In this document: positions 1-53,938 of the stretch, one piece after another
Layout: each line of letters opens with the position of its first letter
Position numbering within the stretch: position 1 is the first letter of the stretch
IMG/VR virus record: IMGVR_UViG_3300043353_000046
Location: 1 to 53,938 of that record
Strand: one strand, 5' to 3'
Origin: a virus
Taxonomy: Duplodnaviria; Caudoviricetes
DNA: 53,938 nt
Notes under the pieces: generated by a model
Seen by the model: only the letters and a program-made list of their open reading frames with translations
The model's database searches: none
Told to the model about the DNA's origin: nothing
Made by a program: the position numbers and the translations under genes

Positions 1-184
1 CGACTGTGAGCATCATGAGTAGCGAGAGCGAACTTCGGAGTGTGGCGGATGCGATTGCCGAATGCCGGAAGCGTCTACAGGTGTCGGGCGCCCTCGACAG
101 CGAGACTGACCGGACGTTGAACTGGGCCTCCATGCAGACGCACTATATCGCGCATCAGTTGAGGGGGATGTGTGAAGTGCTGGT
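1..184. repeat. Terminal direct repeat / circular overlap, left copy
   Basis: 1-184 equals 53755-53938 except for two substitutions (positions 128 and 131). Confidence 0.95.
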
Positions 185-293
185 TGCAACACAGCCCGCG
201 ACGGCGGGCTCAAAGCTGGCGCGAGAAGTCGCGCAAGGGTTACTGGAGGACCAACGTCGGGAGGATGCGAAGAAGCAACGCCGGGAGGACTGA
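6..293 (+). CDS. Hypothetical helical protein
   Basis: 95-aa ORF; both differences between the terminal repeat copies are synonymous in this frame. Confidence 0.65.
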   Translation: MSIMSSESELRSVADAIAECRKRLQVSGALDSETDRTLNWASMQTHYIAHQLRGMCEVLVATQPATAGSKLAREVAQGLLEDQRREDAKKQRRED

Positions 294-422
294 ATGATTG
301 ACTGGCAGGCTGTGGAAAAGGGTGAGGCGTCGGTCACGCCTCACTACCGGAAGGTGGTGGTCCTTCCCATGCGTACGCTTGTGTGTGGACCCGTGATGGT
401 GTGCGTGCTGTTGCGAGGACTC

Positions 423-905
423 TTAGCGAATCCTCGACGCCAAGGCACCGATGATGCAGCCGGCCGCAATCTGGGATGGGAAGTGCCGCCATGCGAGGAA
501 GCGACCGAGGCCGGTAGCGCCAGCAAGGGGAATGGTGATGGATAGGCCAGGACCACCGAGGGTCGAGCAGGCGAGCGCCATATGACCAGACGGAAACCCG
601 CTCATCTCGCCATCGCTGCCACACTCATGCGTGGGCGTACATGGGCGAGCCATCGGGGCAGCCCACTTGATGAGGGCGACACCGCCCTGAGCAATGCCCA
701 GGCGAACACCCTGCAGGACGAAGGCGCGGGTGCGGTCGTCACTGCGGAAGCTTGCTAGGGTGTCCAGTCCTTCGAGTGTCAGCACCGTCACCCAGCTGGT
801 GATGTGGGCGGCTGTTCGCTCCTTCGGGGTGGGGAGGACCTGGGCGCCGGCTGATGTCGCGAGCCCGAACGCTAACACGAACGCCAAGATATTACGCCTC
901 ATCAA
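423..905 (-). CDS. PAP2-superfamily membrane phosphatase with signal peptide
   Basis: C1 KWAAPMARP, C2 FPSGH, C3 RFLAWRHFPSQ motifs; N-terminal Sec-like signal ending AGA-Q. Confidence 0.8.
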   Translation of the reverse strand: MMRRNILAFVLAFGLATSAGAQVLPTPKERTAAHITSWVTVLTLEGLDTLASFRSDDRTRAFVLQGVRLGIAQGGVALIKWAAPMARPCTPTHECGSDGEMSGFPSGHMALACSTLGGPGLSITIPLAGATGLGRFLAWRHFPSQIAAGCIIGALASRIR

Positions 906-1351
906 AGTCCGCCTCTTTCTAGATAGTCCGCCATCGCACGTAACATGGCTGGAGTAGTGTTTTCGGTCAAACCGACGTTGTGGTCACGACAGATAAGCCC
1001 TCGAATGTGACCCGTAGCGTGGTCGTGGTCGATGTGGAACTTCTCAGTACCCTCCAAAATGTGACATATGGCGCAACGATTGTTCTGTCGTGCGTACAGG
1101 TCTCGTAACTGAAGTACGCTCATTCCGTGGGAATGGGCGCGTGTGCGCTCTCGGTTCAACTCCCGGTTGGCGTCTCGCCAGCGTCTAGTAGCCACCGTCG
1201 CTCTGGCAATGATCTTTCTACGGTTGCGAAGGTAGTTGGCCCGGTCTAGCTCTTTGGCGCGACTAGGGTTCTTTCGTCGCCACTCTCTTGTTTTCCAGGC
1301 GTTATATTTAAGGCTTTTCTTGTCGACGGGGGGTATAGCTAGATGCTCCAA
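902..1351 (-). CDS. Endonuclease VII-family HNH (probable homing endonuclease)
   Basis: CAIC...HIDHDHATGHIRGLICRDHN; basic N-terminus; lower GC than flanks. Confidence 0.85.
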   Translation of the reverse strand: MEHLAIPPVDKKSLKYNAWKTREWRRKNPSRAKELDRANYLRNRRKIIARATVATRRWRDANRELNRERTRAHSHGMSVLQLRDLYARQNNRCAICHILEGTEKFHIDHDHATGHIRGLICRDHNVGLTENTTPAMLRAMADYLERGGL

Positions 1352-1736
1352 AGATACGAACTCCTATATACATAATGGTGCGAGTAAACCAGCCGACGCC
1401 TAGAAAGGTCATTGCCTCTAAGAAAATTGCATCCGCCTCGGCGCGAGTAATTGGTAACGTGGCTGTGCGGTAAATTGCGTCATGAATTACCGCGGCCTTG
1501 CCGTAGCTGCCGCAGGGAGGCAGGATGTTCCAGAAGAGTTGAGGCACGGACGCGAAGTCCGTTTCAAACCCTGCTGGCACGTCAATCCGATAGTCGCCCT
1601 GACCGAAGTCCCGATGGAACAACAGACCCGGAGCGAGAGGGACATCGGTGTCGTAATGGAAGGCGTTCAGCACCATCCAGTGCTTCCGCCCATCCATGTA
1701 GCGGAGGTCGAGCGCATCTTCGAACCGTACGCTCAT
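1308..1736 (-). CDS. DUF1353-family protein
   Basis: VPAGFETDFASVP, AAVIHDAIY, RAEADAIFLEAM, GVRIFG motifs. Confidence 0.85.
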   Translation of the reverse strand: MSVRFEDALDLRYMDGRKHWMVLNAFHYDTDVPLAPGLLFHRDFGQGDYRIDVPAGFETDFASVPQLFWNILPPCGSYGKAAVIHDAIYRTATLPITRAEADAIFLEAMTFLGVGWFTRTIMYIGVRIFGASSYTPRRQEKP

Positions 1737-1936
1737 GACGGCCTCGCCACACTCACCCGTGCGTCCTTGTAGTTCAGGTGCGGCCGCTCATTGAATGGAC
1801 GACTGGGACCGATGTGGTCGAGGAATCCACCTCGAAGCAGGATGGCGTCCTTGAATGCTTCGAACACGTCGGTGCTCACGAAGATTTCACGCTCGCCCGC
1901 GTTGTAACGGTTGACGATTTCCGCAGGTACGTTCAT
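1733..1936 (-). CDS. Hypothetical protein
   Basis: ATGA-type overlaps with both neighbours in the leftward operon. Confidence 0.6.
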   Translation of the reverse strand: MNVPAEIVNRYNAGEREIFVSTDVFEAFKDAILLRGGFLDHIGPSRPFNERPHLNYKDARVSVARPS

Positions 1937-2172
1937 CGCTTGAGGACCTGACTGTCAGAAAGCGTCTGGCTGGCTGACCCCGCCAATGGCGAGGCTACCG
2001 CCTCGCTCAGAACAGGTGCTGGGCCGACGACATCACCGAGGCCTGCCGCAGTCGACGGAGCAATATGCTCGATGAGCCCGTGGAGAACTGCAGCAGCCAA
2101 GCGCTCGACCACTTGAGGGTTCGACGTCAGATACTGTTTGATGAGGGCGGCGAAGACGGTCTTGGCAAACAT
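1933..2172 (-). CDS. Hypothetical protein
   Basis: AGGAG RBS; operon-coupled. Confidence 0.6.
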   Translation of the reverse strand: MFAKTVFAALIKQYLTSNPQVVERLAAAVLHGLIEHIAPSTAAGLGDVVGPAPVLSEAVASPLAGSASQTLSDSQVLKR

Positions 2173-2180
2173 AGAAGCTC

Positions 2181-2483
2181 CTATCGCTGTTGGGGGTGAA
2201 ACTCGTTCAGGATTCCTGTCGGAGGCGGCGGCAGCATCTCTCGATAGAGAACGTAGCGGGAAGTCAACTTGACCAGCGACATCGGACCAAAGTGATCGAT
2301 CAAATGAGCCTTGTCCACATAAGTGGGCAACTGTGTACCCACTTTAGGTGACACTGGGTCTGGAACCATGTCAGACACCCGACCGATGATCCGGTAGATG
2401 CCCGCGAAACGGCCCTGCGTGACCTGCTGGACGACCCGACGCTCAGGCTGACCAATCGTGAGGGTCTCTTCAGAGGTAAGCAA
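2181..2483 (-). CDS. Hypothetical protein
   Basis: GGAGG RBS before TTG; operon-coupled. Confidence 0.6.
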   Translation of the reverse strand: MLTSEETLTIGQPERRVVQQVTQGRFAGIYRIIGRVSDMVPDPVSPKVGTQLPTYVDKAHLIDHFGPMSLVKLTSRYVLYREMLPPPPTGILNEFHPQQR

Positions 2484-2778
2484 GGGACGCCTCCAGGAGG
2501 TTCACGAGCGCCTTCTGGGCGTGTAGAGGCATGGAGCGGCTGAAGCGAGTGGAGCGAGACAGCTCCAGGCACTGTTCGCTCCGAAGCCGGTATTCATGAG
2601 CGCGTTCAGCCAGCTTCTGCGCGAGAGCCGCGATGGTCTGTTCCGCCTTGTGCATGACCTTGGCCTTCCCATCTTGGGTGGCTTCAGCTACGAACTTCTG
2701 AATGGCGCTGTCGCAACAATGGACGCACCCGCACTGCGACGAGTGAGGTACGAAGTCATCGTCCATGTGAATGCTCAC
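2470..2778 (-). CDS. Hypothetical protein with N-terminal HxxxCxCxxCC motif
   Basis: Operon-coupled; Cys cluster followed by coiled coil. Confidence 0.6.
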   Translation of the reverse strand: MSIHMDDDFVPHSSQCGCVHCCDSAIQKFVAEATQDGKAKVMHKAEQTIAALAQKLAERAHEYRLRSEQCLELSRSTRFSRSMPLHAQKALVNLLEASLAYL

Positions 2779-3053
2779 TGAACACCCGCCACTCTCGGAC
2801 CCATTGGCTTGACCGGCACCTTCTTGACCCGACTCTTCTGCGTGTACCCAATGAGCGTGCGGCCAATGTAGATGACCGTGCGTTCATTCAGGTGAGCCTC
2901 AGTGACGATGAAGCAGGGAAGACCGCCCTCGGTTGTGAGGTCACAGGAGTCCACACCGTCCTCTAATGTGAACGCTCGGGTGCCGCCAATGGTGGCAAAC
3001 TCCCAGTCGGTGACGTGGGTTTCAGTGAAGGCGGGCTCAGACTTGAGTTCCAA
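2775..3053 (-). CDS. Hypothetical protein (start trimmed to TTG at 3053)
   Basis: GGAGG RBS before TTG; the longer ORF would run through the tRNA-like element. Confidence 0.6.
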   Translation of the reverse strand: MELKSEPAFTETHVTDWEFATIGGTRAFTLEDGVDSCDLTTEGGLPCFIVTEAHLNERTVIYIGRTLIGYTQKSRVKKVPVKPMGPRVAGVQ

Positions 3054-3081
3054 GGAATCCTCCGATTCATTGAGTAGAAAC

Positions 3082-3155
3082 CCCCTCGGACTGGAGTCGA
3101 ACCAGTATCTTCGGTCGTTGTCGAGCGGGGCTCTACCGCATTGAGCTACCGAGGG
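3082..3155 (-). ncRNA. tRNA-like RNA with intact acceptor, D and T arms but non-canonical anticodon arm; no encoded CCA
   Basis: CCCTCGG/CCGAGGG acceptor; T8A9; GCTC-AATGCGGTA-GAGC D arm; ACTGG-TTCGACT-CCAGT T arm. Confidence 0.8.
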
Positions 3156-3189
3156 TATACAGGGGTACACGCAACTCACATGCCAACTC

Positions 3190-3198
3190 TGGTACACT
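3190..3198 (+). promoter_or_regulatory. Extended -10 promoter for the packaging operon
   Basis: TG-G-TACACT upstream of the GGAGGAG RBS of terS. Confidence 0.45.
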
Positions 3199-3225
3199 TA
3201 GTAGGCGGGTGGAGGAGCCCTCACT

Positions 3226-3720
3226 ATGCCCGGAGCACGTCCCAGCAAGTTCACCAAAGACCCAGATTCCCCAGCGACCCCCAAGGACCCCAAGGCTCCC
3301 ACCCGCGTATTCAAGCGCATGGGTCCGGTCAGCGAGGTCGAGGTGGGGTTCATCCGCCAGTTCCTGCAGGACCAGCCGAGGGAGATTACGCCGGCCCAGA
3401 CGACCGCACTCTCGAAAGTGATGCGTCGCTCGAAGGAGGTCGTGAAGGACATCATCGAGCAAGCCCGAGAGGAATTTCAGGGCTCAGCGCTCGACTACGT
3501 CCGCATCCACAAGGAGTCGACCATCTCCGCCTTCGAACGCGGGGACAACGAGGTCGCTATCAAGAGTGCCCAATGGGCTATCGCGAATATGAGCCAAGAG
3601 GGGACTCGGGTGGTCGAGAAGGTGGCTGCTGAAGGTGGCGGCGGAGTCAAAATCATGATTGGTGTCCAGATGGGTGGGATTGATAAGCCCAAGGGACCCG
3701 TAGTCACGGAAATCAAGTAA
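3226..3720 (+). CDS. terS: Terminase small subunit (putative)
   Basis: Directly upstream of and overlapping terL; helical body with beta-strand C-terminal tail. Confidence 0.6.
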   Translation: MPGARPSKFTKDPDSPATPKDPKAPTRVFKRMGPVSEVEVGFIRQFLQDQPREITPAQTTALSKVMRRSKEVVKDIIEQAREEFQGSALDYVRIHKESTISAFERGDNEVAIKSAQWAIANMSQEGTRVVEKVAAEGGGGVKIMIGVQMGGIDKPKGPVVTEIK

Positions 3721-5543
3721 TGCCGTTCCAGAAGGGGCATAAACTCTCTCCCAAGAGACGTAAACCTCTCGACCCCCCAGTCCTCCCACCGGAACCTGCC
3801 ATAGAGGCGGGGGCGGTGGTCCTCCCACAGGGGGTAGTCTTAACTACCCCTGGGAACGGACCCCTCCCCCCTGGCACATCAAATCAGTCAAATCATTCAG
3901 CAAATAGTGCTGAAAATGGGTCTGAGGGGGTATCAGAAAATTCAGGAGGGGTCCCCCTGACAGAATTGCCCTTGGTTGCACAGAACGGCTTCCATCCGTG
4001 CAGCAAATGTACGAAGCGGAGAGCCAAAGCCGGTCTGCCACCGAACATTTGCTATGACTGCGACCTCTGTAGTGAGTGTTTTGCGGTCTCAGTCGTAGTT
4101 ACCAGCGAGGACGGCAAGCGCCGGGCGCCCTATACGCCCCAGCCGCACCAAATAGCGGCCCACGCGTGTGACGCACCCAACCTGCTCTGTCTGGGCACAC
4201 GGGGTACCGGCAAATCAAAGTGGCTGCGGTGGGACGCCATCATCCGCTGCATGATGATTCCCAACTTCCGGGCGCTCATCATCCGCAGGACCATGCCCGA
4301 GCTGCGGAAGTCCCACCTCTCGATGATTGAGTTCGAGATGAAGCAGCTGGGCGGGACCTTCCTGAAGACGACCTTCCAGGCTGTGTTTCCGAATGGCAGC
4401 ACCATCACCTTCGCGCACTGTGAGACCGAAGCGGACATTCTGAACTTCCTGTCGAGCGAGTACGGGTTCATCGGCTTTGACGAGCTGTCGACGTTCACGC
4501 TGAATCAGTTCCTGCAGATAAGTGCCGCAGCCCGAGCGCCAGAGGGTGAGGGCTATGACGCGGTCGTGCGCTGCGGGTCAAATCCGCTGGGTATTGGCTC
4601 GCTGTGGATGAAAGCGTGGTTCGTCGACCATCAGGTGAGGTTCGAGGACTACCCGGACTACCTGCCTGATGAGTTCGTCATGCAGTTCAGCACACTCGAC
4701 GACAACGAGTATCTGGACAAGAAGAAGTACGAGAGCCGGCTGAAGAATCTCCCCGACCATGTGCGGCGGGCGTGGTTGAAAGGCGAGTTCGTCTCTGAGG
4801 GCACGTACTTCGAGGACTTCTTCCCGACCATGCTGGTGGGTGAGACTGACGAAGAGGAAGTTGAACTCCCGTGGCATGTCATCGACGACGTCCCCCGCTG
4901 GCAGGGGATGCCTATTTTCGAACTGAGCTGGCTGTCCATCTACCGCGCCATCGACTGGGGCTACAGCCCAGACCCAGCGGTCTGCTTGTGGATTGCGGTG
5001 CTGCCGAACAAGTCAGCCATCGTGTTCAAGGAGATGACCTGGAAGAAGACGCTCGCAGAGGTGGTCGCCCGAGACATCAAGAAAGCCAGCGAGGGCATGC
5101 GGATTGTCGAGACCTTCGCGGACAAAACCATGTTCATCGAGACGGGGGCGGCGCAATACACGATTGCCGACAAGTTCGAGTCGAATGGGGTGCCACTGAC
5201 GCCCATGCTCAATGACCGCGAGATGTTTGGATATTCCATCAACGAGTTCCTGACTGAGAAGGTCGACTGGGGCATGGAGGACAAGCATATCTATCGACCG
5301 AAGCTCCAGATTGTGAAGGCTGAGGGCAAGACCCGCTATGGGTGCAAGGAACTCCTCCGCACCCTCCCGCACCAACAGCGTGACAAGCTGAACCCGGCGA
5401 AACTCGCAGACGGTGAGGACCACTGGACGGTGGCGCTCGCCTACTTCTGCATGGGTATGGCGCCCGCGAGCAAACCATCCGCTGAGACCGAAGTGAAGCC
5501 GTGGATGCGACCGAAGCAGCGACGACGGAACCTCGCAGCATAA
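3720..5543 (+). CDS. terL: Terminase large subunit
   Basis: PQPHQ, Walker A GTRGTGKS, Walker B IGFDEL, GSNP coupling motif, RNaseH AIDWG. Confidence 0.92.
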   Translation: MPFQKGHKLSPKRRKPLDPPVLPPEPAIEAGAVVLPQGVVLTTPGNGPLPPGTSNQSNHSANSAENGSEGVSENSGGVPLTELPLVAQNGFHPCSKCTKRRAKAGLPPNICYDCDLCSECFAVSVVVTSEDGKRRAPYTPQPHQIAAHACDAPNLLCLGTRGTGKSKWLRWDAIIRCMMIPNFRALIIRRTMPELRKSHLSMIEFEMKQLGGTFLKTTFQAVFPNGSTITFAHCETEADILNFLSSEYGFIGFDELSTFTLNQFLQISAAARAPEGEGYDAVVRCGSNPLGIGSLWMKAWFVDHQVRFEDYPDYLPDEFVMQFSTLDDNEYLDKKKYESRLKNLPDHVRRAWLKGEFVSEGTYFEDFFPTMLVGETDEEEVELPWHVIDDVPRWQGMPIFELSWLSIYRAIDWGYSPDPAVCLWIAVLPNKSAIVFKEMTWKKTLAEVVARDIKKASEGMRIVETFADKTMFIETGAAQYTIADKFESNGVPLTPMLNDREMFGYSINEFLTEKVDWGMEDKHIYRPKLQIVKAEGKTRYGCKELLRTLPHQQRDKLNPAKLADGEDHWTVALAYFCMGMAPASKPSAETEVKPWMRPKQRRRNLAA

Positions 5544-5573
5544 AGCATTCCGTGGGTACCGGGTACCTGAATG

Positions 5574-5582
5574 TGGTACGAT
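5574..5582 (+). promoter_or_regulatory. Extended -10 promoter upstream of portal
   Basis: TG-G-TACGAT preceded by tandem GGGTACC. Confidence 0.45.
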
Positions 5583-5595
5583 TGAAAGGACTTAT

Positions 5596-7773
5596 ATGGC
5601 AAACGAACTTGCAGCGGCGGGCGAGGTAGGCGAGGCAGAGGACGCAGGCACGGAGTCTGCAGCCGCAACCACAGCGCCAGAAGCGGGCGCGGTAGACGAC
5701 AAGGCCATCTCTGACCAACTCATGGCCGAGGTGCTGGCCTGGGAGAAAGTCCGCAAGCAGAAATCGGTCGACTGGAAGATTAACGTCGAACGCCGGCTGG
5801 GCACACCGGGCGCAAATGTCTATACCGGCGGGCTCGCGGTCGACGCGACCAGCGCGGATGGTCAGTCGACCATCAACCCGGACTGGTATCTCACCAAGAC
5901 CAAGACCGCCAACCTGTTCAGTATCGTGCCCGAAGTGCAGCTCACCCCTGCGCAAGAGAAGTATGGCCCGGCCATCTACCCCTTTCAGAAAGCCCTCAAC
6001 TTCGAGCTGAGTGACAAGCGAGCCGACATCGGGGTACCAGTGGATGAGGTGCTGAATGACGTCGTCAATGCGTCAGGCATTGGCGCGGTCATGGTGGGGT
6101 ACACGGCACGCTTCGAAACCACCAAGGTAGCGGTCGAGGAGTCGATTACCGCCCCGAGCGGAGCGACAGCGGCGACCAAGGACATGACGCTGGAGCAGCT
6201 GCAGCAGCTCGAAGCGGCTGGACTGGTTCACCTGAAGGACGCGCAGAAAGTCATCAGCTACAAATTCTTCATCAACAGGATTTCGCCGATTCATCTGCTC
6301 GTGCCGGCTGGGTTCACCGGCTCGCTGTATGACAACGCCGACTGGGTGGGGTTCGAGGGCGAATACTCGTGGGCGGATGCGCAAGCGAATCTCAAGCTGA
6401 CCGAGGCGCAGAGGTCTCAGGTGCTCGGGAACAACACCCCAGAGACCAGCAGCCAGTCGCTGAGGGGCGCGCAGGACCAGCAAGCCGCGAACACGACCCC
6501 CGTGGTCCGCTACAAGGAACTCTACTACTGGCGGGCGCGTCAGAACGCCAATGAGCTGAACCTACAGGCCATCTGGAAGGTCGTGTTTGTGGCTGGGCTT
6601 ACCGAGCCGGTCATTCACGAAGCCTGGAAGGGCCAGCAGACCGACCCGATGACCCACAAGATGGTCGGATGCACCAAATTCCCGGTGCGGGTGCTGACGC
6701 TCACGTACATCACGGACAATGCGGTCCCGCCGTCAGATAGTCAGGCCGGCAGACCGCAGGTTGATGACATGAGGCGTTCGCGTGGCCAGATGTTCATGAA
6801 CCGGGAGCGCTCGATTCCGATTCGCTGGTTTGACGTGAACCGCATCGACACCACAGTTGCAGACACTCTCATGCGCGGCACTTGGCAGGGGATGATTCCG
6901 ACCAACGGAGACGGCGCGCGCTCCATCGGGGAGATTGCGCGAGCGTCGTATCCCGCTGAGGACATGAGCTTCGACCGCAAGGCGGAAGAAGACCTGCGGG
7001 CGACGTGGCAGATTGGTCCGAACCAAGGCGGCACAGCAGCCTCGGGCGACCAAACAGCAGCAGCAGCAAACATCACGCAGCAAGGCTTCCAGACCGTGAT
7101 GGGCCAGGAGCAGAACAAGGTGCGAAGGTTCTTCCTCAGCATCGTGGAAGTGCTCGCCGGCTGGATGGCCCTCTACTCGGACTTCCCGTCACTCGCGGAC
7201 GACGAACGTCAGGCGATGATGCAAGCGTGGGACGACAAACAGGTCCTCCATGACTTGGTGTTCAAGATTCGGCCGGGCTCGCAGATTGTGCAGAGTGCGG
7301 AGGACCGCATCAAGCAGCTGTCGTCCACACTGAATCTGACGGTGCAGAGTGGGTTCGTGAATCCCGAACCGCTCATCATCGAGATTATGGAGCTGTCGAA
7401 CCTGGACCCGCAGAAGGTCATGGTCAAGCCGACACCGAAGAATCCCGACCTGCCGAATCTGAGCTTCCGGTTTACGGGCAAGGACGACATGCAGAACAGT
7501 GCCGTGGTGGCGCTGTTAGCCAAGGCCGGTCTGCTCCCAAGTCTCGATGAGGTCAAGAAGGCCCAGGAGTTCCTGCTGGCGGCCTCTCAACCTCCTGCTC
7601 CTGCCCAGCCGGGTATGTCGGCTGACGCGGCTCCTGCCGGTGCTCCTGACGGTGTTCCTCCCACTCCAGGGGCGCCGGCCAATGGAGTGAGCGTGACGCC
7701 ACAGGGTGGGTTGAGCGCGCACCCGGACTGGCATCTGACGGACAAGGTGGCAAAGCGCGGACGCGATATCTAA
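5596..7773 (+). CDS. Portal protein
   Basis: 725 aa directly after terL; P22/podovirus-like size; Pro-rich C-terminal tail. Confidence 0.8.
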   Translation: MANELAAAGEVGEAEDAGTESAAATTAPEAGAVDDKAISDQLMAEVLAWEKVRKQKSVDWKINVERRLGTPGANVYTGGLAVDATSADGQSTINPDWYLTKTKTANLFSIVPEVQLTPAQEKYGPAIYPFQKALNFELSDKRADIGVPVDEVLNDVVNASGIGAVMVGYTARFETTKVAVEESITAPSGATAATKDMTLEQLQQLEAAGLVHLKDAQKVISYKFFINRISPIHLLVPAGFTGSLYDNADWVGFEGEYSWADAQANLKLTEAQRSQVLGNNTPETSSQSLRGAQDQQAANTTPVVRYKELYYWRARQNANELNLQAIWKVVFVAGLTEPVIHEAWKGQQTDPMTHKMVGCTKFPVRVLTLTYITDNAVPPSDSQAGRPQVDDMRRSRGQMFMNRERSIPIRWFDVNRIDTTVADTLMRGTWQGMIPTNGDGARSIGEIARASYPAEDMSFDRKAEEDLRATWQIGPNQGGTAASGDQTAAAANITQQGFQTVMGQEQNKVRRFFLSIVEVLAGWMALYSDFPSLADDERQAMMQAWDDKQVLHDLVFKIRPGSQIVQSAEDRIKQLSSTLNLTVQSGFVNPEPLIIEIMELSNLDPQKVMVKPTPKNPDLPNLSFRFTGKDDMQNSAVVALLAKAGLLPSLDEVKKAQEFLLAASQPPAPAQPGMSADAAPAGAPDGVPPTPGAPANGVSVTPQGGLSAHPDWHLTDKVAKRGRDI

Positions 7774-7798
7774 CTCGACATCCTTCGGAGGAGGGACC

Positions 7799-8158
7799 AT
7801 GAGAAACATCGACCTGAAGTGCCCGACGTGTGGGCATATTGTCCTCGACCACTTCCAACGCGCCAGCAGCGAGCCGCTTCCGTACTGTCGGGAGCGCACG
7901 ATGGACCCGCTAGTCCTCTGCGGCGCCCTCTATGAGCGCGTCTATCTGCCGACCAAGCGCAACACCGTCATCAGCGACGAGTGCGACATCGTAGTCCACC
8001 ACGGCATCTGCAACGAGGACGGCACACCTCGGCGCTATCGCTTCAAATCGGAGATGCGAGCAGAAGCTGCGCGCCGGGGACTCGAAAACCATGTCGTGCA
8101 TGACCCTGCGAGCCGAGGCAGCAGTGAAAACCGTGGTGTCACGAGTCGGTGGGTCTAG
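7799..8158 (+). CDS. Zinc-ribbon (FmdB-like) protein
   Basis: DLKCPTCGH...C...CG motif; typical post-portal position. Confidence 0.7.
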   Translation: MRNIDLKCPTCGHIVLDHFQRASSEPLPYCRERTMDPLVLCGALYERVYLPTKRNTVISDECDIVVHHGICNEDGTPRRYRFKSEMRAEAARRGLENHVVHDPASRGSSENRGVTSRWV

Positions 8159-8509
8159 GTGGAGCTGCTGGCGACCCTGGTGTATTTGCTGCTGGGGGCG
8201 TTGTCTGTCTTTTGTGCGTGGGGACTGGCGCTCCTCGCATGGGTCGGGCTCACCAGGACTTCTCGCTCAAACTGCTTCCTCTATGCGGTGACGCAATACG
8301 CCAGACAGGGCGGAGGCATTGTAGTCGTCCCCTCTCGCTTCGGCTGGTGGCCGCATTTCATGTGGAGTCCTGACGGGATTCTCTTCTACGAGTTCAATCC
8401 GACATGGGACAAGAAGCGCTGGCGGTTTCGGATTCCACCCATCCTGTTCACGGGGACGGTCAGGCAAACAGACTTGACCCGCTATCTGAAAGTCATCGGG
8501 AGATTCTAA
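8159..8509 (+). CDS. Hypothetical membrane-anchored protein
   Basis: N-terminal hydrophobic helix; SNC and WPHF motifs. Confidence 0.6.
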   Translation: MELLATLVYLLLGALSVFCAWGLALLAWVGLTRTSRSNCFLYAVTQYARQGGGIVVVPSRFGWWPHFMWSPDGILFYEFNPTWDKKRWRFRIPPILFTGTVRQTDLTRYLKVIGRF

Positions 8510-8652
8510 TGGGGCTGCACTTCACGTTCGGTCGGGACTGCGATATCGCCAAGCTCCACGCGTGGATTACACGATTCACACTCACCACACTTCGCTGCCG
8601 AGGCTTCTTCATCGGCAACACCTTCATCGGCATCGTGCGCGCACGTAAGTAA
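8509..8652 (+). CDS. Small hypothetical protein
   Basis: TAATG overlap with the upstream gene. Confidence 0.45.
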   Translation: MGLHFTFGRDCDIAKLHAWITRFTLTTLRCRGFFIGNTFIGIVRARK

Positions 8653-8699
8653 ACCGGAGGACCTCTCGTCCTCTCCTAACGTCATCAGGAGATACTCAC

Positions 8700-9791
8700 A
8701 TGGATTTGGAATCAGTAATTGCGGATGCAGTGTCGGACGCGAGCAGTGGCACCGGAGCGGACGAAGGTCTGGCCGATGCGGGCGATACGGGCACCGTTGT
8801 CGCGGACTCGACGCTCCCGGACGGGACAGCAGACGCAGAAGGCGCGGTCAAGGTCGACAACGCAGAGGGGGACACGCCGGTCGTCGAGAAGGATGAGAAG
8901 CCAGTCGTCGATGACCGCTCGGAAGCGGAAAAGCTGCTGGAAGCGGAAGGCATCAAGGCGCCGAAAGAGGGCGAGCGTGAGAACCGCATCCCCTACCACC
9001 GTCAGGTGAAGATTTTCGGCAACGCCCTCAAGAAGGTCGAGGCCCGTCACACCGCAGCACTGTCCGAGGTCACTGCCAAGGTCGCGGCTCAGGATGCGGA
9101 GCTGGTCAACTTCCGTCGCGCAGACTCGCTGGCGACCAAGGACCCCGACAAATACATGGAGGTCCTGGGGACCATCAATCCGGCGTTCAAGGCGTACACC
9201 AAGGCGGGTGCAGCGGCAGCGGAGGGCAAGCCTGCAGCAGGAGTGGCCGCCGCCAGCGAACTTGGCCCGAAGCCCGGCCCGGACATCAAGTACGCCGATG
9301 GCTCTACCGCATTCTCGCCCGAGCAGCTGGAGAAGCGCGACGAGTGGCTGATTCAGAATGCGGTGCTGAAAGCCAAGGACGCGGCCGAGGCTGCGGCGGA
9401 AGCCAAATACGGCCCCATCGCCAAGGAGTTCGCGACCTCTCGTGAGGGCCAGGAACGCCACAATCGCATCCTGGGCGTCATCCAGGCCGAACAGCAGCAC
9501 TGGGGCGAGGACTTCCCGAAGCCCGGTAGCGCCGAAGAGAAGGCCGTCAATGAGGCGCTCAAGGCCGACCCCAAACTATCGCTCCGTGGAGCCATCCACA
9601 AGGTGGTGATGGGGAACCTCAAGGCCAGCAAGACGAAGGTCCGAGAGGACGTCCTGAAGGAAATCAATGGCCGGAAAGGCGCGGCACAGGCGGCCCCGGC
9701 TGCCAAGAAGGTCGTCGCCAACCCCGATGAGGTGAGGTCGACCGAGGACGTCATCCGCGAAAGCCTTGCAGCAGCAGGACTTAGGGCGTAG
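8700..9791 (+). CDS. Capsid scaffolding protein
   Basis: Acidic disordered N-terminus, RIPY motif, coiled coils; directly upstream of MCP. Confidence 0.75.
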   Translation: MDLESVIADAVSDASSGTGADEGLADAGDTGTVVADSTLPDGTADAEGAVKVDNAEGDTPVVEKDEKPVVDDRSEAEKLLEAEGIKAPKEGERENRIPYHRQVKIFGNALKKVEARHTAALSEVTAKVAAQDAELVNFRRADSLATKDPDKYMEVLGTINPAFKAYTKAGAAAAEGKPAAGVAAASELGPKPGPDIKYADGSTAFSPEQLEKRDEWLIQNAVLKAKDAAEAAAEAKYGPIAKEFATSREGQERHNRILGVIQAEQQHWGEDFPKPGSAEEKAVNEALKADPKLSLRGAIHKVVMGNLKASKTKVREDVLKEINGRKGAAQAAPAAKKVVANPDEVRSTEDVIRESLAAAGLRA

Positions 9792-9848
9792 GGTACCGTA
9801 AAGTGTAAGTCCGAACTGTCGCCCCATAGGGTCAAGGATTGTCACCTA

Positions 9849-9878
9849 TTGACACTCCTGTACCCTATGGGGTACATT
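9849..9878 (+). promoter_or_regulatory. Sigma70-type promoter of the capsid gene with an overlapping palindromic operator
   Basis: TTGACA-N18-TACATT; palindrome TGTACCC-TATG-GGGTACA at 9859-9876. Confidence 0.65.
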
Positions 9879-10001
9879 TGAATTGCGATTCGTTCCCGTA
9901 AGGAACTCGACTCCCGCCCCACCCCCGTTAAGGGATGCAGGCTGCTCGCCTGTAACTGAGCTTCGACGATTCAGTAACCCCTTTCACGGGAGATTCAGTT
10001 C

Positions 10002-10934
10002 ATGGCTCTTTCTATCAGTCAGATTGTGGCAGTGTCGTACCCTGCCGTCCTCGCGGAGATGCGCAAGCCGGCCAACCAGTGGGCGGAGTCCGCGTTCCTG
10101 CGCGAACTCGAACGCCAGGGTGGGCTCATCAAGAAGTCGCTCGGTGCGACGATTGAAGCGCCCCTCGACTACCAGCGCAACCCGAACGCCGGCTTCCTCG
10201 CCAGCGACATGCAGGCGACGTCGCTCTCGAAGACCGAAGTGCTGACCAGCGCGAGCTACAGCATCGCGGAGCTGTCGGCGCCCATCGTGTGGTCGAAGAA
10301 GGACGAAGTCCAGAACCCGAGCGAGAACCAGAAGATTGCCCTGGTCAAGTCGCTCCTGGAGAACGGCATCGAGTCCCACGACGACCTCATCGAGCAGTAC
10401 ATCTTCCAGACCTCGACCAACGGCTTCCTCGGGCTGCTCACGCACTGCCCGACGAACGGTCAGGGTTCGGACGGTGGCATCGACGCCTCGGTGAACGCCT
10501 TCTGGCGCTCACAGCAGGCCACCTACGTGGATGACACCGACATCGAAGCGGCGTTCACCACGGTGTGGAATGCCTGCGCCAAGGGGTCGGGCGCCAAGCT
10601 CGTCCCGACGCTGATGGTCTCGGACGGCCCGACGCAGGCGCTGTTCGAAGGCACGCAGCAGGCGAACCAGCGCTACGTCGACAGCCAGGAACTGAAGGCC
10701 GGCTTCAAGGTCCTCGGCTTCAAGACCTCGCGCTACGTGTTCAGCCAGTACGGGTCCACCTCGGTGTTCTTCCTCAACCCGAAGAACTTCCAGCTCGTCG
10801 CGAGCAAGGAGTATTTTCGGGACCGTGGCGACACGCAGGAGATTCCGAACGCCAACGGCTTCGTGACCAAAATCTACAGCGCGCTGCAGACCATCACGAA
10901 CAACCGCTCGCGTATCGGCTGCGCGCACCTGTAA
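10002..10934 (+). CDS. Major capsid protein
   Basis: 310 aa after scaffold; strongly biased codon use; followed by a terminator. Confidence 0.85.
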   Translation: MALSISQIVAVSYPAVLAEMRKPANQWAESAFLRELERQGGLIKKSLGATIEAPLDYQRNPNAGFLASDMQATSLSKTEVLTSASYSIAELSAPIVWSKKDEVQNPSENQKIALVKSLLENGIESHDDLIEQYIFQTSTNGFLGLLTHCPTNGQGSDGGIDASVNAFWRSQQATYVDDTDIEAAFTTVWNACAKGSGAKLVPTLMVSDGPTQALFEGTQQANQRYVDSQELKAGFKVLGFKTSRYVFSQYGSTSVFFLNPKNFQLVASKEYFRDRGDTQEIPNANGFVTKIYSALQTITNNRSRIGCAHL

Positions 10935-10942
10935 GGGGTACC

Positions 10943-10975
10943 GGGGACTGGCATGAGCTAGTCCCCAACTTTTTT
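10943..10975 (+). terminator. Intrinsic terminator
   Basis: GGGGACTGGC-ATGA-GCTAGTCCCC followed by a T tract. Confidence 0.8.
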
Positions 10976-10996
10976 CTCGGTTGAGGGAGTTTCACT

Positions 10997-11482
10997 ATGG
11001 CAGCTATGTATCTCACCGGCGCACCCCTTGGGTCCGTTGGTATTCCGGGACAGGTCGACAGCGCGGCTCGGGTGGCGCTCGGCACGCGGTGCTTCGGCGT
11101 GGACCCGCTCGGCAACACGGCGGAGTTCATCTACCTGCAGGGTGTCGCGTCCACTATCGCCGGGTCCGTTGTGACCTTCGACGAGGCGGGGCAGACCCTG
11201 CTCATCGCGGCTGGCGCGGTCGGGCCGGTGGCGGTGGCGCTCGGTATCGTGACGGCGGGTCTGTTCGGCTGGTACGGCATCGCGGGAACCTTCCCGACTG
11301 ATGTGGTCGCCAACTGCGCGGACAACGCGGCCATCGGGCGCGAGACCACGGACGGCAAGGTTGGAGACGGAGCGGCCTCGGGCAACTTCATCTTCGGTGC
11401 GGTCAGCCGGGCGGCCACGACTGCGGCGGCGGTCGTGAACTGCCAGTTCCTCTACGGCACGGTCAACGGCAAGTCGGCGTAA
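10997..11482 (+). CDS. Capsid cement/decoration-like protein
   Basis: EFIYLQG...FGWYGIAG pattern, Gly/Ala-rich, directly after MCP. Confidence 0.6.
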   Translation: MAAMYLTGAPLGSVGIPGQVDSAARVALGTRCFGVDPLGNTAEFIYLQGVASTIAGSVVTFDEAGQTLLIAAGAVGPVAVALGIVTAGLFGWYGIAGTFPTDVVANCADNAAIGRETTDGKVGDGAASGNFIFGAVSRAATTAAAVVNCQFLYGTVNGKSA

Positions 11483-11515
11483 TCGGGTCGGGTCCTTTCG
11501 GGGACACGTTGAATC

Positions 11516-11551
11516 AGGGTCTAGGCTTCAAGGAAGTCTAGACCCTTTCTT
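11516..11551 (+). terminator. Intrinsic terminator
   Basis: 14-bp stem AGGGTCTAGGCTTC/GAAGTCTAGACCCT followed by TTCTT. Confidence 0.75.
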
Positions 11552-11569
11552 CCACAGGGAGTAATTCAC

Positions 11570-11995
11570 ATGGCAGGTGCAATTCGTCGGGGTCCGGCTC
11601 CGTGGCTCAAGGCCGGCATTCGTGCGGCCGGCGCCATCGTCAGCTCGGGCGGAAAACTCGGATATTCGACCGGCGCGGGTGGCGCGGTCACGCAGCTCAC
11701 GGACAAAGCAACTGGCGTCACGCTGAGCAAGCTGTCGGGCGCCATCACCATGAACGGTGCGGCTCTCGCGGCGGGTGCGGAAGCGACGTTCGTGGTCACC
11801 AACACCCTCATCGGGGCGGGCGACGTCGTGGTGGTCTGCCATGCGTCGGCGGGCACCAGCGGTGCGTATCTCGTCCAGGCCAGTGCGCTGGTCGCAGGCG
11901 CGTCCTTCAGCATCACGGTCAGCAACGTCAGCGCGGGCTCGCTGTCGGAGGCCATCGTCCTCAACTACGTCATCATCAAAGGCGTCTCGGCGTAA
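11570..11995 (+). CDS. Virion structural protein (head fibre/decoration-like)
   Basis: GAGGAVTQLT.KATGVTL pattern; beta-rich; structural module. Confidence 0.65.
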   Translation: MAGAIRRGPAPWLKAGIRAAGAIVSSGGKLGYSTGAGGAVTQLTDKATGVTLSKLSGAITMNGAALAAGAEATFVVTNTLIGAGDVVVVCHASAGTSGAYLVQASALVAGASFSITVSNVSAGSLSEAIVLNYVIIKGVSA

Positions 11996-12007
11996 GAGCA
12001 AGTCGTG

Positions 12008-12050
12008 GTGAGGAACGGGGCCGATAAGACCCCGCTCCTCGCTTTTCTTT
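12008..12050 (+). terminator. Intrinsic terminator
   Basis: GAGGAACGGGG/CCCCGCTCCTC hairpin followed by TTTTCTTT. Confidence 0.7.
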
Positions 12051-12064
12051 AACCGGGGTGGGTC

Positions 12065-12931
12065 ATGAACAACTCTCGTCTTCCCAGCGATACCTTCGCG
12101 GGACTCCTCAATGAAATGCGTGCGGCGTCGACAGCGGGCGGGGGCCAAGCCCTCACCACGACGGCCCAGGTGATTGGCTTCCCTGGTGGGACCTCGCATG
12201 TGAGTTTGTATGCGCGGAACTTCTCGACGGCGGTTGTCGCGAAGGTGGCGCTGAATCCGTATCTGCTGATTCTGAAGTCAGCGGATGCGCTGGCGAGCGC
12301 GACTGACTACTCCAGTGCCGCGCAGAACAATCCCGTTGGCACGGGAGCGATTCTGAGTGCGCTCGGCACGCTGGCGAATGGGTCTGCGTTGTATGTCGGG
12401 TCGCATGTGCCGTTCAGAGGCATCGCGGTCGACGTGCTGGCCGGCTCGGTCAACGCGAATGCCTCGGTCATGACGGCTTCCTACTGGAATGGGAGTGGCT
12501 GGGCTGCGACCACAGGCTTTACTGATGGCACAGCGTCGGCGGGTGCGACGTTCGCGCAGGACGGAAAGATTGTCTGGACCGTCCCGAGTGATTGGGCCAA
12601 GGTGCAGTTGTCGCAGACGGTGAACCCGGCTCCGCAGAATCCGCCGAGCACGCCGACACTCATCGGCACGCTCCTGCCCTACAACGACAAGACGCAATAT
12701 TGGGCGCGCATTTCGGTGAGCGCAGCGCTGAGTGCGACGGTCATCGCCAGCACGCTGTATGCGCTGAATCGGTCGACGGCGTATGCCGAGATGACCGAGG
12801 GCTCGTTCCTGCAGTTCAGGACGACCAATCGGCCGGGCGGCACCTCCTGCGTGGAAGTGCTGACCGATGCGGGGACAGCCAACCTGATTGCCAACGTCTA
12901 CACCGACAACCCGATGGGAGTGTTCAAGTGA
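12065..12931 (+). CDS. Putative virion structural protein, beta-rich
   Basis: YWNGSGW and YWARI motifs; context. Confidence 0.6.
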   Translation: MNNSRLPSDTFAGLLNEMRAASTAGGGQALTTTAQVIGFPGGTSHVSLYARNFSTAVVAKVALNPYLLILKSADALASATDYSSAAQNNPVGTGAILSALGTLANGSALYVGSHVPFRGIAVDVLAGSVNANASVMTASYWNGSGWAATTGFTDGTASAGATFAQDGKIVWTVPSDWAKVQLSQTVNPAPQNPPSTPTLIGTLLPYNDKTQYWARISVSAALSATVIASTLYALNRSTAYAEMTEGSFLQFRTTNRPGGTSCVEVLTDAGTANLIANVYTDNPMGVFK

Positions 12932-13731
12932 AGGCTTTCCTGAACCGGCTGCTGCCGTTCTGTGTCGCGTTCTCGCTGCTGGCGGGCGTCACCGTCGCTC
13001 AACAGTCGGGTGGAGGTGGAAGCGGCGGAGCTTCGCTGAACGCCCCCCATACGTGGTCGGGGATGCAGACCTTCTCGGGTGGAGCTACCGCGACGACATA
13101 CACGTTCACGAGTGGGTCGCTCTTCACGGAGATTGGCAACGGCCAAGTGGCGGTCACCGACAGCACGGGAACCTCGTTCTCGAACTTTCTGTTCGGGCAC
13201 CAGAATACGTGGCCGAAATTGGTGTCAGCGGCCAACCGGATTCAACTGGCGCGACAGGACAACGCCTCGGGCGTGGCCCTGGGGTTCAGTGGGACGACGG
13301 TCGCGGGCAGCTGCACGGCCGGGGACTTCTTCATCGCCAGTACGGGGCTCGCTCAGGTGTGTGCAGCCTCCACCGTGTATGAGCCGTTTGGAGTCGTGGC
13401 GCCCCCGGCGTCGGTGACGTCAGGAACCACGCCCTCGGTGTCGCCGGTCAACGCCAACACTTTGAGCGGAGGGACTGCGTCCTTTCGCGTGAATGTGGGA
13501 ACAGGCGGGTCTGCTACGCAAATCTCGTTCTCGCTGACCGCTGCTCCGGTGGGCTGGAACTGTTCGGCCACCAATCTGACGGCGATGGCCGCGCATGTCG
13601 CGAACACGCGCGTCGTGCAGTTGTCGGGCTCGACCACCGCTATCGTGCTGGAGAGTCAGACGATTAGCACAGGCGCGGCGGTGGCATTTGCGGCCTCGGA
13701 TATCGTGGCGGTGACCTGCTCCGCCTTTTAA
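12928..13731 (+). CDS. Fibre/adhesin-like protein with N-terminal signal peptide (start GTG 12928)
   Basis: GGGAG RBS; GTGA overlap; MKAFLNRLLPFCVAFSLLAGVTVA-QQ; TWSGMQTFS fibre motif. Confidence 0.65.
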   Translation: MKAFLNRLLPFCVAFSLLAGVTVAQQSGGGGSGGASLNAPHTWSGMQTFSGGATATTYTFTSGSLFTEIGNGQVAVTDSTGTSFSNFLFGHQNTWPKLVSAANRIQLARQDNASGVALGFSGTTVAGSCTAGDFFIASTGLAQVCAASTVYEPFGVVAPPASVTSGTTPSVSPVNANTLSGGTASFRVNVGTGGSATQISFSLTAAPVGWNCSATNLTAMAAHVANTRVVQLSGSTTAIVLESQTISTGAAVAFAASDIVAVTCSAF

Positions 13732-13836
13732 GTGCTCTCTCGGGGGCGGCAATCCCGCTGCCTCCATCCTCGGCTGACTGGAGTCCAAATAACCCAGAAG
13801 GCCATCCTGCTCCTGCAGGAGAAAGCGACCACGACC

Positions 13837-14385
13837 ATGAGTGAAGATTCGACTCCCGGCGCAGCCATCACGATGTCAGGTGCGGAACTGGGGAAGGCGA
13901 TTGCCGAAGGCATTGCCGGCGCCACACCCCGCAAGGTCACGTTTGGTGAGTTCGCTCGCCGGCCCGACCCCATCTACCATCCGCTCGGCAAACAGGGTCC
14001 GCAGATGAAGCGGCCGTACTTCCAGAACGGCGTGAAGTTGGAGTACGCGAGCACGCACGACAAGGAAATCGCGCTCCTCAATCGCATCACCCACTCGGGC
14101 CGGTATATCGACCGGCTGGTGGAGGTGGTGGTCGCGCAGGACGGGGCTGACGACACCATCGATATCCGGTTCAGCAACAAGACCCCGGACATGCAGATTG
14201 AGCTGAAAGGCCACTGCCGGAACTTCCTCGACATGCTCCAGCAGATTGTCGACGCGCAGGAGATGGAGGACCTCGAAGAGGAGGAGCGGAAGTCCACCAG
14301 CAAGCCGGGTCGGGTGAGCGTGCCGAAGCAGTTTGGCAACAGCAAAGCGACCCAGGCCGCGTACGACGCAGCGAACAGCAAGTAA
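13837..14385 (+). CDS. Hypothetical protein
   Basis: AGGAG upstream; codon usage typical of the genome. Confidence 0.65.
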   Translation: MSEDSTPGAAITMSGAELGKAIAEGIAGATPRKVTFGEFARRPDPIYHPLGKQGPQMKRPYFQNGVKLEYASTHDKEIALLNRITHSGRYIDRLVEVVVAQDGADDTIDIRFSNKTPDMQIELKGHCRNFLDMLQQIVDAQEMEDLEEEERKSTSKPGRVSVPKQFGNSKATQAAYDAANSK

Positions 14386-14396
14386 GGAGTCAGCCG

Positions 14397-14666
14397 ATGC
14401 CTCTCATGCAAGGGTCGAGTAGCGGGACAGTGGGCGAGAACGTGAAAACGCTCATGCGTGAGGGGCGTCCGCAAGACCAGTCTGTGGCGATTGCGCTCAA
14501 GACGGCAGGCAAGAGTAAGCCGGGGATGAAGAAGAAGCCGCTGGCGCTCAAGCGAGTGCCGAAGGTCAAGCTGGCGCCCGCTGCCGCGCCTCAGCTCCGA
14601 GATGCAGCACAGATGAACGCGGCCTCACCGCTGGTGAAGACGCTGATGTCGCGGAAGGATGTGTAG
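14397..14666 (+). CDS. Small basic phage protein (MPL...ENxxxL...QxVAIAL type)
   Basis: AAGGAG RBS; recognisable phage small-protein motif. Confidence 0.7.
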   Translation: MPLMQGSSSGTVGENVKTLMREGRPQDQSVAIALKTAGKSKPGMKKKPLALKRVPKVKLAPAAAPQLRDAAQMNAASPLVKTLMSRKDV

Positions 14667-15018
14667 GGTGTTGAAAGGCAACTCGAAAGGCATCATGGGC
14701 GAGAACGTGCGCGAGGCCAAGAAGAAGGGGCTGAGTGAACGGGACGCGGTGCTCGTGAGCATGAAGAACAGCAAGAAGGACAAGAAGTCCTCGAACATCG
14801 CGGAGTCGTCGTCGCACGGGGACTATCCGTATAGCTCGCGTCTCGACCTCGACCACGAGATGCTGGAGAAGCTGGGCATCGACAAGATGCCGAAGCACGG
14901 GGCGCCGGTCACCATCCACGCCAAGGGCAAGGTGCATCGGACCTCTGAGGACACGAACAGCGACGGCAAGACGCGGCGGAGCATGACCGTGCAGATGACC
15001 CACATGAAGGTGAAGTGA
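14659..15018 (+). CDS. Putative capsid-associated (staple-like) protein with N-terminal domain resembling the preceding gene
   Basis: GENVREAKKKG...AVLVSM resembles GENVKTLMREG...SVAIAL; C-terminal YPY..RLDLD...LEKLGI. Confidence 0.55.
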   Translation: MCRVLKGNSKGIMGENVREAKKKGLSERDAVLVSMKNSKKDKKSSNIAESSSHGDYPYSSRLDLDHEMLEKLGIDKMPKHGAPVTIHAKGKVHRTSEDTNSDGKTRRSMTVQMTHMKVK

Positions 15019-15019
15019 G

Positions 15020-15703
15020 ATGACGTTCACGGACATCGTCAATGAAATCGCTGACCGTTGCGACCTCACCAGTGCGACAGCGCTGACCCGCATCGGCCGC
15101 GAGGTCAATGAGGCGTATCGGTGGCTGGCGAGTTCGATTGGGTTCTCGACGATTCAGTTCGTGCCGGGCGTGACCGCGTCCACGACCATCGGCAATCGCA
15201 ATCTGGTGTTTGGCGCGTCAGGCACCAAGGTCGAAAAGATTCTGTCCGTGTACAACGCGGCGTTCAACCCGCCGCAGGTGCTGGACCAGCTCACGATGGA
15301 CCAGATGCGCAATCAGATGCTCGGCACGGACCCGCCGCAGCAGTACGCGATTGAGTTGATGGGCGACCACACGGTGACGATTTACCTCGGGAGCGTGCCG
15401 GCGACGGTGTATGCGCTGACCGCTGACGTGCTGTCGAATCTCACAGACCTGTCGGGCACTCAAGTGCCGGCGTTTGCCGAGGACTACCACGACATCCTGG
15501 TCTACGGACCTCTCGGGCTTGAGTACAACCGGATGGAGAAGCCCGATATGGGGCGGATTTACAACTTCGAGGATGAGCGGAGGCCCGGACTGTTTCAGGT
15601 CCGCGCAAGCCAGCTCCGCTACTACATCGCGAAGAGTGCGTATCTGGATATTTATCAGGCGCGGACAGGTGGCATCTCGTTCCCTGTGCCGCTGGTGAGC
15701 TAA
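15020..15703 (+). CDS. Head-tail adaptor (tail tubular protein A-like)
   Basis: MTF..IV.EI...VNEAY and P.F.EDYHDILVY patterns; position. Confidence 0.7.
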   Translation: MTFTDIVNEIADRCDLTSATALTRIGREVNEAYRWLASSIGFSTIQFVPGVTASTTIGNRNLVFGASGTKVEKILSVYNAAFNPPQVLDQLTMDQMRNQMLGTDPPQQYAIELMGDHTVTIYLGSVPATVYALTADVLSNLTDLSGTQVPAFAEDYHDILVYGPLGLEYNRMEKPDMGRIYNFEDERRPGLFQVRASQLRYYIAKSAYLDIYQARTGGISFPVPLVS

Positions 15704-17965
15704 ATGCCTATGGCCGTTCCTGACATCGACGTGGAGACCATGCGCGGTGGTCTTAATGATACAGACCCCGCGAATGCGCTGAAGCCGGATGAATGCGTCC
15801 AGGCGGACAACATCGAGTTCTTCGCCTCCATGTGTGGAGAGCGGAGGGGCGGGAGTGTGTCTCTGAGCTTGACGAGCAGCGGGCTGACGGCGGAGGCGCT
15901 TATCTGCCATCTGTCGCAGTGGTTCCCGACCAACGTCCCGACGCTACCGGAATATATTGGCATCGCCGCGACTCCAGGGACCTCGGTCAGTGCTGCTCGC
16001 CGGGATACCGCTGGGACGTGGCATGTGCTGACCCCCAGCGATGCGATTGATACAGCCGCGCCCGGCATCTATGGGATTGTCACCCAGGCACTCGACGCGA
16101 ACAACTTCATCGCCTACAAGAGTGCGAACAACCGCCTGCACCTGATTACCACCGGGTCTGTCTGGCGGGTGGCGGGACTCGCTGCGCCGGCTGCACCGAC
16201 TGCGGCGGACACGGGTTCGGGGTCATTCACGGGCACCCGCTACTATCGCGTCCGCTACACCGAGGTCAGCGGCAGCACGGTGGTCCGTCGCAGTGAGCCC
16301 GGCCCGGTGCTGACGTTCGTGCCCTCGAAGACGGGAGCGGCGGCACGCGTGACGAAGCCTGCGGCTATCAGCGAAGGCGAGACCAACTGGGAACTCGAAG
16401 CGTCACTCGATAACGCCAACTGGTATCGGATTGCGTCCACGGTAGTGGGCACGACGACCTACGATGACCACGCGTCCAGCGCGAAAACCTATCCGACAGT
16501 GTCTCATGCGGCACCGACGAGCAACGATGGCACGGCTATCACTTACGTCCTCCTGAGCGACCAAGCGGCAGCGCTCAATCTCACCGGCACGGTGAGCAAT
16601 GGTATCTATGGCAACCCGGCAGGCACGATTGCCGGTCGTGGGTGGATTGGCTATACGAGCGGTGGCGTCTACATTCCGGCGTTCCCACCGACGTGGAGCG
16701 CAGGGCAGAACTGGTACGCCTCACCGGATGTCGCGGTGGCGATGGAACAAGCCAGTGTCGGTGGCGACGGGCAGGACTACGCAGCAACGGGGACGCTGTC
16801 AGAAGCGGTGGGCGCGTATCTCACCATCCCGAGTGCGAAGTTTCTGGCCGTCGATGGCGACCGACTCATTTGGGGCGGACATCAAACAGACCCGGCGTTA
16901 GCCTCGACGGTCGGCTGGACGCCCAAGAAGGGAGACCCTGGTGTTGGAAATAGTGAACGCAACCCCATTGTCACCACTGGTGGCGAAGACATCGTCTCCA
17001 CTCGTGACCTCGATAATTATGACGGCGGTCCTCTCACTGGGCTCGCCGCGTCTACGCTCGGCACATGGTACGCGTTCAAATGGCAGCGCATTTATTCTGC
17101 CGTCGAGAACCAGAACGTCACCAACGCCTATGACGTCAACTGCGTGAGTTCAACGCGGGGCGCGATTCCTGGCAGCGTCGTGAAGGCCGCGAATCCTGAC
17201 GGGTCGTCGACCATTTTCTTCCTCGACCCGAATGTGGGGCTGTGCCGGTTGGGCGTGGGCGGGGTCATCAACACCATTCGAGGCGTGCGGACCACCTGGG
17301 GGACGGTGAACGTCAAGGCGACGTCGCTGGTCTGCTGCGGCTGCTTCTATCCGTATAAGCATCAGGTCCGGTGGTGGGTGGCGACGGCGGGCTCGAATGT
17401 GCCGAACCTGGGGATTACCCTGCAGACGTCGGAGCTACAGCAACGCGGCGAGAGCGGCGAGCTGGGACGTGGGATTTCTCTCGTGACCGCTCGACAGTCT
17501 CAGGCGTTGTGTGCGGCGGCTCTGACCGTCACGGTGAACAACCAGACGACGGAGGTCCCGTTCATCGGCCAGACGAGCCCGGAGTTCGTGCAGCGGCTGG
17601 ACACGGGCGTCACCGACAACGGCACGACCTACGTGGCCACGCTCAAATCCCGGCCGTTGTTCCTCGCCGGGATGCTGAACAAGTTCGGCATCATTGCGGG
17701 GGCGCTGTTGGCGACAGCCAACGCGGCCGGGTCCATCATTCTGAGTCTCGTGCGTGATGAAGGTGGCGCAGGGCAGACGAACGTCTCGACGGTGGCGACG
17801 TCGCTGGCCCCCGTGGCGAGCGAGCCCCAAGTCATCAAGATATTTGACGGACTGGCGATGCGGGAGTTGCGTTCGCTGAACTTCATCCTGACTGACGGGG
17901 GCGCGAACACGCCCTGGGCCTGTCAGATGGTCAGTCTGAAGCCGAGTCTGGAGCAGAAGAAGTGA
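15704..17965 (+). CDS. Tail nozzle / DNA-stabilisation protein (P22 gp10-like)
   Basis: GGLN..DP..L..DE...ADN N-terminus; 753 aa, beta-rich. Confidence 0.7.
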   Translation: MPMAVPDIDVETMRGGLNDTDPANALKPDECVQADNIEFFASMCGERRGGSVSLSLTSSGLTAEALICHLSQWFPTNVPTLPEYIGIAATPGTSVSAARRDTAGTWHVLTPSDAIDTAAPGIYGIVTQALDANNFIAYKSANNRLHLITTGSVWRVAGLAAPAAPTAADTGSGSFTGTRYYRVRYTEVSGSTVVRRSEPGPVLTFVPSKTGAAARVTKPAAISEGETNWELEASLDNANWYRIASTVVGTTTYDDHASSAKTYPTVSHAAPTSNDGTAITYVLLSDQAAALNLTGTVSNGIYGNPAGTIAGRGWIGYTSGGVYIPAFPPTWSAGQNWYASPDVAVAMEQASVGGDGQDYAATGTLSEAVGAYLTIPSAKFLAVDGDRLIWGGHQTDPALASTVGWTPKKGDPGVGNSERNPIVTTGGEDIVSTRDLDNYDGGPLTGLAASTLGTWYAFKWQRIYSAVENQNVTNAYDVNCVSSTRGAIPGSVVKAANPDGSSTIFFLDPNVGLCRLGVGGVINTIRGVRTTWGTVNVKATSLVCCGCFYPYKHQVRWWVATAGSNVPNLGITLQTSELQQRGESGELGRGISLVTARQSQALCAAALTVTVNNQTTEVPFIGQTSPEFVQRLDTGVTDNGTTYVATLKSRPLFLAGMLNKFGIIAGALLATANAAGSIILSLVRDEGGAGQTNVSTVATSLAPVASEPQVIKIFDGLAMRELRSLNFILTDGGANTPWACQMVSLKPSLEQKK

Positions 17966-18786
17966 ACCTCGTCAAAAATGTGGACGGTGAGTGGAGCACA
18001 GCGAAGGGACGGGTGCGTCAGGACCTGGACTCCATTCAGCGAGCCTACAACGCGCTGCAGGCGCAGTTCGATGCCCTCTACAAGCAGGTGAATACCGCCG
18101 CGCCCGTGCCAGCTGCGACCATCTCTGCGTCCAATCAGGTCACCGTGCCGACTGGGGATTTCCTGTCGGTGGTGGCGACGAATGGGGGACTCACTGGGAA
18201 CGGGACCGCTGCAGACCCGCTGATTGCAACAGGTGGAGGCGTCACCGTCGCGGCGGCCGGCGCCCTCAGCGGTGTCGGCACCCCAGCCTCGCCGCTGTCG
18301 GTCAATGTTGATGGCGTCACGATGTCTATCAACGGCTCGAATCAGCTGGTGGCCTCGGCAGGGTCCTCGTTGCCGGTGTTCTCGACCGTGGCGGCGATTA
18401 CGCCCAATGCGCTGATAAATTCGTTCACCACGCCGGTCACTCTGGTCGCGGCACCGGGTGCGGGGCTGTATCTGATGCCCCTGCAAGCGACGATTGTCAT
18501 TCGCAAGCCCGGCGCCTCATTCGAGATTGCGCCCAACCCCACCTATAGCTTTCTGTATAGCGGTGCAGGTGCGACCGGGTGGGCGAGTTCGATTGCCCCT
18601 GGGACGGGAAGCGCCTGGACCGAGTGGTTCTCGATGTTGACTATCAACCAGTTCACGGACTTTGCGAACATTCGGTCAAATCAGGGGCTGACTATTCGGG
18701 GGAACCTGAATGGGGGCGCGTGGTTCCCGAACACCGCAGGCATCACCATCAACATTGGGATTCTGTATACCGTGTACACGCTGTAG
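17962..18786 (+). CDS. Tail fibre / receptor-binding protein
   Basis: N-terminal coiled coil; two LxGxGT.A.PL repeats; C-terminal beta domain. Confidence 0.65.
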   Translation: MNLVKNVDGEWSTAKGRVRQDLDSIQRAYNALQAQFDALYKQVNTAAPVPAATISASNQVTVPTGDFLSVVATNGGLTGNGTAADPLIATGGGVTVAAAGALSGVGTPASPLSVNVDGVTMSINGSNQLVASAGSSLPVFSTVAAITPNALINSFTTPVTLVAAPGAGLYLMPLQATIVIRKPGASFEIAPNPTYSFLYSGAGATGWASSIAPGTGSAWTEWFSMLTINQFTDFANIRSNQGLTIRGNLNGGAWFPNTAGITINIGILYTVYTL

Positions 18787-18815
18787 TGGCAAAAACTGCC
18801 CTATTACGATACACT
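18787..18815 (+). promoter_or_regulatory. Putative promoter for the ejection-protein operon
   Basis: TGGCAA-N17-TACACT, followed by a GAAGGTCC/GGACCTTC hairpin. Confidence 0.4.
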
Positions 18816-18872
18816 TAGAAGGTCCCTCAGTGGACCTTCCGCCCGCCAGCGTCAAAGGCTAGAAGGTCACCT

Positions 18873-19868
18873 ATGACGAGCAATACCTACGAGGACTCTC
18901 CCGACGACAATCAGACGGGTACCAAGAAGCCCCAAGTGGAGCCGAACAAGGCACCCGACTATTCGGCCGCTGGCGGAGCTGCTCCTGCTGCGCCGGCCGC
19001 GACCTCGGGCATGCCGGCTGGCATGGACCCGGCGCTGTGGAATGTCTATAAGGATTCTGGCCTCACGCCGTCGAATGACAGCGGCACCGGGTTCGCAGAC
19101 TGGCAGTATTGGCAGAAGGTGGGACCGAGCCAGTACGACCGCCTGAAAGCCGACATCGCGGGCACCGGACGAGACCAGCCCACGGGTACCCCCGGTTCAG
19201 GCGTGTGGGCATCGAGCGGGCAGGGTGCGCCCGGTCAAGCAAACTTCGACAGCGGCTATGCCAACTCCCCGACTGGCGGGGGCGTGGGTGGGAATCTTGT
19301 GCAGGTGGGGGCGCCGGCCGCTGCCCAGACCGGCACGATTGGGTCCGTGGGCACGATGAATGGCGCCCTCGGCACGGGGGACGCGAATACCCTGTATGGC
19401 ACGCTACAGGCCCGAGCGGGACAGACGCTGAATGTGGACCCGAATGACCCGGTCATCAAGGCCCAGGTCGATGCGTATCGGGCGGAGCAGACGCGGGCAG
19501 CGCGCAACCTGATGAGCGAGCAGGCGGAGCGCGGCGGGACGAGTTCCAATCAGGACGCGAACCAGCGGAGCGCGACGGAGAAGGCGGCACAGGCCACCGC
19601 AGGCTTCCAGGGCACGCTCATGGCGAATGAAGTCGCGGCTCGCCGGCAGGAGATTCAGTCCGCGCTCGCAGGTGAGCAGGGGATTCTGACCGCGCAACAG
19701 CAGATGGCGCTGCAACAGGAACTCGCCAACCTCGATGTGAAGCTGCGGAGTTACCAGTTCGGCCAGTCGCAGAATCAGCAGGAGTCGCAGTTTGCGCGCA
19801 CGCTGGCCGAACGCGGCTTTGAGTTCGACACCAACTCGCAATTCCAGAACTCGCCGCTGGGGAGCTAA
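18873..19868 (+). CDS. Internal virion (ejection) protein 1
   Basis: Gly/Ala/Gln-rich with coiled coil; position after tail genes. Confidence 0.65.
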   Translation: MTSNTYEDSPDDNQTGTKKPQVEPNKAPDYSAAGGAAPAAPAATSGMPAGMDPALWNVYKDSGLTPSNDSGTGFADWQYWQKVGPSQYDRLKADIAGTGRDQPTGTPGSGVWASSGQGAPGQANFDSGYANSPTGGGVGGNLVQVGAPAAAQTGTIGSVGTMNGALGTGDANTLYGTLQARAGQTLNVDPNDPVIKAQVDAYRAEQTRAARNLMSEQAERGGTSSNQDANQRSATEKAAQATAGFQGTLMANEVAARRQEIQSALAGEQGILTAQQQMALQQELANLDVKLRSYQFGQSQNQQESQFARTLAERGFEFDTNSQFQNSPLGS

Positions 19869-19870
19869 TC

Positions 19871-21085
19871 ATGGCAGACCAGCCGAATCTCGGCTATGAC
19901 AAGACGAACGCCGTCGACCTGGATACCTTCAATCAGTGGTTTCGGTCGCGACCGGAGTATTACGCCAAGCTCGCGGAGTTTGGACAGGACCCGAATAACG
20001 TCCATCTGAATGACCAGCAGAAGCAGCAGATGGTGGCGCTTGCGCAATCACTGGGCGCAGTGGTGGATGAGGGTGGGTCAGGTCAGGAAGTCGACGACTC
20101 GGGCAACTTCAGAAACAAAAGTCACAAGCTGAAGACGGGGCTCATCATCGCGGGTATCGCGGGTGCGGCGCTCGCGACGGCTGGCGCAGCGGGTCTGTTC
20201 GGTGGTGCTGCCGCTGGTGGTGCGGAAGGTGCGGCTGGCGCCGCTGGTCTCGGTGGAGTGGAGGCTGGCGCGACGGCAGGCTTGGGCGCTGCTGCACTCC
20301 CCGGTGCGGGAACCGCGCTCGGTGCTGCGGGGCTTGGTGGGGTGGAAGCAGGAGCGACCGCAGGGCTGGGAGCAATGGCGCTGCCGGGCGCTGGGACTGC
20401 GCTCGATGCGGGCACGGCGGCCAGCATTGCTGGTGCGGCGGGTGATGGCGCGTTTGACGCGACCGGAAACTTCATCGGCGAGTCCAGCATTCCAGGTGCC
20501 ACGGGGTCCTTCGATGCCGCAGACGCTGCTGCGACCGCCGCGGGCGGGTCCTCGCTCGGCAAGACGCTAGGCAAGTCCCTCGGGACCTTTGGTGACCTCG
20601 CTGGCAGCGTGGGGCAGGCGATTGGCAAGTCGAATACCGCGGCTGGTCAGAACCGACTGAATCAGGAAAATCTCGGGCTCAGTGCGAACGCACAGAACAT
20701 CACCGGACAGAGTGCGTTCGAACAAGAGCTGATGAACCGGGCGAAAGAGGAAGACGTCCAGCGTGGAAAAGCGCTGAAGGATGTCTATCGTTCCTCCTAC
20801 AACGCGAATCCCCGTGTGAGTCCGTTCGACCCGGCTGGAGCGCCGAAGTACTCCCCGCAGTATCTGTCGGTGGCACAGGCGCTCGCGGACCAGGGGCAAG
20901 GCACGCTGGCGAATTCGGCACAGTACGCGACGACCTCGATGCCGGCGCTGAAGCCCTACAACCCGATTGACCCGAAGGATGTCCAGGGCGCGACGAACAC
21001 GGAGCAGGGCACGGCGTCGAAGATTGCCGATTACCTCGGGCCGGGGCTGTCGACCGCTCAGCTCATCGCCAAGCTGTGGAAGTAA
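19871..21085 (+). CDS. Internal virion (ejection/pilot) protein 2 with Gly/Ala glycine-zipper region
   Basis: Hydrophobic GA-rich tract with a duplicated GLGGVEAGATAGLGA.ALPGAGTAL unit. Confidence 0.7.
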   Translation: MADQPNLGYDKTNAVDLDTFNQWFRSRPEYYAKLAEFGQDPNNVHLNDQQKQQMVALAQSLGAVVDEGGSGQEVDDSGNFRNKSHKLKTGLIIAGIAGAALATAGAAGLFGGAAAGGAEGAAGAAGLGGVEAGATAGLGAAALPGAGTALGAAGLGGVEAGATAGLGAMALPGAGTALDAGTAASIAGAAGDGAFDATGNFIGESSIPGATGSFDAADAAATAAGGSSLGKTLGKSLGTFGDLAGSVGQAIGKSNTAAGQNRLNQENLGLSANAQNITGQSAFEQELMNRAKEEDVQRGKALKDVYRSSYNANPRVSPFDPAGAPKYSPQYLSVAQALADQGQGTLANSAQYATTSMPALKPYNPIDPKDVQGATNTEQGTASKIADYLGPGLSTAQLIAKLWK

Positions 21086-21087
21086 TC

Positions 21088-22404
21088 ATGGAATACATGA
21101 GTCCCGGAGACGCGTTCTCGTCCAGCATTGCTAACACTCTGGCCTCTCGTGACCAGCAGGCGAGGCAGGCGCAGGAGTTCGCGCTAAAGCAGGCGGCTGA
21201 GGCGAGGCTGGCCAAGGTGCAGGAAGCGCAGATTGCCGAAGCGCAGGCCGCACTGGCGGAAAAGCGTCAGGAGCATCAGGCGGCGATTGACGACAAGGAG
21301 CGCAATGCGACGGTCAAGGATGTGAGTGGCATGGTGGCCGGCGACATTCCTGATTCAGACCTTATCGCACGCGCACAGAAGTACCACGTTCCGATTCGAA
21401 TGACCGCGATGGCTCCGCCACAAGGCGAGGCTCCGCCGCCCGCGTTGGCCGCGGACCCCACTGCCGACGCGCCGGTCAATCAGCCAGCTGGCACGGGGGT
21501 GTTGAAGAATGCCCCGCAGGCATTTGCGGGCACGCGTGCGGACGCAGAGAAGAAGAAGCTCGAAGACAAGGTCAACGAGATTCGCGACACCCTGAGCGGA
21601 GCGGACCCTGGGAGTCCCGAATACAAGAAAGCCATCCTCGACTACCAGATGGTCACGGGCAAGTCGATTCCTGCGGGGTTTGCGAAAGAGACGGGCGGCA
21701 CGGGCAATGTGGCTCGTGTGTCTCCCGACAAAGGCAAGGTCGAGGTCATGCGCAATGGTGCGTGGGTGACGGCGACCGAAGCCGACCTCGGGCCGGGCAC
21801 GCACTGGCTGAATGAACCCCCGCCGAAGGACAACACGGTTCATGACCTCGCCAAGCAGACGGCAGTCGGGCACGTCTATGACACGGCCATGAAGGAGCTG
21901 CTGGAGACCGAGAAGCCTATCAAGGGTCACATCGACGGCATCAACGGGCTGGGCTCGGTGCTCGCGCAACGGACACCGAGCGCGGATGCGCTGATTGCCC
22001 CGTTGGTCCTGAAAGCCACCGTCGCCGGCCAAGGTTCGGGCTTCCGTATGACCCGAGCGGAAATCGACAACGTGCTGCACTCGCGTTCGAAGTGGCAGGA
22101 CTTGGAAGTCGCCCTCAACAAGTGGAGCGCGAACCCGAAGGAAGCGCTGCAGGTCACCGACGAACAGCGCACCGACCTGCGGAATCTGGCGAAGGCGATT
22201 CGCATCAAAGCCAACGAGCAGATGCAGGTCATCACGAAGGCCCGGCACGACCTGGATGATGCGATGGAGGCCGGCGACTCGATGGCGATTCGTCGCCGCC
22301 GCACCAAGCTCGATGAAGACCTGCAGAAGATGAATGACGAGCCGGAAGTGAAAAACGATGACCTGCAGTCGCGTGCGGACGCGCTGCTGAAACGGAAGTC
22401 CTAA
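21088..22404 (+). CDS. Internal virion (ejection) protein 3
   Basis: Helical/coiled-coil; context. Confidence 0.65.
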   Translation: MEYMSPGDAFSSSIANTLASRDQQARQAQEFALKQAAEARLAKVQEAQIAEAQAALAEKRQEHQAAIDDKERNATVKDVSGMVAGDIPDSDLIARAQKYHVPIRMTAMAPPQGEAPPPALAADPTADAPVNQPAGTGVLKNAPQAFAGTRADAEKKKLEDKVNEIRDTLSGADPGSPEYKKAILDYQMVTGKSIPAGFAKETGGTGNVARVSPDKGKVEVMRNGAWVTATEADLGPGTHWLNEPPPKDNTVHDLAKQTAVGHVYDTAMKELLETEKPIKGHIDGINGLGSVLAQRTPSADALIAPLVLKATVAGQGSGFRMTRAEIDNVLHSRSKWQDLEVALNKWSANPKEALQVTDEQRTDLRNLAKAIRIKANEQMQVITKARHDLDDAMEAGDSMAIRRRRTKLDEDLQKMNDEPEVKNDDLQSRADALLKRKS

Positions 22405-24203
22405 TGCCGACGCCTCAACTGCTCGATTCGCATAAGTACGATGACAAGAGCGGAACCCCCTCGACTGGGTCGGATGCAGAACTGCGTGCGGTCGTGGTCG
22501 ACATGCTGAAGGCCGGGCACTCGGATGATGAGGTCCGCAAGTTCATCCAGAAGGTGGACGACCTGAAGGACCCCACGGGAGCGCGTATTGCCGGCGCCAT
22601 GTCGGGGATTGGTCCCGGTCTGCTGACCGGGCTGGTGGGCGTCCCCCTGATGGTCAAGGATGCGGTCCTCGACGGCATCAGCCTCCTGCAGGGTAAGGAC
22701 CCGGAGAATGCGAAAGCGTTCATGGACTCGGTGACGACCTTTCTACCGAAGTTGAAGGAAGCCGGCCCCCGCGAGCAAGCGAAGATGGTCAGTGAGCTGG
22801 CCACCAGCTTTGGGACGGGTGCGGCAATGGGCGGGGGGACGTTTGCCGCTCGGAAGCCTATCGCTAAAGCAATGGGCGCCACACTACAGGAAGCCGCCAC
22901 TCACCCTGGTGCGGTGCGTCTGGCCTCGGGTGGCGCGATGCTGCACGGCTTCTACAACGGCAGCCCGACTGAAATGGGCATGGGCCTCGCGGGCATGTCC
23001 GTGCCCGATGCGGTGGGGAGCATCGGTGAAAAGCTCTACAAGTATGGTGCTGACGGCGCCAAGTATGTCACCAAGAAGGAGCGCGCAGCCGCGCAGTCCG
23101 CTGTGGACGCGCAGCTCCCGAGTGGCGCCCGCAGCATTGATACGGGTCCGGTGAATGCGCTGTCGCTCGCGCCACCGACGTCGGGACCGCAAGGCACATC
23201 GAGGGTGCCGCAGACCGGGATGCCGGCGACGGCGAACAACCGTGTGCAGCGGACGATGGCGGATGAAGCTCGGTCGGAGTCTGCGGTGGCGGGTCGACAG
23301 GCCGCTCGGGCGAAATCCACCGAGAGCACGATTCCGGTGCCGGATGGGCTGTCGGATACCGAAGCCACGACCTTCCGTGAAGTGAAGGCGTCGAATCCGC
23401 AAATCCCCGACCGGGTCATCGTGCAGTCTATCAAAGGCACGAGCGCGCAACCAATTGCGAGTGCAGCTCCTGCGGGGCGACCGGCCATTCGTGTGGCGGA
23501 ACCGACGCCGGCCACTACTGCGCCTGTGGAGCGCCGAAAGGTGGTGGGCTCGAAAGCGCCGAAGCTCCAGGAGACGGCCGAAGGAACGGACTCGCTTGAG
23601 GAGCTGATGTCGGCCATGCATGGCGAGGACGCGGTGCTGCCGGGCAACGGGGGCGGTACGGCGGTCGCTGAACGCCCGGTTGTGGCTCCTGCGAAACGGG
23701 TACCGGCAAACTACATGACCGATACGGATGTCGCGAACATAGGTGAGCATGCAGCGGAGTTGGGTCACAAGACGCTGAACACGCTGGAAGCGGCCGGCGC
23801 GGATGTCCCGGCTGACGGTCTACGGAGCACGCAGGATATCGACCGGGTGGTGAAGCCGGCTGGGTCTCTCATGGACTCGCCCGCCTACAAGGAACTGCAG
23901 GAGTCGATTCGGAAGGCCAACACCCCGACGCCCACACCCTCGAACCTCCACATGGGGAGCGATGCGAGCCCGAATGACATGATGGCGGACATTCGTGTGC
24001 GCGCCCAGGGTGGTGGGGGTATTCGCATTGACGGCAGTCGTCCCGGTCAGCCTATCAGTCTGGTGAAGGGTGAGCCGCTTCCGCTCCCGGAAGACGCCGC
24101 CGCTGTGCTGAAATCCTATCTCGCGGAGAACCCTGACATCGACCCAGCGGTCGCTGAACAACACGTCCGAGATTTCATGGCCAAGATGGGGACTGACGAA
24201 TGA
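22404..24203 (+). CDS. Internal virion (ejection) protein 4
   Basis: 599 aa; Gly-rich hydrophobic segments followed by a disordered region. Confidence 0.6.
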   Translation: MPTPQLLDSHKYDDKSGTPSTGSDAELRAVVVDMLKAGHSDDEVRKFIQKVDDLKDPTGARIAGAMSGIGPGLLTGLVGVPLMVKDAVLDGISLLQGKDPENAKAFMDSVTTFLPKLKEAGPREQAKMVSELATSFGTGAAMGGGTFAARKPIAKAMGATLQEAATHPGAVRLASGGAMLHGFYNGSPTEMGMGLAGMSVPDAVGSIGEKLYKYGADGAKYVTKKERAAAQSAVDAQLPSGARSIDTGPVNALSLAPPTSGPQGTSRVPQTGMPATANNRVQRTMADEARSESAVAGRQAARAKSTESTIPVPDGLSDTEATTFREVKASNPQIPDRVIVQSIKGTSAQPIASAAPAGRPAIRVAEPTPATTAPVERRKVVGSKAPKLQETAEGTDSLEELMSAMHGEDAVLPGNGGGTAVAERPVVAPAKRVPANYMTDTDVANIGEHAAELGHKTLNTLEAAGADVPADGLRSTQDIDRVVKPAGSLMDSPAYKELQESIRKANTPTPTPSNLHMGSDASPNDMMADIRVRAQGGGGIRIDGSRPGQPISLVKGEPLPLPEDAAAVLKSYLAENPDIDPAVAEQHVRDFMAKMGTDE

Positions 24204-24475
24204 GCCGCAAGCTGACGACCATTCATCTGGCGGGGGACTCCACGCCCCGACCAGACCCCGGCTACGAACCCCGGTCACGAGCGTTCGACTGGATGCCCTT
24301 GCTACTGGCGGGTCTGGCGTTGCTCGGGCAGGTGTATATGGAAGCCACCCACAACGACAAGGCGAATGCGGTCGCTATCTCGCGGCTGGAGGGCCACCGC
24401 GAAGACGACAACCAGCGCCTCAACCGAATTGAAGATAAGGTCGACGAGGTCTTGCGTGCGCTGAGGACCAAGTGA
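24200..24475 (+). CDS. Putative holin
   Basis: One TM helix plus coiled coil; overlaps the endolysin start. Confidence 0.55.
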   Translation: MSRKLTTIHLAGDSTPRPDPGYEPRSRAFDWMPLLLAGLALLGQVYMEATHNDKANAVAISRLEGHREDDNQRLNRIEDKVDEVLRALRTK

Positions 24476-24885
24476 ACTTTCAGAAGCTCCGGGCCACCCT
24501 CGCGGATGCCGAGTTCGAAGCGCTGTCCCTCTACAAGGACACTACTGGGAACTGGACCATCGGCATAGGACACAACCTCACCGCCAAGGGCATCAGCAAA
24601 GGTGTCATGGAGATGATGTTTGCTGAGGACGTCCGAGAGGCCCAGGACACACTTACGAAATTGGTACCTGACTGGCGCCGGTTCAACGAGCCTCGCCAGA
24701 ACGCCCTGGTGGAGCTGGCCTTCAACATGGGGGGTAAGCTCGCCTCCTTCGCCCACATGCTCAGGGCGGTCAATTCTGACGACTGGGATAGGGCTGCAGA
24801 CGAACTGCAGGACTCCCTGTGGTTCCGGCAGGTCGGGAGGAGGGGTCCCCGGCTCGTGCGCACCCTCCGCACCGGCCAAGACTAA
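24472..24885 (+). CDS. Endolysin, T4-lysozyme-like (GH24)
   Basis: E-x8-D-x5-T triad (EFEALSLYKDTTGNWT), TIGIGH, AFNMG, SLWFRQVGRR. Confidence 0.9.
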   Translation: MNFQKLRATLADAEFEALSLYKDTTGNWTIGIGHNLTAKGISKGVMEMMFAEDVREAQDTLTKLVPDWRRFNEPRQNALVELAFNMGGKLASFAHMLRAVNSDDWDRAADELQDSLWFRQVGRRGPRLVRTLRTGQD

Positions 24886-24971
24886 CAGTTTCGTCACTGG
24901 GTACCGCTTACCCTCGCCAGTGGGTACCGACTGGCATCTGCGTTGCAACCCCTTCCTTTGGAGCCCCCAAT

Positions 24972-26138
24972 ATGTCCTCACGCAAGAAGTGTCCGAACGG
25001 CTGCGGCGGAGTGTGTGATTTGGCTGCCGCGCAGTGCGTGGGCTGCTACAAGCTCGGTCGGACGTTGAAGATTCCGCCCCCGGTATTGCTAGTGGCACCG
25101 AAGGCCAAGCCCGTCGTGGAGCCCCAGGTGCAGGTGGCCAACGACCGCGAACAGCAGAAGCTGAAGGGTAAGCTGACCGAAACCGAGGGCAAGTACAAGC
25201 AGGCGCTCAAGACGATTGAGGGTCTGGAGGCTATCAACGAGGCATTCACGGCCATCGCGGCCGGCCACGACAACACCCTGCAGATTGTCTCCCGAGAGGG
25301 CAGTGGGACGTCGGAAGCGACCCCCGTGGTCGTGGCGTCTGACTGGCACGCGGAAGAGATTGTGACCCTCGCGCAGGTGTCGGGGCTGAACGAAAACAAC
25401 CTCGATATCATGGACGCCAAAATCACCCGCTTCTTCCAGGCGACCGCCAAGCTCATTCAGAAGCACCTGAATCCCGGCGTCCACATCCATGACGTCGTGC
25501 TCGCGCTGCTGGGGGATTTCATCACCAACGACATTCACGAGGAACTGGTCGAGAGTGTGGCGCTCAAGCCGATGGAGGCCATCATCTGGGTGCAGGACCG
25601 GATGGTCGCGGGCATCAACTATCTGCTGAACAGCACGCCCTATAACTACACGGTCGTCACGCGAGTCGGCAACCACTCCCGCACGACCAAGAAGACCTAC
25701 TTCTCGCAGGAGAATGGCCACTCGCTGGAGCACCTGATGTATATGTTCCTGAAAAACAATTTTAGAAACGAGCCGCGCATCACCTTCCTGATTCAGGATG
25801 GCTACCACCTGTTCCTCGACGTGTACGACACGACCATTCGTTTCCATCATGGCCATGCGGTCAAGTACGGCGGAGGCGTGGGGGGTATCACCATCCCGAC
25901 CCTCAAGGCTATTGCGCAATGGGACGACGCCCGGCACGCAGACCTCGACGTCTTCGGCCACTTCCACCAGACGACCGGCAACCGCAAGTTCAAGTGCAAT
26001 GGCTCGCTCATCGGGTACAACAGCTTCGGGGTATCCATCAAGGGTACCTTCGAGCCACCCATGCAGTCGTTGTTCCTGGTGGATAAACGGAGAGGGGTCA
26101 CTTGCGACTGGCCCATAATCGTATCGGACCAACGGTGA
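24972..26138 (+). CDS. Calcineurin-like metallophosphoesterase with N-terminal Cys-rich finger and coiled coil
   Basis: SDWH, LGD, GNH, HHGH and GHFH motifs. Confidence 0.85.
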   Translation: MSSRKKCPNGCGGVCDLAAAQCVGCYKLGRTLKIPPPVLLVAPKAKPVVEPQVQVANDREQQKLKGKLTETEGKYKQALKTIEGLEAINEAFTAIAAGHDNTLQIVSREGSGTSEATPVVVASDWHAEEIVTLAQVSGLNENNLDIMDAKITRFFQATAKLIQKHLNPGVHIHDVVLALLGDFITNDIHEELVESVALKPMEAIIWVQDRMVAGINYLLNSTPYNYTVVTRVGNHSRTTKKTYFSQENGHSLEHLMYMFLKNNFRNEPRITFLIQDGYHLFLDVYDTTIRFHHGHAVKYGGGVGGITIPTLKAIAQWDDARHADLDVFGHFHQTTGNRKFKCNGSLIGYNSFGVSIKGTFEPPMQSLFLVDKRRGVTCDWPIIVSDQR

Positions 26139-26602
26139 GTAGGGGTACCCGTAACTCAGGACCTTGTCCGAAGTGCGGAGTGTGGAGGAGCACTCTGCAC
26201 CGGGACCATATCGTTCCGACGTGGGCCGATGGTCCCGACATACCGAGTAATTGGCAAGACCTGTGCGCCAACTGTCATGAGGACAAGACCTTCGCAGAGC
26301 GAAAAACACCGGAATATAAGGTCTACCACAGCGCACGGGTGAAAGCTCGAATGCTCTCTCCTGAAGCTCGCAAGCGCGTGTCTGATGGCGTGCGGGCCTC
26401 AAACCTACGTCGGGTTCAGACCGAGGGCATTCAGAAGCACTGGTTTCAGAAGGGCGTTCCTCGCCCGATGTTAGAAGCAACCCGTTTGAAAATTACGCAA
26501 GCGTTGACAGGTAAGAAAAAGACACCGGAGCACTGTGCGGCCATCAGCGCTGCAAAACGCCGGGCGTTCGCAAATCTCACTCATTCAAAAGGACACTCAT
26601 GA
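26135..26602 (+). CDS. HNH endonuclease with NUMOD3-like repeats
   Basis: CPKC..DHIVP..G.D..SNWQDLCANCHEDKT; SPEARKRVS and TPEHCAAIS repeats. Confidence 0.85.
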   Translation: MSRGTRNSGPCPKCGVWRSTLHRDHIVPTWADGPDIPSNWQDLCANCHEDKTFAERKTPEYKVYHSARVKARMLSPEARKRVSDGVRASNLRRVQTEGIQKHWFQKGVPRPMLEATRLKITQALTGKKKTPEHCAAISAAKRRAFANLTHSKGHS

Positions 26603-27429
26603 AGACACTGTTGCTCGCTCTGACGCTTCTGCTCTCCGCCACTCGGGTGTTCGCCCAGGCGGCCCCCGACATGATTCCACTCGCCTCCGTGCAGGTGGTG
26701 AACGCGCCTGACGTCAGTGGGTGGGCGTCGACCGCCGTCATCTCGCAGGTGGCGATTACCCCCAACAACACCGTCTTCACCTTCAGCAAGAACGTCGGCC
26801 CGAACGCATGGCCGAATGTGGTTCCGCCCGGCTGGGAAGGTCCTCTGCAGTACACGGTGTGGCTGTTCAGGAAGGTCAATGGCGCCTGGGTGGCCAGCGC
26901 ATTCATCCAGATGTGGCAGGACAGGAATGGCGTAGGGGACGCTCCCTCTGACTATTCGGTGAACTGGTATTACGCCCAGCGGTGGGCGCCCCTCTACGGC
27001 TCGGGTCCGCTTGTGCCCGGCGAGACGATTGGCTTCATGTTGACCAGCGGGAATCAGCGGGACAACACGGGTCCCAATACGGTGCAGGAGCGGTCGAATA
27101 TCGTGACCCTACCGACCACGGACAACGGGGTGTTCAACTTCCCGTCTGGACCGACCCCGCCCAGCCTGTGTGAGGACCCCAAGGCGACGAACTTCGGTCA
27201 ACCCTTGCCCTGCACCTATGCGCCCCCGCCGTCTGACCTGCAGGCGCAGGTGGACGCCCTGAAGGTGTCGGTGGCGGCACTCACCCAGCGAGTGAGCGAT
27301 GACGAGCAGGTGGCGAACACGGCGATTGCCAGCTTCAACACTCGTATTGCGGCTCTGGAAGCCCGCCCGGTCGTGACGTCGTGCAAGGCGAGCGTGTTTG
27401 GCATCCCGGTCAGCTGCTCGGTGCAATAG
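26599..27429 (+). CDS. Exported protein with Trp-rich beta domain and C-terminal coiled coil
   Basis: Signal peptide MKTLLLALTLLLSATRVFA-Q. Confidence 0.75.
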   Translation: MKTLLLALTLLLSATRVFAQAAPDMIPLASVQVVNAPDVSGWASTAVISQVAITPNNTVFTFSKNVGPNAWPNVVPPGWEGPLQYTVWLFRKVNGAWVASAFIQMWQDRNGVGDAPSDYSVNWYYAQRWAPLYGSGPLVPGETIGFMLTSGNQRDNTGPNTVQERSNIVTLPTTDNGVFNFPSGPTPPSLCEDPKATNFGQPLPCTYAPPPSDLQAQVDALKVSVAALTQRVSDDEQVANTAIASFNTRIAALEARPVVTSCKASVFGIPVSCSVQ

Positions 27430-27431
27430 CC

Positions 27432-27587
27432 ATGAAGCACATGGTCGCTTTTTTCTGGTCGCTGAACTTCTGGTTCTTCGTCGCGGTCAAGGCCGGGGGC
27501 ACCTCCTTCGCGGCGTGGTCCTGGTGGTGGCTACTCATCTCCATCGTGCCGAACCTGAGTCTGGTCGTCAAACACTTCGGCCTGTGA
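27432..27587 (+). CDS. Small membrane protein
   Basis: Two hydrophobic Trp/Phe-rich segments. Confidence 0.55.
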   Translation: MKHMVAFFWSLNFWFFVAVKAGGTSFAAWSWWWLLISIVPNLSLVVKHFGL

Positions 27588-27594
27588 GGACTGT

Positions 27595-28143
27595 ATGAAT
27601 GGCGCCTTTGAGTGGATTGGCTTCATCGCGGAATGGCTCGGGAGGTTTATTCCCCGGTGGGTCATCATCGAGACCACTCAAGGGGGCGTGAAGTTCAAGG
27701 GTGGAGACGACCCGGTCTATTGCGAACCCGGCATCTGCTGGTATTGGCCAATTCGCTCCACCATTGAGATTCACCCGATTGTCCGCCAGACAGACCGACT
27801 GGAGACCCAAACCATGGAGTCGAAGGACGGCATCACGTTCATCGTCAGCGGGACCATCACCTACACGATTAAGGACCTGATGGCCCTGGTCACGACGACT
27901 CATTCACCCCTGACGACCGTGGTGGATATTGCGATGTCTGCTATCCACGACATCTGCTGTGACTTCGAGTGGAAGGAGCTGCAGGCGGAACAGCGGAAGG
28001 GGACGCTGAAGACGAAGCTGCGGAACGAAGCCCAGAAGCAGTTGAAGGACTTCGGTATCGACGTCCTGATGCTGAAAACCAATTCGCTCGCCAGAGCCCG
28101 CGTGTTCAAAGTGGCTCAGAGCACCAGCAACGAGGAGAACTAA
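27595..28143 (+). CDS. SPFH/band-7 domain protein
   Basis: GGVKF..G...PG...WP; QTMESKDG; FGIDV motifs. Confidence 0.85.
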   Translation: MNGAFEWIGFIAEWLGRFIPRWVIIETTQGGVKFKGGDDPVYCEPGICWYWPIRSTIEIHPIVRQTDRLETQTMESKDGITFIVSGTITYTIKDLMALVTTTHSPLTTVVDIAMSAIHDICCDFEWKELQAEQRKGTLKTKLRNEAQKQLKDFGIDVLMLKTNSLARARVFKVAQSTSNEEN

Positions 28144-28280
28144 TGAGCTGCCCTGATTGCAATGATACCGGCCTCGTCTGTGCCAAGTGCCTCGAAGCAG
28201 ACGGCGATTGCACCTGCGACGACTTCGACGGCCCAGAGCTGATGCCGTGCGACAACTGCCCCGATGAGGAGGACGAGTAG
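28143..28280 (+). CDS. Acidic Cys-rich mini-protein (45 aa, 8 Cys)
   Basis: GAGGAG RBS; TAATG overlap. Confidence 0.65.
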   Translation: MSCPDCNDTGLVCAKCLEADGDCTCDDFDGPELMPCDNCPDEEDE

Positions 28281-28805
28281 ATGAAGTTCGACGAACAGAA
28301 GAGTGCGATGAACTGCGGCTGTGACGAGGGGGCAAACCACCCCTGTGAGCAGCATCCGATGGGAGCGTGGACGCTCCCGAGACTGACCAGCGGTTTCAGC
28401 CGGCCCCTGCGGACGGAAAGTGAGCGGATGCGTGCGGCAGATTGGACTCCACTGACGACCATCAAGGACAGCGGCGAGCGCATGACCTTCGCATCCGGCA
28501 GTATGCGCGACCCCAGCACCGGGAAAATCAAATGGAGCCGCATTCTGTTTGGCCCGATGGCGAGACGGTGGGCGCAGCACCTGACCACAGCGGAAGCGAA
28601 GTATCCAGACCCGAAGCCTGGGTTTCCGAACTTCATGCTCATCGAGACGGAAGAGGAGTTGGTCCGCTACAAGGAGTCCGCGCTGCGGCACTTCATGTCC
28701 TGGTTCCACGATGAGGTCGACGAGGACCACGCCAGTGCCACCTTCTTCAACATGAACGGCGTCGAGATTATCAAGGACAAACGCAAAGCTCGGGAGGGCA
28801 GATGA
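28281..28805 (+). CDS. dATP/dGTP diphosphohydrolase-like (DUF5664) protein
   Basis: F.SG.MRD...GK, A.KY...NF, SALRH, EDH.SA..FN motifs. Confidence 0.8.
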   Translation: MKFDEQKSAMNCGCDEGANHPCEQHPMGAWTLPRLTSGFSRPLRTESERMRAADWTPLTTIKDSGERMTFASGSMRDPSTGKIKWSRILFGPMARRWAQHLTTAEAKYPDPKPGFPNFMLIETEEELVRYKESALRHFMSWFHDEVDEDHASATFFNMNGVEIIKDKRKAREGR

Positions 28806-29398
28806 GAATTGGCGTAGACATCGACGGCGTCCTCGCAGACTTCAACAGCGCATTCATCCATCGGGTCACCGAGGTCACCAACAAGGACCTGTTCCCCGTG
28901 CGGCCGTTCGATATTCCGACCTGGAACTACCCTCAGCACTATGGGTACACGGAAGCTGAAGTATCGGCGGTCTGGGAAGACATCAAGGCGGACCCGAACT
29001 TCTGGTACGACCTTGTCGAGTATCCGCAGACGCAAGAAGCGCTGGGCGTGCTGAAGTCGATGGAGAGCTTCTCGGCGGCCGAAGTCTACTTCATCACCGC
29101 TCGGCCGGGGACGGAAGTGAAGTATCAGACCGAGGGCTGGCTGCTCGAAACGGGCTTCGCGTGTCCCACGGTGCTCATCTCCAGTGCCAAGGGTCTGTGT
29201 GCGCGAGCGCTCAACCTCACCCACTACATTGATGACCGCTGGGAAAATGTGGTGGACGTCCGCAACTACAACCCGAACACGCAGGTGTTCCTGCTCACGC
29301 AGCCGTGGAACAAGGACAACGATGCCGAGTTCCAGGGCGTCCAGCGCGTCGAGTCGGTCATGCAGTTCCTGCAGCACGAGCCTGTGGTGGTTGGGTAA
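28802..29398 (+). CDS. HAD-family 5'(3')-deoxyribonucleotidase
   Basis: DIDGVLADF, ITAR, YIDD, QPWN. Confidence 0.88.
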   Translation: MRIGVDIDGVLADFNSAFIHRVTEVTNKDLFPVRPFDIPTWNYPQHYGYTEAEVSAVWEDIKADPNFWYDLVEYPQTQEALGVLKSMESFSAAEVYFITARPGTEVKYQTEGWLLETGFACPTVLISSAKGLCARALNLTHYIDDRWENVVDVRNYNPNTQVFLLTQPWNKDNDAEFQGVQRVESVMQFLQHEPVVVG

Positions 29399-29592
29399 TG
29401 AGGGGACATCGCTTCTCGTGGTTCAATGACGGGACGGAAAGCCGCTTTTCGGACCCGCCAGCGAACACTCCGTGCGAGCACTGTGGCAGGCCATTCGCAG
29501 AGGTGAAGGACAACATCCACTTCTGCCTCAGCGCCTGGAGCAAGCATCCGAACCGGGTGGCGTTCGTCAGCGCCTTGCAGGGGGTCGAGTAG
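29398..29592 (+). CDS. Small Cys/His protein
   Basis: TAATG overlap; CEHC...HFC. Confidence 0.5.
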   Translation: MRGHRFSWFNDGTESRFSDPPANTPCEHCGRPFAEVKDNIHFCLSAWSKHPNRVAFVSALQGVE

Positions 29593-29594
29593 AC

Positions 29595-29795
29595 ATGGAC
29601 CGTTTCCTCCGCCTGCCCGAGGTGCTACACGTCACCGGCCTCGGGCGCACGACCATCTGGGAGCGCGAGAAGGCGGGCACCTTCCCGCCACGCACACGGC
29701 TGGGAGGCAAGGCGGTGGGCTGGAGGGAGTCGGCCATTCTCGCGTGGATGGAGGCGCCGGCAGGGGAGTCAGCAGAACCCCTCAGACGTCGGTAG
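29595..29795 (+). CDS. AlpA-family excisionase/regulator
   Basis: FLRLPEV..TGLGRTTIW......FP....LG..AVGW.ES.I..W. Confidence 0.92.
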   Translation: MDRFLRLPEVLHVTGLGRTTIWEREKAGTFPPRTRLGGKAVGWRESAILAWMEAPAGESAEPLRRR

Positions 29796-29810
29796 CACCC
29801 ACGTAGCACC
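29792..29810 (+). repeat. Integrase arm-type sites (left arm)
   Basis: GTAGCACC twice at 11-bp spacing. Confidence 0.65.
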
Positions 29811-29820
29811 TTACACAGCC

Positions 29821-29843
29821 AGGGCCACCATCGAGGTGGCCTT
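29821..29843. terminator. Hairpin/terminator beyond the 3' end of the attP tRNA fragment
   Basis: AGGGCCACC-ATCGA-GGTGGCCTT with a T-rich tail on the + strand. Confidence 0.65.
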
Positions 29844-29865
29844 TGTTGTTTTTACTGAGGAATCA

Positions 29866-29912
29866 TGGAGCCGGCGAGAGGACTCGGACCTCCGACCTGC
29901 TGATTACGAATC
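29866..29912 (-). mobile_element. attP core: 3' half of tRNA-Thr(CGT) ending in CCA
   Basis: Minus strand GATTCGTAATCAGCAGGTCGGAGGTCCGAGTCCTCTCGCCGGCTCCA, between xis and int. Confidence 0.85.
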
Positions 29913-30020
29913 TGAGTTCGTACTGATTCGTGGACGTTCGGCATTGTTCGGATGTCTGATTTTCCCTCTGAGAGGACGTTCGGGGGTGCTCGCTCTCAAC
30001 CGCTCCTATCCGCCCCTCCC

Positions 30021-30050
30021 ATAGCACCCGTGTAGCGCAGGTTGTAGCAC
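30021..30050 (+). repeat. Integrase arm-type sites (right arm)
   Basis: ATAGCACC, GTAGCGC and GTAGCAC at 11-12 bp spacing. Confidence 0.6.
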
Positions 30051-30078
30051 TGGCGCGGTTCCTGCTACGCTGCCGGTC

Positions 30079-31362
30079 ATGCCGTCCACGCTCAAGTTCG
30101 AGTTCACCCAGGCCACGCTCACGGGCCTTGTGCCCCTGTCGAAGCGGCAGGAATACTTCGATGCCAAGCAGCCAGGGCTCACGGTCATCGTCCACCCGAG
30201 CGGCAAGAAGACGTTCAGCCACTACTACCGGGTGAAGGGGGCTAAGGCGCCTACCCGGCATATCCTCGGCTACTTTGGGCCTGGGGGCTGTGGACTCTCA
30301 GAAGCCCGCCAGCGCGTCCGGGACGGGGCGGCCCTAGTCAGGGCAGGGCAGGACCCTCGGAAGCCCCAGGGCGAGGCAGTGGACCCGACCGGCAGGCGGT
30401 TCAAGGACCTCACAGCGCTCTATCTGAAACTTCATGCGCTCCCCAAGAAGAAGCGCCCCAGCGAGGACATCAGGATTGTCGACAAGGAGCTGCTGCCGCT
30501 GTGGGGCGATAGGCTCGCCGGCAGCATCACCAGAAGGGATACCGCTCAACTCCTCGCCGGGGTCGCCACCAGGGGGACCCGCATGTCTGATGTGGTCCGT
30601 GCTCTTATCAGTAAAATCTTCAACTTCGGCATCGCCCAGGGCTGGGACGAGATTACCAGCAACCCGGTGATTGGAACCGACACTCGCCATGTCGGCAGTG
30701 GCCGAAAGGTCTATCCGACGATGGAAGAGTTCAAACGCCTGTGGGAGGTCTGGGACGCCTGGATTGAGGAAGGCCGGTCGATGTTGGGGTGGCAGTTTCA
30801 GCTGCGAGCGCTCACCGCCCAGCGAGGCGCGGAGGTCCTGCAGATGCAGTGGTCCACGCTGTCGGGGGACCATTGGGTGAAGCCGTTTGAGATTCGGAAG
30901 CGCCGGCTGACGAGCCCCCACCACGACCCCTACCTGATTGTGCTCAGTCCGATGGCGTTGGAGATTCTGGGGAAGATTCGTGCCCTCGGGCAACCCAGCG
31001 ATTGGGTGTTCCCCGCCCGAGCGAGAGCGGGACAGGACCCGAAAGCCACTCTCAACTTCTTCGCGGCCGAGACCGAGGAGCTGTGTGCGCGAGCGAAGGT
31101 GACGGACTTCAGCCCGCATCGGCTGAGGCATTGGGCTTCGACGGCAGCCAATGCAGCGGGTTGCAACCCCGATTGGGTAGAGCGCTACATCGACCACGAG
31201 ATTGGCGGAGTCGCGGGTATCTACAACCTCTATCAGTATGAGGTGGAGAAGCGAACGGTGGCGTATGCGATTGAGAACAAGGTCAGGGAGGCGCTGGGGC
31301 GGGAGGCGATTGAGATGCCGGCTAGTAAACTTCTACCACCAGTCGGCGCGACATCCGCTTGA
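30079..31362 (+). CDS. int: Tyrosine integrase with N-terminal arm-binding domain
   Basis: D...PGL..IV.PSGKKTF; TAQRGAEV (R), PHRLRH, IDH, GIYN (Y). Confidence 0.95.
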   Translation: MPSTLKFEFTQATLTGLVPLSKRQEYFDAKQPGLTVIVHPSGKKTFSHYYRVKGAKAPTRHILGYFGPGGCGLSEARQRVRDGAALVRAGQDPRKPQGEAVDPTGRRFKDLTALYLKLHALPKKKRPSEDIRIVDKELLPLWGDRLAGSITRRDTAQLLAGVATRGTRMSDVVRALISKIFNFGIAQGWDEITSNPVIGTDTRHVGSGRKVYPTMEEFKRLWEVWDAWIEEGRSMLGWQFQLRALTAQRGAEVLQMQWSTLSGDHWVKPFEIRKRRLTSPHHDPYLIVLSPMALEILGKIRALGQPSDWVFPARARAGQDPKATLNFFAAETEELCARAKVTDFSPHRLRHWASTAANAAGCNPDWVERYIDHEIGGVAGIYNLYQYEVEKRTVAYAIENKVREALGREAIEMPASKLLPPVGATSA

Positions 31363-31639
31363 GGGCGTTGCCCTTGGTGTCCTGACCGACCGTTGTTACC
31401 CACACTTCGTAGTGGCCTGTCCGCAGCGTCAGCTCCTTCGTCCACCCATGCCGGTCCACCTCGCTGACCGTCCAGCAGTTCGAGCCAGGGGTAGCCGCCT
31501 CCCCATCTGACTCCCAAATCAGACAGACCGTGCCGGCGAGGAAGTCTTCATCCGTCCTGATGTTGACGGTCGTCTTCAGTGGCGACATGCCGATGGTGAC
31601 CCGAATGGTCAGCAGGAGGGAGAGGAAGAAAGGTACCAT
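31322..31639 (-). CDS. Small putatively exported beta protein
   Basis: Hydrophobic N-terminus; convergent with int. Confidence 0.5.
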   Translation of the reverse strand: MVPFFLSLLLTIRVTIGMSPLKTTVNIRTDEDFLAGTVCLIWESDGEAATPGSNCWTVSEVDRHGWTKELTLRTGHYEVWVTTVGQDTKGNALKRMSRRLVVEVY

Positions 31640-31661
31640 GTACCCACCAAGTATAACAGGG

Positions 31662-31919
31662 TCAGAGGGAGGGTCGAAAAGGCAGGCCATTCCGACGCCG
31701 GTCTGAGGTGGTTGGATAGAGATGATGCTGGAGGCCCTTCTTGCGACCGTTCAGGACCTCCAGCAACCAGGGCCGGCGCACATACTGCTTCTCGTAGCAG
31801 GTGGAGCAGAGGACTGCGTGAGGAGCCGGGTTACTACAGTCCCTGCACTGACCTCGCAGCCTCCGCTTCGCCCTATCGAGCGCCTGCCAGCGACGTCGAT
31901 GGGCCAGTCGGTCGTCCAC
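31662..31919 (-). CDS. Small Zn-finger protein
   Basis: GQCRDC...LCSTCYEK. Confidence 0.5.
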   Translation of the reverse strand: MDDRLAHRRRWQALDRAKRRLRGQCRDCSNPAPHAVLCSTCYEKQYVRRPWLLEVLNGRKKGLQHHLYPTTSDRRRNGLPFRPSL

Positions 31920-32182
31920 TAGTTGAGGCTCGTGGGCGCCGGCAGCAGGGAGTACAGCTGCCCGATTGCTGTCCGGGCGGTCTCGATGTTCCGCACACGC
32001 GACGGGTAGTCCTTGACCTCCATCGAGTACGTGACCACTCGGGCGCACAGCGTGAAGATGGCGGAGGCGATTTCCCCGCTGGTGGCATCGAGCATCGGTG
32101 TCGCGACGACATCAAGCATCAGAGCGATGAGGTCTTCGATAACCTCGGGTCGGGGCTTCGTGTGAACTTCGGGAGTGTTCAT
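31919..32182 (-). CDS. Hypothetical protein
   Basis: Operon-coupled. Confidence 0.6.
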   Translation of the reverse strand: MNTPEVHTKPRPEVIEDLIALMLDVVATPMLDATSGEIASAIFTLCARVVTYSMEVKDYPSRVRNIETARTAIGQLYSLLPAPTSLN

Positions 32183-32541
32183 TCTGCGTCATCCTTCTGG
32201 CCGGGGACCGAAACCTTCTCGTACGACTTCGACGGGACGATTTCCACCGCACCCTTGTAGATGCTGATGTCCCCGCCATCCGCGATGAACTTCTTCTCGT
32301 TGAACTTGCTGCGAGTGGGGGAGATGAGGGTGGTCTTGTACCCCTCCAACTCCAGCGAGACTTCGCCGGTATCCTCCCGCAGGTCTGCAATCTCGGCCTT
32401 CAGTGCGTCCATGCGTGCTTTCGCCGCATCGAGCTTGACCTTGAGGTCCGCGTATTCCCTGAACTTGGTCAGCAGCTTCTGCTTCAGCTTCGGGGCCAGC
32501 TTGACCGTCGTGGTCGTGGTGGTCGTGAGACTCAATCCCAT
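32179..32541 (-). CDS. Coiled-coil protein (frame open upstream to 32688)
   Basis: GAGGAG RBS before ATG 32541; heptad pattern. Confidence 0.6.
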   Translation of the reverse strand: MGLSLTTTTTTTVKLAPKLKQKLLTKFREYADLKVKLDAAKARMDALKAEIADLREDTGEVSLELEGYKTTLISPTRSKFNEKKFIADGGDISIYKGAVEIVPSKSYEKVSVPGQKDDAE

Positions 32542-32684
32542 TTCTCTTCTCCTCAACTCGTGATAGCTCTCGGTGTAGCGTTCGAGGCGTTCGATGAAAA
32601 ACTCAGTCGACGGAATGTGGCAGTGAAAGGGTTCGTTGAGAACCTTGGTGTCCAGCTTGATTTGCTGGAGCAGGTCACCGCTGG

Positions 32685-32990
32685 TCATGACGTGAAGACC
32701 GGAATGCCTTTGAACAGCACGTGCTCGCGTTCGATGTTGGCTCGCCGGTAGAGGAAGTTCTGACGCATCCAGCGACTCTTTCCTGGGAGAAACCCTTCAG
32801 CATCGTCATCCAGCCCAGGGACCCAGACCTTCACATGCGCCAGTCCAAACTCCAGCGCTTCATAGTCCCCACGCTCAACAAAGAACGCATCGGGTAGGTC
32901 GCGCATCGAGCGAACATTCGTCGACTGGCGAAGACTGGCCTCGATAGCGCGGAATCGACGTAGCAGGCGCTTGGTCTCTCCGAAGGTCAT
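32685..32990 (-). CDS. Hypothetical protein
   Basis: ATGA overlaps. Confidence 0.55.
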   Translation of the reverse strand: MTFGETKRLLRRFRAIEASLRQSTNVRSMRDLPDAFFVERGDYEALEFGLAHVKVWVPGLDDDAEGFLPGKSRWMRQNFLYRRANIEREHVLFKGIPVFTS

Positions 32991-33106
32991 GCGTGCAGCC
33001 CCTGCAGCAGCCATGTGACCAGCACGGCGAGAATCCACGCCCAGGCGAGCGCCCAGAGCAGGATGCCGATGCGGAGGAGCCAGGAGACGTAGCGACAGAG
33101 TTTCAT
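32987..33106 (-). CDS. Small membrane protein (39 aa)
   Basis: MKLCRYVSWLLRIGILLWALAWAWILAVLVTWLLQGLHA. Confidence 0.5.
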   Translation of the reverse strand: MKLCRYVSWLLRIGILLWALAWAWILAVLVTWLLQGLHA

Positions 33107-33112
33107 GTACCC

Positions 33113-33337
33113 CTATACCCGAGAGCCAACTAGCGTGTATCGCCAGACGCGGCCTTTCTCGCGTGTGGACCGAATGTCCCAGCCCTGTCGACGGAGCCAG
33201 AAAATCACCGAGCCAAAGCGCCAGCCGCCGACCAACACCAGCGCAGGACCCGAGAGCCCAGCGGAGCCAGCGTCAATCAACGCCTGACGAACGGCGTCAA
33301 TGTGCAGCTCGGTTGGGTCCATAACCTTCTCGCTCAT
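33113..33337 (-). CDS. Small winged-helix protein
   Basis: WRFGSVIFWLRRQGWDI.S......Y.L pattern. Confidence 0.65.
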   Translation of the reverse strand: MSEKVMDPTELHIDAVRQALIDAGSAGLSGPALVLVGGWRFGSVIFWLRRQGWDIRSTREKGRVWRYTLVGSRV

Positions 33338-35385
33338 TTGTGATACCTCTCTCCGGTCCAGCCCTCGGCAGCGACCGGGCAGCCGTCCGCCCACTCTGGG
33401 CATTCAGCCATCAGCGCTTCGAACGCATGTACCTCACCCAGCAAGGGGTGTGCCTCAGCGACCAATTCATCATGGACCGTGAGGATGATGTTGTAGATAC
33501 CCGTGTTTTCGGCCCGAACCATCGCGGCGGCCATCAAATCCCGCGCAATCGCCTGCACATAGTTCTCGACCAACGAGCCCCCGTACGTCCTCTGTTCACA
33601 CCACTGGTGGGTGGTCGCACTGACACCCATGAAGGACAGTTGGAGCTTATCGGTACCCCATGAGGTCCGACCCATTTTGACCTTCGGGTTCGGATACACA
33701 ATGCGTCGGCCGCTCGGCAGGTAGCAGTAGAGGAACCAGCCTTCCTTCTTGTAGGTGATGCGACCCACTGTATACGCCTTACCGGGGTTCTGGACGGCAG
33801 CGATGGCGGCAGCCTCGGTGGCATACCACATCTCCTTCACCCGCCAGAACTTGGTCCGGTAGGCGTCCACAACGCCCTGACTGAAGTCCTCGTCGATGAT
33901 GACGCCATAGGTCTTGGCTGAATCGACGAACCGACTGGCGCCCATCTGGAACCCCAGACCGAGGATAGCGGCCTTCCCCAGCTGACGCTCTTGCGGGTGG
34001 TCTTTCTTGTTGCACGGGCGCTGGTAGATTTCACACGCCATCGCGATGTAGGGGTCTGCACCAGGAGTGCGGAACAGCGCCAGACCCTCTTCGTCCTCAG
34101 CGCACCAGAGGAGCACACGGGCCTCGATAGACGCATAGTCGGCCACGAACAAATGCTTCCCCGATGACGGGATGATGGCGCCTCTCAGCGCATACGACAG
34201 TGGCTTCATCACCGAGTCCCACTCGCCCACGATGATGTCGCGGGCACGCGTTTTCAGCAGCGCCCACGTCGCATCCATGTCGCTGACACTCTTGTCGCCT
34301 TTCGGGAAGTTGTGGGGTTGGACACCCTTACCACTCCACCGTCCCGTGCCGGCGCCATGATAGAGGAGTCCCCCTCGGACCCTCCAATCACCGACCGACC
34401 AGTTCTTCATCGCCTCATACTTGGCAGTGCTCGACTTGCCGAGCATGAACATCAGCTCGACACCTCGACGCAACTCAGGACTCAGCCAGTCCCAGGTCAG
34501 CATCTCTTCGAGGGTCTGCTTTTGGGTGTTCTCGACCGCCAGCCCGTGTTCCGCAAACCACGCGACCATCTGGGCACGCTTGGTCGCCCGGTCGACTTTG
34601 CCCCCGGTCAACTCCTTCAACTCCGCATTGAGGACGACGGTCTCCTTGGCGATGAGCGCCAGCGCCGTCTCCACAGCCTCGCTATCGAGCTGGAAGCCAC
34701 GAGCGTTAATCTTCTGGTCCAGCAGGTAGAGTTCGGTTTCCTCGGGACTCAGGTCGGGAATCATCGCGGACAACGCCTCTTCCGCGAGCACGTCCTGACA
34801 GCAATACGCCCACAACTGGACGTAGAGGTCGAAGGACTCATGATAGACACGCGGATGCGGCTTCTTCCCGTGTTTCAGCTTCCACGCTTCCAACTCCTTC
34901 TTGCGGGGCTTGCGGGGTTTGGTCAGCTTCTTCATGACCTTGCTGCCACTCGCGTCCTTGCGAATCCGCATCATCAGCGCTGCACACGCCTCATCGAGTC
35001 CTCGGGGGAGCGCATGGGACGCGGCCTTCGCACCCGAGCAACGCCACTGATGATTTTGTATCTCTGGCCACCCATAGCGGGGGACCATGATGTTCACCCA
35101 CATACAGAACTCGAACCAGTTGATGTGGGCTTCGACGAGTCCACCTGATTGAATCCATTTGAATAACTCGACCAGCTCGGGACCGTCGCCCTCATCCTCA
35201 ATCCCAAACTTCCGGTAGATGGGATGCCAGATAGCGGTCTTGTCCTTCGGCCAGTAGGGGAGCCGGAAGGCAAAGCACATGACTTCGGTGGTCGGATGCT
35301 GGCTGTAGACCCACGTGCCATGCGCTTTGATGTCGCAGGCGGATCTTGTTTCAAAATCGATCACGCTTTTGAGAGCGTTAGACAT
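33334..35385 (-). CDS. polA: Family A DNA polymerase with 3'-5' exonuclease
   Basis: DFETRS; TGRWSG; motif A DYASIEARV; motif B RQLGKAAILGLGF; motif C VHDELV. Confidence 0.95.
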   Translation of the reverse strand: MSNALKSVIDFETRSACDIKAHGTWVYSQHPTTEVMCFAFRLPYWPKDKTAIWHPIYRKFGIEDEGDGPELVELFKWIQSGGLVEAHINWFEFCMWVNIMVPRYGWPEIQNHQWRCSGAKAASHALPRGLDEACAALMMRIRKDASGSKVMKKLTKPRKPRKKELEAWKLKHGKKPHPRVYHESFDLYVQLWAYCCQDVLAEEALSAMIPDLSPEETELYLLDQKINARGFQLDSEAVETALALIAKETVVLNAELKELTGGKVDRATKRAQMVAWFAEHGLAVENTQKQTLEEMLTWDWLSPELRRGVELMFMLGKSSTAKYEAMKNWSVGDWRVRGGLLYHGAGTGRWSGKGVQPHNFPKGDKSVSDMDATWALLKTRARDIIVGEWDSVMKPLSYALRGAIIPSSGKHLFVADYASIEARVLLWCAEDEEGLALFRTPGADPYIAMACEIYQRPCNKKDHPQERQLGKAAILGLGFQMGASRFVDSAKTYGVIIDEDFSQGVVDAYRTKFWRVKEMWYATEAAAIAAVQNPGKAYTVGRITYKKEGWFLYCYLPSGRRIVYPNPKVKMGRTSWGTDKLQLSFMGVSATTHQWCEQRTYGGSLVENYVQAIARDLMAAAMVRAENTGIYNIILTVHDELVAEAHPLLGEVHAFEALMAECPEWADGCPVAAEGWTGERYHK

Positions 35386-35881
35386 GGTTCCACGCTCGAT
35401 GCACGTTGATGCGATTGATGGTCATGCGACAGACGCCGTACTCAGTCGCAAGGTCTCTCTGCGTTTCACCGTCAGCGAGACGACGTCGAATCTGCACAAC
35501 CTTGGTGGGTGAGAGAACGTACTTGCGGCGAACCCGCTTTAGCATATCCCACACGTTGTCTGCCCTCGTCCCATACTCTAGATTGCCTGCGTGTGCGTTC
35601 TGCCGGTCATCATCTTTGTGACGCACTTCGCAACCTTCGGGACATGGCCCGATGAAGGCAGCGGCGACCAGAGCGTGAACACAATACGTACGCCCTCTCC
35701 CAAGACACACTGTTGGATACCCGTTACTGGCAATACCCGGTCGAAGCATCTGCGGCTTCTTGCGTCTGCGCTCCGCAGCAGGTTTGCGTAGATCCCCGCC
35801 CAAGGCGGCCCAACTACGAACGCGACCGAGGTTAGAGACCTCATAGTCAGAATGGTGCGTCGGTCGCCACTCCTCGGCCAT
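35378..35881 (-). CDS. NUMOD4-HNH homing endonuclease
   Basis: EEWRP..YEVSNLGRVRS; VH.LVA.AF; H.D....N....NLEYGT..DN. Confidence 0.92.
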   Translation of the reverse strand: MAEEWRPTHHSDYEVSNLGRVRSWAALGGDLRKPAAERRRKKPQMLRPGIASNGYPTVCLGRGRTYCVHALVAAAFIGPCPEGCEVRHKDDDRQNAHAGNLEYGTRADNVWDMLKRVRRKYVLSPTKVVQIRRRLADGETQRDLATEYGVCRMTINRINVHRAWNHV

Positions 35882-36471
35882 TAGAACGGCCTCGCGTACA
35901 GAGAGTCCGCCCGATACAACGACAGCATCGGCGCCCCCGACAGCGGGACCTTCGACCAGATCATCCAGGCCGTCGTGACGCTGTCGGAATTGCCGTTGCC
36001 CGTGAAGCTGTAGCGCGGCATCACGAGCTTACGGGTGAGCGGGTTGGCTTCGAGGAACGGGCCTCGGGGGTTGACGTGAGCGGTAGGCTCCTCGAAGGAG
36101 AGCCGCAACATCATCGCCACGCCCACACGAGCGTGCTTGATGGCGTTGGCCACGATGTTCGTGCAGAGGGGCATCACGTAGGGCGGGTTGGTGATGATCC
36201 AATCGAACTCACGCCCGTAGAGAGGCGAGGTATAGCACTCGTCGGTGGACGCACACACATTGTTGTTCGCCGTGATGTCTTCATCGACGTCATTCGTAAA
36301 GACAATGAGGCCACCTTCCTGGGCGAGCACGTCCACGATAGACCCATCGCCCGAACAGCATTCCAGCACGTTGCCGTCAATCTCGGGGACATGCGCCAGC
36401 AGGGCTCGGGTCATCCATGCGGGCGTGTAGTAGGCATCGAGAGGCCGCCGTGTACCCTTGGTGCGCTTCAC
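35881..36471 (-). CDS. Amino (N6-A/N4-C) DNA methyltransferase
   Basis: DAYYTP, ECCSGDG SAM loop, ITNPPY. Confidence 0.85.
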   Translation of the reverse strand: MKRTKGTRRPLDAYYTPAWMTRALLAHVPEIDGNVLECCSGDGSIVDVLAQEGGLIVFTNDVDEDITANNNVCASTDECYTSPLYGREFDWIITNPPYVMPLCTNIVANAIKHARVGVAMMLRLSFEEPTAHVNPRGPFLEANPLTRKLVMPRYSFTGNGNSDSVTTAWMIWSKVPLSGAPMLSLYRADSLYARPF

Positions 36472-37286
36472 TTGGTCCCCCGCAGAAACTCCACCACCCG
36501 CTCGGCGTGCTTCATGCCAAACAACTTGGACTTGCCATTCTTGTCGGGCACTTCGAGGGTGGCCCACTGGCGGGCATTCGCGGCAGCTGCGTTAGCGACA
36601 GACCCGAAAGCCCGCTCGGCCGCGAGACTGACACGCACGCCGACTCCCGGCCAACGCGTCATCGCCTGACGCCTCTCGTTGAGGGGTATGAAAGTAGTGG
36701 GCTTGTGCATCGCCAGATGGCTCTTGTGATCGTCCATCGAGTCGGTGTCAGTCCACCATCGGTATTGGCGAGCGATCCACCGCAGCGTGTCGCGCCTCGT
36801 GTTGGTCTCCTTGACCATGATGCCGGCGTTGAGGAAGTAGGTCAGCAGGTGGCCTTCGTACTCGGAGGCGTTCATCTTGCCGGGCACAGGCGCCCACTGC
36901 TGCCGATACTTGCTGTAGGCGCAGACGAGCCCCTGCCGGTCACTCGTCCAGGCGCCCTCGATCAACAGCCAGGCGTAGTCGAAGGTAGGCTGCTCGGTGA
37001 AGGGGCTCAGGCCGGGGAGCTGATGGCCGGCGAGTCTGCCATCCCTGATGCTCCCAATGGTCTCGTTGAGTGTCTTGAACTCGATGCCGATGTCGACCGA
37101 CTTGCCCTTACGACCATTGCCAGAGAACGCGACGTCTCCGAAATTCAAGGTCGTCTTCTCAACAGGCAGTCCGAGGTCACGCAAAGGCTGAATCAATTCT
37201 CGACTACCTGCGCGGTAGTCAATGAGCAGCAAGGGGCACCCACTGAATGCGTCCACCGACGTGCGCGATGACAACCGGGTAGACAT
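36468..37286 (-). CDS. ERCC4/XPF-domain nuclease with HhH (start uncertain, possibly TTG near 37232)
   Basis: IDYR, GDV, EFKT, LLIEG, WPGVG. Confidence 0.8.
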   Translation of the reverse strand: MSTRLSSRTSVDAFSGCPLLLIDYRAGSRELIQPLRDLGLPVEKTTLNFGDVAFSGNGRKGKSVDIGIEFKTLNETIGSIRDGRLAGHQLPGLSPFTEQPTFDYAWLLIEGAWTSDRQGLVCAYSKYRQQWAPVPGKMNASEYEGHLLTYFLNAGIMVKETNTRRDTLRWIARQYRWWTDTDSMDDHKSHLAMHKPTTFIPLNERRQAMTRWPGVGVRVSLAAERAFGSVANAAAANARQWATLEVPDKNGKSKLFGMKHAERVVEFLRGTK

Positions 37287-37494
37287 CGTAATTCCTGCCG
37301 TAGCGGGCCGTCACCCCACCGCGTGTCATTCTCTCCCACGCTTCGAGGGCGTAGTGGTCAGAATTACCGTCGATGACGACCCGACCACCCTTCCGCACGC
37401 GTCCAGTGAATAGCATCCGAACGCCAATACGCTGCCCAATAGAGTAGAGACCTGTGTTGACCTTTATGAAGTTGTGCGGAGCAGCGAGGTTCAC
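37219..37494 (-). CDS. Hypothetical protein
   Basis: Operon-coupled. Confidence 0.5.
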   Translation of the reverse strand: MNLAAPHNFIKVNTGLYSIGQRIGVRMLFTGRVRKGGRVVIDGNSDHYALEAWERMTRGGVTARYGRNYDVYPVVIAHVGGRIQWVPLAAH

Positions 37495-37640
37495 AGCGTC
37501 ACCCCGTAGTAACTAGCTGCCTGCTTGAGAAGGCGTTCACGCTCGCCCGCATACATCTTGTCCAGAATCGCCAGCACCAACGCGAACACCTTGATGTGCT
37601 GGGGAACGGTGACTTCGGTCTTGAGGGTGGAGACCTTCAT
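37491..37640 (-). CDS. Small hypothetical protein (49 aa)
   Basis: Fills the gap, overlapping at both ends. Confidence 0.5.
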   Translation of the reverse strand: MKVSTLKTEVTVPQHIKVFALVLAILDKMYAGERERLLKQAASYYGVTL

Positions 37641-37843
37641 CACTTCACCACAGTGGCGTCAACGCGTTCGAGACTCAGCACGGTCAGCGTGCCCGAGTCA
37701 TACGCTCGCGTGTCCCGTGCGAACGCCTTGTAGGCTTTGGTCAGGGCGTCCGTCGCGGTCTTGGCGAACACGTAGTAGAGTTCCGTCTGCCCGTAGAAGG
37801 AGTCGTCCAGCCGCATCTTGATGACGAACACGCTCATGGTCAT
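37640..37843 (-). CDS. Hypothetical protein
   Basis: GAGGGG RBS. Confidence 0.6.
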   Translation of the reverse strand: MTMSVFVIKMRLDDSFYGQTELYYVFAKTATDALTKAYKAFARDTRAYDSGTLTVLSLERVDATVVK

Positions 37844-37849
37844 AGCCCC

Positions 37850-38629
37850 TCAAATCCAATCGGACTCGTCAGAGTCTGGAAACATCATCTGCGCCAGCGA
37901 AGAGAAGGTCGCCATCTCACCCGAGAAGGTCTGGTCCTGAATGTCGCGTCCGCCCGGCCCCCGGCTCTTGCCCACGGTAATCGCCATCTGACCGTTGACC
38001 CTGGTGTGCTCGATGGTGGTGTGGACGAGCGCGTCGATGCCGTCCATGCCGTCCACAATGCGGGCGCCGGTCTGGGTCGCAGCTTTCGCACCAGTCTTGT
38101 TGTTGACCTTCTGGCCCCATTCGTTCTTCATGCCCTGGATGAGACCGAAGTTGACGTCGCTGGCCTTCGCCATCGAGATGAGCCGGCGAATCTTGCCCTT
38201 CAGCTTGTCCCAGTCCTTGGGCGGGGCAGCGGCGAACGCATCGTCAGTCCCAAACTCCGCAAAGAAAAACAGCTTGAACACGTCGGTCTCGCGGTCCCAG
38301 ATAATCGTGCGGGCGTGCGAGATGGCGACCTCGAAGTCCGTGACGAACTTGTCGCGAGCTTCAACCGCTTTGGCGTGCGTGTAGTCCTCGCCCACGCCTT
38401 GGCCCAGGTCATACTCCGCGATATACACTTCCTTGTCGGCAGCGTAGGTCTCGACCACGCCTTCGAGTCCCTGGTCGAGGGTCTGGATGACGATTGGCGC
38501 GGGGGCTCCTAGCCAGAAGGATGTCTTGCCGGTACCCACCTCACCGAATGACGCAGCGATGATGCGTGGCTTGATGTCGGTCGTGGCCTTCGTGTATCGC
38601 GAGAACGGGTTGTTCGCAGTCTTCGCCAT
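37850..38629 (-). CDS. AAA/RecA-fold ATPase (Sak4-like recombinase candidate)
   Basis: Walker A GEVGTGKT, Walker B IIWD, KSR; adjacent to nuclease and SSB. Confidence 0.7.
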   Translation of the reverse strand: MAKTANNPFSRYTKATTDIKPRIIAASFGEVGTGKTSFWLGAPAPIVIQTLDQGLEGVVETYAADKEVYIAEYDLGQGVGEDYTHAKAVEARDKFVTDFEVAISHARTIIWDRETDVFKLFFFAEFGTDDAFAAAPPKDWDKLKGKIRRLISMAKASDVNFGLIQGMKNEWGQKVNNKTGAKAATQTGARIVDGMDGIDALVHTTIEHTRVNGQMAITVGKSRGPGGRDIQDQTFSGEMATFSSLAQMMFPDSDESDWI

Positions 38630-39247
38630 CTAGAGCATCCTCTTCTGTTTTGCGTAGCTGATTAGGGTCTGCCAGTTCTCAGCGAGTTCGCGGGAGGTAA
38701 ATGTGATGTCCCATGCCATCAGTGACGGGCCGAACTGGTCTTTGAAGCTGCCAGCGCCGTTCACGAAGCAGGCGTACAAGCGTGCATACGGTGTCTCCAG
38801 ACAGTGGCAATAGGCCATCATCTGGGTGAGATATTTGTCGGCCTTGGGTGGGAACCCATTGGCCTGTTCGCGGGGAAACCCCTTGCTGCTCATCCAGGTG
38901 AGCTTGATTTCTCCAACGCGTGTGGCGCCGTTGAAGATAACGAGGTCGGGGTTGTAGATGATGCCGTATTCGGGTTCGGTGAGTTCGTCGGGACGTCCAG
39001 ACCCTTCGGTCAGCCGGTCCCGCAGCGCCTTCTCCAACATCTCCTCGAACGCCATACCGATGCCCATGAAGCCGGCTTTGTTCTCCGCCTCTTCGGGCGT
39101 GCCAGTGACCGGCCGGTCATAGCGCTTCGGTTCGAGTTCGCGGTAGAGTGCCCCATAGATGTCGCTCATGTGCAGCCCCACACCCCGGACCACCCCAGGG
39201 GCGTGCTGCGTCATGTTGAGGTCGAAGGGGGTCGGGGTGACGAGCAT
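38630..39247 (-). CDS. PD-(D/E)XK exonuclease-like protein
   Basis: H.SDI, G.AFE, NPD...GEIKLT, Q...Y. Confidence 0.75.
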   Translation of the reverse strand: MLVTPTPFDLNMTQHAPGVVRGVGLHMSDIYGALYRELEPKRYDRPVTGTPEEAENKAGFMGIGMAFEEMLEKALRDRLTEGSGRPDELTEPEYGIIYNPDLVIFNGATRVGEIKLTWMSSKGFPREQANGFPPKADKYLTQMMAYCHCLETPYARLYACFVNGAGSFKDQFGPSLMAWDITFTSRELAENWQTLISYAKQKRML

Positions 39248-39397
39248 CTAGACCGCTCGCCAGACGCAGTAGACGGAGACCACGCCGGCCATGCCCATCC
39301 ACCCACACAGGCGATATGCGATGACGTTCGCCAGAATGAGGCCAACGAGCATCACCCCGCCACGGAACGCGTCTTCGTCGATGTGTCGAATTCTCAT
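39248..39397 (-). CDS. Small membrane protein
   Basis: Two short hydrophobic helices. Confidence 0.45.
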   Translation of the reverse strand: MRIRHIDEDAFRGGVMLVGLILANVIAYRLCGWMGMAGVVSVYCVWRAV

Positions 39398-39476
39398 TAG
39401 TGTTTCCCCGTGAGGCGATAGAAAGACAGCGCACACATGAACAGCGCCGTCAGGGTGACCAGATAGCCCTGGTAGT

Positions 39477-39671
39477 TCACGACTTGATACCCATGAGACT
39501 GCCCGGCGCCAGCTGCACACGGGGCTGCGGCATCTTGGTTTTGGCCGCGTGGAACTCATGGACAGCCTGAGTCGCCATCGCGAGCATCCCATGCATCTGG
39601 ATGGGGTTCTCCAGCGGTCCTTCGACCTTGAACTCACCCGCGTCGGTAATCGTGATAGCGACTTGAATCAA
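39477..39671 (-). CDS. Hypothetical protein
   Basis: AGGAGG RBS. Confidence 0.6.
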   Translation of the reverse strand: MIQVAITITDAGEFKVEGPLENPIQMHGMLAMATQAVHEFHAAKTKMPQPRVQLAPGSLMGIKS

Positions 39672-39685
39672 AGGGGACCTCCTGT

Positions 39686-39900
39686 AAGACGAGTGTTATC
39701 TACCGTTCAACTCGTTGCCACTGGTGCCGACCCGAGGGCCGTCTAGTAGCCAGTGTCGCGACTGTATGAGAGATGCCCGTCCTGCAGTCCCGGCTAACGG
39801 AAGTCTCCAACAGGGGCATACCTGCGAGACTGAGGACGGGCGAGCGGGGCACACGGAAGTCAAGGCAACTCGGTTAGCAGCAGGACTAGCGTGTACCCCT
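39686..39900 (-). ncRNA. Candidate structured RNA (four consecutive stems)
   Basis: Four stems; G-U pairs form only on the minus strand. Confidence 0.5.
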
Positions 39901-39909
39901 CATGCCTAA

Positions 39910-40743
39910 CTACTCGCTGTCTTCCTCTTCCGCGATGGCGATGATGCCCTTCTTCGCGTTGAAGGTCCAACCCGCTTCCGTCGCCAGGAACTCGTCGGAG
40001 GTCGCCAGGATGCGAATCTCCTCACGGTTCTCGTGCTTCAGCAGCTTCTGCGTGACCTTCATGGCCAGCTTCGACTTCGCCACCTGACCGTCGTTGGCCG
40101 CGAGGACCGCGAGCACGACGTCTGTGGCTTCCTGGGTGAAGTCCGGTTCCGCCGACTTCTTGGCCTTGCCAGCGGCAGGCTTCGCGGCCGACTTTCCGGC
40201 AGCCGGCTTCGCAGCCTTGCCCGGCAGGTCGTACACGTTGGTGATGACAAGGTCCTGACGGTTGAACGTCTTGCCGTCCTTGCCCACGCGCTTGCCGAGC
40301 TTCTTGGTCAGCTCGTCGTTCGTCTTCTGCTCGAAGCGAACCCGCGTGCCGATGATGGCCTCGAAGTTGATTTCGTCCTCGGGCAGGTTCTCCTCCGGGA
40401 AGCCCGCCGCGCAGAGGCTGGCGATGAGGGTCGTGAATGCGACTCCCGCGCCCAGCTCCCGACCGTCTTCGTTCGGGGTCAACGTCAGCCCATCCTCGCT
40501 GATGGTGAAGTCGTCGAAGCCGCCCACGAACAGGGTCGTGAAGACAGTCTCTTCCGCGCCGTCGACCTTCACGCCGAGCAGGCAGTTGATGGCGTGGAAG
40601 CGGACCTTGCCCGTCTTCGGGTCTTTGGTCGCCTTGTACGCCTCACCGTTGAACTCGTCGGTGAACTCGTAGCTGACGATGACGCCGTCGACACCGTTGA
40701 GAAAACCGCCGCCCTTTTTGAAGCTTGAGGGACGCGCACCCAT
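39910..40743 (-). CDS. Single-stranded DNA-binding protein (putative)
   Basis: OB-like N-terminus, AAKPAAGK linker, acidic tail EEEDSE; highly biased codons; context. Confidence 0.6.
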   Translation of the reverse strand: MGARPSSFKKGGGFLNGVDGVIVSYEFTDEFNGEAYKATKDPKTGKVRFHAINCLLGVKVDGAEETVFTTLFVGGFDDFTISEDGLTLTPNEDGRELGAGVAFTTLIASLCAAGFPEENLPEDEINFEAIIGTRVRFEQKTNDELTKKLGKRVGKDGKTFNRQDLVITNVYDLPGKAAKPAAGKSAAKPAAGKAKKSAEPDFTQEATDVVLAVLAANDGQVAKSKLAMKVTQKLLKHENREEIRILATSDEFLATEAGWTFNAKKGIIAIAEEEDSE

Positions 40744-41067
40744 TTACACACTCTCCTGGTTGGTGGACGCTGCAGCGTCCGTTGACTGAACTGACTCGGT
40801 GACGAGACCGACGACCGGGGCGCTGGTCGCTTCAATCTCGACGAACTGGCTGGGCTGCTCGTTGATGGCAATGGCGGCATTGGCCATCTGGCAGGCGCGC
40901 TGAATGTCGGTGAACGCGAGGGACTGTTCACGCGAGGGCGGGGTGTTGTCACGGACCACCGTGGCGAAGGCGAGGGCCGCGTCACGGATGGTGACGTAGC
41001 GGGCCGCCTGCGTGCCGAAGGGCGGGTGGTAGGTGAAGATACGTTCCAGACTCGGATTCTTTGCCAC
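40744..41067 (-). CDS. Acb2/Tad1-like hairpin protein
   Basis: FTYHPP...Y..IR......P.SREQSLA.T.IQ.A..MANAAIA.NE. Confidence 0.65.
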   Translation of the reverse strand: MAKNPSLERIFTYHPPFGTQAARYVTIRDAALAFATVVRDNTPPSREQSLAFTDIQRACQMANAAIAINEQPSQFVEIEATSAPVVGLVTESVQSTDAAASTNQESV

Positions 41068-41218
41068 TGTAACCTTTCGAGTAGTGAGTTGCGGGTACCC
41101 AGTGCGACTGCAGTAGTGATGCCAGATGGACCGAACCCCATAGGGTGTGCTCATGAACACGACACGCGCACCCTGTGGTAGGAGGGGAGTCATCGGACCC
41201 CCTCTCCCCAGCCCTCCT

Positions 41219-41863
41219 TCATGCTGTCCTCCTCTGTGGAATGGCTGTACCCATATGACCCCACTGAGCCGCCATCGCTCGGGCTATGCCTAGGAACGTG
41301 CGGCTGCGCTCGTGTGCGCGCTGGGGGCCAGGGGAGGCCAGAAACACCGACTGCTTGCGCAGGTGCTTGGGAATGAGCTTCGTGGGCACGAGCGGGGGCA
41401 ACCCCTTCAGCCACAGACAGGTCGCCTTCTGCTCGGCGTCCCCGAACTGATACGGTTGGATAATCTGTGTGTACTTGCGCCCAATCGCCGCGATGGCATA
41501 GCGATGAGGGATCGGGTTCTCGACCGCTATGAGCGGGATATGGTCGCAGTCCAGGTGCATCTTCAGGAACTTGGCGCCCTCACGCATGGCCGCCTGACGC
41601 TTCTTCCCGTACAGCACGCCCGGTGAGGGGTTGGCCGGCGTCCGATGCAGATGCTGCACCCCTGAGTTCGCCAGATATGTGCAGTCCGGGTGGGCGATGA
41701 GCAGATCCCAGTCGTCGTAGAGGATGTCGCGGATATCCCCTCGGTAGTGCTGGCCGGGAATCTCCGTGTCCCACTTCCAGTCACACGACCACGCGTCGTG
41801 CCCGAGTTTGCGGAACTCCTCACGGATGCGACCAGAGAACTCCTCGGCAATCAGCACCCTCAC
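41219..41863 (-). CDS. C5-cytosine methyltransferase-like protein
   Basis: RVLIAEEFSG, AWSCD, IAHPDCTYL, ENP, K.TCLW, RS.TF.GIA.AMA.QW. Confidence 0.8.
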   Translation of the reverse strand: MRVLIAEEFSGRIREEFRKLGHDAWSCDWKWDTEIPGQHYRGDIRDILYDDWDLLIAHPDCTYLANSGVQHLHRTPANPSPGVLYGKKRQAAMREGAKFLKMHLDCDHIPLIAVENPIPHRYAIAAIGRKYTQIIQPYQFGDAEQKATCLWLKGLPPLVPTKLIPKHLRKQSVFLASPGPQRAHERSRTFLGIARAMAAQWGHMGTAIPQRRTA

Positions 41864-43488
41864 TGGACGCGCCTTTGTAACGACGGTGTACCCCTGACGA
41901 TGCCGAGATAGGAGATGGCGCGGGTGGTCGCCACATATTCTAGGTTCTGTTCCTCCTGATTGACTCCCCGCCGATACAGCGAGTCCCACAGCAAGTAGAC
42001 CTTCTGCGCTTCCAGCCCCTTGGCCTTGTGGATGGAGCTGCAGACCACGTGGGTGGCATCAGGGTCGTCGGTGAAGAGGTGGTCGCAGTTGGCCATGACC
42101 TGCCGCATCGTGTCGGCATCTTCCATCAGCGCCCGCAGCATGTCAGCCTGGTCGCGGGTCTGATCGACTAGCTGCAGCTCGCCAAAGGAGGCATAGCGAG
42201 TGGTCATTTTGCGTTCCCAGGCGTCGATGGCGTTGAGAGCGTCCGTTACCGGCGTCCACGACTCCACCTTGCAACGCTTCAGGATGCTCAGGATGCCGGC
42301 GCCGATGTCCCGGCCTGCCATCCGTGCCCGCACCCCATTACGCAGCAGACGCAGCGTGAGGCTGACCAGCGGGGCATTCAGGCGCGAGAGGACGAAGTCG
42401 CCGGGTTTGACCAGTTGGAGCAGGTCCCCGTCCTCGACATCCTCTACGATGCCCACGGGGTTGGCTGGACCGGCCTCGAAGTCTGGCACCAGCAGGCGCG
42501 CACGCTCGACGATGGACTGGCCACAGCGGTAGGTGGTGGTCAGGGGCAGCTCCAGCGCATTGAGTTCCGTCTTCAGCCGGTCGAGCGATCCCGTGTCCGC
42601 GCCCCTGAACGCATAGATGGCCTGGCGGTCGTCCCCGACGAAGCAGAGGCGGCCGTCACACACGCGCTGGACAATCTCCAGCTGCGCCTTCGTCATGTCC
42701 TGCGCTTCATCCACCACCACGAGCTGGTAGTCCTTGGTCAGCAGGTCCCACGCGAGCGGCAGATAGATCATGTCCGCGAAGTCGATGCCCACTTCGTAGC
42801 GGGGCGGGTTCTCCTTCGCATACGCCATTGCCTCACTGGCCCACTTCACGATGTGGTCGACGGTGAACTTGGGCGCCCAGCCCTCCGAGGGTTCGAGATT
42901 AAAGAACAGCGCCAGCTTCAGCAGGGCATCGGTGGAGTAGCCGCCCTCGACGGTCGGGCACATCTCGCGCCCTTTCGTGTGCAGCAGACTCACCAGCTTC
43001 TTCATCTGGTAGGGCGTACCAATGGGCACCACCTTGTCGGTCAGGAAGTCGGCCCGCTTGCTGGTGGGCTTGGCTACCTGCAGGCCGCGCCAGTTCCGCA
43101 TGATGGCGCGCATGCCGATCCCATGCAGAGTCTTCGCTTCCGCCCGCGAGTTGGTGATCTTCTGGTTCAGCGTGTCTGCGATACCCTTGTTGAACGCACA
43201 GACGAGAATGCTTTCCTCGGGCGCTCGATTCACGCCCTCGACGATGGTGGTCGTTTTGCCCGTGCCGGCGCGAGCCCGCACGATGAGATTGGTGCGGTCC
43301 TCGTCCTCACCTATCAGGCAGGGATAGCAGGGCTTTGGGCCATACTCTGTCTCGTACTCAGCCCGGTCACCACAGATGGCACACTTACCCTCGAACCACC
43401 AGAAGATGGCCTGTTGAGCCGTCGACCAGGTGGGCGCTTTCACTTCCTCGACTTCGACCGCTTTGAAACTACTCGGCCGCGCACCCAT
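41860..43488 (-). CDS. UvrD/Rep-like SF1 helicase
   Basis: ARAGTGKT, VDEAQD, GDDRQAIYAFRGA, TYRC, HKAKGLE, YVATTRA. Confidence 0.95.
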   Translation of the reverse strand: MGARPSSFKAVEVEEVKAPTWSTAQQAIFWWFEGKCAICGDRAEYETEYGPKPCYPCLIGEDEDRTNLIVRARAGTGKTTTIVEGVNRAPEESILVCAFNKGIADTLNQKITNSRAEAKTLHGIGMRAIMRNWRGLQVAKPTSKRADFLTDKVVPIGTPYQMKKLVSLLHTKGREMCPTVEGGYSTDALLKLALFFNLEPSEGWAPKFTVDHIVKWASEAMAYAKENPPRYEVGIDFADMIYLPLAWDLLTKDYQLVVVDEAQDMTKAQLEIVQRVCDGRLCFVGDDRQAIYAFRGADTGSLDRLKTELNALELPLTTTYRCGQSIVERARLLVPDFEAGPANPVGIVEDVEDGDLLQLVKPGDFVLSRLNAPLVSLTLRLLRNGVRARMAGRDIGAGILSILKRCKVESWTPVTDALNAIDAWERKMTTRYASFGELQLVDQTRDQADMLRALMEDADTMRQVMANCDHLFTDDPDATHVVCSSIHKAKGLEAQKVYLLWDSLYRRGVNQEEQNLEYVATTRAISYLGIVRGTPSLQRRVQ

Positions 43489-43715
43489 CAGTCTCGCTCC
43501 AGTCGGTCATTGCCCATCGATATAGGCGGGGTAAGGCGGTCAGCCGGGACGAACCCGATCAGCTCCGCGACAATGCGCCGGGCGATATCAACGCTCTCCT
43601 GAGCGATGGCATTCTTCTGTGTGGACGTCAGCCGATTGCGACTGTATTCGCCCACCATCCCTGCTGCAATGTTCCCCGCCATGCGGGCCAGACCCGTGTC
43701 GTAGTTCGGCTTCAT
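43488..43715 (-). CDS. Hypothetical protein
   Basis: ARMAGNIAAG...SV.IAR.IV; coupled to the helicase. Confidence 0.65.
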   Translation of the reverse strand: MKPNYDTGLARMAGNIAAGMVGEYSRNRLTSTQKNAIAQESVDIARRIVAELIGFVPADRLTPPISMGNDRLERD

Positions 43716-43855
43716 CAGCTACATCCCTTCTTCGCAAACCACACGACCACCCCGCAGCGCCGGCAGACCTTGAAACTACAGGCGCCAGCATTCGAGGAGA
43801 GATAGACCCACAGGTGATGACACATCTATCAGTGGACTCTCAGGGAGGGGGATAG

Positions 43856-43877
43856 GGGGGTTATAGTAATAACCCCC
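43856..43877. repeat. Perfect inverted repeat with AT-rich centre (origin/regulatory candidate)
   Basis: GGGGGTTAT-AGTA-ATAACCCCC. Confidence 0.6.
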
Positions 43878-43900
43878 ACCACCCCTGCCCGTGAATAGAG

Positions 43901-44401
43901 TTAGTCTTGGCCGGGGGCGGGGGCCAATTGGCCATCCACGCGCACGAACTTGCGGGCCTTCAGCACCTGCAGATTGCGCTTGATGAAGCGGTCGATCCGC
44001 TGGGCCACTGCACGAGCGTGCGCCTTGGTGCCGGGCGTTGTGTCCGCGCAACTGTCGCCCGCGCCATCATTGAACACGCTGTGATAGATGCCGTCACGGC
44101 CCATGAACTCGAACGCGACATCGGGGCCAAGCAGCTTCTCGACAGCCCCAAAGACCGGCCCCGACATCGACCACTCGCGCCCCTTGGCGAGAACACCGAT
44201 CCATCCGGCGAAGCAGCCAACCGTCCCGCAGGCCGGCTTCTGGCCGCCGAAGTAGGCGTCGGGGTTAGTCGAGTCCTCGACAACGGTCCCCATGTCCACG
44301 CGTCTCGGGTCCGCCAGTACCACTCGTTTGACCGCTTGAATCAACCCCAGTGCGGTCTTGGCCCTCGATACCGGAATGACCTGCAGCTTTCTCGTCCTCA
44401 T
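43901..44401 (-). CDS. Hypothetical protein (CGTVGCFAGW motif family)
   Basis: AGGAG RBS; CGT..C.AGW motif common in phages. Confidence 0.7.
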   Translation of the reverse strand: MRTRKLQVIPVSRAKTALGLIQAVKRVVLADPRRVDMGTVVEDSTNPDAYFGGQKPACGTVGCFAGWIGVLAKGREWSMSGPVFGAVEKLLGPDVAFEFMGRDGIYHSVFNDGAGDSCADTTPGTKAHARAVAQRIDRFIKRNLQVLKARKFVRVDGQLAPAPGQD

Positions 44402-45363
44402 GCTTCTGCTCCTATCACTGACCACTTGTTGGTCTTCTTGTGTTTACTGACGATGTTCATCTTCCTGACCGTCTGATAGACCTTCATGAACTCTTTGGCG
44501 TCGAGGCCCGTGGCATCCACCCAGGTCTGCCAGCTGCAGGGCTGCTGCTGCCGCAGGATGTCCACGACTGCCTCCGCAGCACTCTGGCGCTCGACAGGGG
44601 CATTGCTGCCCTTCATCACACACGAGTCGGTGCCGGGGACCACCAGCTTCTCCAGCTCGATGTTGTCGAAGTGCTCGGCGTCCTTCTGCTTGTCGCACTC
44701 GAAGGCGACCGTCTCCCCATCCCTGGTGATCTTGATCATCGTGTCGACGCCACCACGAAACGCCGTGGCGCCACGTTCCCGACCGCCATCCAGCCGGGTG
44801 TGATGAATCACCAGCACCGTGCAGCCGAAGCGCTTGCGGAGGATGTCGATGCCCGCAATGAACTTGCCCATGTCCTCGGTCTCGTTCTCGTTGCCGTCGA
44901 AGCAGCGGGCCATCGTGTCGACGATGATCAAGCTAGGTTCGCGGCGAACCTCGTCCTCCAGCCGGCCGAGGAGGGTGACGATCTCGTCGCTGTCAGCGGA
45001 CAACGGCACGCTCTCGATGAGCCACGCGATATCCGCATCTTGGGGCTCGATCTGGTGCGTCACCAGCCAGGCCAGCGCCCGCTTGCCCAGACCAGCCCCA
45101 CCCTCAGCCCCGATGTAAACGACAAACCCCTTCTGCGTCTCCTTGCCCTGCCATGAGGTCCCGGTCGCCACCGACATCGCAATATCGATAGCGATGAAGC
45201 TCTTGTAGGTCTCTGGGGGTCCATACATGCCCACCAGCGCCCCCACCGGCATCACGGGTTCGATCAGCCAGGAGGGGGCAGGCATGTTCAGCAGTTCAAG
45301 CGTGTTGTAGAGGCGCAGTGGACCCGGCGCGGTCAGGGTGAACTGGCGCGGACGACTGCCCAC
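44398..45363 (-). CDS. RepA-like (AAA_25) replicative helicase without a primase domain
   Basis: GPPETYKS, YIGAEG, IIVDT, VIHH, RG..A..G..DT, KQKD. Confidence 0.88.
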   Translation of the reverse strand: MGSRPRQFTLTAPGPLRLYNTLELLNMPAPSWLIEPVMPVGALVGMYGPPETYKSFIAIDIAMSVATGTSWQGKETQKGFVVYIGAEGGAGLGKRALAWLVTHQIEPQDADIAWLIESVPLSADSDEIVTLLGRLEDEVRREPSLIIVDTMARCFDGNENETEDMGKFIAGIDILRKRFGCTVLVIHHTRLDGGRERGATAFRGGVDTMIKITRDGETVAFECDKQKDAEHFDNIELEKLVVPGTDSCVMKGSNAPVERQSAAEAVVDILRQQQPCSWQTWVDATGLDAKEFMKVYQTVRKMNIVSKHKKTNKWSVIGAEA

Positions 45364-45788
45364 TAGACAGCCGCGTCGTTAGCAGCTTCAGCAGCGGCGA
45401 AACCTGCCTCCACTTCTGCCGAGGTCGCGAGGTCAGTAGCCTCGATGGCTTCGTCGACCACCTCCTGAACGCCCTCCTGTGTGACCACCCGCACGATGAA
45501 CTTGTTGGGGACAACCGCACCGTCGCAGTCCGTCTTGGCCTCGGTCACCCAGTTCAACATCCGCATCCCCTGCAGCACGGTCTGCATGGTCGCCTGGTTG
45601 ACTTCAATCTCGCCACCCATGGCGCTTAGCACCATGAGCAGGGTCGCGTGGGTCTGGACCAGCCGCTGCGTCTGCTCCTGCAGCGCCCGACGTGCCCGGC
45701 TCAAATTCAACTTCACCCTGCGCTTCTTCCGGCTGTTCCGCGATTCACTCGCCATCGGTGCGTGCTCCTGAAAGACTGGGGTTCTCAT
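45363..45788 (-). CDS. Hypothetical protein
   Basis: Basic N-terminus, acidic C-terminus; coupled to the helicase start. Confidence 0.6.
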   Translation of the reverse strand: MRTPVFQEHAPMASESRNSRKKRRVKLNLSRARRALQEQTQRLVQTHATLLMVLSAMGGEIEVNQATMQTVLQGMRMLNWVTEAKTDCDGAVVPNKFIVRVVTQEGVQEVVDEAIEATDLATSAEVEAGFAAAEAANDAAV

Positions 45789-45961
45789 CTTCCGCCGCGA
45801 TTCTGGGGGTGTAGGTGCGGTGGAGACCGTCGTCACTCGCGACTCCGGTCCCTCCGTGCCTGCTGCCGCCAATCGTGCGGATACGAATCGGTCGCTCTAT
45901 CAGCTCACGACGCTGTTCGGCCGTGAGCGGGGTCACCGTGTCCATGATGGGTCCGGTGTCC

Positions 45962-46165
45962 TTACGCGACGACGAGGCGCACGAGCTTGCCTTCGCGCAC
46001 GATGTTCCAGCAGCCCTGTTTGAGTTCCGCGATGGTGCGCCGAATCGAGGCTGCCGGGTACCCCGTGAACAGGGCGATGTTCTTGACCGACACGCCGGGC
46101 AGCTGGCCGAGGTTGGCATTCCGCAGGACACGCAGGACGGACTCACGAGCGTTGACAGTAACCAT
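45962..46165 (-). CDS. Small winged-helix DNA-binding protein
   Basis: IA..TG.P..SIRRTI.EL...WNI. Confidence 0.7.
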   Translation of the reverse strand: MVTVNARESVLRVLRNANLGQLPGVSVKNIALFTGYPAASIRRTIAELKQGCWNIVREGKLVRLVVA

Positions 46166-46168
46166 TAG

Positions 46169-46792
46169 CTATTCTCCTGAAATCGGGTTGACGGGCTCGC
46201 CGGTACCCATAGCAGCTTTCGTGCCACGCAAGGGGACCATGCGTATAGAGGTAGGAACGAAGCGGAGGTACTGTTTCATGTACCCCAAACGAATCAATGC
46301 TGTCCTCTCGGTGATAGGGGAGGTGACACCCGTCGTCGGGTCCGTGCGCTCCCAGGCTGGCGCCACAGCACTCTGGTAGACACACTTGATGCCGTGCTTC
46401 GGATGTTCGTGATAGAGCTTGCGAAGGGCCATCCGGTCCAGACGCTGGCCCTTCTTCCAGCCTGTCAGCTTGTTACCGATGCGGATGCCATTCACCTTGC
46501 GCTGGCGAGTCGTCCAGAGCTTCTTACTGGCTTTGCTGCCCGACTCGCTGGTGAAGCGGTTGGCCCGGCCGCTCGCTTGGGACGCCTTCCCAGCTATCGA
46601 CGCCGCGACCTTGCGGGCGGCTGCCGAGGCGCTGAGGAACCGGACCACGCGCTTCCCCGTGAGAGGATGGATGTTCTCCGCCACCACGAGCTGCCGCTTC
46701 GAATACCTGCGTTGCTTCTGGTCCTTCGGCGGCTTAGGTGGGGGAGCGATGGCTTTGCGGAAGAAGTGGCGGGTAGGCTTAGGGTCCGCCAT
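46169..46792 (-). CDS. Basic hypothetical protein with KGG-like motif
   Basis: AGKASQASG.ANRFTSE..SKA. Confidence 0.6.
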   Translation of the reverse strand: MADPKPTRHFFRKAIAPPPKPPKDQKQRRYSKRQLVVAENIHPLTGKRVVRFLSASAAARKVAASIAGKASQASGRANRFTSESGSKASKKLWTTRQRKVNGIRIGNKLTGWKKGQRLDRMALRKLYHEHPKHGIKCVYQSAVAPAWERTDPTTGVTSPITERTALIRLGYMKQYLRFVPTSIRMVPLRGTKAAMGTGEPVNPISGE

Positions 46793-47007
46793 TACTTTTC
46801 CTCAGTAGAACGATACGCATTGAGCTGCCGACGAAGCGAGCCAATCTCCGTCCAGTCCGCTGACATGCGCCGCTGGCAGTCAACGAACAGGCGAGCTAGT
46901 CCGTTGAGGGTGAAGCCCTGCCCCATTGCGAGATACTTCAGGGCTGTGTCGATTTGATTCGACAGTTCTTCCTCGTCAGGGAGGGACAATTGTTCGATGC
47001 GGTTCAC
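46792..47007 (-). CDS. Hypothetical protein
   Basis: Operon-coupled. Confidence 0.6.
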   Translation of the reverse strand: MNRIEQLSLPDEEELSNQIDTALKYLAMGQGFTLNGLARLFVDCQRRMSADWTEIGSLRRQLNAYRSTEEK

Positions 47008-47381
47008 TCGTGCTCTCCCTCAATCACGTTGTACTCGCCCTTACGGGCCAGCTCCTCGGCCGCGTTCTCATGTCGTCCCCGCCACGCAGGGAAGAAGCGA
47101 GGCGATGAGGGTGTCGGCCCCGATAGTAGCTTGGGCGCAACCTCCGCACGCTCCAGTAGGTTTGCAATCGCTCGCAATCGCATGGGCGTCCAGGCGAAGA
47201 GTTCAGTGCCAGGGCGCAAGACGTAACGCCCGTTCTCTATCAGCGTGAAGTGACCCGCGAGCACTCGCAGCCAGGAGGCGTGGGAGGTCTCGTAACTGAC
47301 CTGAGACGGTGTTGGGCCTCTCCCGGCATCGCCAAACTGATAATCTTTCGGCAGGGGCGTGCGGCGATTCTGATGGCTCAT
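47004..47381 (-). CDS. Hypothetical protein
   Basis: AAGGA RBS before ATG 47381. Confidence 0.55.
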   Translation of the reverse strand: MSHQNRRTPLPKDYQFGDAGRGPTPSQVSYETSHASWLRVLAGHFTLIENGRYVLRPGTELFAWTPMRLRAIANLLERAEVAPKLLSGPTPSSPRFFPAWRGRHENAAEELARKGEYNVIEGEHE

Positions 47382-47467
47382 AGCTTCCTTCTCTTCAACG
47401 ATGTCCCGGATGAGTTCGCACAGGTCGTGAAGCCCATTGCCGTAGCGAGAGATACCGAGGGTAATCA

Positions 47468-48019
47468 CTAACGGTCTTCTAGCAACGCAGCCGCGTGATA
47501 CATACTCGGCCACTCGACCACCATCATGAATAGCGCGTCCATCTTGTGACTCGCAAGGTAGCGGGCGTGTTCCCGGTACCCATCATGACTGACCAGCATC
47601 GCGACCGTTTCCGCGAACGCTTCTGCCTGTCGGGTGGTCACCCATCCCGGCTGCAAGGTGTGGCCGGCTTCATGCGCAAGGACAGCGAGTCTGGCATTCC
47701 AGCTGAGACCTCCATCAATGATGATGGCGTGCTTCTCCATGTCAGTAACCCCGTAGGCTTCATGCCCGTCGACTTCAAGGCCCCCCGCGTATGTCACCGA
47801 GTAGTTCAGCATCTCCAGCTTCGACTCCAGGGACAGCGCGTCCCAGTAGCGATGGGTGCCGTTGTCACTGCGAACGTGTCCCGGCGACATGAACAGCACC
47901 TCAGCCCCAAGGGTCATCACCCGCCAGGGCGCCATGATGAACACCTGGATGAAGAAGATGAGGGCCAGGAGGGCTCGCACCTTGAACCAGTCAATCTCGA
48001 AGGGCTCCTTAAGCGGCAT
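47468..48019 (-). CDS. Membrane-anchored zincin metallopeptidase (ImmA/IrrE or ArdC-C-like)
   Basis: N-terminal TM; HEAGH; downstream EAFAE. Confidence 0.8.
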   Translation of the reverse strand: MPLKEPFEIDWFKVRALLALIFFIQVFIMAPWRVMTLGAEVLFMSPGHVRSDNGTHRYWDALSLESKLEMLNYSVTYAGGLEVDGHEAYGVTDMEKHAIIIDGGLSWNARLAVLAHEAGHTLQPGWVTTRQAEAFAETVAMLVSHDGYREHARYLASHKMDALFMMVVEWPSMYHAAALLEDR

Positions 48020-48176
48020 GGTGCCACTCCTCGGTACCCGTGCAGTCTGTCTTGACCGTGAGGGTCCTCAACTGCCGGCAGAGCAGACGCGTCCAGGCAT
48101 ACGCGTCATAGTCGCGTCCCGCCTGCATGGCGGTGAGCAGGTTTGTGTGAATGATACGGCAGTCTCGGACGTTCAT
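48009..48176 (-). CDS. Small hypothetical protein (55 aa)
   Basis: GGAGAG RBS; overlaps the peptidase start. Confidence 0.5.
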   Translation of the reverse strand: MNVRDCRIIHTNLLTAMQAGRDYDAYAWTRLLCRQLRTLTVKTDCTGTEEWHHAA

Positions 48177-48188
48177 ACGCTCTCCAAT

Positions 48189-48293
48189 CTACGGGGTGAA
48201 CAGGTAATAGCCCATCAGGATGCCGAGCCACACACCGGCCAGCACAAACATCACGGCATTCAGTCGGGCCTTCTCGTCGTCGCTAATCTTCAA
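48189..48293 (-). CDS. Single-TM mini-protein (34 aa)
   Basis: GGAGG RBS, TTG start; MKISDDEKARLNAVMFVLAGVWLGILMGYYLFTP. Confidence 0.55.
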   Translation of the reverse strand: MKISDDEKARLNAVMFVLAGVWLGILMGYYLFTP

Positions 48294-48309
48294 CCTGTCC
48301 TCCCTCTGA

Positions 48310-48342
48310 AAGAGCGAGACCCCCTGCAGTGAGTCTCGCCCC
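48310..48342 (-). terminator. Intrinsic terminator after the 21-aa peptide gene
   Basis: GGGGCGAGACTC...GGGTCTCGCTC-TTTC on the minus strand. Confidence 0.65.
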
Positions 48343-48355
48343 TTGCCTTACCTAC

Positions 48356-48421
48356 TTACGTGCCCCAGTAGATGCTGTCGCCGTCCGCATCCGAAAAGAA
48401 GCTCAGAAAGTAAGCCCACAT
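48356..48421 (-). CDS. 21-aa peptide MWAYFLSFFSDADGDSIYWGT
   Basis: Perfect AAGGAGGT RBS 7 nt upstream of ATG; own terminator. Confidence 0.65.
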   Translation of the reverse strand: MWAYFLSFFSDADGDSIYWGT

Positions 48422-48579
48422 GTCGACCACCTCCTTGCGAGCGTTGTCAGAACGACCGCAACATCGGAGGACTGCACGCGAAAGGCCAGGGTCAGAAATA
48501 GGTCGTGTACGTTTTACGCAGCGAGCCTCAACCGAGGTGTACTAGGCGACATACATCGCGAGTGCGGCTCTCGAAACTC

Positions 48580-48933
48580 TCAGCCCTTGCTCAGGGACGG
48601 ACCTGAATGGGGGACACTTGGTGTCTCCCGTCTGGTGTAGACCGCGCAGTTCTTCGCGTGTGGGTCGGCCCCGTGTTGCTTTGGCTTGCTGGCATTCCCA
48701 CTCGCGATGCAGTCACATCTCACCACAGTCACCCTGTGGTGATTAGCCGGTACCCCTGCAAGACTCAGTCCCACACCGAGGGTCACCTTGTCCTCTTGCG
48801 CGTGGAGCTGCAACGCATACCGCACCGCGTCCCCGAAGCCTCGCCAGTAGTCCCGCGTGCCCTGGTCCGTGGCCCCGGCATAGCGAGCCTCCGCATCGTT
48901 CAGCATTCGTCTCAGTTGGTCTTGTTCATTCAT
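48580..48933 (-). CDS. Hypothetical protein with C-terminal CxC..H..C motif
   Basis: Operon-coupled. Confidence 0.55.
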   Translation of the reverse strand: MNEQDQLRRMLNDAEARYAGATDQGTRDYWRGFGDAVRYALQLHAQEDKVTLGVGLSLAGVPANHHRVTVVRCDCIASGNASKPKQHGADPHAKNCAVYTRRETPSVPHSGPSLSKG

Positions 48934-49075
48934 GTCTGTCCACCACTACCACACACCGCCTTGTCCCCTCACTCTCGAACCCACACAGTTTGTTCTGCCC
49001 AATCAACAGGGCTATCAGAAAGAGGGTGAGGCCGGCTGCGCAGACGACAACGGTTGCAAACTCTGTGAATTTCAT
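48926..49075 (-). CDS. Small membrane protein (49 aa)
   Basis: One TM helix; overlap with the next gene. Confidence 0.45.
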   Translation of the reverse strand: MKFTEFATVVVCAAGLTLFLIALLIGQNKLCGFESEGTRRCVVVVDRHE

Positions 49076-49084
49076 GCGCCTACT

Positions 49085-49288
49085 CTACCCGATAGCCACC
49101 ACGTAGTCATTCAGCACTGACTGAGCGGGTTGAGACTGTCCCCACCGAAAGCCTGCCGCGTAAGCGAGAGATTCACTCTCGGCCTCGACGATGGTCGACC
49201 GAAAGCACACCGGCAGCGTGTCCTCTACCTTCTGTCCGTTCGTGAAGTCACTGTCCACCATCGCCTGCACATATACCCACTTCGCCAT
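49085..49288 (-). CDS. Hypothetical protein, first gene of the leftward arm
   Basis: GGGAG RBS. Confidence 0.55.
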   Translation of the reverse strand: MAKWVYVQAMVDSDFTNGQKVEDTLPVCFRSTIVEAESESLAYAAGFRWGQSQPAQSVLNDYVVAIG

Positions 49289-49329
49289 GTAGAAACTCCC
49301 CACGGGGTCTGTTTGGCCCGTTCCGGTAC

Positions 49330-49370
49330 GTGTGTTCCGTTTTTCACCGTCGCGTTCCGTTCCAGCACAC
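49330..49370 (+). repeat. Imperfect direct repeat, copy 1
   Basis: GTGTGTTCCGTTTTTCACC-nTCG-N10-CAGCACAC; matches 52851-52891. Confidence 0.8.
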
Positions 49371-49380
49371 TATGCATGAT

Positions 49381-49418
49381 GGGTACCGGCTGTAAAGTGT
49401 TGATTTTACAGGGGTACA
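49381..49418. promoter_or_regulatory. Divergent control region
   Basis: GGGTACCG, CTGTAAA-N8-TTTACAG inverted repeat and AGGGGTACA between divergent arms. Confidence 0.5.
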
Positions 49419-49451
49419 TAGTTGGCACATGCATAGCAATCTAAACATCGC

Positions 49452-49697
49452 ATGTATACCATCCAAGCCGCTCATATCTCTGAGCAAGCGTTTCGCGTGT
49501 TGCGTCGGTTGCGCGGTCTCTATACCCGTGGAGGGCTGCAGCCCTTCGTGACGGCCAGCTGGCTGGCTGCAGATGTTCAAATGCCTCTGCCGTCTTTGCG
49601 TCGGGCAGTGTTCGAACTTCGACAGGCGGGATTCTCCATCGTTCAAAACAACGGACGTGTCGGGCTGTTGTTCCTTGGTGAGTTGGTTCGCCGATGA
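49452..49697 (+). CDS. Small winged-helix regulator (Cro-position)
   Basis: LA...P..SLRRAV.ELRQAGFSI; first rightward early gene. Confidence 0.65.
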   Translation: MYTIQAAHISEQAFRVLRRLRGLYTRGGLQPFVTASWLAADVQMPLPSLRRAVFELRQAGFSIVQNNGRVGLLFLGELVRR

Positions 49698-49933
49698 GCC
49701 CGGCCAGCATCTCTCGTATGCCGAGCCGGCTATCAGTGGTGAGTGTGCCCCTGACGCCTAATCAGCTTATGGTCACGATGGAAGCGCTTCGCATGGCACG
49801 CGTGGAAATCTTGAAGGCTGCCGCCCACCTTAAGCACATTTACCCAGAGTCGATTGCTCACGCAGAACAGCTGGCCAGTTACGCCGAATCGATGGGGGAT
49901 ACGCTCGATTATCTGGCCAAGGTGAATGTATGA
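49694..49933 (+). CDS. Hypothetical protein
   Basis: ATGA overlap. Confidence 0.55.
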   Translation: MSPASISRMPSRLSVVSVPLTPNQLMVTMEALRMARVEILKAAAHLKHIYPESIAHAEQLASYAESMGDTLDYLAKVNV

Positions 49934-50094
49934 AGTTGGTCAACCTTTTGCGTCGGCTGTTCTGCGCGCATTCCGACCAACTTCGCAAATCTACCGATGA
50001 CGGGCTGATGTATCTTGAATGCATGCACTGCGGACACTGCACTCCGGGGATTCCGGTTGGCCCGTTCTGGCATCTTGTGAAAGAAGGGGAATGA

Positions 50095-50286
50095 ATGGCT
50101 GCCAGACTTGGTGACGACGGGACACTCGATACCGTGATTTACTGTTCCGAGTGTGGGCAGGAACAGCGATACAACTACAGCGCGGAAGATGAGGACATCA
50201 ACCACGGTATCGCCTCTTACGATTCTTTCGTCGATTGGTGCATTGAGGATTTCGAGTCGGAACACGAATGCGCGGGGGACAAGTAA
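50095..50286 (+). CDS. Small acidic Zn-binding protein
   Basis: DDGTLDTV, CSECG, HEC. Confidence 0.6.
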   Translation: MAARLGDDGTLDTVIYCSECGQEQRYNYSAEDEDINHGIASYDSFVDWCIEDFESEHECAGDK

Positions 50287-50511
50287 ATGCGACGAAACGT
50301 CTATATCCTGATGTGGGTCGAGGAGGGATTCGGCACTACGCGTGAACGCGCTATGTTTGCAGGTCCTCTCACGCGGAAACGTCAAGCGTTAAAAGAGGCA
50401 AAGATTCGACGGGCAGACGTCTATGCGATTCCCTATCCCGGAGGCGGCTGGGATTGTCCGACGGTGCGCGCGGTTTTCGAGCCTATCGCGGTTGGGGGTA
50501 AACGGGTATGA
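50287..50511 (+). CDS. Hypothetical protein
   Basis: Operon-coupled. Confidence 0.55.
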   Translation: MRRNVYILMWVEEGFGTTRERAMFAGPLTRKRQALKEAKIRRADVYAIPYPGGGWDCPTVRAVFEPIAVGGKRV

Positions 50512-50915
50512 CTGGACGGGAGCGAATTGCTCAATTGAAAGTTGAGCGGCCTGACGTGGTTATCGAAGTGGTTCGAACGCCAGACCCTTATAGCGTTTGG
50601 GACGGTGACGAGCCCATCGGTGATGAGTTTGTCTGTTACGACCATGACGTTATCGCCTACACCATTCGCGACGGTGAACGCGTCGAAGGTCGGAATTCTC
50701 TGGGAGGTTCCTGGTATGACCCTTTCGACAAAACCCCTGAGAACCTCGATTGTCTGGCTGAAATCAGTGGTTACCTGCTACAAATGGTCGACGAAGCGCT
50801 CGAAGAGTTGGACGGCCAGTTACCTGAACTGATGATGTGCGAAATCTGTGGTGAACCGGCTGGGGCTGGTGGGGCGTTGTGTCCCGTTCACTTAAGAGAG
50901 GCAGGCATCGAATGA
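50508..50915 (+). CDS. Acidic early protein with C-terminal Zn finger
   Basis: SLGGSWY, Y..QMV.EAL, CEICG..LCPVH. Confidence 0.65.
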   Translation: MTGRERIAQLKVERPDVVIEVVRTPDPYSVWDGDEPIGDEFVCYDHDVIAYTIRDGERVEGRNSLGGSWYDPFDKTPENLDCLAEISGYLLQMVDEALEELDGQLPELMMCEICGEPAGAGGALCPVHLREAGIE

Positions 50916-51106
50916 CAGACGAACAGAGAGACACCCGCGCATACCATCCACACCGTAAAGATGGGCTAGACCGCAATCTAACCCGATTGAATGAGGCAGA
51001 TTGGCGGGTCGGATGTCGCTGTACGTGTCCCGATTGCGTGAGCAAGTATCAAGACTCACGCGATTACCTGCGGATGCTAACGATTCTTGGCGAGGTGAAC
51101 GAATGA
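50912..51106 (+). CDS. Small CRCxCxxC protein
   Basis: ATGA overlaps. Confidence 0.5.
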   Translation: MTDEQRDTRAYHPHRKDGLDRNLTRLNEADWRVGCRCTCPDCVSKYQDSRDYLRMLTILGEVNE

Positions 51107-51501
51107 CCAAACGCGAAGCGATGGAACTCACACACCAGGAGAATCGGTTGATGGCCCTTGGCATCAGTCGCGATGATGCTAACGCCCTCCGCCGTATCTC
51201 TATGACTCTCCGCCGATGGTTCGAACACGAATGCAACGGAGTCATCCAGCGCGATGGCGACGAGCCCGACAGCACACCTTACTATTTCAACCCCGACACT
51301 GGCCGAAAGGGCGGAAGGGTGGCCGATAGGGAAACTGGAGCCCGCAAGCGCTTGACTGCCATCATGGCCAAGTATCCCACCCTGACAGCGTATGTTCAGG
51401 GTGACCCACGCGGGTGTTCTCTCTACATCTTGACCGCTGAACATCTGGCCGGCGAACACCCGATTGACTCTGTGTATACCAGGGGAGTGGCTATCGCGTG
51501 A
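51103..51501 (+). CDS. Conserved phage early protein (E.ECNG...QGDPRG motif)
   Basis: GAGG RBS; motif common in phage early regions. Confidence 0.7.
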   Translation: MTKREAMELTHQENRLMALGISRDDANALRRISMTLRRWFEHECNGVIQRDGDEPDSTPYYFNPDTGRKGGRVADRETGARKRLTAIMAKYPTLTAYVQGDPRGCSLYILTAEHLAGEHPIDSVYTRGVAIA

Positions 51502-51710
51502 CTGTCAAACAGCTTAGAGAGTGGCGGGCCCTTGCGTCAGATGAGTCTGCTCCGGTGATGATTCTTGACGGATTTAATGGTGGCGGGTGTCCCCGTGACA
51601 TCAACCTTAAGACATCACATACGATTACTACGTCAGACGAAAATGAATCCGCCGATTGTGAAAATAGAATCGGTGAACAAGTCCTCGTAATTGGATTCGG
51701 GTGTTACTAA
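51498..51710 (+). CDS. Hypothetical protein
   Basis: GTGA overlap; MTVKQL. Confidence 0.55.
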   Translation: MTVKQLREWRALASDESAPVMILDGFNGGGCPRDINLKTSHTITTSDENESADCENRIGEQVLVIGFGCY

Positions 51711-51711
51711 C

Positions 51712-52146
51712 ATGAAACCTGACACTATCGACGTCGACGACATCAACGCTATTGAACTGGTGTTCACCAGCGGAAATGCGGACCATCGTTATATTCTGCA
51801 GCCGGCTACTACGCAGGAGGACACCCTATCGACGATGCTCCGACATCCGCACCACCAAATCAAGCGAACCACCGAGCATTACATCGACGACACCAGCGGG
51901 AAATGGTTTTACTTCGCTAACGTCGATTGCTTCGACCCTCCAATCGCTATCATTCGGGCTCGGTCATTCGAATCTGCGTACGAAGTGTTTTGTGATGAGT
52001 TTGAACGCTGGATGGTAGTCGACGAGCCCGACGCAAAGGACTATCCCGAAGACGAGCGCAATTACAACAGCAACGGCACTCACATCGACGCATCTGGTGT
52101 GCAGGGCTATGAGTTGAAACTTCTGTCTATCCTGGTGGCATCATGA
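51712..52146 (+). CDS. Acidic hypothetical protein
   Basis: A.SFESAYE...DE; N.NG..ID. Confidence 0.6.
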   Translation: MKPDTIDVDDINAIELVFTSGNADHRYILQPATTQEDTLSTMLRHPHHQIKRTTEHYIDDTSGKWFYFANVDCFDPPIAIIRARSFESAYEVFCDEFERWMVVDEPDAKDYPEDERNYNSNGTHIDASGVQGYELKLLSILVAS

Positions 52147-52667
52147 AACGTAATCGCGACATCAGCAAATTCGACGACGTCATCGACTCCCGCGAAGTGA
52201 TTGCTCGTATCGCTGAACTGGAGAGCGAAATCGAGGCCGAGGAGATATCGGAGGACAATGGGGCCGAGCCTCAGTTAGACGAAAACGAAAACACCATTGT
52301 GGACATGGTCAAGTGTGGGACTTGTGGGAAGTCTTGGAATGATGCGCTCATCACCGAGCGCACACCCGCGCCGTCTGCCAGATGTCCGTATGAGTCTATC
52401 CATGAGGAGATTGACGAACTTCGCGCCCTTATAGCCCTGCAGGAAGAGGCAGAGGGATACTGTTCAGACTGGAGGCACGGAGAGACACTGATACGTGACG
52501 GCTATTTCCAGGAATACGCGCAACAGCTGGCCGAGGATATTGGCGCTATCAAGTCTGACGCCGGCTGGCCGTATGACCATATCGACTGGGAGGCAGCCGC
52601 CGATGCGCTCAAACAGGACTACACGGAGGTAGATTTTGACGGCGAATCCTACTGGATTCGGTCATGA
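52143..52667 (+). CDS. ArdA-like acidic anti-restriction protein
   Basis: IDSREVI.RI.EL; TLIRD.YF.EYA..LAED; WP...IDWE.AA..L..DY; strongly acidic. Confidence 0.7.
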   Translation: MKRNRDISKFDDVIDSREVIARIAELESEIEAEEISEDNGAEPQLDENENTIVDMVKCGTCGKSWNDALITERTPAPSARCPYESIHEEIDELRALIALQEEAEGYCSDWRHGETLIRDGYFQEYAQQLAEDIGAIKSDAGWPYDHIDWEAAADALKQDYTEVDFDGESYWIRS

Positions 52668-52731
52668 AGACTCTGTGTCTGTTCCTGGGTATGTGGGTCT
52701 GTTGGCGGGTAAATCAGTGGAGGGCTAAACT

Positions 52732-52851
52732 ATGAAAGGTCACATGCGAATCTCTCAGAAGGAATGGCAGGCTAGGGGCGGGTGCGCTAACCCTCAGCTA
52801 TTTCGTAAGCACTCAAAACGAGGCTAGCGATATTTTCTAGTCGTCTGGTAG
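52732..52851 (+). pseudogene. Small early gene interrupted by an in-frame TAG at 52825
   Basis: MKGHMRISQKEWQARGGCANPQLFRKHSKRG*RYFLVVW*. Confidence 0.45.
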
Positions 52852-52891
52852 TGTGTTCCGTTTTTCACCCTCGACACTCAGAACAGCACAC
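52851..52891 (+). repeat. Imperfect direct repeat, copy 2
   Basis: Matches 49330-49370. Confidence 0.8.
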
Positions 52892-52899
52892 AGTACATC

Positions 52900-53117
52900 A
52901 CGTTGATGACTCCCGTCATGGCCATGATTTCTGGCTGACTCGTAATCGCCACGGCGCTGGATTCTGGGACTGGGGATATGGTCCGTTAGGAGCTGAGTTA
53001 ACGGTTAGGGCTCACGCCTACGGAGAGTCATACGTATCGGGGCCTGAGACGACCGACCAGGGCAACAGCACTGATGCCCAAATAGCCGCCTGGGATGGCG
53101 TGATTACCATCGATTAG
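52900..53117 (+). pseudogene. Probable 5'-truncated gene (GHDFWLTRN.HGAGFWD family)
   Basis: Recognisable motif with no RBS or N-terminal half; frame opens inside the repeat. Confidence 0.55.
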
Positions 53118-53754
53118 CACAACGATACGGCCAGCCCTACTAGCCCTCGGCCGTTACAACACCTTACGCAGTTGAGGCAGTTGTAACGGTTCTCCCTTCC
53201 CGACAGACACCTCAATAACCAATCAGTTATATAAACCCTGTGGTAATCACTACCATAGTGGATTTATGGGCTCGACATGCGCTCTCCACTGGCCATCCAA
53301 GTGGAGAGATGAGCAGACCCGAAACCCGCATTCCCTTCCGGTGCTGATTGATAGTCAGGAGGACCGACAGCGTTAGCCTAGTGAATGCGTTGGTGTGGGC
53401 TGCTAGTGCTACAGGTGTGCTACTAACGTCAGCTGTCAGCCAGTCACCAGGGCTGTCAGACCCTCCACGTACGCCTAAGCCGGCGCACTTCCGACCGGAC
53501 CCACCCCTGGGGGAGGGGTTGGCCTAGCAATGCTCGCTCAACTGTCCACCACACATCCACATGTCCACATCCACATACCGGCGCACTATCGGGTGAGGAG
53601 AGGGACCCGTTTACAGGACCGTTACACGGTTTATAAACTCTATACGCGCCCCCGGCGCGCACGGGTATTTTGTCCTACAGACGTACCCTCGCGACTCATC
53701 CACAATGTACACACGCCAATTGCAGCAGACCTTGACAGGCCAGACGGGGCCATA

Positions 53755-53938
53755 CGACTGTGAGCATCATGAGTAGCGAGAGCGAACTTCGGAGTGTGGC
53801 GGATGCGATTGCCGAATGCCGGAAGCGTCTACAGGTGTCGGGCGCCCTCGACAGCGAGACTGACCGGACGTTGAACTGGGCGTCGATGCAGACGCACTAT
53901 ATCGCGCATCAGTTGAGGGGGATGTGTGAAGTGCTGGT
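53755..53938. repeat. Terminal direct repeat / circular overlap, right copy
   Basis: Matches 1-184. Confidence 0.95.

Follow-up and report, generated by a model that had tools for sequence, protein, structure and literature searches.

Versions of one short peptide open four proteins encoded in the window, by which is meant the whole 53,938-nucleotide stretch of viral DNA analysed here, and sequence comparison gives an about even chance that this peptide is a contact arm of the SSB-like protein, on which the helicases and the putative small terminase (TerS) would dock by mimicking the arm. Occupying residues 2-8, G[AS]RP[ST]x[FY] would be primarily the N-terminal arm of an SSB-like protein family, and the arm would bind an acidic/hydrophobic segment at residues 104-128, most likely on a neighbouring SSB-like subunit. 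The UvrD-type helicase, the AAA_25 ATPase and, in this clade, TerS would carry the arm, too, as a copy joined through a flexible linker. These client copies would plug into the same SSB-like socket, with the outcome that clients are either recruited to SSB-coated DNA or compete with SSB-SSB contacts. The features concerned are listed in Table 1.

Table 1. Carriers of the N-terminal peptide, the candidate socket and neighbouring genes in the window
Feature	Position	Strand	Basis or remark
Putative small terminase N-terminal peptide	3226..3255	+	Read from the sequence and relatives
Putative TerS, 164 aa	3226..3720	+	Small ORF immediately before TerL (3720-5543)
Sak4-like AAA_24 ATPase (context)	37850-38629	-	Weak match
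Cas4/RecE-like exonuclease (context)	38630-39247	-	Weak match
SSB-like protein, 277 aa	39910..40743	-	Arm, core, Ala/Lys/Pro-rich linker, C-terminal domain; assigned from gene context
Candidate socket, SSB-like residues 104-128, including GFPE..LPED loop	40360..40434	-	Columns changing with the peptide cluster here
SSB-like N-terminal peptide, residues 1-9	40717..40743	-	Read from the sequence and homologues
UvrD-type SF1 helicase, 542 aa	41860..43488	-	PF00580 E 3e-22, PF13538, PF13361; phrog_1967 DNA helicase
UvrD-type helicase N-terminal peptide	43462..43488	-	Read from the sequence and homologues
AAA_25 (RepA/DnaB-like) ATPase, 321 aa	44398..45363	-	PF13481 E 1.2e-35; PHROG primase/helicase families
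AAA_25/RepA-like ATPase N-terminal peptide	45337..45363	-	GTG start; relative G001 has ATG

Translated in all six frames, the window has four matches to the pattern G[AS]RP..F, all at residues 2-3 of ORFs 164 to 542 aa long. In 300 base-composition shuffles of the window the mean is 0.41 matches (maximum 3), and no match falls at an ORF start; the placement of the peptide at ORF starts is not due to chance. The starts used for the four carriers are the first start codons downstream of the preceding stop, and the three on the minus strand (SSB-like, UvrD and AAA_25) touch or overlap the stop codon of the preceding gene. An earlier sequence-only reading had described these four starts and peptides, on SSB, UvrD, a RepA-like helicase and TerS, exactly as they are found here, and the codon differences that it quoted between the SSB and UvrD copies, including a TCA/AGT serine switch, are correct.

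The SSB-like protein takes its assignment from gene context and would bind ssDNA. Its gene adjoins those of the Cas4-like exonuclease and the Sak4-like ATPase, whose matches are weak (E 4e-5 and 7e-4, respectively) and which are present in 11/11 related virus records. The protein has no sequence or profile match in Pfam, PHROG or PDB; DUF669 is its nearest named cluster in a protein atlas, weakly so with a score of 0.76, and the DUF669 model PF05037 finds nothing in the window even at E<=10. Its C-terminus is an acidic stretch without the bacterial SSB tip motif. The family is a large one, with 1367 cluster representatives at E<=1e-3, from uncultured phages, and the peptide is its most conserved stretch. 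A loose form of the peptide is found in 115 of 120 SSB-like homologues among the matches listed, and the canonical form in 128 of 148 SSB-like sequences. In alignment A1, R4 is invariant and P5, S6 and F8 are conserved in at least 90%. When all fetched loci were scanned without bias, the 4733 ORFs with 60 aa or more yielded 66 starts matching the peptide, distributed amongst SSB-like proteins (33), AAA_25 ATPases (10), UvrD helicases (9), TerS (3) and unassigned ORFs (11). One of the ten AAA_25 starts is internal and is regarded as spurious, and most of the unassigned ones look like wrong-frame ORFs. Of all carriers the SSB-like protein is the constant one, keeping the peptide even in G003, G006, L071 and L072, where no other protein has it.

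Searches of cultured phage records with the SSB-like or Sak4-like protein as query found no relative, and none was found among species-representative bacterial genomes, nor any prophage or host record. One Pirellulales MAG matched a degenerate DNA pattern, was unrelated by tblastn and was taken as a chance match. One UvrD homologue bears the name of a Bryobacteraceae MAG, which is a lead only.

The two helicase carriers are found with and without the arm. The UvrD-type helicase is well assigned (PF00580 at 80 bits, the cut-off being 23, with PF13538 and PF13361 also exceeding their cut-offs). Among the 120 UvrD homologues in the matches listed, 62 possess the canonical peptide and 12 a variant form, and shortened forms occur in several of the 120; in 58 carriers a variable linker of 11-25 residues separates the peptide from the first conserved Trp. 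Two contigs, L003 and L004, have no SSB-like gene that could be found, and their UvrD homologues are without the peptide. The AAA_25 ATPase scores 123.4 bits with PF13481, against a curated cut-off of 27, and by sequence is probably the replicative helicase. Its peptide is also present in G001, G002, G004, L064, L065, L067, L069 and L073, and is absent from the AAA_25 proteins of G003, G006, G010, L071, L072, L093, L101 and probably L062; the SSB arm is canonical in most of the genomes with an armless AAA_25.

Changes in the SSB arm away from the canonical form are matched by like changes in the helicase arm of the same genome. This is seen in G008, G007, the clade of L080 and L074, and G005, in which both arms have lost Pro, or replaced Phe by Leu, or been shortened, while the sister genomes of these four lineages retain the canonical form in both proteins; the tree that places the departing lineages has supports of 97/90, 98/90 and 100/100. 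In permutation tests, which ignore relatedness and here reflect about four independent events, the mean score for SSB against AAA_25 is 16.3 as compared with 13.4 for shuffled pairs (p ~0.004, 17 genomes), and that for SSB against UvrD is 27.0 as compared with 23.1 (p ~0.001, 9 genomes). G002 breaks strict co-variation, with canonical SSB-like and AAA_25 arms and a shortened UvrD arm; the start of its TerS is without the Pro and Phe of the peptide. The sequence-only reading had proposed looking for co-variation of the motif at the N-termini of relatives, and variants do travel together across the proteins of one genome. The peptide fits a short linear docking motif in having a seven-residue core that is more strongly conserved than the adjoining residues and lies in a variable, probably disordered segment, in occurring on four families and in co-varying within genomes.

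Within the SSB-like protein, the peptide also co-evolves with residues 104-128. This acidic/hydrophobic segment contains the only match in the window to the loop pattern. In 73 conserved columns beyond residues 1-10, columns 115, 116, 117 and 120 lose the most conservation in non-canonical carriers (P 2.5e-5), and among 145 cluster representatives the loop pattern occurs in 71 of 79 canonical and 23 of 66 non-canonical carriers (Fisher p 2e-12), with the top five changing columns all in 115-128; these column tests ignore relatedness, and the independent events behind the loop result amount to about ten lineages. In APC-corrected mutual information from 278 sequences, 17 of the 20 top partners of residues 2-9 fall in residues 108-130, a region that makes up 23 of the 263 columns analysed. 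Such co-evolution suggests a physical contact between arm and segment, probably one between molecules, and the copies on the clients may use the same socket as the SSB arm. It could also mark a contact inside one molecule, and it would then be uninformative on the clients. A complex prediction for SSB-like residues 10-277 (alignment A1) with UvrD residues 1-40 (alignment A2) scored 0.16 against a mark of 0.32, without controls, and speaks neither for nor against binding.

The idea of a docking motif, put forward by the sequence-only reading, is borne out by selection on the peptide, by the UvrD linker and by co-variation within genomes, while the hubs that it proposed are not; the co-evolution signal points to the SSB-like segment in their place. 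An alternative that we regard as unlikely is that the peptide docks on some other hub, such as the Sak4-like ATPase, the exonuclease or a host protein (sliding clamp, host SSB, replicative helicase or chaperone), the SSB-like protein being one more client and the co-evolution of its arm and loop a private intramolecular contact. The genes of the Sak4-like ATPase and the exonuclease accompany every related record, co-variation within genomes suits any common partner, and SSB-like proteins with no more than 40-50% identity share an unchanged canonical peptide, as a slowly evolving partner predicts. Against this stand the failure to find a carrier-independent receptor and the fact that the only co-evolution signal found for the peptide sits in its one constant carrier. 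A phage polymerase, one of the hubs first suggested, is not supported: PolA homologues were looked for and not found in G002, G003, G007 and G009, of which G002 has a completeness rating of 100% and still bears the peptide on two of its proteins. A host protein may still be the hub, as no host or prophage record came to light.

A common degron or N-terminal modification site, which would set the timing of replication and packaging protein levels, had also been offered by the sequence-only reading and is considered very improbable. Each of the unrelated carriers has the peptide at its extreme N-terminus, with a small residue after Met, as such a site would have. The main carrier is, against this, an abundant, stoichiometric SSB-like protein, and neither a protease nor a modifying enzyme of the host would account for the lineage-specific changes common to the proteins of one genome or for co-evolution with a loop inside the SSB-like protein; no such co-evolution is predicted by this explanation, and it is seen. 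A reading of the N-myristoylation type, suggested by Gly after Met, was dropped, the TerS copy having Pro before Gly; bacteria are not known to possess the N-myristoylation enzyme.

There is an equally small chance that DNA-handling proteins gained the peptide as a generic arm for binding DNA, comparable to an AT-hook or to the Gly-Arg-Pro arm of Hin recombinase. All four carriers act on DNA, and the SSB-like peptide runs Gly, Arg, Pro and then Lys/Arg, and may resemble AT-hooks; the AT-hook core, however, is not matched by the conserved aromatic or by the additional residue that separates Gly from Arg, and a generic DNA contact should co-vary neither genome by genome nor with an acidic loop.

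The claim that selection acts on the peptide rather than that its DNA was recently copied is upheld: residues 2-9 are identical in 12 SSB-like genes that have 12 different nucleotide versions, and synonymous differences, among them switches of codon class for Ser and Arg, separate the copies of a single genome. These differences leave scarcely any probability to a nucleotide-level or translation-initiation feature, or gene conversion at the 5' end, with no function of the peptide, in spite of the first 11 nt common to two window genes and of a TerS start region whose DNA is identical in three relatives.

TerS is the most restricted of the carriers. The putative TerS ORF abuts TerL (Terminase_3), and the protein has no Pfam or PHROG family match. 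Its ATG is preceded by a GGAGGAG ribosome-binding site. The peptide is conserved in all database entries that begin at this start (5/9), the other 4/9, the window's own included, being called from an internal Met (residue 32); the ORF from the upstream start is open in 3/3 DNAs examined. The hypervariable linker has in-frame indels, the peptide itself does not change, and on TerS it is limited to the narrow clade of the window. From -36 to +27 the start region (63 nt) is identical in the three relatives, which are ~78% identical elsewhere, so a nucleotide-level constraint may also act at this start. TerS is the one carrier that would provide a link from replication to packaging, and it would do so within a narrow clade and over frozen DNA.

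Beyond the docking itself, arm mimicry may be a principle of recruitment, a tentative proposal to which rather less than an even chance is given. The SSB would polymerise through arm and socket, and the helicases, together with the TerS of one clade, would have acquired copies of the arm independently. Clients would then insert into or cap SSB filaments, and arm and socket would drift together into a private code for each phage lineage. If true, unwinding, recombination and the start of packaging would be tied to SSB-coated DNA, replication intermediates and DNA packaging would have a possible physical link, and the assembly of a replication-recombination module very common in uncultured phages would follow a simple rule. 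A docking motif would also have arisen repeatedly at N-termini. Pairs of arm and socket that differ between lineages would offer natural material for specificity swaps.

Literature searches listed no such arm mimicry and no N-terminal peptide common to phage SSB, helicase and terminase, and the likenesses to known systems are partial. The beta-clamp-binding pentapeptide is short, sometimes N-terminal, and found on many DNA-metabolism proteins, with the consensus Gln, Leu, Ser/Asp, Leu, Phe, which the canonical peptide, judged by eye, does not meet. In phage T7, the tail of the SSB gp2.5 resembles that of the helicase gp4. The C-terminal tails of gp4 bind basic patches on the polymerase (PMC8472574). 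Like tails at the termini of a helicase and an SSB of one phage, docking on a common surface of a partner, are what is proposed here as well; the T7 tails, however, are C-terminal and acidic with the DNA polymerase as hub, whereas the present peptide is N-terminal and basic/aromatic, and a polymerase is no universal companion of it.

The arm-and-socket arrangement resembles that of T4 gp32, whose N-domain is described as binding the core of the adjacent gp32 on ssDNA, through a short basic peptide at the extreme N-terminus (the 'LAST' motif) for which an acidic receptor in the neighbour's core has been proposed (PMC12893549). There is no sequence relation between gp32 and the SSB-like protein, and T4 clients are described as binding the acidic C-terminal domain of gp32 (PMC12893549), whereas in the present case it is the N-terminal arm that recurs, as a copy, on the client proteins. 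A second likeness is to Gp63, the DUF669 SSB of Pseudomonas phage phi47, whose Sak4-like partner Gp64 is named 'Healer' (PMC13687109). AlphaFold places residues 1-20 of one copy of Gp63 on residues 131-143 of another, and Gp63 pulls down the helicase, the Cas4 exonuclease and the Sak4-like ATPase (PMC13687109). The gene neighbourhood of Gp63 (helicase, Cas4-type exonuclease, SSB and Sak4-like ATPase) is the same as that in the window, but the window's protein, as noted above, does not match the DUF669 model, and the passages of the Gp63 paper report no peptide common with the helicase (PMC13687109). Finally, the C-terminal tip of bacterial SSB, a short peptide with a terminal aromatic, organises many genome-maintenance proteins (PMC9917605). 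In such SSB-centred recruitment the SSB usually holds the peptide and the clients hold the pockets; the present data suggest the reverse, with the peptide on the clients, the proposed pocket on the SSB-like protein, and the polarity of docking thereby inverted.

A peptide of the pattern G[AS]RP..F, starting at residue 2 or 3, opens four proteins of the window: an SSB-like protein, a UvrD-type helicase, an AAA_25 ATPase and a putative TerS. The ORF starts, peptides and codons given for these four in the sequence-only reading are all present as quoted in the window, a 53,938-base IMG/VR record with a completeness rating of 91% and a G+C content of 60.6%. Six-frame translation of the window yields four matches to G[AS]RP..F, all at residues 2-3 of long ORFs; in 300 base-composition shuffles the mean was 0.41 matches, four were never reached and none lay at an ORF start. 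Each of the four starts is the first start codon downstream of the preceding in-frame stop. On the minus strand, the start of each of the three carrier genes adjoins or overlaps the preceding stop codon, and the TerS ORF start possesses a GGAGGAG ribosome-binding site.

Coordinates of peptide carriers and other features in the window and in one related contig
Feature	Coordinates	Strand	Remarks
tRNA-Cys call (ARAGORN)	3082-3155	-	just upstream of TerS; unusual anticodon ACA
Conserved stretch at TerS start	3190-3252	+	63 nt (-36 to +27)
Putative TerS	3226-3720	+	directly upstream of Terminase_3 large subunit
Small ORF	14397-14666	+	structural module
Small ORF	14659-15018	+	adjacent to the preceding ORF, with a similar beginning
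Tyrosine integrase	30079-31362	+	with arm-binding domain
Cas4-like exonuclease	38630-39247	-	internal Ser-Gly-Arg-Pro stretch
SSB-like protein	39910-40743	-	beside Cas4/RecE-like exonuclease and Sak4-like AAA_24 ATPase
Acb2/Tad1 hairpin-domain protein	40744-41193	-	PF24729, E 2.3e-12; directly upstream of SSB-like gene
UvrD-type SF1 helicase	41860-43488	-	
AAA_25 (RepA/DnaB-like) ATPase	44398-45363	-	
DUF6782-type putative metallopeptidase	47468-48019	-	
UvrD-type helicase with intein (related contig L074)	6538-8928	+	797 aa; intein PF14890 around Walker A motif

The putative TerS has no family match and is named from its position alone. Searches of Pfam, PHROGs and PDB sequences gave no match for the SSB-like protein, and the DUF669 model likewise missed it at a cut-off of E<=10. 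It is called SSB-like from gene context, because its neighbourhood is the same as that described for the DUF669 SSB Gp63 of Pseudomonas phage phi47 (PMC13687109); the calls of the exonuclease and the AAA_24 ATPase in this neighbourhood are weak matches. The stop codon of the Acb2/Tad1-type gene abuts the SSB-like start codon, and its product may act as a sponge for cyclic-nucleotide signals used in defence. The Ser-Gly-Arg-Pro stretch of the exonuclease, loosely like the N-terminal peptide, is kept in the homologues of three related loci (L020, L023 and L024); the resemblance is probably coincidental.

Other genes of the window encode a family A polymerase, two methyltransferases, an HNH endonuclease and an ERCC4-type nuclease. 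The integrase and the DUF6782-type protein suggest a temperate lifestyle; a search of representative genomes for a prophage copy was negative. Compared with its close relative, virus record G001, the window is circularly permuted (L009-L011): its two ends adjoin in G001, an order consistent with a genome that is circular or has terminal redundancy. The two small ORFs look like tandem paralogues, and the tRNA-Cys call may be spurious.

The SSB-like family is large, with 321 matches in 90% clusters; its cluster representatives number 1367 at E<=1e-3, 727 at E<=1e-10 and 259 at E<=1e-30. The N-terminus is its most conserved stretch: the peptide is present in loose form in 115 of the 120 homologues listed and in canonical form in 128 of 148 proteins. 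No relatives were found among cultured phages or in species-representative bacterial genomes. When every ORF of 60 aa or more from related records and metagenome loci (4733 in total) was scanned with a relaxed pattern, 66 starts matched, comprising 33 SSB-like, 10 AAA_25 (one, at an internal start, regarded as spurious), 9 UvrD, 3 TerS and 11 unassigned, mostly ORFs of wrong-frame appearance. Of the 120 nearest UvrD homologues listed, 62 have the peptide in canonical form, 12 in a variant form and 46 not at all, the last group including truncated entries and 14 proteins without any N-terminal extension. In UvrD carriers a variable linker of 11-25 residues separates the peptide from the first conserved Trp. 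The UvrD homologues of contigs L003 and L004 have no peptide, and no SSB-like gene was found in these contigs. The intein-bearing helicase of L074, also seen in L075, retains the peptide; the length of several database homologues, about 800 aa, suggests an intein there likewise. In TerS the peptide is limited to the narrow clade of the window (9 database homologues, 77-100% identity) and is absent from more distant homologues. Five of these nine entries begin at the peptide; the other four, including the window's own, begin at an internal Met (residue 32), a gene call that removes peptide and linker from the product. Translation from the peptide-bearing start would give a protein of 164 aa.

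The proposal that selection acts on the peptide, rather than recent DNA copying, is borne out outside TerS. Twelve SSB-like genes in the loci analysed, identical to the window's SSB-like protein over residues 2-9, have 12 different nucleotide versions, with synonymous variation at every codon position. Between the window and G001, about 78% identical in DNA, the SSB-like and AAA_25 peptides are retained despite Ser codon-class switches, and synonymous differences likewise separate the copies inside a single genome. TerS is the exception: the stretch around its start is identical in the window, G001 and related locus L013, as against about 78% elsewhere, so nucleotide-level constraint is possible for this copy, and the stretch might serve, as DNA or RNA, in regulation or packaging. 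The linker directly behind the TerS peptide is variable, with in-frame indels.

Co-variation of the motif was proposed as a test, and within one genome the peptides of the SSB-like protein and the helicases do shift together. Genomes with a non-canonical SSB arm have a helicase arm altered in the same direction. Pro is absent from both arms in L080, L074, L088, L091 and G005; in G007 both have Phe replaced by Leu and have lost Arg-Pro; and in G008 and L097 both are cut down to the same Leu-rich core. In an SSB-like tree built without the first 14 residues, G008 and canonical G004 are sisters (support 97/90), as are G007 and canonical L063/L066 (98/90), L080 and L074 form their own clade (100/100) and G005 is placed elsewhere; because of this placement the four arm changes are taken as separate events. 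Genome-label shuffling, with relatedness not corrected for, gave p about 0.004 when SSB arms were paired with AAA_25 arms in 17 genomes and p about 0.001 when they were paired with UvrD arms in 9. The co-variation is not strict, however: G002 combines canonical arms on its SSB-like and AAA_25 proteins with a shortened UvrD arm and a degenerate TerS start, and in at least seven genomes AAA_25 has no arm although the SSB-like protein carries one.

A candidate partner of the arm was identified within the SSB-like protein itself. When proteins with canonical and non-canonical arms were compared column by column, most conserved columns kept their conservation in both groups, and the greatest losses of conservation fell at columns 115, 116, 117 and 120, all in the GFPE..LPED loop (clustering probability 2.5e-5). 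The comparison was repeated on 145 cluster representatives (50% identity): 71 of 79 canonical carriers have the loop pattern, against 23 of 66 non-canonical carriers (Fisher p 2e-12), and the five highest-ranking columns all lie within 115-128. By APC-corrected mutual information (278 sequences, 177 effective), 17 of the 20 top partners of residues 2-9 lie within 108-130, which makes up 23 of the 263 columns. The genomes in which the loop has changed are the ones whose SSB-like and helicase arms have both changed. The loop pattern does not occur elsewhere in the window.

From this co-evolution we infer that arm and loop may be in physical contact, between molecules rather than within one. The basic and aromatic arm would bind the acidic and hydrophobic segment of the core, most likely on a neighbouring SSB-like subunit. 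Client arms would behave as the SSB arm does: helicases and TerS, bearing it on flexible linkers, would plug into the same SSB-like socket and be either recruited to SSB-coated DNA or able to displace SSB-SSB contacts locally. Less probably, the hub is another protein of phage or host; the Sak4-like ATPase and the exonuclease occur in 11 of 11 relatives. The polymerase, put forward earlier as such a hub, is a poor candidate, no homologue having been found in G002 (rated complete), G003, G007 or G009.

No description of client proteins copying an SSB N-terminal arm was found in the literature listings searched. The nearest known systems are the N-terminal arm of gp32, the N-terminal contact of Gp63, the tails of T7 helicase and SSB, and the C-terminal tip of bacterial SSB. 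The T7 SSB gp2.5 possesses an acidic C-terminal tail that docks on the polymerase. The acidic C-terminal tails of T7 helicase likewise dock on the polymerase (PMC8472574). An N-terminal arm on the core of the adjacent subunit, as proposed here, is established for cooperativity in T4 gp32 (PMC12893549) and predicted for Gp63 (PMC13687109). The proposed new element lies in the clients, which bear copies of the arm that the SSB itself has at its N-terminus.
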